From Giardia intestinalis (Eukaryota): DNA of 64,000 nt. The notes beneath the pieces were generated by a model. It was given only the letters and a program-made list of their open reading frames with translations. It ran no database searches and was not told where the DNA came from. The position numbers and the translations under genes are program-made. Location of the stretch: the NCBI GenBank assembly GCA_000002435.2, contig CM018789.1; one strand, given 5' to 3'. Below are positions 1 through 64,000 of this stretch, one piece after another (the stretch's first letter is position 1; every line of letters starts with the position of its first letter).

Positions 1-228
1 ACTGTCTTCGCGTCTGCGATTGAAGGGGACGATGGGCTGCGCAAGTGCCAAGGGGCCGGCAACAGGGGCAATCACAGGCTTATCATCAATTTCAGACACT
101 CGCTTTTTCAGTGCAAGGGCAACCTCTTCTTCCTTCTGCTTAGCAAGCTGATCATTGTGAGCATTCACCAAGGCCTCAATCCGGGAGTAGTCTTCAAAAA
201 GTTCACTCTTTTGTAACTCTGGCGGCAT
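1..228 (-). CDS. hypothetical protein, 5' part only (CDS runs off the left edge of the window)
   Basis: The reverse-strand ATG at 226-228 is preceded on the coding strand by ctgattaaaaaATG. I translated 76 codons down to position 1 without a stop (MPPELQKSELFEDYSRIEALVNAHNDQLAKQKEEEVALALKKRVSEIDDKP...). It is absent from the ORF track because no stop lies in the window. No family recognised. Confidence 0.4.
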   Translation of the reverse strand, partial: MPPELQKSELFEDYSRIEALVNAHNDQLAKQKEEEVALALKKRVSEIDDKPVIAPVAGPLALAQPIVPFNRRREDS

Positions 229-241
229 TTTTTAATCAGTT

Positions 242-1231
242 TTACGTGTTGTCAACTAATTTGAACGCAAACTTAGTCATAAGGGTCCACAGTCGGGTCG
301 TAGGATGGGAGACGGACAACTCGTCTAGGAGCCCTTTCAACCTATCTGTGTCTTCGGGGTGTAAAGGTAACAACAGAACCCTTAGATATAGACCTGCGGG
401 GACAACAGCAGGTGGACTTGTGTATTGAAGGACAAGGTTGTACAGTTCTTCTAATGTGCTCCTCTGTGACAGACCTCCTTGTCCTGCACCCTCGGTAGTG
501 ACCCAGTCATAGAGACCTCTGAGGTAGTCCCAGATGGCTTGGTTTGCAGGCGTCTTAGAGAGCGCACTATCCACGAAGGAAAACTCATCCTCGTAAGCTG
601 CCTCCCCGGAAGTTAGTAGGTTCTTCACGCACATAAGCCTATATGCCCAATAGCTGTTGTTAAGCAGATCGTTCTCCAAAAGCTGCTCGACCCACTGTAG
701 CTCTTCCCTCCAATCTAAATTATTTAAAAGATTTGTCAAGCTCATTTTGTAATTCCAGACATGATAGTTCTTACTGTCCATAGATAGTATGCTGCACACA
801 AGGGACCGTTCCCGCAGCTCATAGTAACTTTTGCGGTCTTCTTCGGGAAGGATCTGCATCAGAGCATATCTATGTGGCCAGACCTGGAAGTTCTTACTGG
901 AGGCTTGTGCAATCACAGCACTTCTGTCCAGCTCATGCTGCGGGCTTACGAGTCCCAATCGAACACACTGTAAAATAAGCCGATACCCTGCATAGTCTGT
1001 TGGCCGCAAGGAGATGAGCTTATGGCCCAACTCGTACTGTTCCATTGTTCTAGCTTGCGGTGAGGCCCGCAGGGCGAGACAAGCATCCTCTACCAAAGCT
1101 CTAGTCTCATCATTTGGTACCCAGGATAGCAAGACTCGGTCAGTCCCTTCCCCATGGGACGACTCATCTAGAGATTCGAACTTCATACTCGCCCCCGATT
1201 GATCATTCCAAATTTCATTGAAAATTACCAT
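242..1231 (-). CDS. protein prenyltransferase alpha subunit (farnesyl/geranylgeranyl-transferase alpha type, PPTA repeats)
   Basis: 329-aa ORF with the recurring N-x-x-x-W-x-x-R PPTA signature (NFQVWPHRY, NYHVWNYKM, NNSYWAYRL, NQAIWDYLRG) at repeat spacing. The size fits an FTase/GGTase-I alpha subunit. Confidence 0.75.
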   Translation of the reverse strand: MVIFNEIWNDQSGASMKFESLDESSHGEGTDRVLLSWVPNDETRALVEDACLALRASPQARTMEQYELGHKLISLRPTDYAGYRLILQCVRLGLVSPQHELDRSAVIAQASSKNFQVWPHRYALMQILPEEDRKSYYELRERSLVCSILSMDSKNYHVWNYKMSLTNLLNNLDWREELQWVEQLLENDLLNNSYWAYRLMCVKNLLTSGEAAYEDEFSFVDSALSKTPANQAIWDYLRGLYDWVTTEGAGQGGLSQRSTLEELYNLVLQYTSPPAVVPAGLYLRVLLLPLHPEDTDRLKGLLDELSVSHPTTRLWTLMTKFAFKLVDNT

Positions 1232-1264
1232 TCTTTAATTAAAAATATGCAATTAAAACAAAAA

Positions 1265-2431
1265 ATGCCTCCGAAAGGTAACCAGCCCAGTACCAAGACC
1301 ATTCAAAAGGAGAAGCAGAAAATAATAGAAGATCGCACTTTCGGGCTTAAGAACAAAAACAAGTCTAAAAAGGTTCAAGAGTACATCCAACAAGTCACAA
1401 AAAACATTCAGAATGCCCGATATCCGGGTCAGACACAAAACCGTCAGCAGCAGTCGACGGCTGAGCTGAATGCAAAGAGAAAGGAAGAGGAAAAGAAGGC
1501 ACAGATGCTGGCCATGCTGCGCTCTTCTCTGAGACAGCCCCCAATCCCAGAGGGCGCAAATCCCAAGGACTTCCCTTGCATCTTCTTCCTTCACAACTGC
1601 TGTGATAAGGGGGACAAGTGCAAGTATAGCCATAACAATGACACGAGTCATAGAGAGGCTCCATCTAAGAAGGAGCCTGTTGAAGAGGCGTCTGCAGAAG
1701 CCAAGGCCGCTTCCGGAGACGAAGAGAAGATCAGCGCGCTTTCCCAGGCGCTTGGAAAGCTAGACCTATACAGGGATATGCGCGAACAGCTCATGGAGTA
1801 TAATGCCAGGCAGCAGGCGAACAAGAGCGGCAAAAACTATGAGTCCATTCTCCAGGAGTATAAGGAAAGGTACCAGACCAGATTTGGAGACCGCAAGGTG
1901 TCCAAGGAGACCTGTCCTAACTATCTTGCAGCTTGTAAGAAGAGGGAAATCGGCTGGGGCTTTAAGTGCCCGCAGGAAGAAAAGACCGGCTACTGTGAGT
2001 TTCGACATTGTCTACCTCCCGGATACGTCATAGAGGAGAAGAAGAAGGTGGAGGTCATCGATAAAGACTTAGATTACGTTGAGATCGAGGAAGATATCGA
2101 ACGACGCAGAAATGAAATCACGTCTGGAACCCCTGTCAACCCAACCACGTTCGCTGAGTGGAAGAAAAAGCGCCTTGAAGCCAAGAAGGCTATAGAACAA
2201 GAAAACATCACCAGAGTGGAAAACATACTCAAGCAAAGGGGTGGTGAGCACTATCAGGGCCTCACAGGCCGCGCCATCTTTGAGAACATAGGGCGTATCA
2301 GTGGAATGGAGGACGTTGCCGCTGAACAGAACAAGGAAGAAATCGACGAATGGCTCAAGAACCGGGAGGACATTGAAGAAGTTGAGAAGGAGGCAGAACA
2401 GAGCGCTGGGCAGCCCCTCGACACCGAGTAA
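1265..2431 (+). CDS. CCCH zinc-finger protein of the ZC3H15/DFRP1/Tma46 family (DRG GTPase partner)
   Basis: From the ATG at 1265 the protein opens MPPKGNQPSTKTIQKEKQKIIEDRTFGLKNKNKSKKVQEYIQQV, the characteristic N-terminus of this family. There are two fingers: CIFFLHNCCDKGDKCKYSH (C-x7-C-x5-C-x3-H) and CPQEEKTGYCEFRHCLPPGYVI (compare ...YRHALPPGFVL). The track ORF starts at 1199, which would overlap the divergent gene ending at 1231. ATG 1265 is preceded by aaaacaaaaaATG. Confidence 0.7.
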   Translation: MPPKGNQPSTKTIQKEKQKIIEDRTFGLKNKNKSKKVQEYIQQVTKNIQNARYPGQTQNRQQQSTAELNAKRKEEEKKAQMLAMLRSSLRQPPIPEGANPKDFPCIFFLHNCCDKGDKCKYSHNNDTSHREAPSKKEPVEEASAEAKAASGDEEKISALSQALGKLDLYRDMREQLMEYNARQQANKSGKNYESILQEYKERYQTRFGDRKVSKETCPNYLAACKKREIGWGFKCPQEEKTGYCEFRHCLPPGYVIEEKKKVEVIDKDLDYVEIEEDIERRRNEITSGTPVNPTTFAEWKKKRLEAKKAIEQENITRVENILKQRGGEHYQGLTGRAIFENIGRISGMEDVAAEQNKEEIDEWLKNREDIEEVEKEAEQSAGQPLDTE

Positions 2432-2498
2432 AGTTCTAAAAAAAGTCGAGCGAATTGATTTCAATTTCGTCTTTTTATAAGCAAAGGGAGTGAGGCAA

Positions 2499-2867
2499 AT
2501 GAAGCACCTTGCGGCGTACCTTCTGGCTAAGATGGGCGGCAAGAACGAGCCAGCCGTAGCTGACATCGAGAAGATAATAGCAGCCGTTGGAGGCACGACA
2601 GACGCAGACCTCGCGAAGACCGTTGTGGAGAAAGTTGGGGCTGGTGGCCTCTCTGTTGAGGATCTCATGAGTCTCGGAAAGAAGCGCATGGCGAGCATGC
2701 CCGCCGTGGGGGCAGCCCCTGCCGCTGCATCAACCGCTGCAGCAGTCGCCGAAGCAGCCCCTGCAGCAGCCAAGAAGGAGGAGTCTGACGACGACGAGAT
2801 TGTCGGTGCCGGTGGAATGTTCGGCGGCGACTCGTCTTCTTCTGAGGAGGAGTCCTCGTCTGATTAA
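2499..2867 (+). CDS. RPLP2: 60S acidic ribosomal stalk protein P2
   Basis: MKHLAAYLLAKMGGKNEPAVADIEKIIAAVGG... is the conserved P2 N-terminal domain, followed by an Ala/Pro hinge and an acidic KKEESDDD tail. The track start at 2490 is a GTG; the first ATG is at 2499. Confidence 0.85.
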   Translation: MKHLAAYLLAKMGGKNEPAVADIEKIIAAVGGTTDADLAKTVVEKVGAGGLSVEDLMSLGKKRMASMPAVGAAPAAASTAAAVAEAAPAAAKKEESDDDEIVGAGGMFGGDSSSSEEESSSD

Positions 2868-2881
2868 TCGCGGGGTTCTGG

Positions 2882-2888
2882 AGTAAAT
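2882..2888 (+). promoter_or_regulatory. putative polyadenylation signal (AGTAAAT) of the P2 gene
   Basis: AGTAAAT lies 15 nt after the TAA stop (2865-2867) and matches the AGTRAAY consensus described for Giardia mRNAs. Confidence 0.45.
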
Positions 2889-2905
2889 ACGGTCGTTCTC
2901 GGTGC

Positions 2906-4633
2906 CTACTGCGTCACCCGATCCTCCTTACACTTTAGATACCACTCCTCGGTAATGTGTGTGTTCTCCCACTCCTTGACTTGCCGGGCGTGTGAAAAGC
3001 GAGCCTTAGTCTGTTGTGTGGTAGCATCTATCCGGAGGAGCTGCCGAAGATCCGCCTGCATTTTCTCCAGTTCAGGGACGGCCGCCGGGAAGATCTCCTT
3101 TCGGCGTCTAAAGATGAAACCTCTCATTGCTTTTGTGAGCTTTCCGAAGACAGGCCGTCGCTCACGCTGCTTGTTTGGCCCCTCCTCTAGTGTCTTATGG
3201 GTATAGCTCAAGGCCGAGACCCGAGAAAAGATAAAGGTCTCTATGCCCGATGGTAGAGCAATGTTGCACTGAGCTAGTTCACGTGACTCTAGCATGGGCG
3301 CAATAATGAGTCTGTACGAAGGATGGTCTTCCAACTTTGCCGATACACTTACCTGTGCAGTGCTTGCCCCTCGCACCACATTACTCGTCTGGGATTGAGC
3401 CAGAGTAGCGTTCTTAGAGGTTCCAGGAATGTATGAAATTTGACTAAATTTCTGAGTAACCTGATCGGTGCTTAGCTGTGTGTCGGCAACAGAGAGGTCT
3501 GGTATGCTTGTTTGGGACAGGTCCCCCTTGTCTCTCAACATGCTATTTTCCAGCTCATTCAGAAGAGCCGTGAATAACACTTGCATAGACGTATCATTTC
3601 CTGACTTCAAAATCATCTCCTCTGTTTCCAAAGATTTGTCCAGCTGAGGAAGGATCTCAGCTAGCCTTATGCCGCTCGGAAACCAAACTATGTTCTTCAG
3701 CAAATCTGCCTTGGACCAAATCTCGTACGGAGGCACATAAACCCACCGCTTCTCGGAAGAATAGGTCATCTGCTTCCTCTTCCGCATATCTCGTAAAAGG
3801 GAGTCGAATGGATAGGGAAGGTAGGATGGATTGAGAGCCTTCTGCAAGTATAGTAGCGTCTCCTTAAGCTTTTCATCACCATCACTCACTTCTGTCACGT
3901 TGATATGATGGAGGAAAAGAGAGAAACTTACAATGGTATCTGATAGAAAGATGGGAAGAACCCCCTGCTGACCGTGGTACTGGGAGATTTGCTGCACGAT
4001 CTTCATAAGCGGCAAGGTGGATAACCGTCGCATTTCTAACCTTCCCGATCTTCCTATCGCTCCCCCCTTGGTTAGTAGCATCTCTGGCAACTCTGGTTGA
4101 TAGCACAAGAACAAACCATCCTTGATCAGCTGCTCACCAAGCTTTATCGAGATTTTTGGGTATGTAAACAGATTGCCATCGTTGTACTCAACATTAACTA
4201 ACTGCAAAAGAGATAAAACGAAAATCAAGTCTACCAGATAAACGGCGGATTCTACCGAACAGCCGTGGGAAAATACTATTTGATAGCTACGAGCGTCAGA
4301 CTGCGTACGCTTAATCTTACGAATGAAGTGGCATAGCTGTTTCAGGTACTTTTCATCTGTCTCTTCAGGATAGATAAGTTTTATGTCTAGATATAATCTG
4401 TAATCTAGCTTGCTGAGGATATAGGTAAGCTTATTAACTAATCTGTCTTGAGAAATATCAATGGATATGCTGCGCACCTCTTTCAGCGACTCTAATTCCT
4501 CTATAACAAACTCATAAAAAAGGCGATATGCGAGCGATGAGATAGGGACTTTCTTTCCCGTGGAGATATAATGTTGATACACGTACACTTTATCGGTCGC
4601 AAATTGAAGAATGTGCGGGAGATTGGATGACAT
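2906..4633 (-). CDS. hypothetical protein (575 aa)
   Basis: Long uninterrupted ORF with non-repetitive composition. The ATG at 4631-4633 is preceded on the coding strand by an A-rich tract (cacaaaaaaaATG). No domain recognised. Confidence 0.6.
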   Translation of the reverse strand: MSSNLPHILQFATDKVYVYQHYISTGKKVPISSLAYRLFYEFVIEELESLKEVRSISIDISQDRLVNKLTYILSKLDYRLYLDIKLIYPEETDEKYLKQLCHFIRKIKRTQSDARSYQIVFSHGCSVESAVYLVDLIFVLSLLQLVNVEYNDGNLFTYPKISIKLGEQLIKDGLFLCYQPELPEMLLTKGGAIGRSGRLEMRRLSTLPLMKIVQQISQYHGQQGVLPIFLSDTIVSFSLFLHHINVTEVSDGDEKLKETLLYLQKALNPSYLPYPFDSLLRDMRKRKQMTYSSEKRWVYVPPYEIWSKADLLKNIVWFPSGIRLAEILPQLDKSLETEEMILKSGNDTSMQVLFTALLNELENSMLRDKGDLSQTSIPDLSVADTQLSTDQVTQKFSQISYIPGTSKNATLAQSQTSNVVRGASTAQVSVSAKLEDHPSYRLIIAPMLESRELAQCNIALPSGIETFIFSRVSALSYTHKTLEEGPNKQRERRPVFGKLTKAMRGFIFRRRKEIFPAAVPELEKMQADLRQLLRIDATTQQTKARFSHARQVKEWENTHITEEWYLKCKEDRVTQ

Positions 4634-5044
4634 TTTTTTTGTGATTTACTTTCTATGTTCCCTGCTCAAGTACTAACCCTAGATCAGTAAATCTCTTTAA
4701 TTGTGTATGGATGCGTGAAATAAAAAATCTACGAGACCTCTATAAACCTGGCTGCCTGATGGGCAAGTACTCATAAAGACCACCTACACTCAACCACCCC
4801 ATCACTGAACAAGACCTACGCCTTGCTTTGCTGTCTTCAAGTGCAAGCTGTTATCAGTGAGCTCTCATCCACTGATAAGTTTTTGAGATATAACCACCTA
4901 TGTTTCGGCCCTCACCACCCATGGCAGCCATTTAATCTACGAATGACTAATTTCATATGGGACATAGACAAGAACATAAAGTAGATCTTCCACTCTCAGC
5001 AGCGCAGGTTAAGAAAGAACAAAATTACTTTTGGCTGTTAGGAG

Positions 5045-6793
5045 ATGGCAGACCTAGCAAAGTCAGCTCAACCATCACTTCAGTCCGCATCCTTAGATCT
5101 GGTTCGCCAGCGGGCTGAGCACTGCTTTAATATCTACCATACTCATGCAGAAACGCTATTCCCACTCTCAGTAATTTTATTGTCCTCCATCACAAAATCC
5201 AGTGCAATTCATTCATCGTCCTTCCTTTGGAACACACAATCGCAAGGAGCAGTTAGTTCATCATATTACGGACTCGTCCGTATTCTTAATGAAGTTGCAA
5301 ATTATTTAGAGCAGATGGAGGTGTGCAGTCACATGGACTCACTAGAAGCTCCATCTCTACAAGATAGCCCTTCTTCTACAGACCAATTTCATGAAGTTTC
5401 ACTGGCTTTGTGTGCACCGTGCTTTTTATATGACAATTTGCACTCGTTTTACACTTTAGAATCGCCTCCTTCTGTATCTGCAGAACCCTTTTATAAACGA
5501 ATCTTCTCATATATTTACCCATCACTCTCTTCTCCACGTCCCTTCCAGATACAGAAAAGTGTCATAACTGCACATAAGAAGCACTGTCTCGAGCTAATAC
5601 TGTCTGAAATCATCAATGCTAACTCACAATGCAAAGCATCATGCCAGGTCCTTGTCATTTTAGCTACAGTTAGTGCCTCATCACTCAGTGCAAAGTCTGT
5701 TATTTTCCTTAGCACTCCACATCTCTCTGATCATAACTCTACATTGTTAATAATACCTGGCCCAGTTGCACGAAAAGAAATCGTGGTCCCCAATCTTCAA
5801 GCTGTCAAGGTTACAGGGCAAATCCCTCCGGTAAACATTCAGCAGCACGTAGAGACCCTATCCTTCACTAACGTCGAATCCACTTTCAGACTCTTTTCTC
5901 GAAACAAACCAGTAGCTTGGCAGGTCATAAGTCCGTCCCATACGGGCGTGCTGCTACCTTTTATGCAGAAGTGCAACGGTCTCCACAGCTGGGCATCAAT
6001 TGCAGAGAACATTCGTGCATATAATCTTCCGGTGATAAAGAACGCATTAAAGACTGCAGCACGTATACGTACTAGCAAGGTGCGGCGAGTGAAGTTGCAG
6101 AAAACAAAGCGGAGCTCCTTCTTTTCATTCAAGTCTGTGCCAGGCCAAAAGCACTTCTTACTTAGTCGCAGAAATGTCCCTTCTAAGGCTGTGCAAGCCA
6201 AGAAGACTCTTGGCATAAACCGTGGAAGTCTCTTTTGCTGCCACATGTCTCCAGGCGAATATGATTCTCAGCTACCCTTTCAAACACGCATTCCGTTGGC
6301 TCTTACTCAGGATTCCACACCTCATCTACGAGTGAAAAAGCAGTTTACTCCGCAGCTAGCTCAATCCACTTCAGAAGCAGGAATATATAGTTTCACAGTG
6401 CAGCTGAGGTTACCTGATGGTTCTGACCCCATGCTGACTGTGTACATTGCAAAGGTATCTCTTCATTTTTCAGAGGCCCAAGGAGCGGTTTTGCTCCCTA
6501 ATTCTTCAGAACTCTTGCCCGTTCCTTGCACCTGTGAGCTCCCAGTCGGCAAGTTTCTGACCAATAAGAGTGCTCATACAAAGTATGGCCTATACAGTTT
6601 ACACACACAGCAGATTGAATGGCAGCCTTCAGGCATCAAAAGGTATAGCGGTAATACAACAGCATGCGTGTCGCTAAACGTACAATATCATAGTCAAGCT
6701 ATGCCCGGGCTAACTTCATATCCTGCTGTCGATGTGTCCATCGATAGCAGAGTAATTCCAGATGTCGTGTACATCACTGACATCATTCCTTAG
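5045..6793 (+). CDS. hypothetical protein (582 aa)
   Basis: Long ORF that is Ser/Leu-rich. No domain recognised. An unusually long (about 410 bp) upstream intergenic region precedes it. Confidence 0.55.
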   Translation: MADLAKSAQPSLQSASLDLVRQRAEHCFNIYHTHAETLFPLSVILLSSITKSSAIHSSSFLWNTQSQGAVSSSYYGLVRILNEVANYLEQMEVCSHMDSLEAPSLQDSPSSTDQFHEVSLALCAPCFLYDNLHSFYTLESPPSVSAEPFYKRIFSYIYPSLSSPRPFQIQKSVITAHKKHCLELILSEIINANSQCKASCQVLVILATVSASSLSAKSVIFLSTPHLSDHNSTLLIIPGPVARKEIVVPNLQAVKVTGQIPPVNIQQHVETLSFTNVESTFRLFSRNKPVAWQVISPSHTGVLLPFMQKCNGLHSWASIAENIRAYNLPVIKNALKTAARIRTSKVRRVKLQKTKRSSFFSFKSVPGQKHFLLSRRNVPSKAVQAKKTLGINRGSLFCCHMSPGEYDSQLPFQTRIPLALTQDSTPHLRVKKQFTPQLAQSTSEAGIYSFTVQLRLPDGSDPMLTVYIAKVSLHFSEAQGAVLLPNSSELLPVPCTCELPVGKFLTNKSAHTKYGLYSLHTQQIEWQPSGIKRYSGNTTACVSLNVQYHSQAMPGLTSYPAVDVSIDSRVIPDVVYITDIIP

Positions 6794-6809
6794 CTCTGCT
6801 CTTTTGTAG

Positions 6810-7037
6810 TTACTTTACGGGAAGGGTTCCAGACGAGCGGAACATGGCTAAGATCTCTGCCTCTGTGGGCAGAGGTTCTCCTGCGCTGTACTTGGCTTTT
6901 AGCGCCACTGTAATGTGGTTCTGAAGAACCTGGAGGTGCTCTATGACACGTTCGTACTCCTCAGTAAGTGCACCCGTGTATGCCGCACATGTCGTCTCCC
7001 AGATCTCGTTTAGTGTCTGTGAATCGGCACTAGACAT
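6810..7037 (-). CDS. small hypothetical protein (75 aa)
   Basis: ORF with an AT-rich initiator on the coding strand (aataaattcttaattcATG). It is convergent with the 5045-6793 gene and 16 bp from its stop. No homology recognised. Confidence 0.35.
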   Translation of the reverse strand: MSSADSQTLNEIWETTCAAYTGALTEEYERVIEHLQVLQNHITVALKAKYSAGEPLPTEAEILAMFRSSGTLPVK

Positions 7038-7667
7038 GAATTAAGAATTTATTGGTCCTGTCAGCCTCCTGTCAGCCGTTGATCGCCCATTGTCTAATGT
7101 GGCTTGCTACTCGGTTCTACCACTGGCCCTGCACGTTGGCTACTGGGTGCCGTTGAGAGGATCACCAACCCAGCCACCCAATCGACGAAGGAAGTGGCGG
7201 TAGACGCTCATGATCGTCTGCATGTGTTCGTTGTTGACGAGCGCTTGTATGCACTGCAGACCGCTGAGAACGCTCAGCAAACGCCACAGTGACCTTAGTC
7301 ATAGATCGGGGTGATGTACTCATCTCGGAGGTCGACCACACCAGGAATGGGCCTCAGCGATTTGGCACACAGGCACTCTGGGTTGGCCGACTGTAGTGGA
7401 GGAGCATGATTCACAGATGTCCTTTGGCTCCCCTATGAAGACGCAAAGCCTGGCTGTTTGTCTTTAACACTGCGAGCAACAGATACTCATAAACACCAGT
7501 TTACACAAAATGTAACGTTCGTTTTTAGGCTTGAGAGTTGGATGCATGTGCATCTGGGCCTATAGTGGGATAGCTGGTAAGGTAGTGTTCAACAGAATGT
7601 TCGTAGAATGCACCTGTACGTAGATTCCACACTTAACTTTCTGGGACACACAAAAAATAGTATACGA

Positions 7668-9896
7668 ATGTTGTGTCTGCTAGCTTTGGAATTCGTAGTT
7701 AGCCTCGTTGTCGATGCTTATCAGAATGCTTTTGAAAAGGAGTGTACGACTGTGGCGCAAAAGGACACATGCGCGACCAAGAAGTGTATAACGGTCAGCG
7801 GCACCGAACTGTGCCGCGAGTGCGTTGGCGGAAAAGTCCCTATCGACGGGATTTGTAAGGACACTACTGATTCCAGTGTTAGTTTATATGGATGCGAGCA
7901 TTCTAGTGGCACTGGATTTTGCACCTCGTGCAAGGATACCGCCTTCCTCTTCTACGGCAGCTGTTACGCTATAGACAAGGTTCCGGGAAACCTTGTTTGT
8001 AGCAAAGCAGAGAGTGGCAAGTGTACGGAGTGCAGACAAGGATCAAAGTTTCTGTTTACAAACCCCGACGACAGTGCGGCGGAACGGTGCATATTGTGTT
8101 ACGACAACGTCGGCTTCGGCTCATATAAAGGCGTCGATGGCTGCAGGTACTGCCTGCCTCCGCTCACCGGAGAGACATCTGCAGAGTGCAACTGGTGCCA
8201 GAATGAGAAGTATGGCCCGATAGACGGAGTATGCAAAGATCCGGGCAGGCACTTGTGCGCCGACGGGGCCTGCTCAAACTGTTACATGACTCACATTCAG
8301 CACAACGGAGGGTGCTACACAAAGACAGAAACCGTTGCACAGAAGATATGCACCACCGAAAACCAGTTCCAAGTAATTAACATCACTGCCTGCAAGAAGT
8401 GCGCCATTAAAGGGGAGGTCCCAATGGACGGGCGGTGCATAAAGGGCTTGCTCGAGCCAAAGTGCAACCCGTATCCTAACACGGATGGCAGCTGTACCGA
8501 TTGTAAGAAGGGCGGAGTCAGCTACGACACGTTCCTGTTCAACGAGGGCTGCTACAACATGAGCGATTACATCGGGTCCCAGATCTGCAGCAAGGTTAAC
8601 GAAAACGCAGAATGTGAACTTTGGAATATCGGAAGTTATGCAGTTTTCCGGCCTCCAAACGACAAAACTGCCCATACGTGCAGCGATACTTCTGCCAGGG
8701 GCATCCCTGGATGCTCCCGCTGCAGCTACAATGTTGAGAAGAAAGGGCCTATTTGCTATAACTGTGAGTACAACACGTTGGCTTTTGATAGAATGTCATG
8801 TATCACTGAAACCAGCTGCACAGGGGATAATGTACAACGAAAGTGCCCTGGAAACTCCGAAAGAGGGTGCAGATGCGAGTGTGCAGAGAAATCCTATAAG
8901 AACGGAGATAAGTGCGTTGCGTGCGATTCATCATGTCTGAAATGCGCTGGACGAGAGAGTAGATCTTGCACACTGTGTCCTCCTGGCAAAGCTCTTAAAT
9001 ACATAGGAAGTTCTATGGTAGGAACGTGTGAAGAGGGCTGCAAACAGGATGATACATGCGAGACCTGTGGCCTAACGGTTAATCAAACAGCATATTGCTC
9101 TAAGTGCAAGGACCCCACTAAATATCCCCTAGATGGTGTGTGCACATCAGCAAGTGAAGCCAGGACATCCGCCTGTTTGCAGCAGTCCAATGGAGCGTGT
9201 CAGAAATGCTCATCTGACTATTTCTTAATGGGCGGTGGCTGCTACCAAATCAACAAATATCCCGGTCGATTTGTATGTGGATGGGCCGACGATGGGAAGT
9301 GTATAGAGACTATGAATGGATACAGCATTAACGACCAGGGCCAACTTGTAGATTGCGACTCTACCTGCATGACGTGCGTGGAAGGCAAGAAGGAGCAATG
9401 CTTGTCGTGTCACTCAAGCAAATACCTCAAGAAGGAAGGGACAACTTCTTACGGCACCTGCGTGAGCCGCAACGACTGCAAGGACGGATACTACGCCAAT
9501 CACGATACCATGGAGTGCCTCCCGTGCAACATCAACGACTGCGTCTCGTGCCATCTTATTGACAAGTCAATTTTGTGCAGTCGATGTCGTGGAGACAATC
9601 TTGTGGGCCTCGACAAACGCTCGTGCACGACGGTGATCCCCGAAAATGCCGTTGAGTCCTGGGGTGGTTATACATGCAACGATGACTCGGTTCTCTCGGG
9701 CAACGCATGTCTGAGAAAGAGCTCCCAGAAGAACAAAGGAAATGGGCTTTCTAACAACGTGATTATTGGAATTTGTGTTGGAGCTGTTTTGATTATGGGT
9801 GCGCTGATTGGTGTCCTGGCCTGGTGGGTGGTGTCCCGGAAGAAAAAGAGCGCCAGCTTTGAACGTAGTAGAAGCCTGGTTATATCTAAGTCCTAG
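7668..9896 (+). CDS. high-cysteine membrane protein (VSP-like, non-VSP tail)
   Basis: More than 20 CXXC motifs (CRECVGG, CTSCKD, CTECRQG, CNWCQN, CLKCAG, CMTCVEG and others) and GGCY-type motifs (GGCYTKTE, GGCYQINK, GSCYAIDK). There is a single C-terminal TM segment (VIIGICVGAVLIMGALIGVLAWWVV) followed by a 20-aa tail, SRKKKSASFERSRSLVISKS, instead of the VSP CRGKA ending. The signal-peptide-like start MLCLLALEFVVSLVV at ATG 7668 (aaaaaatagtatacgaATG) is preferred over the track start at 7608. Confidence 0.8.
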   Translation: MLCLLALEFVVSLVVDAYQNAFEKECTTVAQKDTCATKKCITVSGTELCRECVGGKVPIDGICKDTTDSSVSLYGCEHSSGTGFCTSCKDTAFLFYGSCYAIDKVPGNLVCSKAESGKCTECRQGSKFLFTNPDDSAAERCILCYDNVGFGSYKGVDGCRYCLPPLTGETSAECNWCQNEKYGPIDGVCKDPGRHLCADGACSNCYMTHIQHNGGCYTKTETVAQKICTTENQFQVINITACKKCAIKGEVPMDGRCIKGLLEPKCNPYPNTDGSCTDCKKGGVSYDTFLFNEGCYNMSDYIGSQICSKVNENAECELWNIGSYAVFRPPNDKTAHTCSDTSARGIPGCSRCSYNVEKKGPICYNCEYNTLAFDRMSCITETSCTGDNVQRKCPGNSERGCRCECAEKSYKNGDKCVACDSSCLKCAGRESRSCTLCPPGKALKYIGSSMVGTCEEGCKQDDTCETCGLTVNQTAYCSKCKDPTKYPLDGVCTSASEARTSACLQQSNGACQKCSSDYFLMGGGCYQINKYPGRFVCGWADDGKCIETMNGYSINDQGQLVDCDSTCMTCVEGKKEQCLSCHSSKYLKKEGTTSYGTCVSRNDCKDGYYANHDTMECLPCNINDCVSCHLIDKSILCSRCRGDNLVGLDKRSCTTVIPENAVESWGGYTCNDDSVLSGNACLRKSSQKNKGNGLSNNVIIGICVGAVLIMGALIGVLAWWVVSRKKKSASFERSRSLVISKS

Positions 9897-10816
9897 AAGA
9901 CTCCGTCGTAAGCCACAAATGCGCTACTATTGTCTTTAAAGTCTAACACTATGCATGCTAAATCACTAGGTTGCAGCTCATCAACAAGGTCTACTAGCCT
10001 TTTATGGTAGTCTTTGGAGTCGTGCTGCTCTTCGTCGTTTCTAGCTAAGCGTAGCATGCTTGTGAAGAGGGGAGGAAGATTACCATAGTACTCAGTGAAC
10101 GCATCTAAGCAAGCCAGTTTGATTTCCCTTATTAGCGAGGGCTTCTTACACTTACGCCATGCCAGGCGGTCAGTCAAGATATCTAACCAGAGATAGCACA
10201 GGGCCTCGTAGTCATCACTGTACTGGGCTTTCCCACCAACTACGACATTAGAAGACGCGTACCTTGGAGTGACACGCGTGTCAGGATGCACTGTATCGCA
10301 TGTAATAAAGATGGCAGAGGATAGATCAATTGCCTTGGCTACGTCGTCTTTAACCAGAAAGTTGCGGGGACTGATGTCGCGGATAGAATAGCCAAGGGCA
10401 TGAGCAGTCGCAAGAGCATCGATAGTGCTGCGCAGCTTAGAAAGGATTGTAACTGCCACTTTGTCAGTGAGTCCAGAGACTAACATTGGCCGGAGCCGTT
10501 CTCCCCAGCGATCAAGAGTCTCGTCCATTAACTCCGTGGCCAGAAAATGGACATTCTCTGTCGTGCCGCACCCCAGAGGGCGCACAAAACAGGCAGGATT
10601 CGCTGCATGCATAGCCGCTAGAAGATCAAATTCCTTCGCAAAAGGATTCCCTGTGCATTCATGATCTCTTTGTGTTTTACTTGCTATCTTCAATGCCACA
10701 AAGGACGGGCTACACTCAGCTTCCGAGCAAGTAGACTGGGCTTTATATACTGTACCTGTGTTCCCGTAGCCCAAGAACTCAGAGACCTCGTAAGACCCCA
10801 CGGTCTGTCCGATCAT
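9893..10816 (-). CDS. CK1-superfamily protein kinase-like protein with atypical catalytic motifs
   Basis: Kinase motifs present: G-loop LGYGNTGTVYKA, FVALKIA (VAIK Lys) and the catalytic loop GYSIRDISPRNFLV (compare CK1 HRDIKPDNFL). AIDLSS replaces DFG. TPRYASSNVVVGGKAQYSDDYEALCYLWLDILTDRLAW matches [29 protein letters not shown]...LPW. Confidence 0.7.
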   Translation of the reverse strand: MIGQTVGSYEVSEFLGYGNTGTVYKAQSTCSEAECSPSFVALKIASKTQRDHECTGNPFAKEFDLLAAMHAANPACFVRPLGCGTTENVHFLATELMDETLDRWGERLRPMLVSGLTDKVAVTILSKLRSTIDALATAHALGYSIRDISPRNFLVKDDVAKAIDLSSAIFITCDTVHPDTRVTPRYASSNVVVGGKAQYSDDYEALCYLWLDILTDRLAWRKCKKPSLIREIKLACLDAFTEYYGNLPPLFTSMLRLARNDEEQHDSKDYHKRLVDLVDELQPSDLACIVLDFKDNSSAFVAYDGVF

Positions 10817-10832
10817 TATTTTGATTTACATC

Positions 10833-13320
10833 GCCGGTCCGAGCAATCCGTACCCCGTACAAGTCCTCCCCGCGGAAGGCGGACCCCGCCCGTTCGCCGC
10901 CCCAAGCCCAGAGTCCGGGGTTCGGGTCAGAACGTCGGTTGAGTCCGGGGGAGAAGAGCCCGACCGTGCACGCCAGCTCTGGCATCAACCGGAACGCCCT
11001 TCATACCTGCCGAGGAGCTAAGGCGCAATCCCTACCACCCAGTAGCACGACCGAGGCCACGGGGTTGAGCGGACGACAGCACCAGAGCGCCCGGCTGCTC
11101 GAGGCCCGGCGGACCAGAGGGCCTCCGTGAGGAAGACAGGGACCCGGCTCGTCCAGGGCACTGCGAAGCGCCGCCCCTCGCCGGGGATGCGCTCCGACGC
11201 CAGGAGAACGAGGGCCGCGGGCACACGTGGACGCCTGATAAGACGGCGGAAAAGCCGCGCCTCTCGTGCGAGCACGTGAAGCACTCATGAGCGCGCTTCC
11301 GGTGCTCCAGGTCCGGCCCGGGCCTCAGGAGCCCACTGAGACGGAGCATCCTACGCTGAGCGGCACCGGGTGAACGTTGAACTAGTAGGAGCGGAAGAGC
11401 ACGTGCCTGTCCTGAGCGAAGACCCTCCGCGGCGAGGCCGTCCAGACGCATGCAGCACAGACACCGGATGCAGGGCGCTGCTGAGTGGGGCAGCGGGGAT
11501 AGAGAAGGACATCCCCCTCAGCGCCCGTCGTGTGAACGTGCTCAGGGGAGGGTACCTAACACCCCGCAGAGCTCCAGTCGAGAGCCGAGGAGACGTGCCT
11601 CCCCACACAGCGGGGAAGCGGAGGAGCGGCATTCACCGGCCCGCTGCCCGGCTTGCAGCCTCTGCCTCGCCTCGAAGGGGAGCTGCCCCCTAACAGCGCC
11701 ACCGACGACCAGCACCTTGCTATCCAGAGGGCCGGGTCAGGACGGCCTGGACCTACGCTGGCGAGTCCATCCGGGTGCAGGCCTTCAGCGAGATCCTCGG
11801 CGCGATCCATAGGATGGGATGCGTGCTCTGTACGGTTCCGCCTGGCCCTTCCCCAAGAATGAGACAGGACAACCACGATCAGGGGACGATCATGATGCGC
11901 TCCACAAGGTAGTCCCGAGTCCCCTGGAGACCCAGACACTAGCCTTCCCGAGACAGAGCAGACTGCGTTCTACTGACTGCACATGGTGGCGTTCGCATGG
12001 CACAGGGAGACACAGGCTGATGGGCACGGCGACCTCGCTCGACATAACGAGCACCCCGACAGCAGACGGCCTCTGCCGGGCGAGTGTGCCCCGTCCCGAG
12101 GAGCTGCGTCGAGGCCTTCCTCCGGCTGTGACACGCCGCACCCCTGGGCTCGGTCCCTCGGGGCCCTACGCATGCTTCTGTGCTGCGCGGGACAGAACCT
12201 GCTCGCCAGGAGCTGAGGAGAGACCCCGCTCAGTGCCCATGCCGACGACACACTCATCTTCCATAGTAGCAACAATGACGTGGCGGGGGTAGTCACAGAG
12301 GCGGCAGGCCTGGTGAAGCAACATGGCTCGACGGTCAACACTGACAAGTATAGGAACACAGAGGGGCAGGAGGCCTCCTTCCTGGCCGGTCGAAGGAGCT
12401 CCCAGGGCAACGGAGGGCCGAAGCCAGTGATGGCACTAATCACTCGCCACGCTGGTCGAGATGGACCCGCACGTGGCCTATGTGAATCCCTCGGCAAGAG
12501 ATGGGAGCCTTGGGGTGCTTGGCTGGCAGAGGCGGACTGATCCTGCCCACACCGAAGAGTGGCGGCCTGGAACACCTGTCTGGCGTCTGCCGCAGCAGTT
12601 GGTAATCCCTTGACACCATCGAGTAGACGGGTGCCGGTTGTAGAGAGACGGCCTGACAGCGAACCGGTCCTGATCGCTCCTGGTGCCTCAGACGACGCCT
12701 CGACAGACCGAAGCATCACCCCAAGTGTGCTGTGCAGATGGACCAGCCCACAGGTCAGCTAAGCCAGACACGCTGCACAGGGTGAGCGTCGATGTGATCT
12801 CGTGCTGGGTGACGGACCAGCTGCAAGAGTGCACTGTGATTCATGAATAGGAGGGCAAACCAGAAGCCAGACCTCTCCTCCAACGCCAACGCATGGGAGT
12901 ACTCCGCCGGCATCCACGAACGCGTACTATGACTCCAAGACAGAGGCGCACGAGGAGCGCACCCTCCGGTCATACTCGGGACTGATGGTGCCCTCCACGA
13001 AGAGACGAAGAGGCACCCCGAGGAACGGGGTAGACACCCGGGGTCGTGGCGTGGGATCTTCGTCGTAGAGCATCAGCACCACGAAGCAATCCTGGAGTAC
13101 ATTGCCAGAGTCAATTGCTCTTGAGACTAGATCGCCGCGACTGACGCAAGGCCCTGAGATAGTAGGTGCCCACCAGTGCCAGACGGTAGTTGACCCCGAC
13201 GGGCCAGAGGAAGGAAAGTCCTAGGGGCACCGCGAGGAGCGGCAGCTTTTAGGAGAGCTGGGACATAGGGGTTCTTCCGCCGGGATCGAGGGCATCCGAC
13301 TCTCGGACTCTGGACTCTGC
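10833..13320 (+). mobile_element. non-LTR retrotransposon copy A, 5'-truncated and frameshifted (RT + CCHC/REL-endonuclease remnants; probably the Giardia GilD family)
   Basis: GC-rich block with no plus-strand ORF longer than 157 codons. RT motifs are recoverable across frames: GDDHDALHKVV (about 11,880), DTPHPWARSLGALRMLL (about 12,130), SAHADDTLIF (HADD at 12,238-12,249), then GLVKQHGSTVNTDKY...EASFLAG. Downstream are HHRVDGC and ERRPDSEPVLI (RPD at about 12,649-12,657). Positions 10,839-13,307 repeat almost exactly at 19,582-22,050. Confidence 0.75.
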
Positions 13321-13596
13321 CTGGAAGCGAAAGACCTGCCTTCACTTGCCTCAACTGCCATTAAACTCTGATCTTACCCAGTGTACCGAAGCAAAAATAA
13401 GACTGTTCGGGCTGCCCCCGCGTGCTAATAGATCCCATCAGAAGTAGACGAGTCGTGGAGATGGGCTCGTTCCACGTGCCTGCTCCTCTGAGGATGCGCT
13501 GCCCTTGCTCCCCACCGAGTCCCTGGTGCTCCTCTCCGTCTCTCTGTGATCAGTAACATGTGGCACTGGCGCTTCGCTCTACCGGCCTTAGAGCGT

Positions 13597-15654
13597 TTAC
13601 TCTGAGAGGAGGGCAATTATCTCATGGCGCCTCCATAGCTTGGCCATGTCAAGGGCAGTTTCGTCCATATTATCTCTAATATTCTTCTCCCTCACAAGGA
13701 GCCTCGCACACTCTACGTAGCCGCTCTGTGCAGCGACTGTGAGAGCGGGCCATCCATCGTTATTTTGCATACCGCCCTCTTTCTCCACAAGTAATCTGAC
13801 ACAGCTTGCGTGGCCATTCTGCGCAGCCCACATGAGGGCCGTCCATCCATCCCTCGATTGCGCACAACTCTCCTTTTCTACGAGTAGCTCAACACAGCCA
13901 GCTTCGCCACGTTCTGCAGCAATCATAAGGGCGGTCCATTTGCTGTTATCCTGTATACCGCCTTCCTGCCTCAGAAGCAATTCGACACAGCTTCTGTGGC
14001 CTTTCCCCGCTGCAGCCATAAGGGCGGTTTCCCCATCGTTATCTTGCATGCCAACCTCGTTTTTCAAGAGCAATTTGGCACACTCTGAATGGCCAGCACT
14101 TGCTGCAGCCATGAGGGCCGTCCACCCCTTATCGCTCTTCATGCCGCTTTCCTTCTCTAGCAGGAGCTTAAGACAGTCTGCGCGGCCAGTCCTTGCAGTA
14201 TACATGAGGGCGGTCCATCCGTTGCTATCTTTCAGTCCCTTCTCTTTCTCCGCGAGCAGCTCCACAATCTCTGTGTATCCATATACCGCCGCCCTTATCA
14301 GAGCAGTTCCCTCGTATATCTTCCAGTCACCTACAAGTGCGCATCCCTTCATCTTCATGCCCCCCTGGAGCGGTATGAGGGCCTTCACAGCCTCCACGTC
14401 GTTTCTATCGACTGCCTTCATGAGGTCGGTGGAGTCGTCCTCCTCTATTAGGTGCTTCTCTGGCTCTTCTGACTCGTCTGATTCGTCTGACTCCTCCATT
14501 TCGTCTGTCTCGTCTGTTTCGCCCATCTCTGTCTTAATCTCCTGTATTTCCCTGAATAGCTTGGCGGCAATAGCACACTGCTCCCTAATGATGTCCATTC
14601 TTGCAGCTCGATCAGGAGGGTCCTTCCTAAGAGCTACTGTTTCGTTGTTGGCTCTATTCAAGGCTTCTACAAAGGCTGCGCGCACCTCCTTTAACCTTGT
14701 ATCTTGGGCCTCTTGTTCATCAGCAGAGATGCCAAGCCTCCGAAGTAGACGGGCGAGCCTTCTGGCAGTCGGCCTCTCGGCGGGATCGAGGACGAGCATC
14801 CTCTCAAGGACGCTCCTTGCGAGGTCGTCTGCGACACCGCTCAGGTCCGGCCTCCATCCGTCGACGAAGACCTCTGCTGGCTCCCTGCCCCCCAAGAAAT
14901 CCGGCTTCCTCAGGGTGGCGAGCTCGTATGCGACGGCCCCGAGGCTCCAGACGTCGGATGCGGCGGTCGTGTCACCGCAGAGGAGTGTCTCGGGGGCCAT
15001 GTACGCGGGGTCGCCAGCCTTCGCAGCTCCGCTCGATATGCCCTCGCAGAACCCGAAGTCTGCAAGAACAACACGCCGCCCGTCCCCAGCGAACATGATG
15101 TTGTCGGGCTCGAGGACAACGCTAGAGGGCAGGCCGTTGTGGGCACCTCTGCTGAGCCCGTGGAGGTGGGCAAGGGCGCCAGCCAGCTGCCCCAGAAGGG
15201 AGAGCACCAGCTTGCTGGGAATAGGTTCGTGAATGTCCCTGTAGTCGGTGATGAACTGCCTCAGGTCCCCGCAGCAGCGGTCTGTGACAACAAGGATCGT
15301 ATTGTCATCCATAAGCACCTGGTGGTATTTGAGAACGTCTGGGTGAAGGGTGCCTAGAAGAACGGTCAGCCTACGCCGAATGGCATCTACGCTGTGTTGA
15401 TCCAGACCATCAAGCCGGATTTCTTTCACAGCAAGGTACGGGCATCCCCTGAGAGAGTAGACGGCACCGTGGGCATCCTTACTGAGCATGTTACCTAGGC
15501 GTCTATGCAACTTTTTGGGGCTGAACACGGGAACGCCACCAGCGCCCATCGGCCCTGAAAAGCCGCTAACTAAATTGTTACTGGCATCTCCTAGGGCGCC
15601 CTCTGCGGTGGCTAAGGCAGAGGGGTAAAGCCCGCAGTCAACAGCCATTGCCAC
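13597..15654 (-). CDS. NEK-family kinase domain fused to C-terminal ankyrin repeats (likely pseudokinase)
   Basis: The N-terminal kinase fold shows YLAVKEI, ADFGF, AYMAPETL and SDVWSLGAVAYEL, but the catalytic loop reads SVVLEPDN instead of HRDLKPxN. It is followed by a coiled/acidic linker (ETDETDEMEESDESDESEEPE) and about 9 ankyrin units (GWTALMxAAxxGHxxCVxLLxEKE). Confidence 0.85.
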   Translation of the reverse strand: MAMAVDCGLYPSALATAEGALGDASNNLVSGFSGPMGAGGVPVFSPKKLHRRLGNMLSKDAHGAVYSLRGCPYLAVKEIRLDGLDQHSVDAIRRRLTVLLGTLHPDVLKYHQVLMDDNTILVVTDRCCGDLRQFITDYRDIHEPIPSKLVLSLLGQLAGALAHLHGLSRGAHNGLPSSVVLEPDNIMFAGDGRRVVLADFGFCEGISSGAAKAGDPAYMAPETLLCGDTTAASDVWSLGAVAYELATLRKPDFLGGREPAEVFVDGWRPDLSGVADDLARSVLERMLVLDPAERPTARRLARLLRRLGISADEQEAQDTRLKEVRAAFVEALNRANNETVALRKDPPDRAARMDIIREQCAIAAKLFREIQEIKTEMGETDETDEMEESDESDESEEPEKHLIEEDDSTDLMKAVDRNDVEAVKALIPLQGGMKMKGCALVGDWKIYEGTALIRAAVYGYTEIVELLAEKEKGLKDSNGWTALMYTARTGRADCLKLLLEKESGMKSDKGWTALMAAASAGHSECAKLLLKNEVGMQDNDGETALMAAAGKGHRSCVELLLRQEGGIQDNSKWTALMIAAERGEAGCVELLVEKESCAQSRDGWTALMWAAQNGHASCVRLLVEKEGGMQNNDGWPALTVAAQSGYVECARLLVREKNIRDNMDETALDMAKLWRRHEIIALLSE
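13600..14440 (-). repeat. ankyrin-repeat coding array (about 9 units, 31-residue / 93-nt period) inside the NEK gene
   Basis: Units include GWTALMYTARTGRADCLKLLLEKESGMKSDK, GWTALMAAASAGHSECAKLLLKNEVGMQDND, GETALMAAAGKGHRSCVELLLRQEGGIQDNS, KWTALMIAAERGEAGCVELLVEKESCAQSRD and GWTALMWAAQNGHASCVRLLVEKEGGMQNND. Confidence 0.8.
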
Positions 15655-15840
15655 TTTTAAATCTCCATCTTAACTTGTTTTTTAAGAAGGTATTCAGTCC
15701 ATGTTTACAGAAGCCGGCCTTTTCTATACTATACAGTAGTCATCAATTAATGAACAGAATTATGTACTCATTTGGAGGTTTCCTCCTCTAGTGTGCTTAG
15801 ATACAACAAAGATGATTCATTTCACCAACCGGTTACTTCC

Positions 15841-15940
15841 AATACTGTGTTGTTGGGACCTCCGCCTGTGGACATGGCCCAAAGGTTCCACGAATAAGCC
15901 CTCGCTCAATTCCTGGCCATATCTAGAGAAAAAGGCTACT
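15841..15940. repeat. left arm of a long inverted repeat
   Basis: I reverse-complemented 16,861-16,960 in 10-nt blocks. Positions 15,845-15,940 match perfectly (96/96) and 15,841-15,940 match 98/100. Confidence 0.95.
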
Positions 15941-16860
15941 CGATGAGCACAAGGGCCCCCTCTAGTTACACAGAGGGACGACTAGAGACTCAACACAATT
16001 GTCACATACCACCTTCAGCTGTTAAGGGAATCAACACAGAACCGGGAACCAGATATTTGACTTATAGGCACGTATAAAATGATAGCTGGACCCATCTAGT
16101 CATCAGACGAACCAGTTACGGCGAAATATTCGGAAATACAGAGATAGAACATTCGTAATTATTTATGGAGCGAGCGATTTCTTCATCCTATATCCAGAGG
16201 CACCTTGAGAAACTCCGCGTGGTAACCAAACGAACACCTAACGAGATTAATCATAGGCTTTGAGAGCTAGCCTTCAGGGTGACTGAAGGAGGGAGAACCA
16301 CTGGCTACCCGAAGTTCTGAGGTATCCCCAAGCTCATAGCTTAGACAGACGACCATGGGACAAGAGAAACAACCACATTTTCACCAACCACTGTCACCCC
16401 CAATCCAAAGAGCCACAGCGATAGAAACCAACTAGACCCTAGAGGAAGGAACAACTATCGATAGGTAACGAGGTTCTGCATAGCGAACTACGGGCCCGCA
16501 GCATCCATCTGTTTTCACGGCGTTAGGATGGACTTTCGTAGGATTAGGGATGCCTTATGGGGTAAGAGACTATCGGTGGAATCGAAGTAGCAACGACGGC
16601 TACAGACAGAGGGGATAAAACGCTGTAAAAGAGGACATTGATGACCCGAATTCTCATCCATCATAGATAACAGACCAAGGAAGGAGGTGGAATTTATTAG
16701 TTACACGTGTTTGCAGAAAATTGGGGTCCCGGGCGAATCAGGCGTGCGAGCATCACCAGACGTGCATACCTGAGCCGAATGCACACACTACATAAGATCA
16801 CCAAAAAGAGTTGTATCCAGACGTACTAGTGAGAAGGAATCTCTTGTTACATTATTTACT

Positions 16861-16960
16861 AGTAGCCTTTTTCTCTAGATATGGCCAGGAATTGAGCGAG
16901 GGCTTATTCGTGGAACCTTTGGGCCATGTCCACAGGCGGAGGTCCCAACAACACAGCACT
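16861..16960. repeat. right arm of the inverted repeat (reverse complement of 15,841-15,940)
   Basis: Same comparison as the left arm. The arms are separated by a 920-bp spacer (15,941-16,860) with no ORF of 60 aa or more in any frame. Confidence 0.95.
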
Positions 16961-18292
16961 TAGATATAATCATAGCGTTAATACCCTCTCATGATTTCCA
17001 ACCCGTTTATGCCACAAAAGGAGAGATAATTATTTTCATGTTATATATAGACTGACGATACTTTTATTATGCTTGGTCTTCATAAGCAGCCAGTGACTTT
17101 TAATAGATATTTGGTTGTGTGGCATAAAACAACATGAGAAATACTAGCTCCGTTTCCTGCTTACAGTCGTTCGATCAGTTATAGCCTCGTGAGCATTAGG
17201 ACTCTGATGACATATCTTGTAAATGTTAGCCTCGAAATATCTGTTGATTTAGAAGACGAGAGACAACCCTATGTGTACCATCTTCTTGACTCCATGGGGT
17301 ATCCTTGTATACTAATCCATATATAAACCTGCCAGATAGATGGTAGAGCAGCTATTGTGGAGAGCTTACATAGGATCCTGTCTGCAGGCATAGTTCTGGG
17401 ATTTCACGAGTGAATTCCTTCATTTTTTGCTATCTCTAGAAACAATTAAGAGCTTCCCCCGCGACCTTGTACACCAAATCCGGTGCATCTTTAAATTCTT
17501 CAGATGGCACTCGTGTCTAACCTGAGTGAGTATGCTCTAATGGCACATATAGTTTTACTCCTTGTATGAGTCTGGCCCTTTCAAGAGCGTTAGCAGGCTG
17601 CGAGCACACATCTTTCTCAGACTCGGTAGTCTAGCTTTGGTCCCCCATCGTCCTCCTTATCTTCGGAGCATTCCCTGTCCTGTAAAACTGCACTCTATCA
17701 TCAGGGAGGCAAGGAGAGACTCAGAATTTATGAGTCGCTCTGTGGCGTTTATCCATCTGTGTTACTGGATTCTGGGCCCCCAACTTGCATTAGTAGCTCA
17801 GGAGTCGCATAAGCGTACCCACTTCCTTTGTAGCTTTATGTGGAGATGAAGCTAAATGGCTGCTAACAGGTCTGTGGATTCTTTTGGCAAGTTTGCATGT
17901 CGAATCAGTATGTTGTTAGGGATTTCGACTCCATATTCCTGTCTGGCCCGAATGCATGCGATGGCCGTTTTTGCCTTTTCACCGCTTCTACCTTGCTATG
18001 GGTTCTTAGCAGTCGATGTTTCTTCTTTTTCTCAATCGTTCTGATCACCCATGCAAGGAGCCCTGCTAACAGTTAGACGTACGTTGACAGTAGGCAATCA
18101 CTGGGTGGCCAGACTTTCAGCTCAGTCACTTCTGATCGGCTTCGTCGGATGCTCAGTTCGTGATCATCATAAGGCTCGAAGTGAAAAGCTTCACATTGTG
18201 TCGTTTATAATCCTCGTCTTCAACATAACTAATATAAATGGAAGTTTGCTCATGTATTTCTGCATCTACTCGCAGGTAAAGAGTCCAAGACT

Positions 18293-25496: not shown

Positions 25497-28400
25497 TTAC
25501 ATTACTGTTTGAACACCTGGGCAGGGCACTGTGTTAGATACATTTCTCCATATTTGATTGTCATATTGGTCTACTGCCCCGATGCAGACGAACAGCCTGC
25601 GTGCCCGGCTTACAGCCACAAGGGACCTACAGAGGTTATTCCTGAATTCATTACCTCTGGGGCCCGACAACGACAGGAAGACGACATCTGCCTCGAGCCC
25701 CTGATATCCGTCGCTGGTTTCGACGTCCAAATTAAGACGCACCTTCAGGTGTGTATCGCTGTCTATGGTGAACGTAGTATCGCTGCACATGTTCCGCAGG
25801 ACAGCTATGACAGGGTCGGAAAGAATGTACTGCTTTTGCGAGTGATATAACGATAGCAGAGCAACACTGATAGAGACTTCGTATGCATTGATCGCTGGAC
25901 TGTATAGTAGCAGGGTTTTGCTTTGGGGCGCCGAACTGTTGCTTATTATCCTATAGACGATGCGAAGCAAAAGAATGAGTGCAGCATTCTTTTCTTGTTC
26001 GCTTATACAACAGTTCCTCGTGTCCGTCATATCGGGCAGAAGTTTCTTTGTATCTGAGGACTGTATTATGGGCGGTGGACAAAGCGCTATTCTCTCGTGT
26101 ATATTTTTCAATAGATTATTGATTTGGCTCCGCTGGACTGCTGGTTTGTCCAAGTTGTCTGGCAAACAGAAGAAACAGCGCCCTTTAAACTCTGATAGTA
26201 TGACTAAGTCAACATAGCTTTTGAAGGTCACGTTAGGTATATCCCGCAAGCCCCCTTTTATACAGCACGACTTGGGAAGTCGTGACTCATAGAGGGACCG
26301 GTACAAATCTGCGATTTCTGGGACGCTTCGCGCCTGTTCCTCCAGCGTTACTATGGGAATGCCTTCGCGGGAAGAATAGCATAGCCGATGAAACAGTGAC
26401 CAGTCGAGTGCTGCCGTGGACGTTAGTTTGCAATCTTGTATCAGGGGCGGTAGTTGGAGGACGTCTCCGATTAGGATGAGCTTATCAAAAGTTAGCAGTA
26501 GTAAAAGGGCTAGCTCGTGCTCGGCGAGCCGCGCTGCCTCCTCTATTATGATGTGTCGCGCCGGATTTTTCTGACATCGATAGTTGATCATCCTCATCGC
26601 TAAATCCCCATTAGCTGTTCTTCGATTTGCCTTCTTGCTTGTGGATTTGCCCCCGACTACGTCGACGATGGTCTGTATCATTTGGTGTCCACGTTCGCGC
26701 ACATCCAAAGGGTCTCCTTCGAAACGCTCGGATTGCTTCTGCAGGAACTGGACCCTGCTGCTTACCCCACTTATTGTGCCAACGACGATAGTGGCATGAT
26801 TCATTAGCCAGCTTATGTACACCATGTAATCGCTCAAAATGAACTTTAATAGATTATACTTTCTTGAGCGGATAGGGAGAGAATCCCTATTAGCCTCGCA
26901 ATAACGCAATATCTTCTTCGAGAGTGCGGAGAAGGCGCGACTTGGACGGGAGGAGATCTCATTCTGCATCTCGGCAAAGTCTATCTCCGTAACGCGCAAC
27001 TCGGTGGCGACATTGACGAGGTACTGAAGTGGCATGAAGTTGCGCACAAATGGATCAGAAGACCGTTCTCCAATTCGTACAGTGAATGGGATGGTGTACG
27101 CGGCCCAATTGTCTGCCGTGAGGATATACTTTGCCAGCTGATCTGCTGCGTTGTTGCTATGTGCAACAAGGAAAAGCTGCATCCCAAGATGAATATCTGT
27201 GAGCATATCGAGGCAGCTAGCATATGTCCGAATCGAGCTTGCGTAGGCGGAACTGAAGGCTCTCCACTCGGCGTCCCCTGTTGCAATATCGAGGCTTGTC
27301 CTTATCCACTTGGAATCAGCGCCTTTCGTAAGCAGCAGGACCTTTGAAATGAGAGAAAGCGAGGTTGACTTCCCGCTTCCCGGACACCCAAGAATCAGTA
27401 GGAGGGGAGAAAGGACGGCATAAACGAGGGCCTTGAACTGCGACGGCCTCAGCGTCTTTTCTGTGAGGAGCTGCTTGCGGGGAACAAGCTGCGTGCCCAC
27501 CTCCAAAGCTGGCTCTGTGAGCGTCACCCGGCAAGGCTCAACCTCTAGGTCAATCGAGCTGATATCGATCAGAATGCTTGTCCGAGGATCTGCAGAGCTG
27601 GCTGGAGAAAGCCTCAGGTGCACCGGGGTTCTGTGCATAGTGGTGAGCGCCTGATAGATGCTCCCCATTGCGCCTTCGATATAGGAAGGATCTCGATCAG
27701 AGACGGCAGCATATCCGTAGCATATGCAGGAGTTGCAAGGAAGCCTGAGCTTGTCATATCGGCCCAGAGCCAGTGCACTGAAGTTGGGGGACATGTCATC
27801 AAAGCGCCGATAGTAGAGGTCCAGCAGGTACTCTGCTATGCACTGGGCTGCGTCTAAGTGTAGGCTGACAGACGGGTGAGTCCACGAAATGTAGAATGCG
27901 AGGGAGCCGGGGCTTATCGCATATGCACCGTATGCCTCCCTGAGCATATACGTGTCGAACTCTGCCTCTGCTAGCTGGATGTTGAAGACACTCGTTGTCT
28001 TGTCGGTTGAGGTGCAGTCGTCCATGCCTTTGCGCAGCTGACTGCACAGCTGGCACGTCCTTGCCACGTAGATGGCCTGGATGGTCTTCTCCGGCAGCGC
28101 TACTTGATAGATGAAGGGGTACTGCTCCAGCCTCCCGTTGTCTCCGTACCTAATTCTGCCGCGAACCGCCTCCTCGTCGACATAGAGCGCCAGCCTCCCG
28201 GAGTCCTCGAACGTCAGCCCTCGGATGGTGTGCTTTGGGTTACAGAACGTGCTGCTGTCCGACAACAGCTTCACGGTTATCGCAGAGTATATCTCGGCCA
28301 GACTGTGGTACGACTTCACCCAGAGGTAGCCGAGGCTGCACGCCGGCGCGAGGAGGGTGCTACACAGGAAAAGCGTCCCGGTGTCGTATCTGTGCATGAT

Positions 28401-29792
28401 GTTTCCAAGGACTACCCCGTGGAGCATCATGTTGATGCACTCGTTGAGCGTCTGGAAGGAGAGAGAGGAGTCCTTCTGGCTCTTGTTCGCCATGAGTTCT
28501 CTGAAGTACCGCATCTTCTTGTCCTTGGCAGTCCTGTCGACGTAGAAGGACGCCTGGATGCAGGGCAGGTGGTGGTAGTAGCTGCATGTCACGAGGGCGA
28601 AGATGAACTCGCAGAGAAACAGCCTTACCCCCACAGACATACGACCGGTATTTGTGATGGTCTTGAGAAGGTCAAACACAAGCGAGAGAAGCACCGTTCC
28701 GCGGTGTGGGCTGTTGTAGTCCTTCAGCAGGCGGAAGCTCAGGATGGACTCTATGTAGTCTATGCAGGACAGCTGTTGGTATCCTTCGAAGATGCACAGG
28801 GCGGAGAGGAGAAACAGGCAGGACACTAACAGCATTCGGACCCTAACGTTCTGGGACGGAGTTGTGCCCTCTGGTATAGACACGATAAGAGGGTCCCTGT
28901 GGGCATCGACAAGAATGTTGAGGCATAGATTTATCAGCTGGTTGGATCTAAACTGCTTGCGGGGGTCGACCAGCTCGTGGACTGTAAAGTAGACTCCAGA
29001 GATCGTCGGGTCTGCAGGCAAAAACGGCTGCCCTGAGCGAAGTCTTGGCCGCAATAGGTCCACCACCCGAGAGGGATACTCGGTGTCTATGCAGTATGGA
29101 ATGTATGGTAGGAGACGGGTGAGCAGGGATAGGCATGGGTCCAGGACGTGCAGGTGCCCCCGGCACGCGGGCAGGCTAAGCTCCAGGGCATTGGCCAGCA
29201 CCAGGAACGCCCGTCCGTCCGCACACTCATTTGCGATATAGTGCAGCCTCCCTAGGACGAGCCCCTCGTACAGGAGCACAGAGGCGCACACATAGGACGC
29301 GACGACCACGTGGCGGAGGGCTTGGTCCGAGGAGTCCCTCTGCCTGAGGACAGGGAGCAGGTGCTGCAGTAAGGCCTCTGACGCGCCGGCTGCCGACATC
29401 CCAGAGTGCAATTCTGTCCATAGGTAAGCGTCCGAGTGTGCTGCCCTTCCTCCTATCGGCCTTAGCTTCACTGCAACGGTCTCCACGTGGTCCTGGGAGG
29501 CATCGCAAGAGTGGAGAAGTGGCGGGAAGAAGTGGTCTCTTCCTAGGGTTGCAATGTCTGGGGCTGCGAAGTGGAGGAAGGCGGCATGGAGTGCCGCGGG
29601 GAAGGATGAATCGCGGTCGTTGATCACTCCGTCTACTGTCCACTTGTACCTCAGTAGCGTCTTTGTGTCCATAGAACCGTGCTGCCCGTCGAGCCAGGGA
29701 GAGATCCAAATGTGCTGGAATTTTGGTTTTGGGGCACCTCTGTCCACTGTCCTTACACCGAGTGATAGAGCCACTTCGTCAGTGGGTGCCAT
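25497..29792 (-). CDS. SF1 (UPF1-like) helicase of the ZNFX1/Hrr1/SAD-3 type (1431 aa)
   Basis: The helicase motifs appear in order:
- Walker A: LLILGCPGSGKSTSL
- ATIVVGTISGVSS
- Motif II: HIIIEEAARLAEHE (the EEAA variant)
- Motif III: LILIGDVLQLPP
- SLFHRL
- LEEQARSVPEIADLY
- VETSDGYQGLEADVVFLSL
- SLVAVSRARRLFVCIG
There is a long non-helicase N-terminal half. Confidence 0.8.
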   Translation of the reverse strand: MAPTDEVALSLGVRTVDRGAPKPKFQHIWISPWLDGQHGSMDTKTLLRYKWTVDGVINDRDSSFPAALHAAFLHFAAPDIATLGRDHFFPPLLHSCDASQDHVETVAVKLRPIGGRAAHSDAYLWTELHSGMSAAGASEALLQHLLPVLRQRDSSDQALRHVVVASYVCASVLLYEGLVLGRLHYIANECADGRAFLVLANALELSLPACRGHLHVLDPCLSLLTRLLPYIPYCIDTEYPSRVVDLLRPRLRSGQPFLPADPTISGVYFTVHELVDPRKQFRSNQLINLCLNILVDAHRDPLIVSIPEGTTPSQNVRVRMLLVSCLFLLSALCIFEGYQQLSCIDYIESILSFRLLKDYNSPHRGTVLLSLVFDLLKTITNTGRMSVGVRLFLCEFIFALVTCSYYHHLPCIQASFYVDRTAKDKKMRYFRELMANKSQKDSSLSFQTLNECINMMLHGVVLGNIMHRYDTGTLFLCSTLLAPACSLGYLWVKSYHSLAEIYSAITVKLLSDSSTFCNPKHTIRGLTFEDSGRLALYVDEEAVRGRIRYGDNGRLEQYPFIYQVALPEKTIQAIYVARTCQLCSQLRKGMDDCTSTDKTTSVFNIQLAEAEFDTYMLREAYGAYAISPGSLAFYISWTHPSVSLHLDAAQCIAEYLLDLYYRRFDDMSPNFSALALGRYDKLRLPCNSCICYGYAAVSDRDPSYIEGAMGSIYQALTTMHRTPVHLRLSPASSADPRTSILIDISSIDLEVEPCRVTLTEPALEVGTQLVPRKQLLTEKTLRPSQFKALVYAVLSPLLLILGCPGSGKSTSLSLISKVLLLTKGADSKWIRTSLDIATGDAEWRAFSSAYASSIRTYASCLDMLTDIHLGMQLFLVAHSNNAADQLAKYILTADNWAAYTIPFTVRIGERSSDPFVRNFMPLQYLVNVATELRVTEIDFAEMQNEISSRPSRAFSALSKKILRYCEANRDSLPIRSRKYNLLKFILSDYMVYISWLMNHATIVVGTISGVSSRVQFLQKQSERFEGDPLDVRERGHQMIQTIVDVVGGKSTSKKANRRTANGDLAMRMINYRCQKNPARHIIIEEAARLAEHELALLLLLTFDKLILIGDVLQLPPLIQDCKLTSTAALDWSLFHRLCYSSREGIPIVTLEEQARSVPEIADLYRSLYESRLPKSCCIKGGLRDIPNVTFKSYVDLVILSEFKGRCFFCLPDNLDKPAVQRSQINNLLKNIHERIALCPPPIIQSSDTKKLLPDMTDTRNCCISEQEKNAALILLLRIVYRIISNSSAPQSKTLLLYSPAINAYEVSISVALLSLYHSQKQYILSDPVIAVLRNMCSDTTFTIDSDTHLKVRLNLDVETSDGYQGLEADVVFLSLSGPRGNEFRNNLCRSLVAVSRARRLFVCIGAVDQYDNQIWRNVSNTVPCPGVQTVM

Positions 29793-30359
29793 AGACCCCA
29801 GTTTGGTAGTGTTATGGGTCTCAGTGATGGCCCCACTTCTTCACGAGTGCCGTAGCCGGCATCTCCGTCACTGCGGTCATCGTCGGGGACCTCGTCAGCT
29901 TTCTCTGCCGGTGGTTCGTATGTAGACTTAAACGTATACTTAAGTAATAGACGTGTCATCAATAAGTCCCGACATTTGCCCTTTAACAGACAAAACATCT
30001 AACTTGTTTTTACCGAGACACGCACAGTACAAATACAGAGGTCTACCACATAGATTGGCTATCCCTTAAGCAGAGCTCACTGACTAATGCCAGTGCGCGT
30101 ATGGATGTTATTACTTCTTGCTAAATAATCTAGAAGATAATGGAGGCGGTATTCTGCGTTAAGCAATCTGCTTGGCCGCAGCCAACGAGATTGCGACATC
30201 GAGACAGAGTAACTGAATTCTTGGGAAAAACATAACATGATATTCCCAGTTGTAGACACTTTCGGTAGAAAGACGCAGTGTGGATCTATGAGCGAATTCG
30301 AGAGCTAGCACAGCCCTTGGTTCAAAAATCTAATCCTTTAATTTGCTCATTGTTAAACA

Positions 30360-33300
30360 ATGGGCTTAGAAGTATTTCTATCCCGTCGTCGCCTCAATTT
30401 GACGCGCTTATGCGAGGCTTTAACCCCCACTGTCCCACTCAAGCAAGGAGTGTCTGGAATCTATACCTTGTATTTCATGGATGTATGTGCTATGATCTCA
30501 TCTCCTACCCCCCATCGCGTGCCTGTCGAGCTCCCCAATGGGACTGTGGAGTACATATTTCTTCAACCTTATCTCTCAGCCCTGTATATCCACTTCAAAC
30601 GTGAAGTCAAGCACGAACCTATTTGGTTCTGTGAGGGGCTTCCATTTCACGAAAGACCATTCTTTGCCACTAAGATCAGAGAGTTGTGTGATTTATACCC
30701 TATACTCCTTGGAACAACATCTGCAGAGCTTGACACTCAAGCTAGTTTCATTTCTGTCCAGTGGCTTGTTGTTCGCTCCAGTATTAACACCCACATGCTA
30801 GATTTTATTCTTACATCCCAAGGTTCTTGCATGTGTGACTGTGGTGTAGATAACGTCTCTCACCCCGCTCCCACAGTCCGACCATCAGTTTGTAAAGATG
30901 CAGAAGTGATCACATATACTAGACAAGCTCTTTCTACAGAGCCTTCTGCTAGCATAGAAGCGGGATTCACGGTTGATCCGGGGACATCCATCACCGCACA
31001 TGCCAGCCAACTGACGACCTATCAGAACTCCTTGGTTGAACTCCACGAAAGTGCTGCATCAGATTGTAATTACTCAACGCTTCAGCAAAATAAAAACTAT
31101 CACGATCCCATAGATATCCTTGACGAAGCTATTACTCAAGGAAGGGAAATACGCTGCTGTCTTCACTGCGGTTTTCCCATTTTGCCAGGCTTTCTATCTA
31201 GTAGGCGGGGCATGACTTCGTTTCTTACTTCTTTCAATTTCAGGTATGCGCCCCCTGGAGCGAGTCTTTCGTCAGCTGGGACCATTGACGGCTTTCTTTT
31301 AAGCCGGCCCATCGACAGCCCAACAGCCTCTGCGAGGTCACCACCGAGAGGACTGACTTCATCTGTCCTTAAGATGGACGATTTCGATAGCATATTTGCA
31401 GGCAGTGTCTTTATCAATTCCTTACAAGCCATGCTTCCACCGCCCTTAACACTTCTGTTAGACACCAAGGCTGAGCTGGCAGAGTTTGATGCATCTGCCG
31501 TGGCCCTCGAGAATTCCACCGTGATTACCATCAATAAACTTCAGCAGAAGAGCTTCTTATCACGGCGGTCCCGCAACCTGGTGAACCATCGCAAGTCTAA
31601 TTCTGGGATTTCAGTTTCTCATCATATAAGAAAGGCAAGTACCATGGTTTCTCTCAGCAATAACGTCAGTCTATGCGCTTACCAGGGAGTGGAATCCTTT
31701 ACAAATGCAAGCATGGAGGAGGATCCGATTCAGTCTCCCTGCAACCTATCCTGTAGTGATACCTCTCCTATGAGAACTACGCTTGCAGATAGCAAAGCAG
31801 ACCACGCCAGAGAGCTTAATGCAGATTTACACGGAGGGCAGAACCATGCAAGAAATGTTCTTAAGCAAGGACCTATTGGAAGACAGACCTTAGATATAAC
31901 TATTACAGATAAGAAACCTGATAGTTGTTCAAAGTCTGCGAAAGTTGTTGGAGTTAATCCGTTCACACAGCAATGGCTAGAATCTGACCGAATTAGCCCA
32001 GTAGGCAAATCACAACAGCGTAAAACATCCTTAAAAATGCACTCGTATAACAACCAAACAGTCACGATAAGCTCATCCGATATCGCGAATAAGCCCCTCT
32101 CAATGCCTAGTGGTCCACTTACAAGCTCTAAAAAGAACGTCCCACGAAGTACCAGTGTGGAAAGTAAGGGAAGCCTACTCAGCGGAGTGAGCTCGGGTAT
32201 ACGCATAGCCACCAAACTTAGCACGGATTCCAAGCTGAGCCAAAAGAAAATAGTTAACCTTGTTATCAAGGATGTCACAAATAATAGTTCATTAATGCAA
32301 GATAGTCAAGCAGACTCCATAATTCATAATGAGCAAAATGATTCTTTTCTAACTTTTACGAATGACAGGGCCCAGAATGCCTCAACTTCGGCTTCTTCTT
32401 CAATCAAAAAGGCATCTGGAGCCCGGAAAAAAGTAGATATAAACGGTTATGTGCCAATTACTACGAAAGGAAAAGTCGAGACTGTTACAATCAATCTACA
32501 TCGAATGGATACGTCCCCTATTCGCCCCCGTTCCCCAGTACACTCATCGTTTAACGAGGAGCCATCCCAAGACTCTATTATTCATGGTGCCCACTCTCTA
32601 GAGCCAATTGGAGGGGATTCGTGTTCCATGTCTGGATTGGAAGACTCCGACGAGGCAGTATCCCCTTCAAATTTAAATTCGACCAACAGCAAGCAACCTA
32701 AGAGTCAGACAAATGGACGAGACTATCGAGAGTTCACTAAGACTCCGTCGATCAATACAATTGTCCCTCTTGGCACAGCAGCGGGTACATCTGCGGAGCC
32801 ACGTAGCGTCGCTACTGCGTCATTAAGCATACTGACTGCTCTAAGGGCATATCACATTGTTACTACCAGGAAACGGATGATTAAATCTAAATTGCGGAAC
32901 ATTGGTCCCAGTATTTTGGAGCCTGCGCTTGCTTCACAGTTATATAGATCATCCCACTACACACATCTGGTCTTCCGTTGGTGCCTCATTAATGAAGATT
33001 TTGCCCACTATGTTGGATCTATTCGACGACAGAGACGGGTCACAACGCTCAACCCCATGTGTGAGAACTACAAGTGGATTAAGGACTCGTTAGGGTTTCA
33101 TAATATAACCATGTACCTGACATCCATGCTGATACGCGATATCTTAGATTGCATTCCCTTGCCAGATAAATCTAATAAGGGCAAACTGGTTCTTCATAGG
33201 TCAAAGGGTGGTGCCATTAAGGATGTAGAAGTGGATCAAGAAGCAAGCACAGAGGACCTGGTAGCGCCGGACGGGCCTTCGTTACTCAACTCCACTGATA

Positions 33301-34739
33301 TAAGCCTGACAGCGTTTGTTATTACCGGATTTAAAAAGTTACTGACATCAATTGCAAAGCTATCAGATATCTTCAAGTATCGCTCCCCCGATGACAATAT
33401 GAATGAGCCTCTTGATACTGAAACAGCTCTGGGTACGGTGGACAAGCATGTCACTTTATCACTGACACGGAAACAGTCCCAGAAATGCAAGAAGAAGTCG
33501 TCTATCCAAGTGTCTCCGAAGCCAGTTGCGTCCCCATCATACTACAATCTTTACAATCTGCGGCGGATTGTCTCTCAAATGTATAGATACCTGTATAGGT
33601 ACGCGGATGCGGATGGCTCTGACCCTTACACGATCTTGAACAAGCTAGATCCTCTGGTATTTAAGTCTTTATCTACTAGGCAGCAAAGCTACTTGTCACA
33701 CAACCTTCAGCGAAGTAGCGCCGTCTCTCTTCAGCACACCCATATCTCTGTTTTTACCGACTCAGAGCTAGATGCACAACAAGACATTGATGCGTGCATA
33801 GATAATTGGCTGAGCCCCGGTCAGTCACAGACACCTGAAAGTCCTAACTTTGAACCACTTGTTTGTGACAACAACTACGATATCAATACCAACATCCCGG
33901 CTCTGGCCGTTTATCATTCATTCAATAGTGTGTTTTGGAGCAGTACTATCAGATCAGAGCATTTAAAAGACTACCTTTTACCCCATGACCAGCTCTTTCA
34001 AACAATCGTCACCAAGGATATATTGCACAACCATTTTGAGCCCATTCGAACTAATTCCCTAGGGACAGCAACTGCTAGTTCAACACAGGATCTAGAAGGC
34101 GTCAACGATAGTAGCGCAATGGGGAGTCACTCTTTTAATGTACCGCTTGATATTTGGAAAGATAGCCAGATCTCAGATAAAGCCTTTCACGATTTGTCCG
34201 ATGGGCATCTCACCAATATCATACCTGGGAGATCTGCCGTATACCGCTCTCAGGCGCTCAAAGTAACAGATGATGGCAACCTTGCTATTCGGCAGCAATC
34301 GCATCACGAGCTGGGGGATTTGCTGGCAAAGATGTCTGTTCACATGGATCAGGGTACTCTTGTTGTAGGCTCTACTGACTCGGGCGCATACACCACGGGG
34401 TCTCCTGTCTCTAAGCCCCTCTTTCTATCTTCTCCCAGCCTTATAGATCTTCCCTTATATAAGTTTCTTGTACCGGATGAGGCCGCTGGCTTGGACCTAT
34501 CTTATAAAACATTTGGTGCAGGCTTGAGCAACGAACGTCTAATATTGAATACCTACTTTTATACCAATAGGTTTTTCATCCCACAACCAAATAGATTGGC
34601 TATGTTTAATATCTTGGCAATATCTGGCGGGCTGTTCATGAGCCGAGACGAGCGTCTATCGATGGAAACAATCATGCGTGAAACACTTGCATGTCTACAT
34701 TTAACCTATTACGATCTAGATTACTACTATTATACTTAG
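30360..34739 (+). CDS. hypothetical protein (1459 aa, Ser/Thr-rich low-complexity middle)
   Basis: Uninterrupted 4.4-kb ORF. No domain recognised. Confidence 0.6.
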   Translation: MGLEVFLSRRRLNLTRLCEALTPTVPLKQGVSGIYTLYFMDVCAMISSPTPHRVPVELPNGTVEYIFLQPYLSALYIHFKREVKHEPIWFCEGLPFHERPFFATKIRELCDLYPILLGTTSAELDTQASFISVQWLVVRSSINTHMLDFILTSQGSCMCDCGVDNVSHPAPTVRPSVCKDAEVITYTRQALSTEPSASIEAGFTVDPGTSITAHASQLTTYQNSLVELHESAASDCNYSTLQQNKNYHDPIDILDEAITQGREIRCCLHCGFPILPGFLSSRRGMTSFLTSFNFRYAPPGASLSSAGTIDGFLLSRPIDSPTASARSPPRGLTSSVLKMDDFDSIFAGSVFINSLQAMLPPPLTLLLDTKAELAEFDASAVALENSTVITINKLQQKSFLSRRSRNLVNHRKSNSGISVSHHIRKASTMVSLSNNVSLCAYQGVESFTNASMEEDPIQSPCNLSCSDTSPMRTTLADSKADHARELNADLHGGQNHARNVLKQGPIGRQTLDITITDKKPDSCSKSAKVVGVNPFTQQWLESDRISPVGKSQQRKTSLKMHSYNNQTVTISSSDIANKPLSMPSGPLTSSKKNVPRSTSVESKGSLLSGVSSGIRIATKLSTDSKLSQKKIVNLVIKDVTNNSSLMQDSQADSIIHNEQNDSFLTFTNDRAQNASTSASSSIKKASGARKKVDINGYVPITTKGKVETVTINLHRMDTSPIRPRSPVHSSFNEEPSQDSIIHGAHSLEPIGGDSCSMSGLEDSDEAVSPSNLNSTNSKQPKSQTNGRDYREFTKTPSINTIVPLGTAAGTSAEPRSVATASLSILTALRAYHIVTTRKRMIKSKLRNIGPSILEPALASQLYRSSHYTHLVFRWCLINEDFAHYVGSIRRQRRVTTLNPMCENYKWIKDSLGFHNITMYLTSMLIRDILDCIPLPDKSNKGKLVLHRSKGGAIKDVEVDQEASTEDLVAPDGPSLLNSTDISLTAFVITGFKKLLTSIAKLSDIFKYRSPDDNMNEPLDTETALGTVDKHVTLSLTRKQSQKCKKKSSIQVSPKPVASPSYYNLYNLRRIVSQMYRYLYRYADADGSDPYTILNKLDPLVFKSLSTRQQSYLSHNLQRSSAVSLQHTHISVFTDSELDAQQDIDACIDNWLSPGQSQTPESPNFEPLVCDNNYDINTNIPALAVYHSFNSVFWSSTIRSEHLKDYLLPHDQLFQTIVTKDILHNHFEPIRTNSLGTATASSTQDLEGVNDSSAMGSHSFNVPLDIWKDSQISDKAFHDLSDGHLTNIIPGRSAVYRSQALKVTDDGNLAIRQQSHHELGDLLAKMSVHMDQGTLVVGSTDSGAYTTGSPVSKPLFLSSPSLIDLPLYKFLVPDEAAGLDLSYKTFGAGLSNERLILNTYFYTNRFFIPQPNRLAMFNILAISGGLFMSRDERLSMETIMRETLACLHLTYYDLDYYYYT

Positions 34740-34778
34740 TCACTTGTAAACAGATTACGAATAAATTTTAGTTCCAGG

Positions 34779-37700
34779 ATGTTTAATGAAATTCTCACCA
34801 GAATACTGACCAAGTATATAAACAAGTATGTGTACGAGCTGAACTCCGCCAGCATGCGCAGCAGCCTTCTTCGCGGGATTGTTGAGCTGAGCAATCTCTT
34901 CATCAGACCAGAGGCACTGGATATGCTTCAAGGAGTTCGATTGGCGTTCGGATACGTTGAACATATGTCCTTGCGGATCCCGTGGCAAAGCTTCTGGAAG
35001 GAGAATATTTCCATAAAGGTATCAACAGTTTATGTGGTGGTTTACGGCTGCAGCCCTGACCTGACAGAGGATGCTATCAGGCAACAAGTACTCAGCAACT
35101 TCAAGAACAAGTTGAAATCGTTGATTCGAATGGAACAGCGTATTCTAGAACAGAACAAAGAGCAAATCATGCTGGAGGTAGGTACTACGGCTAAGACAGG
35201 GTCGCAGAAAACAGGAAAAATGAAACGGTGGATACTGTGGCTGCAAAACCTTGCCATAAACAACATCTCTCTAGCTATTAACAATGTAGCCATCTTGTGG
35301 TCGGCCCCTGAGTTAGGGGGAGTGTCTGGAGCGCTGTGTCTTCAGAGTATGCTCATAGCCACTGCAGATAATTCTGTTATAGACAAGTCAGGGTTGAAAG
35401 AAAAGGATTGTATTCTTAAAGATCTGGCTTTTCGCTATTATCTCGTCAGTGCGGATGAGCACCCTGATCACAACTATAACAGTCTCGCTGAATGTGAAAG
35501 GGGGCTCTCATTTTGGCGTCCTCTATTCGAAGGCCCAGCCTATATAACAGTGGTTGATCCTCTTCAGGTTACCACTAGAATACAGCTGTGCCGTAACTTT
35601 GCTCATGAAAACAAACCATTTGTCACCATCCAGTTGCAGATTCCTAACCTCTGCGGCTGCACAGATCTACAGACCATATTATCACTTATAGAATCTTTGA
35701 ACAAGAGCATGGCCGCTGGCGAGTTTGCGTTTGCGCTAACAAGTAATGAGATAACGCATCTAGGTAAGAATAGTTCGCCAGATGATGCAATAAGATGCCT
35801 GGGAAAAGTGTTAATTCGTAGCCAAGCCATAAGCAAGATAGAGGCATTGGTGTCAACTGAAAGTGGGGGACGATTGTCCTCATTGAAAGACCAACTGCAT
35901 AGAACCTTTAAAAAGCACTATCTTTCGCATCTACGATGCAAGTACATCATGCCGCTATTGCCCAAGTATGGTGATGCACCTGCCGTAAGTACATTCAATG
36001 ACGAGTATCTAAACGCAGTGCAGGACGTTATCGGTTATGCAGGTCACTCCGCTCAAACGCTTGCCGAGCTCACGGCATCTATCCCTACGCCTGTCATAGC
36101 TAAACTGCAACAAGAGTGTTTCTCAGCATTTCTTCACAATTTGCCAGAGAACATAGAGCAGTCGAAACGTGAAGCTTTGACAAAGGAATCGGAAACCAAT
36201 GAAGACAGTACACCAACAAGGCTGAGCAAGAAAGATTTAGCTGAACTTCAGAAATTGGCAGGTGTGCCATCTAAATTAGACATTAGTGACATGGGGAACA
36301 GCTCAGATTCCGGAGAAGAAAGATTGGAACTCGTTAAAATTGTTGCATACCTAAAGGGAGTAGACATCAGTGTTTGCGAAAAGATTGCTGACTGCTCCAT
36401 TGGTTCCACATCTGCCAAACTATTAAGGTTATCTCTACAGACAATCAGTTGTGCGTTTAGTCTTTTTAAGTCGACAGACTTTACATTCTTATGCGAGCTG
36501 AGCCGCATTCGAGGAGAATGCGCAGCAGTAAAAGAACCGGTGTTAACTACACTCAGCGAGTCTTCTGCCTTTTCTATAGAAATCTGCAGCCCTGGTCGCT
36601 TAGGAGGATCCATGTGCATTAAGAGTCTACTTGTGCCTATTCAGGTGATGTGCGTTCCCAGCCTGCTACCATTTGTAGTCAACTTGATGACCGTGTTACA
36701 AAACACGTTCTCTAATAATGTCAAAGTGCCTATACAAAAGGCTTCGTCACTGGATCTAGTTACGCTTTATAATGAGATTGACAAGGGCATCACCACTTTT
36801 CTTCAAGAACGTGCCGCTACCCTTGAGCTAGACCTTGAGCTGGGCGCCCCAGTGGTCACAATCTCCGCTCCAACAATAACTTCGCTTAGCTGCTCACTCG
36901 GTCAAGTGTCCATTAAATCCTTGCATTTTCTGTCAGAGATAGACCATCCCAAACTGACACCCAAACCCCAAACACTGGTACTATTTGTGAAGCTAAGTGA
37001 TACAGCCATCAGCATGAAGAGTAATACCAAAGATGGCTCAATTGATGGGGGGACTATAGAGACACATGTGGAGGAAGAGACTATTGTAAGGCCGTGCTCA
37101 GTAAGCATCTACTTACAGATTCCCTTGGTAACTGGTCCAATGATCGCTGATGTATCTCAAAGTCTATTCGATATTGTGCTCACAACAGCCAGTATCCAAT
37201 CGCTGATGCTCTTATGCAGTAGATATGCTTATGAGTTGCTTCACATACCGATCCACAGACAAAACGCAATGAACGCAGTAGCGCCGTCATTGCACCAAGA
37301 TCACCAAGGTACCTCAGTACAACAAAAACCTGATACGGAAGATAGACTAGAGCAAACGATGCTGCTACTGCGAAAGAACACAGCCACAGTTATTATTACT
37401 GTAACTTTAGAAGGGGCAAAGCTGGCCATAGGAGACGCAAAAGAAGTTGAGGCTTATGTCGGACAAGGATATCTTGAAGTGTATGTTATGACAGCGCAGA
37501 ATAAAACCAGTTATGCCAAGTTCAAAATGAGCATGCTCGACTTCTTTGTTTGCGGTACTCCGGTAGCCTATCTAACAAGCGAAACAGAGGACTACGAGGA
37601 CGACAAAATAGCCTCGGGATCATGGTCAATAGATAAAGGAATCACCCTAAAGCTCGCGATTGGCATGTTGCACATTATTGCAGATGTAATACTCTTCATC

Positions 37701-40700
37701 AGACTAACTTCTGTGTTAGAGAAACTCTTGCAGTCTTACACTGATGCAGGACTAGCCTTGCTATGGAGCCAGATATCTCATAAGTTTTCTTCTTCGCAAG
37801 CCCCATCTCGGCCGTCACTGCAAGAGCGCAACGAAAGTACCATCGCTCTACTTGTAGATTTTGCTGGATTGGAGATTCATCTACTGAGCACTCCCTATCT
37901 ACTCCCAATTTCATCTGACTTAGAACTGGCCTTAGATTTAAACATGGACACTGCTCTTATCTGTACTGCTAGACTGAAGTCTGTATACTTTAACATAGTA
38001 CTTGATTCCACCGATGTATTCATTAACTGGTCTTTCCATGAGTGCGTCATTGAAGGCTCGGAATCAGAGCCAGCTAGAGTCACCATGCTGCAGTTCATAA
38101 CACCGGTTACATCAGAGGTCTGCGCAATAGGATGCGTTCACCTTTATAGCTGTGTATCCTACGATCCAAATCTGCTTCTCCACGCCCAGATAACTAGTGA
38201 TATTTTAATTACTATCAATGGGCGCTTGGTGCAATATCTGTTGCATAGTGGAGGTCTTCTAGTAGATTGCCTACTCCGGATTAAGGAGTTACTGGGGGGT
38301 GATCTCAAGGTTCAGTCAGCGGGGAATACCACAGCCAAGAGTCCATCCCGCATTTCCTGTAACATCTTCTCTCCCTCATTCGAGATAAGTATCCCGGTTC
38401 AGGCTGACTATCCCAGCCCGCAATTCTCTTTACATCTAATCAACTTTGAAATGTCCACAGACCAAGCACCAGGATCCCCTACCATTAGCCTATATGGATG
38501 CCTTGAACAACTGCTCTTTGAGTTTGTGGACACAATAGAGGGACATGGATGCGCTCACCGTACAATTTGCGCATACGACAGGTTAGAAATTTTGATCGAA
38601 AGAACGCATAGAGTGTACCGTCAAGAAAGACGTGATATCTCTGACAGTCCGCAAGAGTGTATCCTTTTAGCGCACCAGCTCATTGCCATTGGCCTACCAG
38701 AGGTCATCTGCGTATGTCTTACTCCACAAATGCTTCACGCAGCAATGGAGTTGATTGGTGCAGATAGAAATCTAGGGTTTAGCATTGTGGACGATGCCGA
38801 CGAATCAAAGTTGCGAAGCATCAAGCAGACTATAGACGCCCGCGTAGAAGATGGTCAAGCGCAAGATGGTATTAGTGGTTCAGTAGACACAATAAGGAGC
38901 ATAAATAGATTGCTAGCACACGACTTCAAAGGGTTTTTAGGACAAGATATAATGTCTACCCGTGCACAATTAAAGCTTGATGATTCCTTTATAGATATGA
39001 TTGAACAGGAATATATTAATGCTTCTAGTACAGTAGACGAGGAACATGCACAGTTGGATCACTTGAACCAATTCTGTCCACCAGTAGTCAATACCTTTAA
39101 AATGTCATTGTGCACCTTGCATGTGAAGTTATTGGACAGGACAGGGACCTTGATTGATTGTAAGCTAAACAAAAGCAATATAACACTGGAGCGGACAGCC
39201 GATCTACAGGCGAGTGGATTTATAGAATCGCTAACCCTGAAGGCCACAGAATCTTTATTTCCTCTCTTCAGCATTACTCAAGTGACGTTCCAATATAAGC
39301 ACGACTCCATTCATAGGCAAGCGACATTGCTGCTAGCACAGAAAGCAAACCTCACGGTAGTTGTGGATCACATAGCTATTAGCATGGTCTTCTCTCTATT
39401 GGAGTTGGTGCATACGCCATCAGCAGCATACATCTTGGCCCGTCAGGCAAAGCAAGAACTGGTTAGCTCCATCAATGAAAAGGTTTCCGTTCTTCAAGAA
39501 AGAACTACGTCACAGATGAACAAAAGAAATGTCTCTCACGCTCTACTCTCTGCTCTCCACGTCTCTCAAACGAAGAAAACCGTAACAACAGATAAGCCTA
39601 CAATGGAGATAAGACTTTCTCTGCTCACAGTCAAATTTGTAATTATTGTGTCCGTAAACGGGCCAAAAGAAGGAAGCAAACTAGAATCTCTTGAACATGT
39701 AGCGCTTCATGCAGATATAAGTATTGTCACAAGCACATCTTTCAGACAAAAGTACATTATCAGTGAAGCCGAGTGTCGAGTGCAGGATTTCTTTAAGCAC
39801 ACCGAACTATGTGTTGCCCTAAACTTAGATAAGTGCAGAATAACTTCATGTCTGGCTGGGTGGGAGACCGGAGCTGAGAGCATGCAGTTAAATAACATTA
39901 TATTAGTGCCAAAACTGTCGTGCACCTTTACCGCAGTTTCTACAGATATGCAGGGGAGTTATACGGAGGATAACAGACAAAAGGATATTGTTTTGAACAA
40001 GCAGTCTTCCTCAATGGATGTGACAATCGAAAAACAAGCCGAAATAACTATCTCATCCAGGCTCCTCTGTGTGTATCTCCTTGCCAAAGAACGACTTCTC
40101 GGGGCTATTCCAAACAAAATAATTAAAGAAACCAAGCAGATTGCAAAAGAAAAGTTAGAAAAAATAAAATCCAAATCGATTGAATTTTTGAAAGGAGCCT
40201 CCGATTTCCAGGCAGAAAAAGTGGGTAATGCCTTGGTAGATGCCTTTCCTACTGCCGTGCTCAATGCTACTCCTATTATGGTCAGCGGTTTTCATTTTCC
40301 TGTCTACACCATATCAAGCAAGACAAAGGTTGAACTATCTTTCAAAAACCATCCGTTGTTAGTATCACTTACCTCTTCACAAAACATGTGGCCTCTTTTT
40401 ATTGTTGGATGCAATGACATTCGATGCATATATGAAAACGTGCCGGAAGCAGACCCCAATGTGCCTCATCAAACGCTAGCTCTGACAGCATTGTTGTATG
40501 CAAAGTCTTACAACGAAGCACTGAAGTCGTATGACGCCCTGCTATGCTCGACTCCGATAGCGCTCAGCTATAAACTGCAATCAAGATCACTTGCCTCAAC
40601 TGTTGCTGCTAACGAAGCACCAGTGGACACGCTGTCTATGCACAGCACATACAAAACCATATCTGCAGAAATCTCTATCTCTTTTAGTGTCCAATCCGAA

Positions 40701-43700
40701 CTCCTTGTACTTCTCACCCCAACGGCACTGCTTGCTATGATGCATTTCATTGGCACTTTTTCTATGCCAGCTTCTAAATCACTGAAAGCGAATAATGCAC
40801 AGAAAAATACAAACCTAATATTAGAGCGTCAATTTGGCGAAGATGAAACAACAGACCAGTCTCTTATCTCATCTATCTCTGCCGCCTCTCCTCAGTCAGC
40901 AGAGTCTGAAGGACAGCAAGTAATAGAATTCTATCCTAGCGGTATTGTCCAAGTGGTTAAAGTATATAGTGGCTCGTCAGAATGCAGCGCCCACTCAGCG
41001 CTGGGAGGAGCCCTTGTTTTTTACGTATCCTTAAGCAAAGTAGAAGACGCAAGCATGTGGGTTGAATTGCTAAGTGAAGGCGTAATAAAAACAATTCAGC
41101 TTCCTCTGTGCATTCTTCTATTTCACGAACAGTATAATATTGACGAAAGTTGGGGATTTGTGTTTATCAACCAGAGCTCCAGGGTTGAGGTGCACTGTCT
41201 CTCCACCTGTATTCTATTGAATTACACTACACGCGATTATTCTTTTATAGCGGAAGCTCCCATGAGTAGCTCAATCAGATCAACCGATCAGCTGAACAGC
41301 TCCACGGAAACCATGAGCACTATGCTGTCGAGTATGCCAAGTACTCACTCGACAACCGTGTGTACTAGCGTAGAGTGTAACGGCCATGATAGACCTCAGC
41401 TGTCAGGGACCCTGGGCAAGAGTTCATACGTTTCTGTCCCCACAACAGTAGTATCTCTTCAGATTTCCTACAAGAACAACAGTCCCTTGGAACTGCTCTA
41501 CTATTTGCATCACCCAGCAACAAATCCACTGGAAACATTCATAACAGAGAAGGGATATGAATACCTGAAGTTTGTGGTTTTCACAGTACATCTATTCGGC
41601 CGTCCTACGCAAGTTATTCAATTAGTTCCAACGCACTTCATCACAAATGGAATGCCATGTATAGCAAACTTGAAGTTAAGCTATATGCGGGCAAGAGATA
41701 GTAACTCCGAGCCGGAGACAGGAGAACAGACGGCTGCTCTTGCTCCAGTAGAAATCTTTACGCTGAATACATCGCTTAAAGATAAGATTCAGTTAGCATC
41801 ACTTTCAGTTGAGTTGCAGTATGGCGTTGAATCTTATAAGTATATCCTCAAATCCACATATAGCCTAACCTACAATGAAGACTCTATGCCAGCACAACCC
41901 GTAGCTTTGGACCTAGTGCCGGCGCGTCAAGACAGCACAGAAGTGTACCACTGCAATGTTAGCATAAAGAAACAGACCATGAAGAAGACCACCAGAGTAG
42001 ACATATCGCTGCTCAAGGGGCTATATGCTCCCTCAGCTGTCGAAATAAATATCTATGCGACTGCCCTGTTACAAAACAATACCGCACCGGAGCTTTCGTT
42101 TTGCATTTTCCGCCTGGATAGCAAGTACGATAAAAGGACTCAGATTACTAGCTTAGTGAAGTATGAGGAGGCATCTATCATATGGGGCAAGTATTCTGAT
42201 TCAATAAAGCTGAGTGTATCTGTGTTGCCAATCATGCAGAGCGGCAGTCCCATTCAATATCACAAGTCAGACAGCTTTCGGCTGTCAACAGTTGCAGGAT
42301 ATCGCTTGCATCGCATGCACACTAAGACAGAAAGGAAGAAAGTGACACTATTTGTATGTTCGATAAGCAAGCAGCTAAAGGGCTCACCATCAATGATATA
42401 TACATTGCAGGCAGCAATGAAGGTGAACAATTGGATGCCGAGGCCGATCAATGTGCTTATAACTCCCTGGGATCATAAAGATAAGACTGCACAAAAGGTA
42501 GTATGTGCCAATTCAAATGCTAGTGTTTCAGTATTTGAGTTGCCTGGCATCAAAGAAAGATTGGTAGACTATGCTATCAGGTTTCCAGAGGACCAAAAGG
42601 ACCTTCTTAAACGGCTTAAAATAGGATACTCCAAGGAGCTACTTCATATAGATTCTTCCTTGGCAGTTGTGGAGGTCCATTGCACAGAATACAAACTTGA
42701 TATTACAGTTCGGCCCCCCACAACAATTGACGATGTTCAGCTAAAAGTATATAACTCCTTAAATCTAGACTTATATTGCTCTTACAAGCATAGCTCACAG
42801 CGCACGAAGTATACCGTTGCATCTAAGAGCACAGCGACACTCTACTTCCTACTTTCTGACTTAGACTTCTATCATCAAAAGTCAAACGGAGTCTTTTCTC
42901 AAATATTCTGCATTAAGATGGCACCACTTAGCACAGATGTGGAGTTTTACGACCCACGGTCAAAGAAAAAATGCCACGCAAAGCTGCTCATTGGAGAGGG
43001 TGCTATCCACTGTAAAATCTTTTCAGATAATGAGACCTTACCAGAGCCAGCTATAGGCCATTATGATGTTAACCAGAGAGTGCTTATTAATGCAAATCTA
43101 GAAACGAAAAAGATAAGGGTTCTTTTGGTGGGGCCAGATGATAGTGATTTTTCCCGCAGAAGAGAATATGTCTCTCTCAGTACAGCATTTGTAGATATTG
43201 TTTGTTTGGTGAGCGCACAATACTACTTAGTAAGTGCGCAGGTGGGGCAAGTGTCCCTTGAAAATATCTTAGGGTTGACCAATCAGCCGAGAATATTGCA
43301 CCTAAAGCCTGTTAAGCCCACTAAAGGACCATATCAAAAGAGGTCTGCGCAAAAGTTATCGTTAATAAAAAACCCGGAGACACCTGCTATCATGGCTATG
43401 GCCTCTTTATCTACGAACCTTTCTATTTTAGACGTAGATCGCTTCAAAATCAAGATGGGTAAGCTGAACATCCACATTGATCAATCGACCATAGATGTCA
43501 TCCTCCGGTTTCTTCGGATAAATGCGCTGCTTTCAATATCCTTTCAGATTGAGTCTACGGAGTGCCAGTCACTACAAGCTGAAATACATTATCTTCTATC
43601 CCACATGAGCAGAGAGGACAGCAGATACTATGCACTATTGCGCAAGTTATGCAATTCTGTATTTAATGCTACAACCCAAGCAGAAGCATGCGAAAATAGC

Positions 43701-44603
43701 AAAACGGCTTCACGAGTGGTTTGTATAAGGGAGTTAGAAATAGCGGCAGTAAGAATCAGCGCGACAATATCCATTACTAATTTTCCACTCCAGCTCAGTC
43801 CTGTAATATCCATTCTCAACCAAGTCGGAATAATATCGTTCAGCATAGAAGATGCGCGAATACGCATGGGCGCATTCAGACTGAAAAATCGTCTATTAAC
43901 ATTCCAAGAGCTGACGCGACATCTTTGTAGAAGCTACATTAAGGCCATTAGCATGAACGCAGGAAATCTTCTTGTCGCGACTCCAATACTGGGGAACTTA
44001 AGCTCCCTTGCAACTCATTTCACTGAAAGCTTTGGCGCCCCTAAGAACGAGGGAGTCACTCGTATTGAAAACTTTGTTAGTCACAACACGGCAGGCGTAA
44101 TGAGTGTGGCCCGTGCTCTCCTTGAAAGCACGGGAAAGCTGCTCGATGCAGCGAGCATGGATGGCAAGTACTCTGCTCAACGGGCCATCGTATTATATGA
44201 ATCCCAAAAGAGTCTCAAAACGGCCTGGAAGAATGCAGGAAATGAGTTCTGGCGAGAATTAAAGAGTGCCCTTGCTGGACTGATCTCCAAACCACGCAAG
44301 GGTCTTGCTGCCAAGGGTGTAAAGGGCTTTTTCCGCGGTCTGGGTCAAGGGCTCGTTGGATCCATCACCAAATCTCTTGGAAGCATCAATGATGCTATTC
44401 TGCATGTTATTGTAGGGATAAATGGCAGCGCCTTACGCATCTGTAGGCCCGTGATGGATCAGGGTCGCTCTCGCACATTTATTGGTCCACTAGTAGAGCA
44501 GGAGATTAGAAATCAGAAGATGTCGGAGGAATCGGCAGTTTCCAGAGAATCTACAGAGTCCGATTCTGGCGACCAAGAGCCTATAAATACATACACAGAG
44601 TAG
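34779..44603 (+). CDS. VPS13: VPS13-like bridge-type lipid-transfer protein (3274 aa)
   Basis: The N-terminus is chorein-type: MFNEILTRILTKYINKYVYELNSASMRSSLLRGIVELSNLFIRPEALD...LRIPWQSFWKENISIKVSTVYVVV (compare yeast [22 protein letters not shown]...GDVKLKNLKLRKDCLD). The giant size fits, as does the VPS13-like C-terminal region (LLVATPILGNLSSLATHFTESFGAP...GVMSVARALLESTGKLLDAASMDGKY). Confidence 0.8.
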   Translation: MFNEILTRILTKYINKYVYELNSASMRSSLLRGIVELSNLFIRPEALDMLQGVRLAFGYVEHMSLRIPWQSFWKENISIKVSTVYVVVYGCSPDLTEDAIRQQVLSNFKNKLKSLIRMEQRILEQNKEQIMLEVGTTAKTGSQKTGKMKRWILWLQNLAINNISLAINNVAILWSAPELGGVSGALCLQSMLIATADNSVIDKSGLKEKDCILKDLAFRYYLVSADEHPDHNYNSLAECERGLSFWRPLFEGPAYITVVDPLQVTTRIQLCRNFAHENKPFVTIQLQIPNLCGCTDLQTILSLIESLNKSMAAGEFAFALTSNEITHLGKNSSPDDAIRCLGKVLIRSQAISKIEALVSTESGGRLSSLKDQLHRTFKKHYLSHLRCKYIMPLLPKYGDAPAVSTFNDEYLNAVQDVIGYAGHSAQTLAELTASIPTPVIAKLQQECFSAFLHNLPENIEQSKREALTKESETNEDSTPTRLSKKDLAELQKLAGVPSKLDISDMGNSSDSGEERLELVKIVAYLKGVDISVCEKIADCSIGSTSAKLLRLSLQTISCAFSLFKSTDFTFLCELSRIRGECAAVKEPVLTTLSESSAFSIEICSPGRLGGSMCIKSLLVPIQVMCVPSLLPFVVNLMTVLQNTFSNNVKVPIQKASSLDLVTLYNEIDKGITTFLQERAATLELDLELGAPVVTISAPTITSLSCSLGQVSIKSLHFLSEIDHPKLTPKPQTLVLFVKLSDTAISMKSNTKDGSIDGGTIETHVEEETIVRPCSVSIYLQIPLVTGPMIADVSQSLFDIVLTTASIQSLMLLCSRYAYELLHIPIHRQNAMNAVAPSLHQDHQGTSVQQKPDTEDRLEQTMLLLRKNTATVIITVTLEGAKLAIGDAKEVEAYVGQGYLEVYVMTAQNKTSYAKFKMSMLDFFVCGTPVAYLTSETEDYEDDKIASGSWSIDKGITLKLAIGMLHIIADVILFIRLTSVLEKLLQSYTDAGLALLWSQISHKFSSSQAPSRPSLQERNESTIALLVDFAGLEIHLLSTPYLLPISSDLELALDLNMDTALICTARLKSVYFNIVLDSTDVFINWSFHECVIEGSESEPARVTMLQFITPVTSEVCAIGCVHLYSCVSYDPNLLLHAQITSDILITINGRLVQYLLHSGGLLVDCLLRIKELLGGDLKVQSAGNTTAKSPSRISCNIFSPSFEISIPVQADYPSPQFSLHLINFEMSTDQAPGSPTISLYGCLEQLLFEFVDTIEGHGCAHRTICAYDRLEILIERTHRVYRQERRDISDSPQECILLAHQLIAIGLPEVICVCLTPQMLHAAMELIGADRNLGFSIVDDADESKLRSIKQTIDARVEDGQAQDGISGSVDTIRSINRLLAHDFKGFLGQDIMSTRAQLKLDDSFIDMIEQEYINASSTVDEEHAQLDHLNQFCPPVVNTFKMSLCTLHVKLLDRTGTLIDCKLNKSNITLERTADLQASGFIESLTLKATESLFPLFSITQVTFQYKHDSIHRQATLLLAQKANLTVVVDHIAISMVFSLLELVHTPSAAYILARQAKQELVSSINEKVSVLQERTTSQMNKRNVSHALLSALHVSQTKKTVTTDKPTMEIRLSLLTVKFVIIVSVNGPKEGSKLESLEHVALHADISIVTSTSFRQKYIISEAECRVQDFFKHTELCVALNLDKCRITSCLAGWETGAESMQLNNIILVPKLSCTFTAVSTDMQGSYTEDNRQKDIVLNKQSSSMDVTIEKQAEITISSRLLCVYLLAKERLLGAIPNKIIKETKQIAKEKLEKIKSKSIEFLKGASDFQAEKVGNALVDAFPTAVLNATPIMVSGFHFPVYTISSKTKVELSFKNHPLLVSLTSSQNMWPLFIVGCNDIRCIYENVPEADPNVPHQTLALTALLYAKSYNEALKSYDALLCSTPIALSYKLQSRSLASTVAANEAPVDTLSMHSTYKTISAEISISFSVQSELLVLLTPTALLAMMHFIGTFSMPASKSLKANNAQKNTNLILERQFGEDETTDQSLISSISAASPQSAESEGQQVIEFYPSGIVQVVKVYSGSSECSAHSALGGALVFYVSLSKVEDASMWVELLSEGVIKTIQLPLCILLFHEQYNIDESWGFVFINQSSRVEVHCLSTCILLNYTTRDYSFIAEAPMSSSIRSTDQLNSSTETMSTMLSSMPSTHSTTVCTSVECNGHDRPQLSGTLGKSSYVSVPTTVVSLQISYKNNSPLELLYYLHHPATNPLETFITEKGYEYLKFVVFTVHLFGRPTQVIQLVPTHFITNGMPCIANLKLSYMRARDSNSEPETGEQTAALAPVEIFTLNTSLKDKIQLASLSVELQYGVESYKYILKSTYSLTYNEDSMPAQPVALDLVPARQDSTEVYHCNVSIKKQTMKKTTRVDISLLKGLYAPSAVEINIYATALLQNNTAPELSFCIFRLDSKYDKRTQITSLVKYEEASIIWGKYSDSIKLSVSVLPIMQSGSPIQYHKSDSFRLSTVAGYRLHRMHTKTERKKVTLFVCSISKQLKGSPSMIYTLQAAMKVNNWMPRPINVLITPWDHKDKTAQKVVCANSNASVSVFELPGIKERLVDYAIRFPEDQKDLLKRLKIGYSKELLHIDSSLAVVEVHCTEYKLDITVRPPTTIDDVQLKVYNSLNLDLYCSYKHSSQRTKYTVASKSTATLYFLLSDLDFYHQKSNGVFSQIFCIKMAPLSTDVEFYDPRSKKKCHAKLLIGEGAIHCKIFSDNETLPEPAIGHYDVNQRVLINANLETKKIRVLLVGPDDSDFSRRREYVSLSTAFVDIVCLVSAQYYLVSAQVGQVSLENILGLTNQPRILHLKPVKPTKGPYQKRSAQKLSLIKNPETPAIMAMASLSTNLSILDVDRFKIKMGKLNIHIDQSTIDVILRFLRINALLSISFQIESTECQSLQAEIHYLLSHMSREDSRYYALLRKLCNSVFNATTQAEACENSKTASRVVCIRELEIAAVRISATISITNFPLQLSPVISILNQVGIISFSIEDARIRMGAFRLKNRLLTFQELTRHLCRSYIKAISMNAGNLLVATPILGNLSSLATHFTESFGAPKNEGVTRIENFVSHNTAGVMSVARALLESTGKLLDAASMDGKYSAQRAIVLYESQKSLKTAWKNAGNEFWRELKSALAGLISKPRKGLAAKGVKGFFRGLGQGLVGSITKSLGSINDAILHVIVGINGSALRICRPVMDQGRSRTFIGPLVEQEIRNQKMSEESAVSRESTESDSGDQEPINTYTE

Positions 44604-44627
44604 TTTGAGTTACAGTCTTTATAAAAA

Positions 44628-45422
44628 ATGGTTGAAGGTTATCCTGTGTTCCTAACCGATACCTGTACAGGGTGCAACATGTGCGTAGAGGTGTGCCCGA
44701 CAGCAGTTCTGAAGGTGGACCCCGAGACAAAGGTAGTGGCGTACGCAAATCGCGATAATTGCATTTTTTGCGGGCATTGCGGGGCCATATGCCCAACCGA
44801 ATCGATAAGCATGTTTGGTATCACCCCAGAGAGCGAGGAGAATGCAATAAAGACAGATCCACCGGCAGTTCGTGCCGTCAAGATGGCTCGCACGTGTCGT
44901 AAGTACCACCCGGAACCTTTACCGAAGGAGGATCTGATGCAAGCGCTTTCCATAGCAAAATACTCGGCCTCTTCATCAAACATTCGTCCTTTGCACTTCA
45001 CGGTCCTGAGCAGAAGCCTAATGGACACCCTTAGCCTTTCGATAGCGAAGGAGGTTTCAAAGAATCCTAGATATTCCAAGGTTGCCGCATTGGTGGAAAA
45101 GGGTATTGATGTGGTTTTTCGTGGTGCCCCACATATGATACTGATGTCTGCACCTGCTGACAAGGCCGCAGTCGCAATGGCAGATGCGTCCATCGCTGGA
45201 CGGGACATTCAGCTTAACGCAGAATCTATGGGCCTGGGGATGTTTTGGTGTGGCTTCCTCTTAGCTGCTGTGGCTTCTTCTCAGGAACTGCATGACATTT
45301 GTGGTGTTCCAGAAGGCCACAAAATCCTTATGGCGATGGGGATTGGCCGCCCTAAGGTTAAGTTTGCCCGGCCAGCTCTTCGTCGAAACCTTGAGGAGGG
45401 TGTCGACATTACATTTAAGTAA
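44628..45422 (+). CDS. ferredoxin-domain / nitroreductase fusion protein (Fd-NR type)
   Basis: The N-terminus has 2x[4Fe-4S] motifs CTGCNMCVEVCP and CIFCGHCGAICP. It is followed by a nitroreductase-family fold (RTCRKYHPEPLPKEDLMQAL...SSSNIRPLHFTVL...GAPHMILMSAP...GMFWCGF). The 264-aa architecture matches the known Giardia nitroreductases. Confidence 0.85.
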   Translation: MVEGYPVFLTDTCTGCNMCVEVCPTAVLKVDPETKVVAYANRDNCIFCGHCGAICPTESISMFGITPESEENAIKTDPPAVRAVKMARTCRKYHPEPLPKEDLMQALSIAKYSASSSNIRPLHFTVLSRSLMDTLSLSIAKEVSKNPRYSKVAALVEKGIDVVFRGAPHMILMSAPADKAAVAMADASIAGRDIQLNAESMGLGMFWCGFLLAAVASSQELHDICGVPEGHKILMAMGIGRPKVKFARPALRRNLEEGVDITFK

Positions 45423-45474
45423 TTGGTGTTAATTGGTCAGGTACACAGGCAGAGTAAACAAAGAAAAGCTAAAA

Positions 45475-46140
45475 ATGCTTGCATTCAACGAAGTCAGTTA
45501 TCTGGAAAAGACGGAGGATATACGCGCTAACTCGTTTAGCTATCATAACAGGATGTCCAGGCACTCTAGAGATTCGGAGAGCCCCCTACCAATTATCCAG
45601 GAGCCTCCGCTCCCCAAGTGCTCGACGTCTGTTCTTCGCCGGATCACGCCTCCTATTACAGGAAACAGCTCGGGCTATGGATATCAAGCTGAAGATCAAC
45701 ACGGCGTTAGCTTTCTTTCGGTAGGGAGTAGAAACTTTTTAACAGAAGGCAAGCTACCACAGGACATTACAGATCTGTACAACTGCTATCGCCCCATTAT
45801 CATGCACACGTACATGACTGGAAGAGCATACGTCCCCTGTGAGCGTGTGCACAGCCCTTTAGTATCCTTACAAGACAGAGCAGGAGCACAGATGTTTCCG
45901 GAGAGGCACTTTTCAGGAACAGGAAATGCAGCAACACATTGGTATTCAAAGGAATGCGCAAAAACGGCAAAGCACGTATTGCGGCTTATGAACTTCGCAC
46001 GAATAGAAGAGCCTGAAAATTTGATCTGCCCTCAAAAATTAGGTGGGCTACAGTGTGCACTAAAGGCAGACAAAAGTAAGTTGGAGCATAGGCATAAATA
46101 TGTACGTCCCCGCACCAGTGCGAAAACGCCAGCTGACTAG
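45475..46140 (+). CDS. hypothetical protein (221 aa from ATG 45475)
   Basis: The ORF track starts at a non-ATG codon (45,433); the first ATG is at 45,475 (aaagctaaaaATG). No domain recognised. It overlaps the next ORF by 41 nt in another frame. Confidence 0.45.
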   Translation: MLAFNEVSYLEKTEDIRANSFSYHNRMSRHSRDSESPLPIIQEPPLPKCSTSVLRRITPPITGNSSGYGYQAEDQHGVSFLSVGSRNFLTEGKLPQDITDLYNCYRPIIMHTYMTGRAYVPCERVHSPLVSLQDRAGAQMFPERHFSGTGNAATHWYSKECAKTAKHVLRLMNFARIEEPENLICPQKLGGLQCALKADKSKLEHRHKYVRPRTSAKTPAD

Positions 46141-46969
46141 GCTAGAGGCGTGTATCGCTAAGCATACCCTCGCAGACGCCGATCTAACTCATCAGCATAT
46201 GCAGATCCGCTGTATACCAATAGACGTCAAGGACCACGAATCTCTTAACAGGAAGCTGTATGATGAGTTGCGATTCCTTTTCACGGGGACCGCATGCCCA
46301 GAAATTCGTGAGATCTACACACGGTACTTCACCAGAAATGACATTAGCATTGAAAACCGCCGAGAGCGTGCTTGGAAGCACTTTCTAGCGTCTAGACGGG
46401 CTCACAACCTGCCTCAGATTGCATTAGAGGTCAATGGCGCATTTTATATTTTAGAGGACGACCCACGGGGAAGGATTGCCCGTCTCCCTGCGTCCCTGCA
46501 GGGAAAGGCGCAAGGATTGTTAAATAAAAATAGATCACACCCAGAATCTAGTCTCAAGTCTGCCAAGTATAAGAAGTACATGGTAGGACTTGATGAGCCT
46601 AAATATCAGATACGCAGCCTATCTGAGTCAGCTGCCCGGAGGTTCGGAGCGTCAGCTGCCACCTCATCTATCGTCCTTCCTGTTGCAGAGTGGCGCAAGC
46701 TCACAGAGGAGAGAATTGAAACACACCACGATCATTGTGCAGCTACTTCCTCTATCTTCGCAGATTCTGACCTTCCGTACGATTGTGCTTCCAGCTTAGG
46801 GCCAACTTTCAACGTTTTGGAACGCTATCGGTCAATAGATAACTTTGATCGAGATCTCGCCAAAGAGACTCAGAGAGACGAGAAAACCAAGGAGCCAACT
46901 GAGTGGTACGAGATCTATAAGAGTGATATTCTCACTGTTATAAAGAATATCTATCGCAAAAACATGTAG
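46100..46969 (+). CDS. hypothetical protein (289 aa)
   Basis: ATG-initiated ORF with an in-frame TAG 9 nt upstream. No domain recognised. Confidence 0.5.
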   Translation: MYVPAPVRKRQLTRLEACIAKHTLADADLTHQHMQIRCIPIDVKDHESLNRKLYDELRFLFTGTACPEIREIYTRYFTRNDISIENRRERAWKHFLASRRAHNLPQIALEVNGAFYILEDDPRGRIARLPASLQGKAQGLLNKNRSHPESSLKSAKYKKYMVGLDEPKYQIRSLSESAARRFGASAATSSIVLPVAEWRKLTEERIETHHDHCAATSSIFADSDLPYDCASSLGPTFNVLERYRSIDNFDRDLAKETQRDEKTKEPTEWYEIYKSDILTVIKNIYRKNM

Positions 46970-46979
46970 CTTTCAAAAA

Positions 46980-49265
46980 ATGACGCTATCGGCCTGGATT
47001 ATACTAGTGACTCTTGCCATGGCATCTGTCCTAACGCCAGAGGACAATGTCCGTCTGCGCCGACTTACTGCGTATGTAGCGAACGCAGACGCCTCCATAG
47101 TCCTTTTAACCTATACAGAGTACGAGGAAGGCACAAACCACGGAAATAGTATGCTCTGGAGAATCAATGACCCGCTTGAGGCTGAATACCCATTTGACCC
47201 GGATGACATATCCCTTTTGAATGCAGAGAGGGTATGTCCCGAGCTTGTAGGAGTTGGGGATCTTCAGTACTCAACGCATAACCAGGCTTTTTACTTTACA
47301 GCCCAGGGGCCAGATGGCACGAGCCAAGTTTACTCGTATAACCACAAGCTGGAGACGTGCACGCAGATATCTTTCCTGCCTATTAGCGTTTCCAACTTGA
47401 AGGTCTCACCCAAAGGCAATTCCGTCTTGTTTTCCGCAGAGATATTTGTTTATCCCAATAACCACGCTTCTGTAGATGATCCCTTAAATTTTGCACACGA
47501 CGAATTTGCACGTATTCAGGCCAGACCCTACAAAGCATTTGCTTACGAGCAATTGTACACACGCCACTGGGATGAGGACATCCTTCCATCGCAGTACCGC
47601 CACCTTTTTGCAGCACGGTTAGAGCGGTCATCTGAGTATGACGACGACTATGTGCGTATCACCGTGGACAACTCAATCGATTTGATGCCTAGATTTGATG
47701 GAGATTGTCCCATGAGGCCGTTTGCAGACGCTTCTTCATACACCTTTGATTCTCATGGCCGGTATGTTGCGTTTGTGACACAAGTGGGGTCAACAGCTGC
47801 CTTTTACACCAATGATTCGATTTGGATCACCGACCTTCAGCAGTTTCTGGACGCTAAGAAACCAGTTCGTGACGTTGTATTGCCTCTTAGATGTGCTACC
47901 TGCTGGAATAAAGCACGAGACCAGCGACCGGCTTTCAGCTATGACGGTATTTTCCTCTACTATGCGTCCATGGACGAAGAGCAAAGTGAGTCTGATCTCT
48001 TACGTCTTCGGAAGCAGAATGTCTCTGATCTCTTTGAGTACGACTGCGATTCACTGTTTTGTGGTCCGGTGACTGGAGAAGGCGTTTTTAATCTGACTGC
48101 CGGCGTTTTTGATAGGTCCATTGGCCAGTTTATTATCCCTACAGACTCCACTGAAGACTCTATCTATATCCTTGCGGAGGATCACGCACGTACCAATCTG
48201 TTTCGATACAACGAAGAATCCTCGACCGTGACTCGTCTGACATACAATGGGACACTCGGGTCTCTGTTATATTTACGGCACAACAAGATTTTCCTTGCTA
48301 CAATGTCTTCGTACACACGCCCAACAGATCTAGTAATGCTGGATCTTACAGTCGCCACTGAATTTACTGCCACGCGGGATCCATCGGATACTATGAAGGA
48401 TGATCTGATTAAGATTAGCTATCTGACTGACTTGAATAGGCAGCGTTTGAGGCACATAGATGAATTACAAGAGCCAGAGGAATTCTATCTCCCCAGCAAG
48501 AGCTTTCCTGACCAGTACGTTCATTCGTGGTACTTTGCTCCAGCGAACCTGAGAGACAGTCACGAGTATCCTCTTATCCTCTATGTGCATGGTGGGCCAG
48601 AATCCCCGTGGGCCAACTCTTGGTCGTACAGGTGGAATCCGCAGCTAATTGCAGCGAGAGGATATGGTGTACTAGCAACAAACTTCCACGGATCCAGTAG
48701 CTTTGGCGAGGTGTTTCAAAAGTCTGTCCGTGGGAATTGGTACAGCTACCCACTGGAGGACATAATGGACGCTTGGTCTAACATTTATACGCATGCGGAT
48801 AAGGCATATCTTAGTAGAGAGAAGGTCTGTGCCATGGGTGCAAGTTTTGGAGCCACGTTCATGAACTACATGAATTCGCACGTCAACAATGTCACTTGTT
48901 ATGTAACTCACGATGGAGTCTTCGACACCATGTGCAATGCGTTGGAGACAGATGAGCTCTTCTTCCCAGTCAGAGAGTTGGGCGGATTTCTCTTGGATGA
49001 GCAGGTGGACAATCAGCAACTCTATGAGAAATGGAATCCAGCGCGATTTGTCGAAAACATGTCCGCGCCAATGCTTGTGATCCATGGGCAAAAGGATTAT
49101 AGAATTCAGGTTTATCACGGGATATCCCTTTTCCAGGCTCTTCGACTCCGAGGAATAAAGACAAAGCTTGTTTACTTTCCCACGCAATCCCACTGGGTAT
49201 GGCAGCCACAAGAGAGCCTTTTCTGGCATACGCAGGTGTTTGACTGGCTAGATACTTACCTTTAG
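46980..49265 (+). CDS. S9-family serine peptidase (prolyl-oligopeptidase / dipeptidyl-peptidase / acylaminoacyl-peptidase type) with N-terminal signal anchor
   Basis: The C-terminal alpha/beta-hydrolase domain has a nucleophile elbow (VCAMGASFGATFMNY), an acid (VIHGQKDYRIQV) and a His (FPTQSHWVW). The long N-terminal region fits a beta-propeller. The N-terminus MTLSAWIILVTLAMASVL is hydrophobic. Confidence 0.8.
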   Translation: MTLSAWIILVTLAMASVLTPEDNVRLRRLTAYVANADASIVLLTYTEYEEGTNHGNSMLWRINDPLEAEYPFDPDDISLLNAERVCPELVGVGDLQYSTHNQAFYFTAQGPDGTSQVYSYNHKLETCTQISFLPISVSNLKVSPKGNSVLFSAEIFVYPNNHASVDDPLNFAHDEFARIQARPYKAFAYEQLYTRHWDEDILPSQYRHLFAARLERSSEYDDDYVRITVDNSIDLMPRFDGDCPMRPFADASSYTFDSHGRYVAFVTQVGSTAAFYTNDSIWITDLQQFLDAKKPVRDVVLPLRCATCWNKARDQRPAFSYDGIFLYYASMDEEQSESDLLRLRKQNVSDLFEYDCDSLFCGPVTGEGVFNLTAGVFDRSIGQFIIPTDSTEDSIYILAEDHARTNLFRYNEESSTVTRLTYNGTLGSLLYLRHNKIFLATMSSYTRPTDLVMLDLTVATEFTATRDPSDTMKDDLIKISYLTDLNRQRLRHIDELQEPEEFYLPSKSFPDQYVHSWYFAPANLRDSHEYPLILYVHGGPESPWANSWSYRWNPQLIAARGYGVLATNFHGSSSFGEVFQKSVRGNWYSYPLEDIMDAWSNIYTHADKAYLSREKVCAMGASFGATFMNYMNSHVNNVTCYVTHDGVFDTMCNALETDELFFPVRELGGFLLDEQVDNQQLYEKWNPARFVENMSAPMLVIHGQKDYRIQVYHGISLFQALRLRGIKTKLVYFPTQSHWVWQPQESLFWHTQVFDWLDTYL

Positions 49266-49277
49266 TCTCTTCTCATA

Positions 49278-49284
49278 AGTAAAT
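49278..49284 (+). promoter_or_regulatory. putative polyadenylation signal (AGTAAAT) of the S9 peptidase gene
   Basis: AGTAAAT lies 13 nt after the TAG stop (49,263-49,265). Confidence 0.45.
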
Positions 49285-49290
49285 GATCGC

Positions 49291-50250
49291 TTACTCGTAT
49301 AAGTGCACAGCGTGGACATTGGTGATAAATTCCTCCAAGTGCCTTCCTGTCTGCATCACAGTTTCAAGAGAAACGTCAGATGTGTTAATTGAAGGTGCCA
49401 CTGTTTCTTTTGCAAGAGAAGATACCTTTAATGTCAATCTGGCGCGATATCCGTCGAATAGTGGAGAGCCATCGGCACACTTCAGCAGCGTACACCAAGC
49501 CTGGAGCTGATGAAAGACAGGCAGATACAGATGATGGCAAGGATGTATCCGTTTAAGATCAAGAGCATTGAGGGAATGGACGTATTCATAGAAATGTGCA
49601 AGAGTGTCAGCCCACTGTGAAGAATGCTGTGCAACGGTGAGCATATGAGGGGTGATTGAAAATTCGCAAAGAAAGGACTTCCGTATCGTAAGAAGCCGAC
49701 TTGTGGTAAGGGACTGCTGCGGTAATAATGAAAGTAGCCACACGTCATACTCTTTCCCCATGCGCATAGCTCGGAGGTGCCGGCCTTTTTTCGGCCGTAG
49801 TGAGAGCATGAAAGATTGGTCTTTATTTTCTAACATACTGCTAGAGTCGTCCGAGGATTCCTCCTTCGATTCTGATAAAGCAGGGGCCACCGAAGTTTCC
49901 GATCCAGTAAGCTGTGGGGGTGCCGGCAAGGGATAGTTGGCAGTCACATGCTGGTTGGCGGAATCTGTCCCTGGAGGCGTCAGCCCCGCCTGCAGAGAAA
50001 CGGGGGTGGCGCATATAACTTTTAGAAGAGGCTCCTGATAACAGAGGTCCTCTTCCTTTTCAACTGTGTTCTCCATAGTAAAGTTTTTGGGCTCCGTTGT
50101 TAGGCACATAAGAGCATTCATAATTGCATAGAGAGGAAGACTCCCCACACACTCTCGCAAGCTCTTTTTCAGATCAATTTCGCAGGCAGCATGCGGCATA
50201 GCCTCACAGCCGTAAGGAATCGCAGATAAAGACCGAGATTGCTTCTTCAT
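49291..50250 (-). CDS. hypothetical protein (319 aa from ATG 50,250; the track ORF extends to 50,385)
   Basis: The track ORF (364 aa) would overlap the Argonaute 3' end by 65 nt. The internal ATG at 50,248-50,250 has a typical initiator (ggaaaaaattATGaag) and removes the overlap. No domain recognised. Confidence 0.5.
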   Translation of the reverse strand: MKKQSRSLSAIPYGCEAMPHAACEIDLKKSLRECVGSLPLYAIMNALMCLTTEPKNFTMENTVEKEEDLCYQEPLLKVICATPVSLQAGLTPPGTDSANQHVTANYPLPAPPQLTGSETSVAPALSESKEESSDDSSSMLENKDQSFMLSLRPKKGRHLRAMRMGKEYDVWLLSLLPQQSLTTSRLLTIRKSFLCEFSITPHMLTVAQHSSQWADTLAHFYEYVHSLNALDLKRIHPCHHLYLPVFHQLQAWCTLLKCADGSPLFDGYRARLTLKVSSLAKETVAPSINTSDVSLETVMQTGRHLEEFITNVHAVHLYE

Positions 50251-50320
50251 AATTTTTTCCGCCAAAGGAAGCAAGAACACATATTTATTCACTAGTTGGC
50301 GCTGTAGCCTAAGTAACGAC

Positions 50321-53023
50321 TTATATGAAGAATGGTCTGTACTGAAGACCAAATATAGCACACGACTCAAATAAGTCATCCCCATTTCTTAAAACCTCCC
50401 CGCAGAATTTAGAAAGGTGATGGGCCATATGTAGGACATGTGGCAAAGATATTGCTTGTGGCCAGTTGACGTACCCGTATGCCATCGCATTTGTCAGCTC
50501 AATGAGCTGATTAAATGAGTCGTTGTCTACTGAGGCCTCCATGGAGTCAAATATGATCTTGTAGCGGATTGGCTTGGGAGTTGTTCCGTGAACTATCGCC
50601 TGACTGGCCATAAGAAACTCGGATCCCTGCTGTCTATTGTCCGGGCTACGGTTAATCACATAGTACCCTGACCGTAAAACAGTACCCCCAACAGCGGAAA
50701 AACGCATAGCGCACGTTTTCTGAGCAACTATAACCTTCAGGTCACACATGGGACGGTTGGATTTGTGATATATTTGACGCAAGCACTCATATAACGACTT
50801 GATTTCTACCTCCAAGGTGGCGCTGATTTGGCTGTCTGATACCCCATCCCGGAAGATGACAATGTGGTCTGGTAAGATCCTGTTATTAAATGCAAGATAC
50901 ACATTACAAGAGTTCTTAATGAAGGCCTCCATAAGAGTTTGCTGCTGGAGCTCTCCCCCATGATTCAATCTGTTTGGCACGAGAGTCTTCTTTTGAGAGT
51001 AAATGTACTCAAAGGAGCCATCATACGTAGATATAAATCCTGCGGTTGATATGGGCACCTCTGCCGGCCTTCCTACGGTCTTCTTCGGGCGAGAGATGTC
51101 AAGTGCACACAGCATCGTAGATTTGGAGTATACATTCTGCGGGGGGAGTACGGGAGCCCACACAGCCCCGCCTGCTTTAGCATATATTTGTTGGCAGACG
51201 CTCCTGAGCACTGCTTGGTCATACCACTGCAGCTCATTTTGAGATGACTTTGGGGCCAAAAGGCACTGGGTAACAATCCCCATATGTGTATAGAATTGCT
51301 TGATACCTTTGTACAAGTCTCCACGATCCTGCTTAGGTCCTGGAATAACGATCACAACAAGTTGAATCTTGGCCACTATCTCACTCTCTCTGGCATCTTT
51401 GTACTCTAATCTAAGCTTATTGAGTAGCGCTTTGAAGGCGTCCTTATATGGTTCCACCCTGTACATCTCACGTCGCTGGTTGCTCAGCTCGACTGCTATA
51501 AGTGGCGGGTCTCCGATGTTAGGAGCCGTAGTGCCTGCCAAGGAGCGAACTCGCTCAGTAAGTTCTTTCCTAAGTCTTCGTGCATAATCATTCCCTAAGT
51601 TCCGTGGAACCATTATCGCCCAAACAGGCATGCCCGTCGCAGGCTGATTGTTATTGGAATAGTAAATCGGAGACACTCCGGGTGATTGGAGAAGATTGTG
51701 AAAGACACCCCCACTATCATCTTCAATGGTAACTATACGAGAGGTATTGTCCATCATGAGCTTGGGGGGCTTGCAGACAAATGTCTCCAGTTCCAGAGGA
51801 TTGCTGGTGAAGCCGAATCCATAATCTCCCAAAAGAGACTGCAGCTCTGTGTCTTCCGCAAGTCTCGCAGCAAACGCTGTTGCTTTTTCGAGCAATGCAT
51901 CTGGGCTCATGGTGCTCAAGGCGACAGCTGCCCTATTAGTGCTGAGCTTGGAGACACCGTAGGGGGCAATTTCATTGTCACTTATAATAATACAAAGGGA
52001 TGATGGTACATTACAAGGTCGTACAACCTTTCCGTTTTGAGTCCTCTTAAGTGGGGTGAGTTTAAGGATGAACTTGTCCTGCTGCATTACAGAGTTACAA
52101 TAATCGTTGTGTCTCAGTAAGGAAAGTCCAGCAGAGTCAATCTTATCTCTATACCTAGTTGAGTAGTAGGTAAAATAGTCTGTTTCATTGCCGTTTGCCA
52201 GTGGCGAGACAATGGTCTGCCCCTGAACTATAGAGTGGACTCTGAAAACCTTTCCGTTGTGCATAGCCATCACAGTGATGACTGCCAGTGCACTAGGGTG
52301 GATGTTTCCACGTCTCTCGGTAAGAAGCTCATTCATGGATTTGGAACGAACCTTTGTTGTTTCTGGAAGGATCTGAAGCCCAAGCTTCCCACGCAATGTC
52401 GCCGTGGTGAGCCGGAAGCCGGGGATCCAGCAGATGTCGTATCCTCTTCCATCAATCTGAATTGCGTGTATAGATGGATTCCTCAAATCGTAAAATCCTG
52501 AGCGAATATTGAGCATACCAAGAGAAGATTCAAAGGTACGTCTAAGTAAAATATTTAGTAGAATCTTCATGGACATCAAGTCCGTGGGATCCATTTGGCG
52601 AACCCGAGTAACCTTGACAGTAGCTTGAACGGGAGTAATGGGCGGTCCTGCTATGTTATTTCGCATGCCCCCTACTCGCCCACCTCTCCTCCTCGGTTTC
52701 TGGGTTGACAGAAATTCAACTGTATGTGTTATAGGCCTGGATCCCAGGTCAATCTGGGAGTAAAAGGAAGATATCGGGCAAGCGTCACTACTAGGGAAAT
52801 CTATAATCAGAGAGTAAAAAAGGCCGTGCTCCAAATTATTTCCAAGGGCCGCGTCCTGTTGCTCGCAAAACCTCTCCAAGGCCCTACAAGAATCTGCGTT
52901 GTCCAGGCTATAGCCTTGATTTGATATATGTATTGAGAGATCATACTGATATACAGGTCTAGCAGATGGTAGAACAGTATACGGATAAAAGTTAATTCGT
53001 GAGGTGACAACATCTGCTACCAT
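50321..53023 (-). CDS. AGO: Argonaute/PIWI protein (900 aa)
   Basis: PIWI motifs are present:
- LCALDISRP (compare GADVTHP)
- [13 protein letters not shown] (compare YRDGVSEGQ)
- [13 protein letters not shown]
- [26 protein letters not shown] (compare [23 protein letters not shown])
- [28 protein letters not shown] (compare [27 protein letters not shown])
The start has an AT-rich initiator (taaaaaactttgtaaATG). Confidence 0.9.
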
Positions 53024-53270
53024 TTACAAAGTTTTTTATATTGATGGAGATCCCAGGTTTGACCTACAAGTGCTCCTGCCAAGGCCCATGCCGCTGCACC
53101 GCAAAGGGGAATAGCGTTGTTTACATAGATCCCAAATTCACGCAATCCAAGGCTACACCGCCAGGTTGTGTTGGACCGAATTGCCCCCCAGGAACTAAAC
53201 CTGTCTCCTAACCTATTTGTAAATAGTAACGTGCGACAAAAATCGAGGCTATTGGTTTGCTTATGCTCCA

Positions 53271-55973
53271 TTAAGGCTCCTGCTCCCCAGGGGCAGCCCC
53301 ACTTCGACCATCATGCGTTACACTAAATCCTCCCCCAACCATTCTGGATGCCGGGCCAGACCCGGAATTTGCTGGCCTAAAGCCGTTTATGCCGCCTTCA
53401 GTGGCTGTCCCGTCACGGAGCATTTGCTCGTATTCTTTCTTCTTCAGAGAAAAGTACTTGCGCTTCATGTCTTGCAGATCACGGGTAAGCCTTTCGATGC
53501 TATCTTTGTACTCGCTAGACTGACTCTGGTACATAGCAAGCTCGCTGCTCAGAGTCTGCAGTTGTCGCGTCTTCGTCTTCAACGCATCCTGATATGCAGA
53601 GAGTTTTTCCAAAACCTCGGACCCTGGTTGCCGCGACAGTACCTTTTTCAGGTCATTGTAGAGCTTCTCCTTTTCTTCTAGCTCAAGATTCTTAGTGGAG
53701 CATTCTTCGGACTTCTGGATAAGTCTTCGCTGGAGATACTGGGTCTTCTTGATCAATTCATATGCTGCAGGATCGGATCCTTCCAGCGAGCGCCATCTAT
53801 GGATATTTACGGGAAGCTGCAGTTCTTGAGACAGCGCCCTGGTCTTTGCGCGCTCGTCGAGCAGGTCACGTTGCAAGCGGTAGAGCTCCTTTTTGTAGGG
53901 TTCTATGCTGGCGGCTTGTCGCCGAAGACTCACTATCTGTCGGCGCAAGTCTGTGATCTTGGCCCGAAGGAGACGAATATCCTCTATCCTGTCTGAATAC
54001 TGCTTTTCTCCCTTTGCCAACGTTGCTTGCTGCACTCTGACACGTTCATAGAGGAGGGAAAGCTCATCATTACGTCGTATCAATTGCGTTCCGAGGATGT
54101 CACGCTCCGATACAACAATACGATACTCCTTCATCTGCCTGTCTCTTTCCATATCAGACTCCGTTATTATGCAATTTAGCTTGGCTATCTCAGTCCTCTG
54201 GATTGCTAGAGCCTCCTCTGCTTCTCGAACCTGCTGCCTGGTCCTCTCAAGCTCCTGGACAGTAGAGTCCTTCTCCTTCAACGCGCTCTTGTGGGCAAAG
54301 TGCTCCTTTAGCAGGCTCTCATCTTTTGTTTGTATCTCCGATTTAAGCTGGTCTATGACGTGAGACAGAACACGAAACTTCCTCCTTAGTTCTGAAACCT
54401 CGTCCTGTGCCTCCACAAGGGACTTTGAGTAAAGATTCCTGTCTGAACGAACACTCTCATAGAGAGCCTGTTGCTGTTTTAGCTTCACATCCGCGTCCGA
54501 TACCCTTTTTTGAAGATCTGAGATCGCTAGATCACGGACCCGTATCTCCTGCACGGCCTGAAGATACTTTTGCTGGGCCTCGGTGGACTTTTGGGAGAAC
54601 ATTTCCCTCTCTTTTTCAAGCGAGAAGATGATTTTGCGCTGCTTTTGTGATTCATTTCTAAATGAGAGTATCTCTTGCTCGTAGTTTTTGGCTTGGTTCT
54701 CCATACGCTTTAGTAGATCGTCCTTGTCTGCTATGGAAACTTGGGCAACATGAAGCGATTTCCCAACAAGCTGAGCTTCTCGACTCAGCTGATCGTGCTC
54801 GCGGCCAATTTCGTTATTCTCATGCTTAAGTTGCTTGAGCTCTTGTTCAGCTTGCGTCAGCTGTCCCTTGAGCTGCTCTACCTTCTCTTCTGTATTATGC
54901 TTGGCTATCTCCAGCGAGTCCAGCTTACTCTGCAGAGAAGTGAGAGTTTTTTGGGCTTTTGCAGCCTCTGCTCGAGCCTGTGCTGCCTCTTGTAGATGCT
55001 GTTGGATCTGTGTTTCCTTCTCGGCGTTAGAGCTCTGTAGATTAGTGGATTGTCTGTTTGCTTCAGAAAGATCGGCCTTTAGCTTGTGTATTTTGTCCTG
55101 TAAAGAGCTTATTGTAGCCTTTGTTTTCTGGAGCTCTTCATATTCTTGTCCAGATCGTGTTTCGGCTTTGGTAAGCTCTGTCTTGAGGTGATTCACATCC
55201 TGTTCCTTGTTGGCTATATCTCGCTCGAGGTTCTCACACTTTAGACGGAGGGATGCTAGCTCACGGTCCAAATGCTCCCTACGCTGTAACTCCCGGGCTG
55301 CCTCAGATCTGTGTTGCGCGACCTGCTCTTTCAGCGCACGTACACGTAACTCCGAACTGACCTTTTCAGACTCTAGTTGTTTAATGCGATCTAGATGTTG
55401 ATTAAGCTCTTCCCGGAGAAGAGAAATGCGCTTTCCTCTGTTTTCGTACTCCTGTTGCAGCACTGCCTTCGCTCTCAGAAGGTCTTCAATATTCTGTTCT
55501 TCTGGTACTCCTACGTTAGTTCCTGCTGTCGCTGTATCTATCATCCCTCTAAGGGATTGGACCTCGGCTCTCAATTTATCAATCTGCTCGGTTTGAACTC
55601 CTTCCTTCTCACGTGCCAAATCGACAATCTTCCATGCTTTGTCTATTTCTGCCTTTAGTGAAGAAATGGTTGATTGATCCTCCTTTGAAAGCCGTAACGC
55701 AGTCTTTATCTTCTGATTATTGATGCTCAGATTCTGGGCTAGCTCTCTTACACGCTGTACAAGAAGCTTCTCGTTCTCGTGCGATTTTCGCAATGCTGTG
55801 TGAAGCTTCTCGTATTCTGTCCGAAACAGGTCTAGAGAAGAGTCACCAACCAGTTCGGCCAAAACTTCGTGGAAGTCTCTCTCAATGGCCGCAAATGCAG
55901 CATCATCGATGGCCAGGTCATATGCCGCAAGTGCCTTCTCGTCTATCTGGATAGGATCGGGATTATCTGCCAT
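53271..55973 (-). CDS. long coiled-coil protein, possible CFAP58 (cilia/flagella-associated protein 58) homologue (900 aa)
   Basis: The N-terminus AAFAAIERDFHEVLAELVGDSSLDLFRTEYEKLHTALRKSHENEKLLVQRVRELAQNL resembles the CFAP58 opening as I remember it (ERDFQ.VL.EL.GDKSLEKFR.EYE.LH...KS..NEK.L). The rest is almost entirely heptad-rich coiled coil. Confidence 0.6.
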   Translation of the reverse strand: MADNPDPIQIDEKALAAYDLAIDDAAFAAIERDFHEVLAELVGDSSLDLFRTEYEKLHTALRKSHENEKLLVQRVRELAQNLSINNQKIKTALRLSKEDQSTISSLKAEIDKAWKIVDLAREKEGVQTEQIDKLRAEVQSLRGMIDTATAGTNVGVPEEQNIEDLLRAKAVLQQEYENRGKRISLLREELNQHLDRIKQLESEKVSSELRVRALKEQVAQHRSEAARELQRREHLDRELASLRLKCENLERDIANKEQDVNHLKTELTKAETRSGQEYEELQKTKATISSLQDKIHKLKADLSEANRQSTNLQSSNAEKETQIQQHLQEAAQARAEAAKAQKTLTSLQSKLDSLEIAKHNTEEKVEQLKGQLTQAEQELKQLKHENNEIGREHDQLSREAQLVGKSLHVAQVSIADKDDLLKRMENQAKNYEQEILSFRNESQKQRKIIFSLEKEREMFSQKSTEAQQKYLQAVQEIRVRDLAISDLQKRVSDADVKLKQQQALYESVRSDRNLYSKSLVEAQDEVSELRRKFRVLSHVIDQLKSEIQTKDESLLKEHFAHKSALKEKDSTVQELERTRQQVREAEEALAIQRTEIAKLNCIITESDMERDRQMKEYRIVVSERDILGTQLIRRNDELSLLYERVRVQQATLAKGEKQYSDRIEDIRLLRAKITDLRRQIVSLRRQAASIEPYKKELYRLQRDLLDERAKTRALSQELQLPVNIHRWRSLEGSDPAAYELIKKTQYLQRRLIQKSEECSTKNLELEEKEKLYNDLKKVLSRQPGSEVLEKLSAYQDALKTKTRQLQTLSSELAMYQSQSSEYKDSIERLTRDLQDMKRKYFSLKKKEYEQMLRDGTATEGGINGFRPANSGSGPASRMVGGGFSVTHDGRSGAAPGEQEP

Positions 55974-56145
55974 GAGTCTTTTTCCAGATTTTGCAAAATT
56001 AAATGTCTTAATTAATTTACAAATTTAATTATGGAAAAACTCAAGCAAAAACACTACAGTTATTCAATTAGAAATAGATTTAATAGAAGATTGGCACTGG
56101 CAGAACATTTATTGTGAGGCTACAGACGAAGATGAGAATGGAAGA

Positions 56146-57303
56146 CTAGGCTCCTTCCAGCTCAGGAAGATCAGAGGGGATACTACCTTCAATATCACTG
56201 TCGGACACATCCTGAGTGTGGACAATAGGTTCGAGTTTTCGTGCATCCTTGTCTGGAGCAATGACCACGGGGGTCTGGCTAGTAAGCTCCTTGGAGGATG
56301 AAACCCAGATACCTTCCTGGAGTGCGCTGGGGTTTACGACACGTACATAGATCTTTAAGGCTCCAGTAGACGTAATACGACGGCACACAACGCTGTCTGC
56401 AAAGATCTCATAAGGCCAGGCTATCTGCATTTGCTTTTTACTCTCCTTACTGACGAGTAGGATAGAGAAGGGATCTACGTCGATTTCGAGTAAATCTGTC
56501 TGCATGTGGATAGGAACCATTATTTTGCAGCAGATTTCTCTCCTACTAGCATCTTCTTCGAATTGGAATGCGAAGCCTAGCTCGTTATACTGCCTGATTG
56601 AACCGGTATTGGGATCTACTGTGCGTGGAGGGCGGCGTCTTTCCTCCGGCAGGATATTTTTATTCTTATACTCAGCCGAAGCCGTCTCTTCTGCAGCACG
56701 TTTAACCTTTATGTTAGCATCTCTATCTTCATAGTCACTGTTATCACTGTCTTCGTCCCAGCGAGGTATATCACACTCCCGAAAGGATGTTGCAGTTATC
56801 TCCGCTAAATGTTCATTGTAGATACTGTTAGCCAGGATGCGGTCTGTGCGGGTTATCTCATGACCATCAAGCTTCTCTAGATGTGGAAGTACAGTAATCA
56901 AATACTCACGCCAATACGGATAAGTAGTGAGAGGATTCCCCACCACGTAGAGTTCTGTAAGCCGTGAGAGATGGCCCAGCATTGCAAAATCTAAGTAATT
57001 ATGGATATAGTTTGCTGTTAGATCCAGTTTCTCTAAGGATTCCAGGGAAGCAAGATTTTCTAATTTAGTGACTCTATTTATTGCTAGATTGAGATACTTT
57101 AGCTTCTTTAGCGTGCTTAAGTTCTCTATGCGCCGGATTTTGTTGTTCTGCAGAAGGAGAATCTGCAAATTTCTACAAACATCCCCAATGAGTTCAATCT
57201 TTCTGATCATGTACTGATGCAGCGCTATCTCTTCCAGGGTATCCAAGATACTATTGTTGTGCTCTGAGCGCTTCCTGAGAAGATCCAGGGTTATCTTGAC
57301 CAT
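56146..57303 (-). CDS. LRRC6: LRRC6/tilB/Seahorse-type leucine-rich-repeat protein with CS domain (axonemal dynein assembly factor)
   Basis: MVKITLDLLRKRSEHNNSILDTLEEIALHQYMIRKIELIGDVCRNLQILLLQNNKIRRIENLSTLKKLKYLNLAINRVTKLENL...LDLTANYI...LYVVGNPLTTYPYWREYLITVLPHLEKLDGHEI tracks the LRRC6 N-terminal LRR/LRRCT region closely. The C-terminal part has a p23/CS-like segment (EICCKIMVPIHMQTDLLEIDVDPFSILLVSK...ALKIYV). Confidence 0.75.
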   Translation of the reverse strand: MVKITLDLLRKRSEHNNSILDTLEEIALHQYMIRKIELIGDVCRNLQILLLQNNKIRRIENLSTLKKLKYLNLAINRVTKLENLASLESLEKLDLTANYIHNYLDFAMLGHLSRLTELYVVGNPLTTYPYWREYLITVLPHLEKLDGHEITRTDRILANSIYNEHLAEITATSFRECDIPRWDEDSDNSDYEDRDANIKVKRAAEETASAEYKNKNILPEERRRPPRTVDPNTGSIRQYNELGFAFQFEEDASRREICCKIMVPIHMQTDLLEIDVDPFSILLVSKESKKQMQIAWPYEIFADSVVCRRITSTGALKIYVRVVNPSALQEGIWVSSSKELTSQTPVVIAPDKDARKLEPIVHTQDVSDSDIEGSIPSDLPELEGA

Positions 57304-57581
57304 GCCTTTTTAGATTTCAGAAGAATCAAAGAGATTTACTCTTCCTATGAAAGCATCAATTTCTCTTGTAGTATTGCACTATCCGTGCATACTATATGTT
57401 GTGCATAGGTCTTCACACTCCTTTACTGCATGAGTCATAGCGAAGATCAATCCATGAGCAAGCGAACGGCCAGTATAACCTGGATGTCAACTATTAAGGA
57501 AGCGCTCTGAATGAATAATTGCCCTTCATGTGAGCCATTGCCGCTCTGAGTAGGCCTCCCGCTCACCGCCCGGGATCCAAA

Positions 57582-59050
57582 TCCAGAGTCCGAAGCTCGG
57601 ATGCCCTCGATCCCGGCGGAAGAACATCTATGCCTCGTCTCTCCTAGAAGCTGCCGCTCCTCGCGGTGCCCCCTAGGACTTTCCTTCCTCTGGCCCGTCG
57701 GGGTCAACTACCGTCTGGCACTGGTGGGCACCTACTATCTCAGGGCCTTGCGTCAGTCGCGGCGATCTAGTCTCAAGAGCAATTGACTCTGGCAATGTAC
57801 TCCAGGATTGCTTCGTGGTGCTGATGCTCTACGACGAAGATCCCACGCCACGACCCCGGGTGTCTACCCCGTTCCTCGGGGTGCTTCTTCGTCTCCTCAT
57901 GGATTGCACCATCAGTCCCGAGTATGACCGGAGGGTGCGCTCCTCGTGCGCCTCTGTCTTGGAGTCATAGTACGCGTTCGTGGATGCCGGCGGAGTACTC
58001 CCATGCGTTGGCGTTGGAGGAGAGGTCTGGCTTCTGGTTTGCCCTCCTATTCATGAATCACAGTGCACTCTTGCAGCTGGTCCGTCACCCAGCACGAGAT
58101 CACATCGACGCTCACCCTGTGCAGCGTGTCTGGCTTAGCTGACCTGTGGGCTGGTCCATCTGCACAGCACACTTGGGGTGATGCTTCGGTCTGTCGAGGC
58201 GTCGTCCAAAGCACCAGGAGCGATCAGGACCGGTTCACCGTCAGGCCGTCTCTCTCTACAACCGGCACCCGTCTACTCGATGGTGTCAAGGGATTACCAA
58301 CTGCTGCGGCAGACGCCAGACAGGTGTTCCAGGCCGCCACTCTTCGGTGCAGGCAGGATCAGTCCGCCTCCGTCAGCCAAGCACCCCAGGGGCTCCATCT
58401 CTTGCCGAGGGATTCACATAGGCCACGTGCGGGTCCATCTCGACCAGCGTGGCGAGTGATTAGTGCCATCACTGGCTTCGGCCCTCCGTTGCCCTGGGAG
58501 CTCCTTCGACCGGCCAGGAAGGAGGCCTCCTGCCCCTCTGTGTTCCTATACTTGTCAGTGTTGACCGTCGAGCCATGTTGCTTCACCAGGCCTGCCGCCT
58601 CTGTGACTACCCCCGCCACGTCATTGTTGCTACTATGGAAGATGAGTGTGTCGTCGGCATGGGCACTGAGCGGGGTCTCTCCTCAGCTCCTGGCGAGCAG
58701 GTTCTGTCCCGCGCAGCACAGAAGCATGCGCAGGGCCCCGAGGGACCGAGTCCAGGGGTGCAGCGTGGCGCAATTGGAGGAAGGCCTCGACGCAGCTCCT
58801 CAGGACGGGAGCACACTCGCCCGGCAGAGGCCGTCTGCTGTTGGGGTTCGTTATGTCGAGCAAGACCGCTGTGCCCATCAGCCTGTGTCTCCCTGTGCCA
58901 TGCGAACGCCACCATGTGCAGTCGGTGGAACGCAGTCTGCTCGGTCTCGAGGAAGACCAATGTCTGGGTCTCCAGGAGGCTCGGGACTGCCTTGTGGAGC
59001 GCATCATGATCGTCCACCGATTGCACTTGCCCTGTCTCGTCCTTGGGAAG
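57582..59050 (-). mobile_element. non-LTR retrotransposon copy C, inverted and 5'-truncated (about 1.47 kb, corresponds to copy A 11,850-13,314)
   Basis: It is the reverse complement of the 3' portion of copies A and B. It contains stretches of more than 200 bp identical to copy A (for example 57,924-58,142 equals the reverse complement of 12,755-12,973) interspersed with clustered mismatches and small indels. It shares the same 3' terminus (tccagagtccg) as the other copies. Homology fades at about 59,050. Confidence 0.7.
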
Positions 59051-59403
59051 AGGGAAGAACAAGAGTTCTTCTTCTCCCGGCGGAGTCGCTTGGCACTTGA
59101 ATTCGAACTCTGAATCTGGATCTTGGTTGATGCAGGGGCGAGAGGTTGCCAGCCTAAGACGGCGATGGCTCGCATGGGAGACCTGTTCAGACAGCAGTTG
59201 ACAAACCAACTTCGGTGAAATAGAGTAAGTGGTGCATCTGTTCACTTACTTCTAGTTCAGCACCTATTAGGAATCGTACTAAAAAGCGTGAGAAGTAGTG
59301 CAGAAGTTTTAGTACATAAGAGTAGATATCACAAGACCAAAAAGTGTTAACTTGTAGCAGTTTTCCTACAGTAGCTGTATAGTTATCAGTACAAAACAAG
59401 CAT

Positions 59404-60165
59404 ATGCTTTACATCATTTTGGCCACCTATCATGAAGAAAGTAACATTGGGGCAGTTGTTTTTCACTTGGTTCGTATACTTGAAGAGCCCTTCTTCCTTA
59501 TTATTGATGATTCCGAAGATAACAGTACTCGTGTGGCTGTTCTTCAGGCTTTCACAGCGCTACGGTTCAGTAACTATAAGTACATTCACCGCGGCCAGAA
59601 GCGTGGCTTGGGGACAGCCTATCGTTGCGCTATGAAAGAACTTACTGCCCTAGCAAGCAATAATGTCAACGAGGCGGATGACATGGTAGCCATTTTAGAT
59701 TCCGATCTTTCTCATGATCCTTGTGATATTGCGAAGCTTGCTACATGTATGCGTGAAACTGGAGCCGATATTGTTGCCGGTTCGAGATATCGGACCGGTG
59801 GATCAGTCTCGGGTTGGCCTCGTCGACGAATAGCAATTAGCTCTACGGCGAATTTCCTAGCACAGACTGTTCTAGGAATCCGGGTGACTGACTGCACCAG
59901 CAGCATGAGAGTCTATAAGCTTTCTACGATTATGTCCATCATTGACCAAACAAGATCTACGGGATTCTCAATTCAGCTAGAACTCATTTCGTTAGCGAGT
60001 ATGTATGGCTATAAACTGCTTGAAGTCCCGATATGCTTCTCCGAGCGCGTCAATGGAAGTAGCTCGTTATCATGTAAGGAAATTTACAAATTTCTGATGC
60101 TCATTGCCCATCTGTGGTGGAAGCAGCGTACCAGCGAGGCACGCAGAACGCTTTGTGGTCAGTAG
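59404..60165 (+). CDS. DPM1: dolichol-phosphate mannosyltransferase catalytic subunit (GT2)
   Basis: LYIILATYHEESNIG, IIDDSEDNST, RGLGTAYRCAM, ILDSDLSHDP, ADIVAGSRYRTGGSVSGWPRRRIAISSTANFLAQ, TDCTSSMRVYK, TGFSIQLELI, EVPICFSERVNGSSSL and EIYKFL follow the DPM1 motif order (YNERENL, IIDDGSPDGT, LGLGTAY, MDADLSHHP, GTRY..GGV.GW, GSFRLY, KGYVFQME, EVPISFVDR.YGESKL). Confidence 0.85.
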   Translation: MLYIILATYHEESNIGAVVFHLVRILEEPFFLIIDDSEDNSTRVAVLQAFTALRFSNYKYIHRGQKRGLGTAYRCAMKELTALASNNVNEADDMVAILDSDLSHDPCDIAKLATCMRETGADIVAGSRYRTGGSVSGWPRRRIAISSTANFLAQTVLGIRVTDCTSSMRVYKLSTIMSIIDQTRSTGFSIQLELISLASMYGYKLLEVPICFSERVNGSSSLSCKEIYKFLMLIAHLWWKQRTSEARRTLCGQ

Positions 60166-63100
60166 TCATCGTCTTGGAAATCCATGTCCGACTCCTCTAA
60201 CACCTCGCCTAGGTACTCGACTACCGAGGTCACTAAGTCAAACATAGCGCGATTCTTGCGAGTGGAAAAGACATTATGCTCGATCATGCTCCCTAGTAAA
60301 TGGCTTGCAATTTCCGCTGCTGTTCTATTCTCCCACGGAAGCGACATCATTGCATCTAGGGTTTTCTTCATGCCATCATCAAGAGGCTTCATTCCATGCT
60401 TGCCAGAAAACGCCTTGTTATCTGCTAATGCTACGAGAGATGCGCACGATACTTCTTTCAGATTATAGCACAGACGCAGCATCTCCAGGGACGCGTCTTT
60501 TGGAATAACATAGTCCCTAATGTCCTTCATACGCTCAACAAAGTGCTTCAATTCGCCGTGCTCATACGTCTCAAACCGCACTAGATAGTTGCAGATTATT
60601 TGAACAGCATTGGCGAGGATGTGAGATTCTTCTGGATTGGTAAAATAGTTCTTAAGCGTCAGCGCATAATGAAGAAGGTTTCCGATTTGCTTCTCGCTAT
60701 AGTATGGGCTTTTTGGAAATGCTCCAGTATCGTGGACTATAATTGCGATCACACCCATTAGATATGCAATCCTATATCCAGACGTAGCCTTAAGGTCATT
60801 GGCTGTATACTCTACTGAACTTATGGTCGTGCTATAAATGGCGTCCATAACTTCACAACCATCACGGTATGCGTCAGTGACGAGCTCAAGAAGGGCGATG
60901 TAGAAGCGATCAGACACAACCCCTACTGGTGCATAATTACGTTCGAGAGGGTCGGCGGGCCTTGATATTGCCAAAGACGTGTCAGCTGTTGGTCCAGAGG
61001 ACTCTTCTGGCGGAAGGTTCTCTATGGAAGCGAGAGCCGAAATAATTCTAAATATATTCTGTGCCTTTTTCATGATGGCTTGTGACTTCTTCTTCTTTGA
61101 ATCAGTAACATCTGAGGTGATCTCCATGGCGATGACAGCGTAGCTCGTTATGACGCACTCCTGTGCTTTCTCCTTCAGAGGAGCCAGTTGTGCGGCAAAG
61201 AAGGGCGCTATTTTCTTACAAATGATGCTTGCCTGCGACAGATCAAGTACATCCTTCCGCTCAGGATATCTATCCAAGTCATGGTTACCCGACAGGCGTA
61301 GATTGACGGCAGCAAGGTAAAGCAAATCATCTGTCGCTTGTTCAATATTAACGGATGCAATGATTGTTAGCAAGTACGCGACCACGACCGCCAAAGGAAG
61401 CGAGACAAAGGTCTCCTTTGGACTATGGATGTAGAGGTCATAGGTTGTAGTCTTGAGCTGATCTGCATTCAGTTTTAGTATACTCCAAAGAATAGTCGAA
61501 TAATCGTAAATCTCTCCTAGTTTGTCGACGATGCAAACCATCCACCCAACGATTACAGCAAGGCGGCGCTCCCCACTGGTATAGCCTCTCTCGAGACTCT
61601 TGGAAAGCGCTGAGGCCATGTCCCACTCATGAGACACACCTAAAGCTTCCAGTAAAGAAGAGTATCGAGCGAACATCATTTGCACAAGACGAAGAAGTAA
61701 GGGCACGAGGACATTCATCACAAGGTAATCGCTGACTCCATCAGTGTGGTGAATTGAAACATAGAGTATTTCTAAAAGGGCGGACAAGTGGGTAATATCG
61801 GTTCGGCGGAAATAGTAATTAATCTCCTGCAACGAGAGGTTTTTGAATCGCTCCATTAGGGCACCTTTATCGCTTGATTTATTGCTACTGCTGGAGTCAC
61901 TATCCTCATCGCTACTATCGTCGGAACTAGCATGCTTCTCGTCACCACCTTTCTGATTATCTACAGCACCCACTTTTTCAAGCTGTGCAACTAGGTTGAC
62001 CTCCGGAATATTCAGCTCTCCAAGATTCTCCTTTTGAAAGAGAGGAAGGAGCATTTCCTCTGTGTCTTTATCCACGAGACTCTGCAAAAACCTCTCCAGA
62101 TGGCGTGATATGGAATTGGAATCATGATAATTCTTGCGAAAAGAAACCAGGGCATCTACTATGTTGCACCTATCAGGCAACAAAAGATCTATCTGATTGT
62201 CAGCAATTTCAACAGGACCGAACGCTGACAAAAGAGCATATGATAGCTTACAATGGGGTGCAGAAACAGCCTCGAAGCCTTTGAGCTCATCACGGATACG
62301 TGTGGTATATTCTGCAGATAGATTGCGAGAAACCTGCAACTTTCTCAACAGGTAGGTGAGATATATTTTTTTTTCCTCGTCTGTACCGTTCTTCAAATTG
62401 TGGTAGACGTCACTGAATACTTCACAATCTTCTACATCATTTATAAATGCTGACAAGGCTAAGGAGAACAAGCTCTTAGGTGTTGTAATCGAGAAAGACT
62501 CCGTGGCCTTAATATTAACGAGGTAAGTCTTAAGAGTCTCAGACAAAACAGAAGGTTCCAGAATCTCTGCCGTTGCGAGGTAAAGATTCCAAAGAAGTGG
62601 AAGGACGGCGGTAGAGCTTCCAGTGTAGAACAGACAAGAGGGGCTCTTTTTCATTGAAGTGCAGACAAATGCAAATCTATGCGCCACAGACGTTGTAATC
62701 GACCCTATCAGTGCCTCATCTGCATCCTCTACGGACAAGAATTTGCTTAGGAATTCTCTCTGTGCCGGCGAGAAACTGTACAGTAGGAGGGTCTTCCCGA
62801 TGGCGTCAGATATGCCAGTCTCTATGTCATTTGCTGAAGCTGTAGATAGCAATATCATGATACGCTGGATGCAAAAGGTCAAGCAGCAGGACGACACCTT
62901 GTTAAACGTGTAGGCTCCCAGGTCAGATGAATGCTTAGAATCTTCTGCAAACTGATAACAAGCAGCTAGTGTTTTAAAGAACGAAGTGCAAAGATCATTG
63001 AAGTGCTCCAGTGAGTTATTTTTGTTGTCTATCAATTCTCTGTGCAAATCCTCGGTTCTGATGTTTGTTAAACTAAAGATCTCAAAGAAAGACACAAGCG

Positions 63101-63998
63101 TCTCTAGTGTCTGCATCATAGACTCATGCTTGATGGGTAGGCACCCGCTTTTGGCCCCATTAGCCTCTTCCTTAGCAGCGGCCTGCTGAACAGCGGCCCC
63201 GGCGCCAGCCCAAAATGAAAGGATAACCTCTGTGCTGGCATTGCTGCCATCCGTGAGATTCTCCATCAAAAAAGAGAAGGCTCTACACGAAACATCATCA
63301 TCGTTTTCATCGTCGGACTCCTCATTGTCCTGAACAAATATATCTATGTTCCCTGTAAACAGGGCATACCCCAAGACAGAAGCAACCAAGGTGAGCATTT
63401 CTGTGCTCCTAAAGAAGTCTGCGCTTGCATATTGGAAGAGTTCTGATATAAACCTCAGCTTCTCGATGCTCATGGGGCTATCTGGAGCTAGTCTGGCACA
63501 ATCAAGTAGGTCGCGAGACCGTGCGTTCCCTAGTATCAGGCCCGGAAACATCCTGGTCTCTGGTATGTAAACGTGACCCATCGGTGCCGCAGGCATGCCA
63601 CTTTCTGCATAGCAGACAGAAAAGTAGTACGGAATAGTGCTCTTCACCTTTTCAGGATAACGAGGGACGTCAGAAGAGGTGGGATCATTCCAAACTTTCT
63701 GAAATGCCTCAGAGAAAACGTTAACAATCAGCTCAAACTCCGGATCCATGAGAAAAGGGGTGATCTCAAAGTACCCACAAAGAGTGGAAAGGAGTGAGAC
63801 AACGTCATAGGGGGAGGTCTCCGAAGGCATATTTTTAACGGCAAGAGACATCTTCTCCCCAATCGCTTGAATAGCTGTTTTAGTCTTCTTCTCCTTGTCA
63901 CTAGGTCTATCGGAATTATTGTTCTGAGACTCTGACTGTAGATACTGGAGAACTGCCTCGTGGGTTAAGTACGCATCCCGTGCATCTCTATAGTGCAA
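60159..63998 (-). CDS. large hypothetical protein, C-terminal 1279+ aa (N-terminus lies beyond the right edge of the window)
   Basis: The ORF is open to the window edge, and the track start is a TTG at the edge. The helical-repeat-like composition includes an acidic/Ser insert (SSDDSSDEDSDSSSSNKSSD) and the protein ends ...MDFQDDDY. No family recognised. Confidence 0.65.
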   Translation of the reverse strand: MHYRDARDAYLTHEAVLQYLQSESQNNNSDRPSDKEKKTKTAIQAIGEKMSLAVKNMPSETSPYDVVSLLSTLCGYFEITPFLMDPEFELIVNVFSEAFQKVWNDPTSSDVPRYPEKVKSTIPYYFSVCYAESGMPAAPMGHVYIPETRMFPGLILGNARSRDLLDCARLAPDSPMSIEKLRFISELFQYASADFFRSTEMLTLVASVLGYALFTGNIDIFVQDNEESDDENDDDVSCRAFSFLMENLTDGSNASTEVILSFWAGAGAAVQQAAAKEEANGAKSGCLPIKHESMMQTLETLVSFFEIFSLTNIRTEDLHRELIDNKNNSLEHFNDLCTSFFKTLAACYQFAEDSKHSSDLGAYTFNKVSSCCLTFCIQRIMILLSTASANDIETGISDAIGKTLLLYSFSPAQREFLSKFLSVEDADEALIGSITTSVAHRFAFVCTSMKKSPSCLFYTGSSTAVLPLLWNLYLATAEILEPSVLSETLKTYLVNIKATESFSITTPKSLFSLALSAFINDVEDCEVFSDVYHNLKNGTDEEKKIYLTYLLRKLQVSRNLSAEYTTRIRDELKGFEAVSAPHCKLSYALLSAFGPVEIADNQIDLLLPDRCNIVDALVSFRKNYHDSNSISRHLERFLQSLVDKDTEEMLLPLFQKENLGELNIPEVNLVAQLEKVGAVDNQKGGDEKHASSDDSSDEDSDSSSSNKSSDKGALMERFKNLSLQEINYYFRRTDITHLSALLEILYVSIHHTDGVSDYLVMNVLVPLLLRLVQMMFARYSSLLEALGVSHEWDMASALSKSLERGYTSGERRLAVIVGWMVCIVDKLGEIYDYSTILWSILKLNADQLKTTTYDLYIHSPKETFVSLPLAVVVAYLLTIIASVNIEQATDDLLYLAAVNLRLSGNHDLDRYPERKDVLDLSQASIICKKIAPFFAAQLAPLKEKAQECVITSYAVIAMEITSDVTDSKKKKSQAIMKKAQNIFRIISALASIENLPPEESSGPTADTSLAISRPADPLERNYAPVGVVSDRFYIALLELVTDAYRDGCEVMDAIYSTTISSVEYTANDLKATSGYRIAYLMGVIAIIVHDTGAFPKSPYYSEKQIGNLLHYALTLKNYFTNPEESHILANAVQIICNYLVRFETYEHGELKHFVERMKDIRDYVIPKDASLEMLRLCYNLKEVSCASLVALADNKAFSGKHGMKPLDDGMKKTLDAMMSLPWENRTAAEIASHLLGSMIEHNVFSTRKNRAMFDLVTSVVEYLGEVLEESDMDFQDDDY

Positions 63999-64000
63999 AA

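Follow-up and report, generated by a model that had tools for sequence, protein, structure and literature searches.

The 64,000-nucleotide stretch of Giardia intestinalis WB DNA analysed here (the window; GenBank assembly GCA_000002435.2, contig CM018789.1) carries, between a gene for a NEK kinase and a gene with an AlbA_2 domain, a module of two inverted arms that enclose a non-coding spacer. The module and its surroundings comprise the following features, with positions given along the window:

10833-13315, plus strand: repeat R, copy 1, with a GC content of about 66%; the left bracket of the segment and probably the remnant of a dead retroelement
13597-15648, minus strand: gene for a NEK kinase with ankyrin repeats (XP_037901562.1; Pfam Pkinase and Ank)
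15649-15708, minus strand: core upstream block of the NEK gene, about 60 bp, conserved with isolate P15, with lineage-specific DNA directly beyond it
15709-19547: stretch of 3,839 bp absent from the P15 junction, in which lie the module, ORF-free DNA (1.3 kb), the AlbA_2 gene and a tail rich in GC
15845-15940: left arm of the module, 96 nt, fully complementary to 16861-16956
15941-16860: spacer, 920 bp, non-coding, with no homologue found and no excess RNA structure
16854-16860, minus strand: AGTAAAT, a match (as a motif only) to the Giardia poly(A) consensus AGTRAAY, directly after the right arm
16861-16956: right arm of the module, 96 nt, fully complementary to the left arm
18293-18889, minus strand: AlbA_2 or 'AAA-4 domain' gene, 198 aa (XP_037901563.1; Pfam PF04326)
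19577-22058, plus strand: second copy of repeat R and right-hand bracket of the segment, 99.76% identical to copy 1 by self-BLAST

The NEK gene lies downstream of the module, whose left arm begins 197 bp before the NEK start codon, in agreement with the placement upstream of NEK proposed in an earlier sequence-only reading of this DNA. At 2,638 bp, the stretch between the NEK and AlbA_2 genes is very long given the compactness of the genome, and the 1.3 kb of it that separates the module from the AlbA_2 gene is free of ORFs. The AlbA_2 gene belongs to a gene family of metamonads in which it is short, most members reaching 350-850 aa or more, and homologues were found in Giardia P15, Hexamita, Spironucleus, Monocercomonoides and Paratrimastix. 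A bacterial transfer of the AlbA_2 gene together with the module is not supported, as the closest relatives of the gene product are metamonad proteins. The ORF-free DNA was also considered as the lost 3' half of a longer AAA-4/AlbA_2 gene and rejected as such: 24 homologues aligned by tblastn to the existing ORF alone, so this DNA is not a detectable decayed 3' half.

Two R repeats, 2.48 kb long and in direct orientation, surround the NEK-module-AlbA_2 segment, and self-BLAST of the window located a third, inverted copy at 57582-59047. The sole protein signal within R was a weak, sub-threshold RVT_1 match (E = 0.008) over an 'ADD' motif, in keeping with the pseudo-RT remnants known from WB (PMC7000408), and R is probably a dead retroelement. 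The same window encodes a protein with a VSP Pfam domain at 7608-9896. In one gut-metagenome contig (L007), a further NEK 3' end comes after the R repeat, an indication that an 8.7-kb unit is arranged in tandem there. With its nearest NEK paralogue (locus L012) the gene has the coding sequence alone in common, and no copy of the module was found upstream of that paralogue.

Structure and sequence content of the module

A repeat search across the 64-kb window recovered the arms at 15845-15940 and 16861-16956 as 96-nt sequences with 100% complementarity, lying 920 nt apart and giving a module of 1,112 bp in total, which bears out the 96/96 match and the spacer length noted earlier. Identity between the arms drops to the random level on the outer and inner sides of the 96 nt alike. 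The previously described extension to 98 of 100 positions is correct as a count, yet it reflects chance matches at two of the four flanking bases rather than longer arms. No direct repeat of 2-10 bp was present at the arm junctions, where the flanks read ...CCAATA and CACTTAG..., and the reported lack of a target-site duplication thus stands. Tandem Repeats Finder (15600-17200, minimum score 30) detected no tandem subrepeats within the arms or next to them. Also as described before, the module contains no ORF of 60 aa or more, the longest ORFs that overlap it being 51, 50 and 49 aa.

Further copies were sought at several levels. A 41-nt arm probe allowing up to 3 mismatches matched the two arm sites only in the 64-kb window (0 matches expected in shuffled sequence), and neither self-BLAST nor tblastx revealed another copy of the module there, so that the earlier statement that the window holds no additional arm could be upheld. 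Exact scanning with the outermost 30 nt of the arm gave 0 matches in the JGI metagenome, IMG/VR and GTDB collections, which contain little or no Giardia DNA. Our description of the module as single copy accordingly applies to the 64-kb window, the compared loci and these three public DNA collections, all poor in Giardia DNA.

The search for a coding or RNA identity was negative throughout. Stop-masked translations in six frames, made for 15655-16960 and for 16957-18292, gave nothing against Pfam at E ≤ 1, and a concatenated six-frame query had no match among 5.8 billion protein clusters, a result that counts as weak evidence against further copies since small ORFs are seldom called as genes. 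No Rfam family was detected at the gathering threshold or at E ≤ 1, and folding of the spacer yielded z-scores of +1.1 and +1.4 on the two strands relative to shuffled sequence, indicating no excess of structure. The Rfam result, in combination with spacer folding that was no better than in shuffles, led us to reject a non-coding RNA identity.

Occurrence of the module within and beyond assemblage A

The module was present in six independent assemblies, namely the WB window, an NCBI draft contig from another assemblage A isolate (L006; AHGT01000140.1, GCA_000498715.1) and contigs from four ENA gut-metagenome samples (L007-L010), one of which had been assembled at k = 141 and hence with a k-mer exceeding the arm length. 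The NCBI draft probably represents isolate DH of sub-assemblage AII. Site, orientation, the spacer length of 920 bp and the junction sequences were identical across all six, and no polymorphism in presence, absence or orientation was observed among these assemblage A assemblies. Searching other isolates, as had been proposed, therefore placed the module at the same site in five assemblies beyond WB. On this sequence evidence, the module is older than the split of the sampled assemblage A lineages.

Short-read data point in the same direction. Logan contigs, which derive from separate sequencing runs and carry the AlbA_2 gene, end at the right arm: two of them (L001 and L002) stop 29-30 nt into it (16927 and 16928), and a third (L003) stops at its inner edge (16861). 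Such breaks are expected where the arm is a true repeat in the isolates concerned. The sequence-only reading had cautioned that palindromes can be assembly or cloning artefacts, and this general caution is all that speaks for regarding the module as an artefact of the long-read reference. Independent recovery in an older NCBI draft and in four metagenome assemblies, together with the short-read contig ends from several runs, counters that concern; the five further assemblies show that the module is not an assembly artefact, and we consider the chance that it is one to be negligible.

Outside assemblage A, the closest NEK gene, with 82% identity at the nucleotide level, was that of P15 (contig ACVC01000186.1), which belongs to assemblage E. 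The P15 alignment covers window positions 15594-15708, running through the start codon, and after 2 bp resumes at 19548-19720, leaving the 3,839 bp of 15709-19547 without a counterpart at the P15 junction; these boundaries are approximate, the right-hand alignment being only about 73% identical. No target-site duplication, terminal inverted repeat or other inverted repeat was found at the ends of this stretch. Synteny with P15 stops beyond NEK and about 250 bp of upstream sequence, and none of the remaining P15 neighbours occurs in the window. Because the P15 locus is not fully syntenic, the 3,839-bp difference may represent either an insertion in assemblage A or a deletion in assemblage E. 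Window positions 19387-19441 also match, in inverted orientation, a 57-bp piece that in P15 lies downstream of the NEK gene.

Duplicated sequence makes up 6.9% of the WB genome, which contains many inverted gene pairs, including 19 inverted VSP pairs, and breaks in synteny fall at VSP, NEK and ARP clusters (PMC7000408). Identical inverted VSP pairs have likewise been described in G. muris, where duplications are bounded by NEK and ARP genes (PMC7641422). Consistent with both studies, the neighbourhood of the module appears to be prone to rearrangement.

Divergence of the arms and their perfect identity in WB

The six assemblies resolve into three haplotypes (WB, L007-L010 and L006), which differ in how well their two arms still match. 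Arm-to-arm differences number 0 in WB, 2 in L007-L010 (16883 and 16888) and 5 in L006 (15903, 16875, 16883, 16888 and 16901). The left arm of L007-L010 is identical to that of WB and the left arm of L006 is one transition away, while the right arm has accumulated two transitions relative to WB in L007-L010 (16883, 16888) and four in L006 (16875, 16883, 16888, 16901). Every arm change in the other isolates is thus a transition, and none of the five is compensated on the opposite arm. In plus-strand RNA two of the five changes would produce a G-U wobble, and in minus-strand RNA three of the five; a total of five changes is small enough to be compatible with weak constraint.

The wider intergenic region provides the background for these changes. 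Across its 2,638 bp, 29 sites vary, 27 of them by transition; the all-transition pattern of the arms is therefore unremarkable, and deamination or editing as its cause was rejected on the same count. Five of the 29 variable sites fall within the 192 bp of the arms against 2.1 expected (P = 0.056), so the arms show no greater conservation than the DNA around them. They may even change slightly faster, and for this slight enrichment we have no explanation. Haplotype pairs differ at 7-8 positions per 920 bp of spacer, and pairwise divergence outside the arms is 0.57-0.78%. By these measures, the module is not visibly protected.

The perfect match of the WB arms had been taken to mean that the module is recent or homogenised. 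The identity itself is confirmed, but the conclusion drawn from it calls for qualification, as the module predates the separation of WB from the remaining assemblage A lineages and chance retention suffices. At an arm-to-arm divergence of up to 1%, the probability of zero differences in WB is about 0.4-0.8, so that neither recency nor homogenization is required, and zero differences become unlikely only above roughly 3% divergence.

Origin and possible activity of the module

We favour, with moderate confidence, the explanation that the module is a single, fixed and non-coding local inverted duplication which is older than the split of the sampled assemblage A lineages and has been drifting since. 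Of the three readings put forward from the sequence, inversion-duplication is the one best matched by a single fixed site, the lack of a target-site duplication, the lack of any coding remnant and a duplication-rich area of NEK, VSP and retroelement sequence. The module would have arisen from one copying event that placed a second, reversed version of a 96-bp segment about 0.9 kb from the first, likely through template switching during replication or through break repair; no microhomology or other junction signature diagnostic of template switching was found. The event would have taken place in lineage-specific, gene-poor DNA near the NEK promoter, within a duplication-prone area of NEK, VSP and dead-retroelement sequence. 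The duplication would predate the split of the sampled assemblage A lineages and most likely postdates the split from assemblage E, a polarity that the comparison with P15 does not prove. From then on the module would have been inherited vertically, neither moving nor flipping, its arms drifting like the surrounding DNA, with WB retaining a perfect pair by chance and the other isolates acquiring 2 and 5 uncompensated transitions. A long spacer makes a cruciform or hairpin unlikely to form in DNA, and stable inheritance fits this expectation. No selected function need be invoked, and any hairpin RNA would be a by-product of pervasive bidirectional transcription in Giardia.

The closest parallels are the inverted VSP gene pairs of Giardia, which likewise consist of inverted copies that are nearly or fully identical, are separated by unique spacers on the kilobase scale and occupy gene-poor areas of VSP, NEK, ARP and pseudo-RT sequence where synteny between assemblages breaks (PMC7000408, PMC7641422). 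They differ in scale and content: the arms of those pairs are whole genes of about 0.6-2.2 kb with spacers mostly of 2.5-3.3 kb (PMC7000408, Table 2), whereas the arms described here are non-coding, 96 bp long and 920 bp apart. The module is a new instance of a structure type already known in Giardia, not a new kind of element.

Two readings that would assign the module to a mobile or a recombining element were weighed against local duplication. It could descend from a non-autonomous DNA transposon, of TIR or foldback type, that entered this site a single time in the ancestor of assemblage A and never moved again. With MITEs and foldback elements it shares terminal inverted repeats, a short non-coding core and sharp outer boundaries, and its termini (5'-CTGTG...CACAG-3') contain TG...CA, dinucleotides that are common at the ends of DDE elements. 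Its inner edges are, however, as sharp as its outer ones, and no target-site duplication of 2-10 bp is present even though the arms are still perfect. MITEs and foldbacks are further marked by multiple copies, insertion polymorphism and a related transposase. For the module, neither the window nor the paralogous NEK locus held a second copy, scans of the Giardia-poor JGI metagenome, IMG/VR and GTDB collections returned none, the six assemblies showed no presence/absence polymorphism, and a transposase trace was absent from every frame in the Pfam and protein-cluster searches. At 1,112 bp the module also exceeds typical MITE size, its arms lack the tandem subrepeats of which FB-type foldback arms are built, and our literature searches found no DNA transposon in Giardia. 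The foldback or MITE reading is disfavoured on these grounds, and we hold a transposon relic to be improbable. A separate proposal is that the arms recombine with each other, so that gene conversion, in which the left arm would act as donor, maintains their identity in WB, and that this recombination may also flip the spacer. At 16883 and 16888, WB differs from both other haplotypes and matches its own left arm, as a short conversion tract would, and gene conversion is documented for Giardia VSP families, in which identical inverted pairs exist (PMC7000408, PMC7641422). The same pattern results, at least as parsimoniously, from a root placed between WB (AI) and the other isolates with two mutations on their shared stem, which need no extra process, unlike a conversion tract in WB. 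Homogenization is moreover absent from the other lineages. Site-specific invertible DNA switches occur in both orientations and have a recombinase nearby; here the spacer orientation was constant in the six assemblies, and no recombinase gene was recognized among the neighbouring ORFs or in any frame by Pfam. Homogenization or inversion by arm recombination is accordingly highly doubtful.

The remaining question is one of activity rather than origin, and hairpin activity would be compatible with an origin by local duplication. A plus-strand transcript through both arms would fold into a 96-bp stem with a 920-nt loop, which the Giardia Dicer could cut into endo-siRNAs; we regard this as an unlikely, minority possibility. 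Each of the three haplotypes is predicted to form a highly stable stem, at -204, -191 to -199 and -180 to -184 kcal/mol, and the longest perfect runs measure 96, 68 and 55 bp. Giardia polyadenylation follows the consensus AGTRAAY, and the plus strand is free of this motif from 15600 to 17409, so a transcript could cover both arms. Giardia promoters are reported to be inherently bidirectional, with plentiful sterile transcripts (PMC1885649), and given this property and the motif gap, plus-strand transcription diverging from the NEK promoter could extend across both arms. Regions generating endo-siRNAs have been reported in WB (Liao et al. 2014, in the account given by PMC11080815). With those regions and with the hpRNA loci of animals and plants the module has in common a long perfect inverted repeat that would form a duplex of Dicer length if transcribed, and Giardia possesses Dicer and Argonaute. 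On the minus strand, conversely, a poly(A)-type motif stands right after the first arm to be met; the only other minus-strand AGTRAAY in 13400-19000 overlaps the NEK stop codon, and the motif occurs at background frequency, with 13-16 copies per strand in 64 kb against 15.6 expected. All five arm substitutions are uncompensated, the arms are no more conserved than their flanks, and the spacer shows no excess structure. The arms of known hpRNAs usually derive from, and so are homologous to, their targets, whereas the arm and spacer frames of the module match no predicted protein among the 5.8 billion clusters and the arms have no detectable homology to a coding target. Together, the uncompensated changes and the missing target homology count mildly against a selected hairpin function. 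The more specific proposal, that the module is a hairpin-RNA gene particular to assemblage A whose plus-strand transcript arises divergently from the NEK promoter and is processed by Dicer into endo-siRNAs, we judge to be improbable.

What the module would mean for Giardia depends on which of these explanations applies. Arms that fed the Dicer/Argonaute pathway would raise its importance: the locus would be the first hpRNA-type source of small RNA to be defined in a diplomonad, and it might match or add to the endo-siRNA-generating regions of WB. Further copies, should any be found, would give the first indication that Giardia harbours a DNA transposon. As a local inverted duplication, the explanation we favour, the module is a small structural curiosity and a short, non-coding addition to the inverted duplications of Giardia variable-gene regions. 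It marks a lineage-specific stretch of 3.8 kb beside the NEK promoter and accounts for the breaks that short-read assemblies show here. It also offers a dated natural experiment on the rate at which a perfect palindrome with a spacer decays in a tetraploid and largely asexual protist.

Repeat R and the segment it encloses

Self-comparison of the window placed copies of R, a GC-rich repeat (2.48 kb, GC ~66%), at the following positions:

10833-13315, direct, R copy 1
19577-22058, direct, R copy 2
57582-59047, inverted, R copy 3, partial (~1.47 kb aligned, ~95% identity)

The two direct copies are 99.76% identical and enclose the segment formed by the NEK kinase gene, the inverted-repeat module and the AlbA_2 gene. 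The sole protein signal of R was a weak, sub-threshold RVT_1 match (E = 0.008) over an 'ADD' motif, on which basis R is probably a dead retroelement remnant.

In assemblage E (isolate P15, NEK locus L013), the NEK promoter block is joined directly to the start of R-like sequence (the junction region being L013 9771-10001), with the same two blocks lying 3.84 kb apart in the window (15709-19547). Apart from this junction the window and P15 loci are non-syntenic, so the 3.84-kb difference can be read either as an insertion or as a deletion; neither a target-site duplication nor terminal inverted repeats were found at the ends of the 15709-19547 stretch. A 57-bp piece situated 3' of NEK in P15 (L013 12294-12350) recurs in inverted orientation on the 5' side of AlbA_2 in the window (19387-19441, 81% identity) and, judged from this alignment, is one more sign of local inversion.

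The AlbA_2 gene and minus-strand motifs

Two overlapping reading frames lie between the module and the second direct copy of R:

18293-18889, minus strand, AlbA_2/'AAA-4 domain' gene, 198 aa
18886-19341, minus strand, GC-rich ORF, 151 aa

At 198 aa, the AlbA_2 gene is short for the metamonad family to which it belongs, most of its relatives having 350-850 aa or more. An 857-aa protein from read-set assemblies matched it best (45% identity), and in a word-indexed search its near-identical matches were confined to assemblage A sequences. The 151-aa ORF shares 4 nt with the AlbA_2 start (an ATGA-type overlap), differs greatly from that gene in composition (GC ~62% versus 40%), had no Pfam match and may be spurious.

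Matches to AGTRAAY, the Giardia polyadenylation consensus, numbered only two on the minus strand of 13400-19000:

13595-13601, minus strand, AGTRAAY match overlapping the NEK stop codon
16854-16860, minus strand, AGTRAAY match directly after the right arm of the module

The distance from the AlbA_2 stop downstream to the latter match is 1.4 kb; no minus-strand match was found near that stop.

Variation among assemblage A isolates

In one metagenome-derived isolate (contig L007), a second NEK 3' end follows the AlbA_2 gene and R (L007 5316-7371 against window 12093-14153, 94% identity). This arrangement suggests either that the 8.7-kb R-NEK-module-AlbA_2 unit occurs there in tandem or that the assembler wrapped around a repeat. 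Within the NEK gene of the window, a direct repeat of ~200 bp (13754-13950 against 14033-14229, ~69% identity) corresponds to ankyrin repeat units.

Compared with three assemblage A contigs (L006, L007 and L008), divergence was several-fold greater in R and in the part of NEK encoding the kinase domain (window 12750-13500 and 14750-15500; 11-54 differences per 250 bp) than in ORF-free intergenic DNA and AlbA_2 (0-5 per 250 bp). Paralogues could have supplied this high divergence through gene conversion, or NEK may be under diversifying selection.
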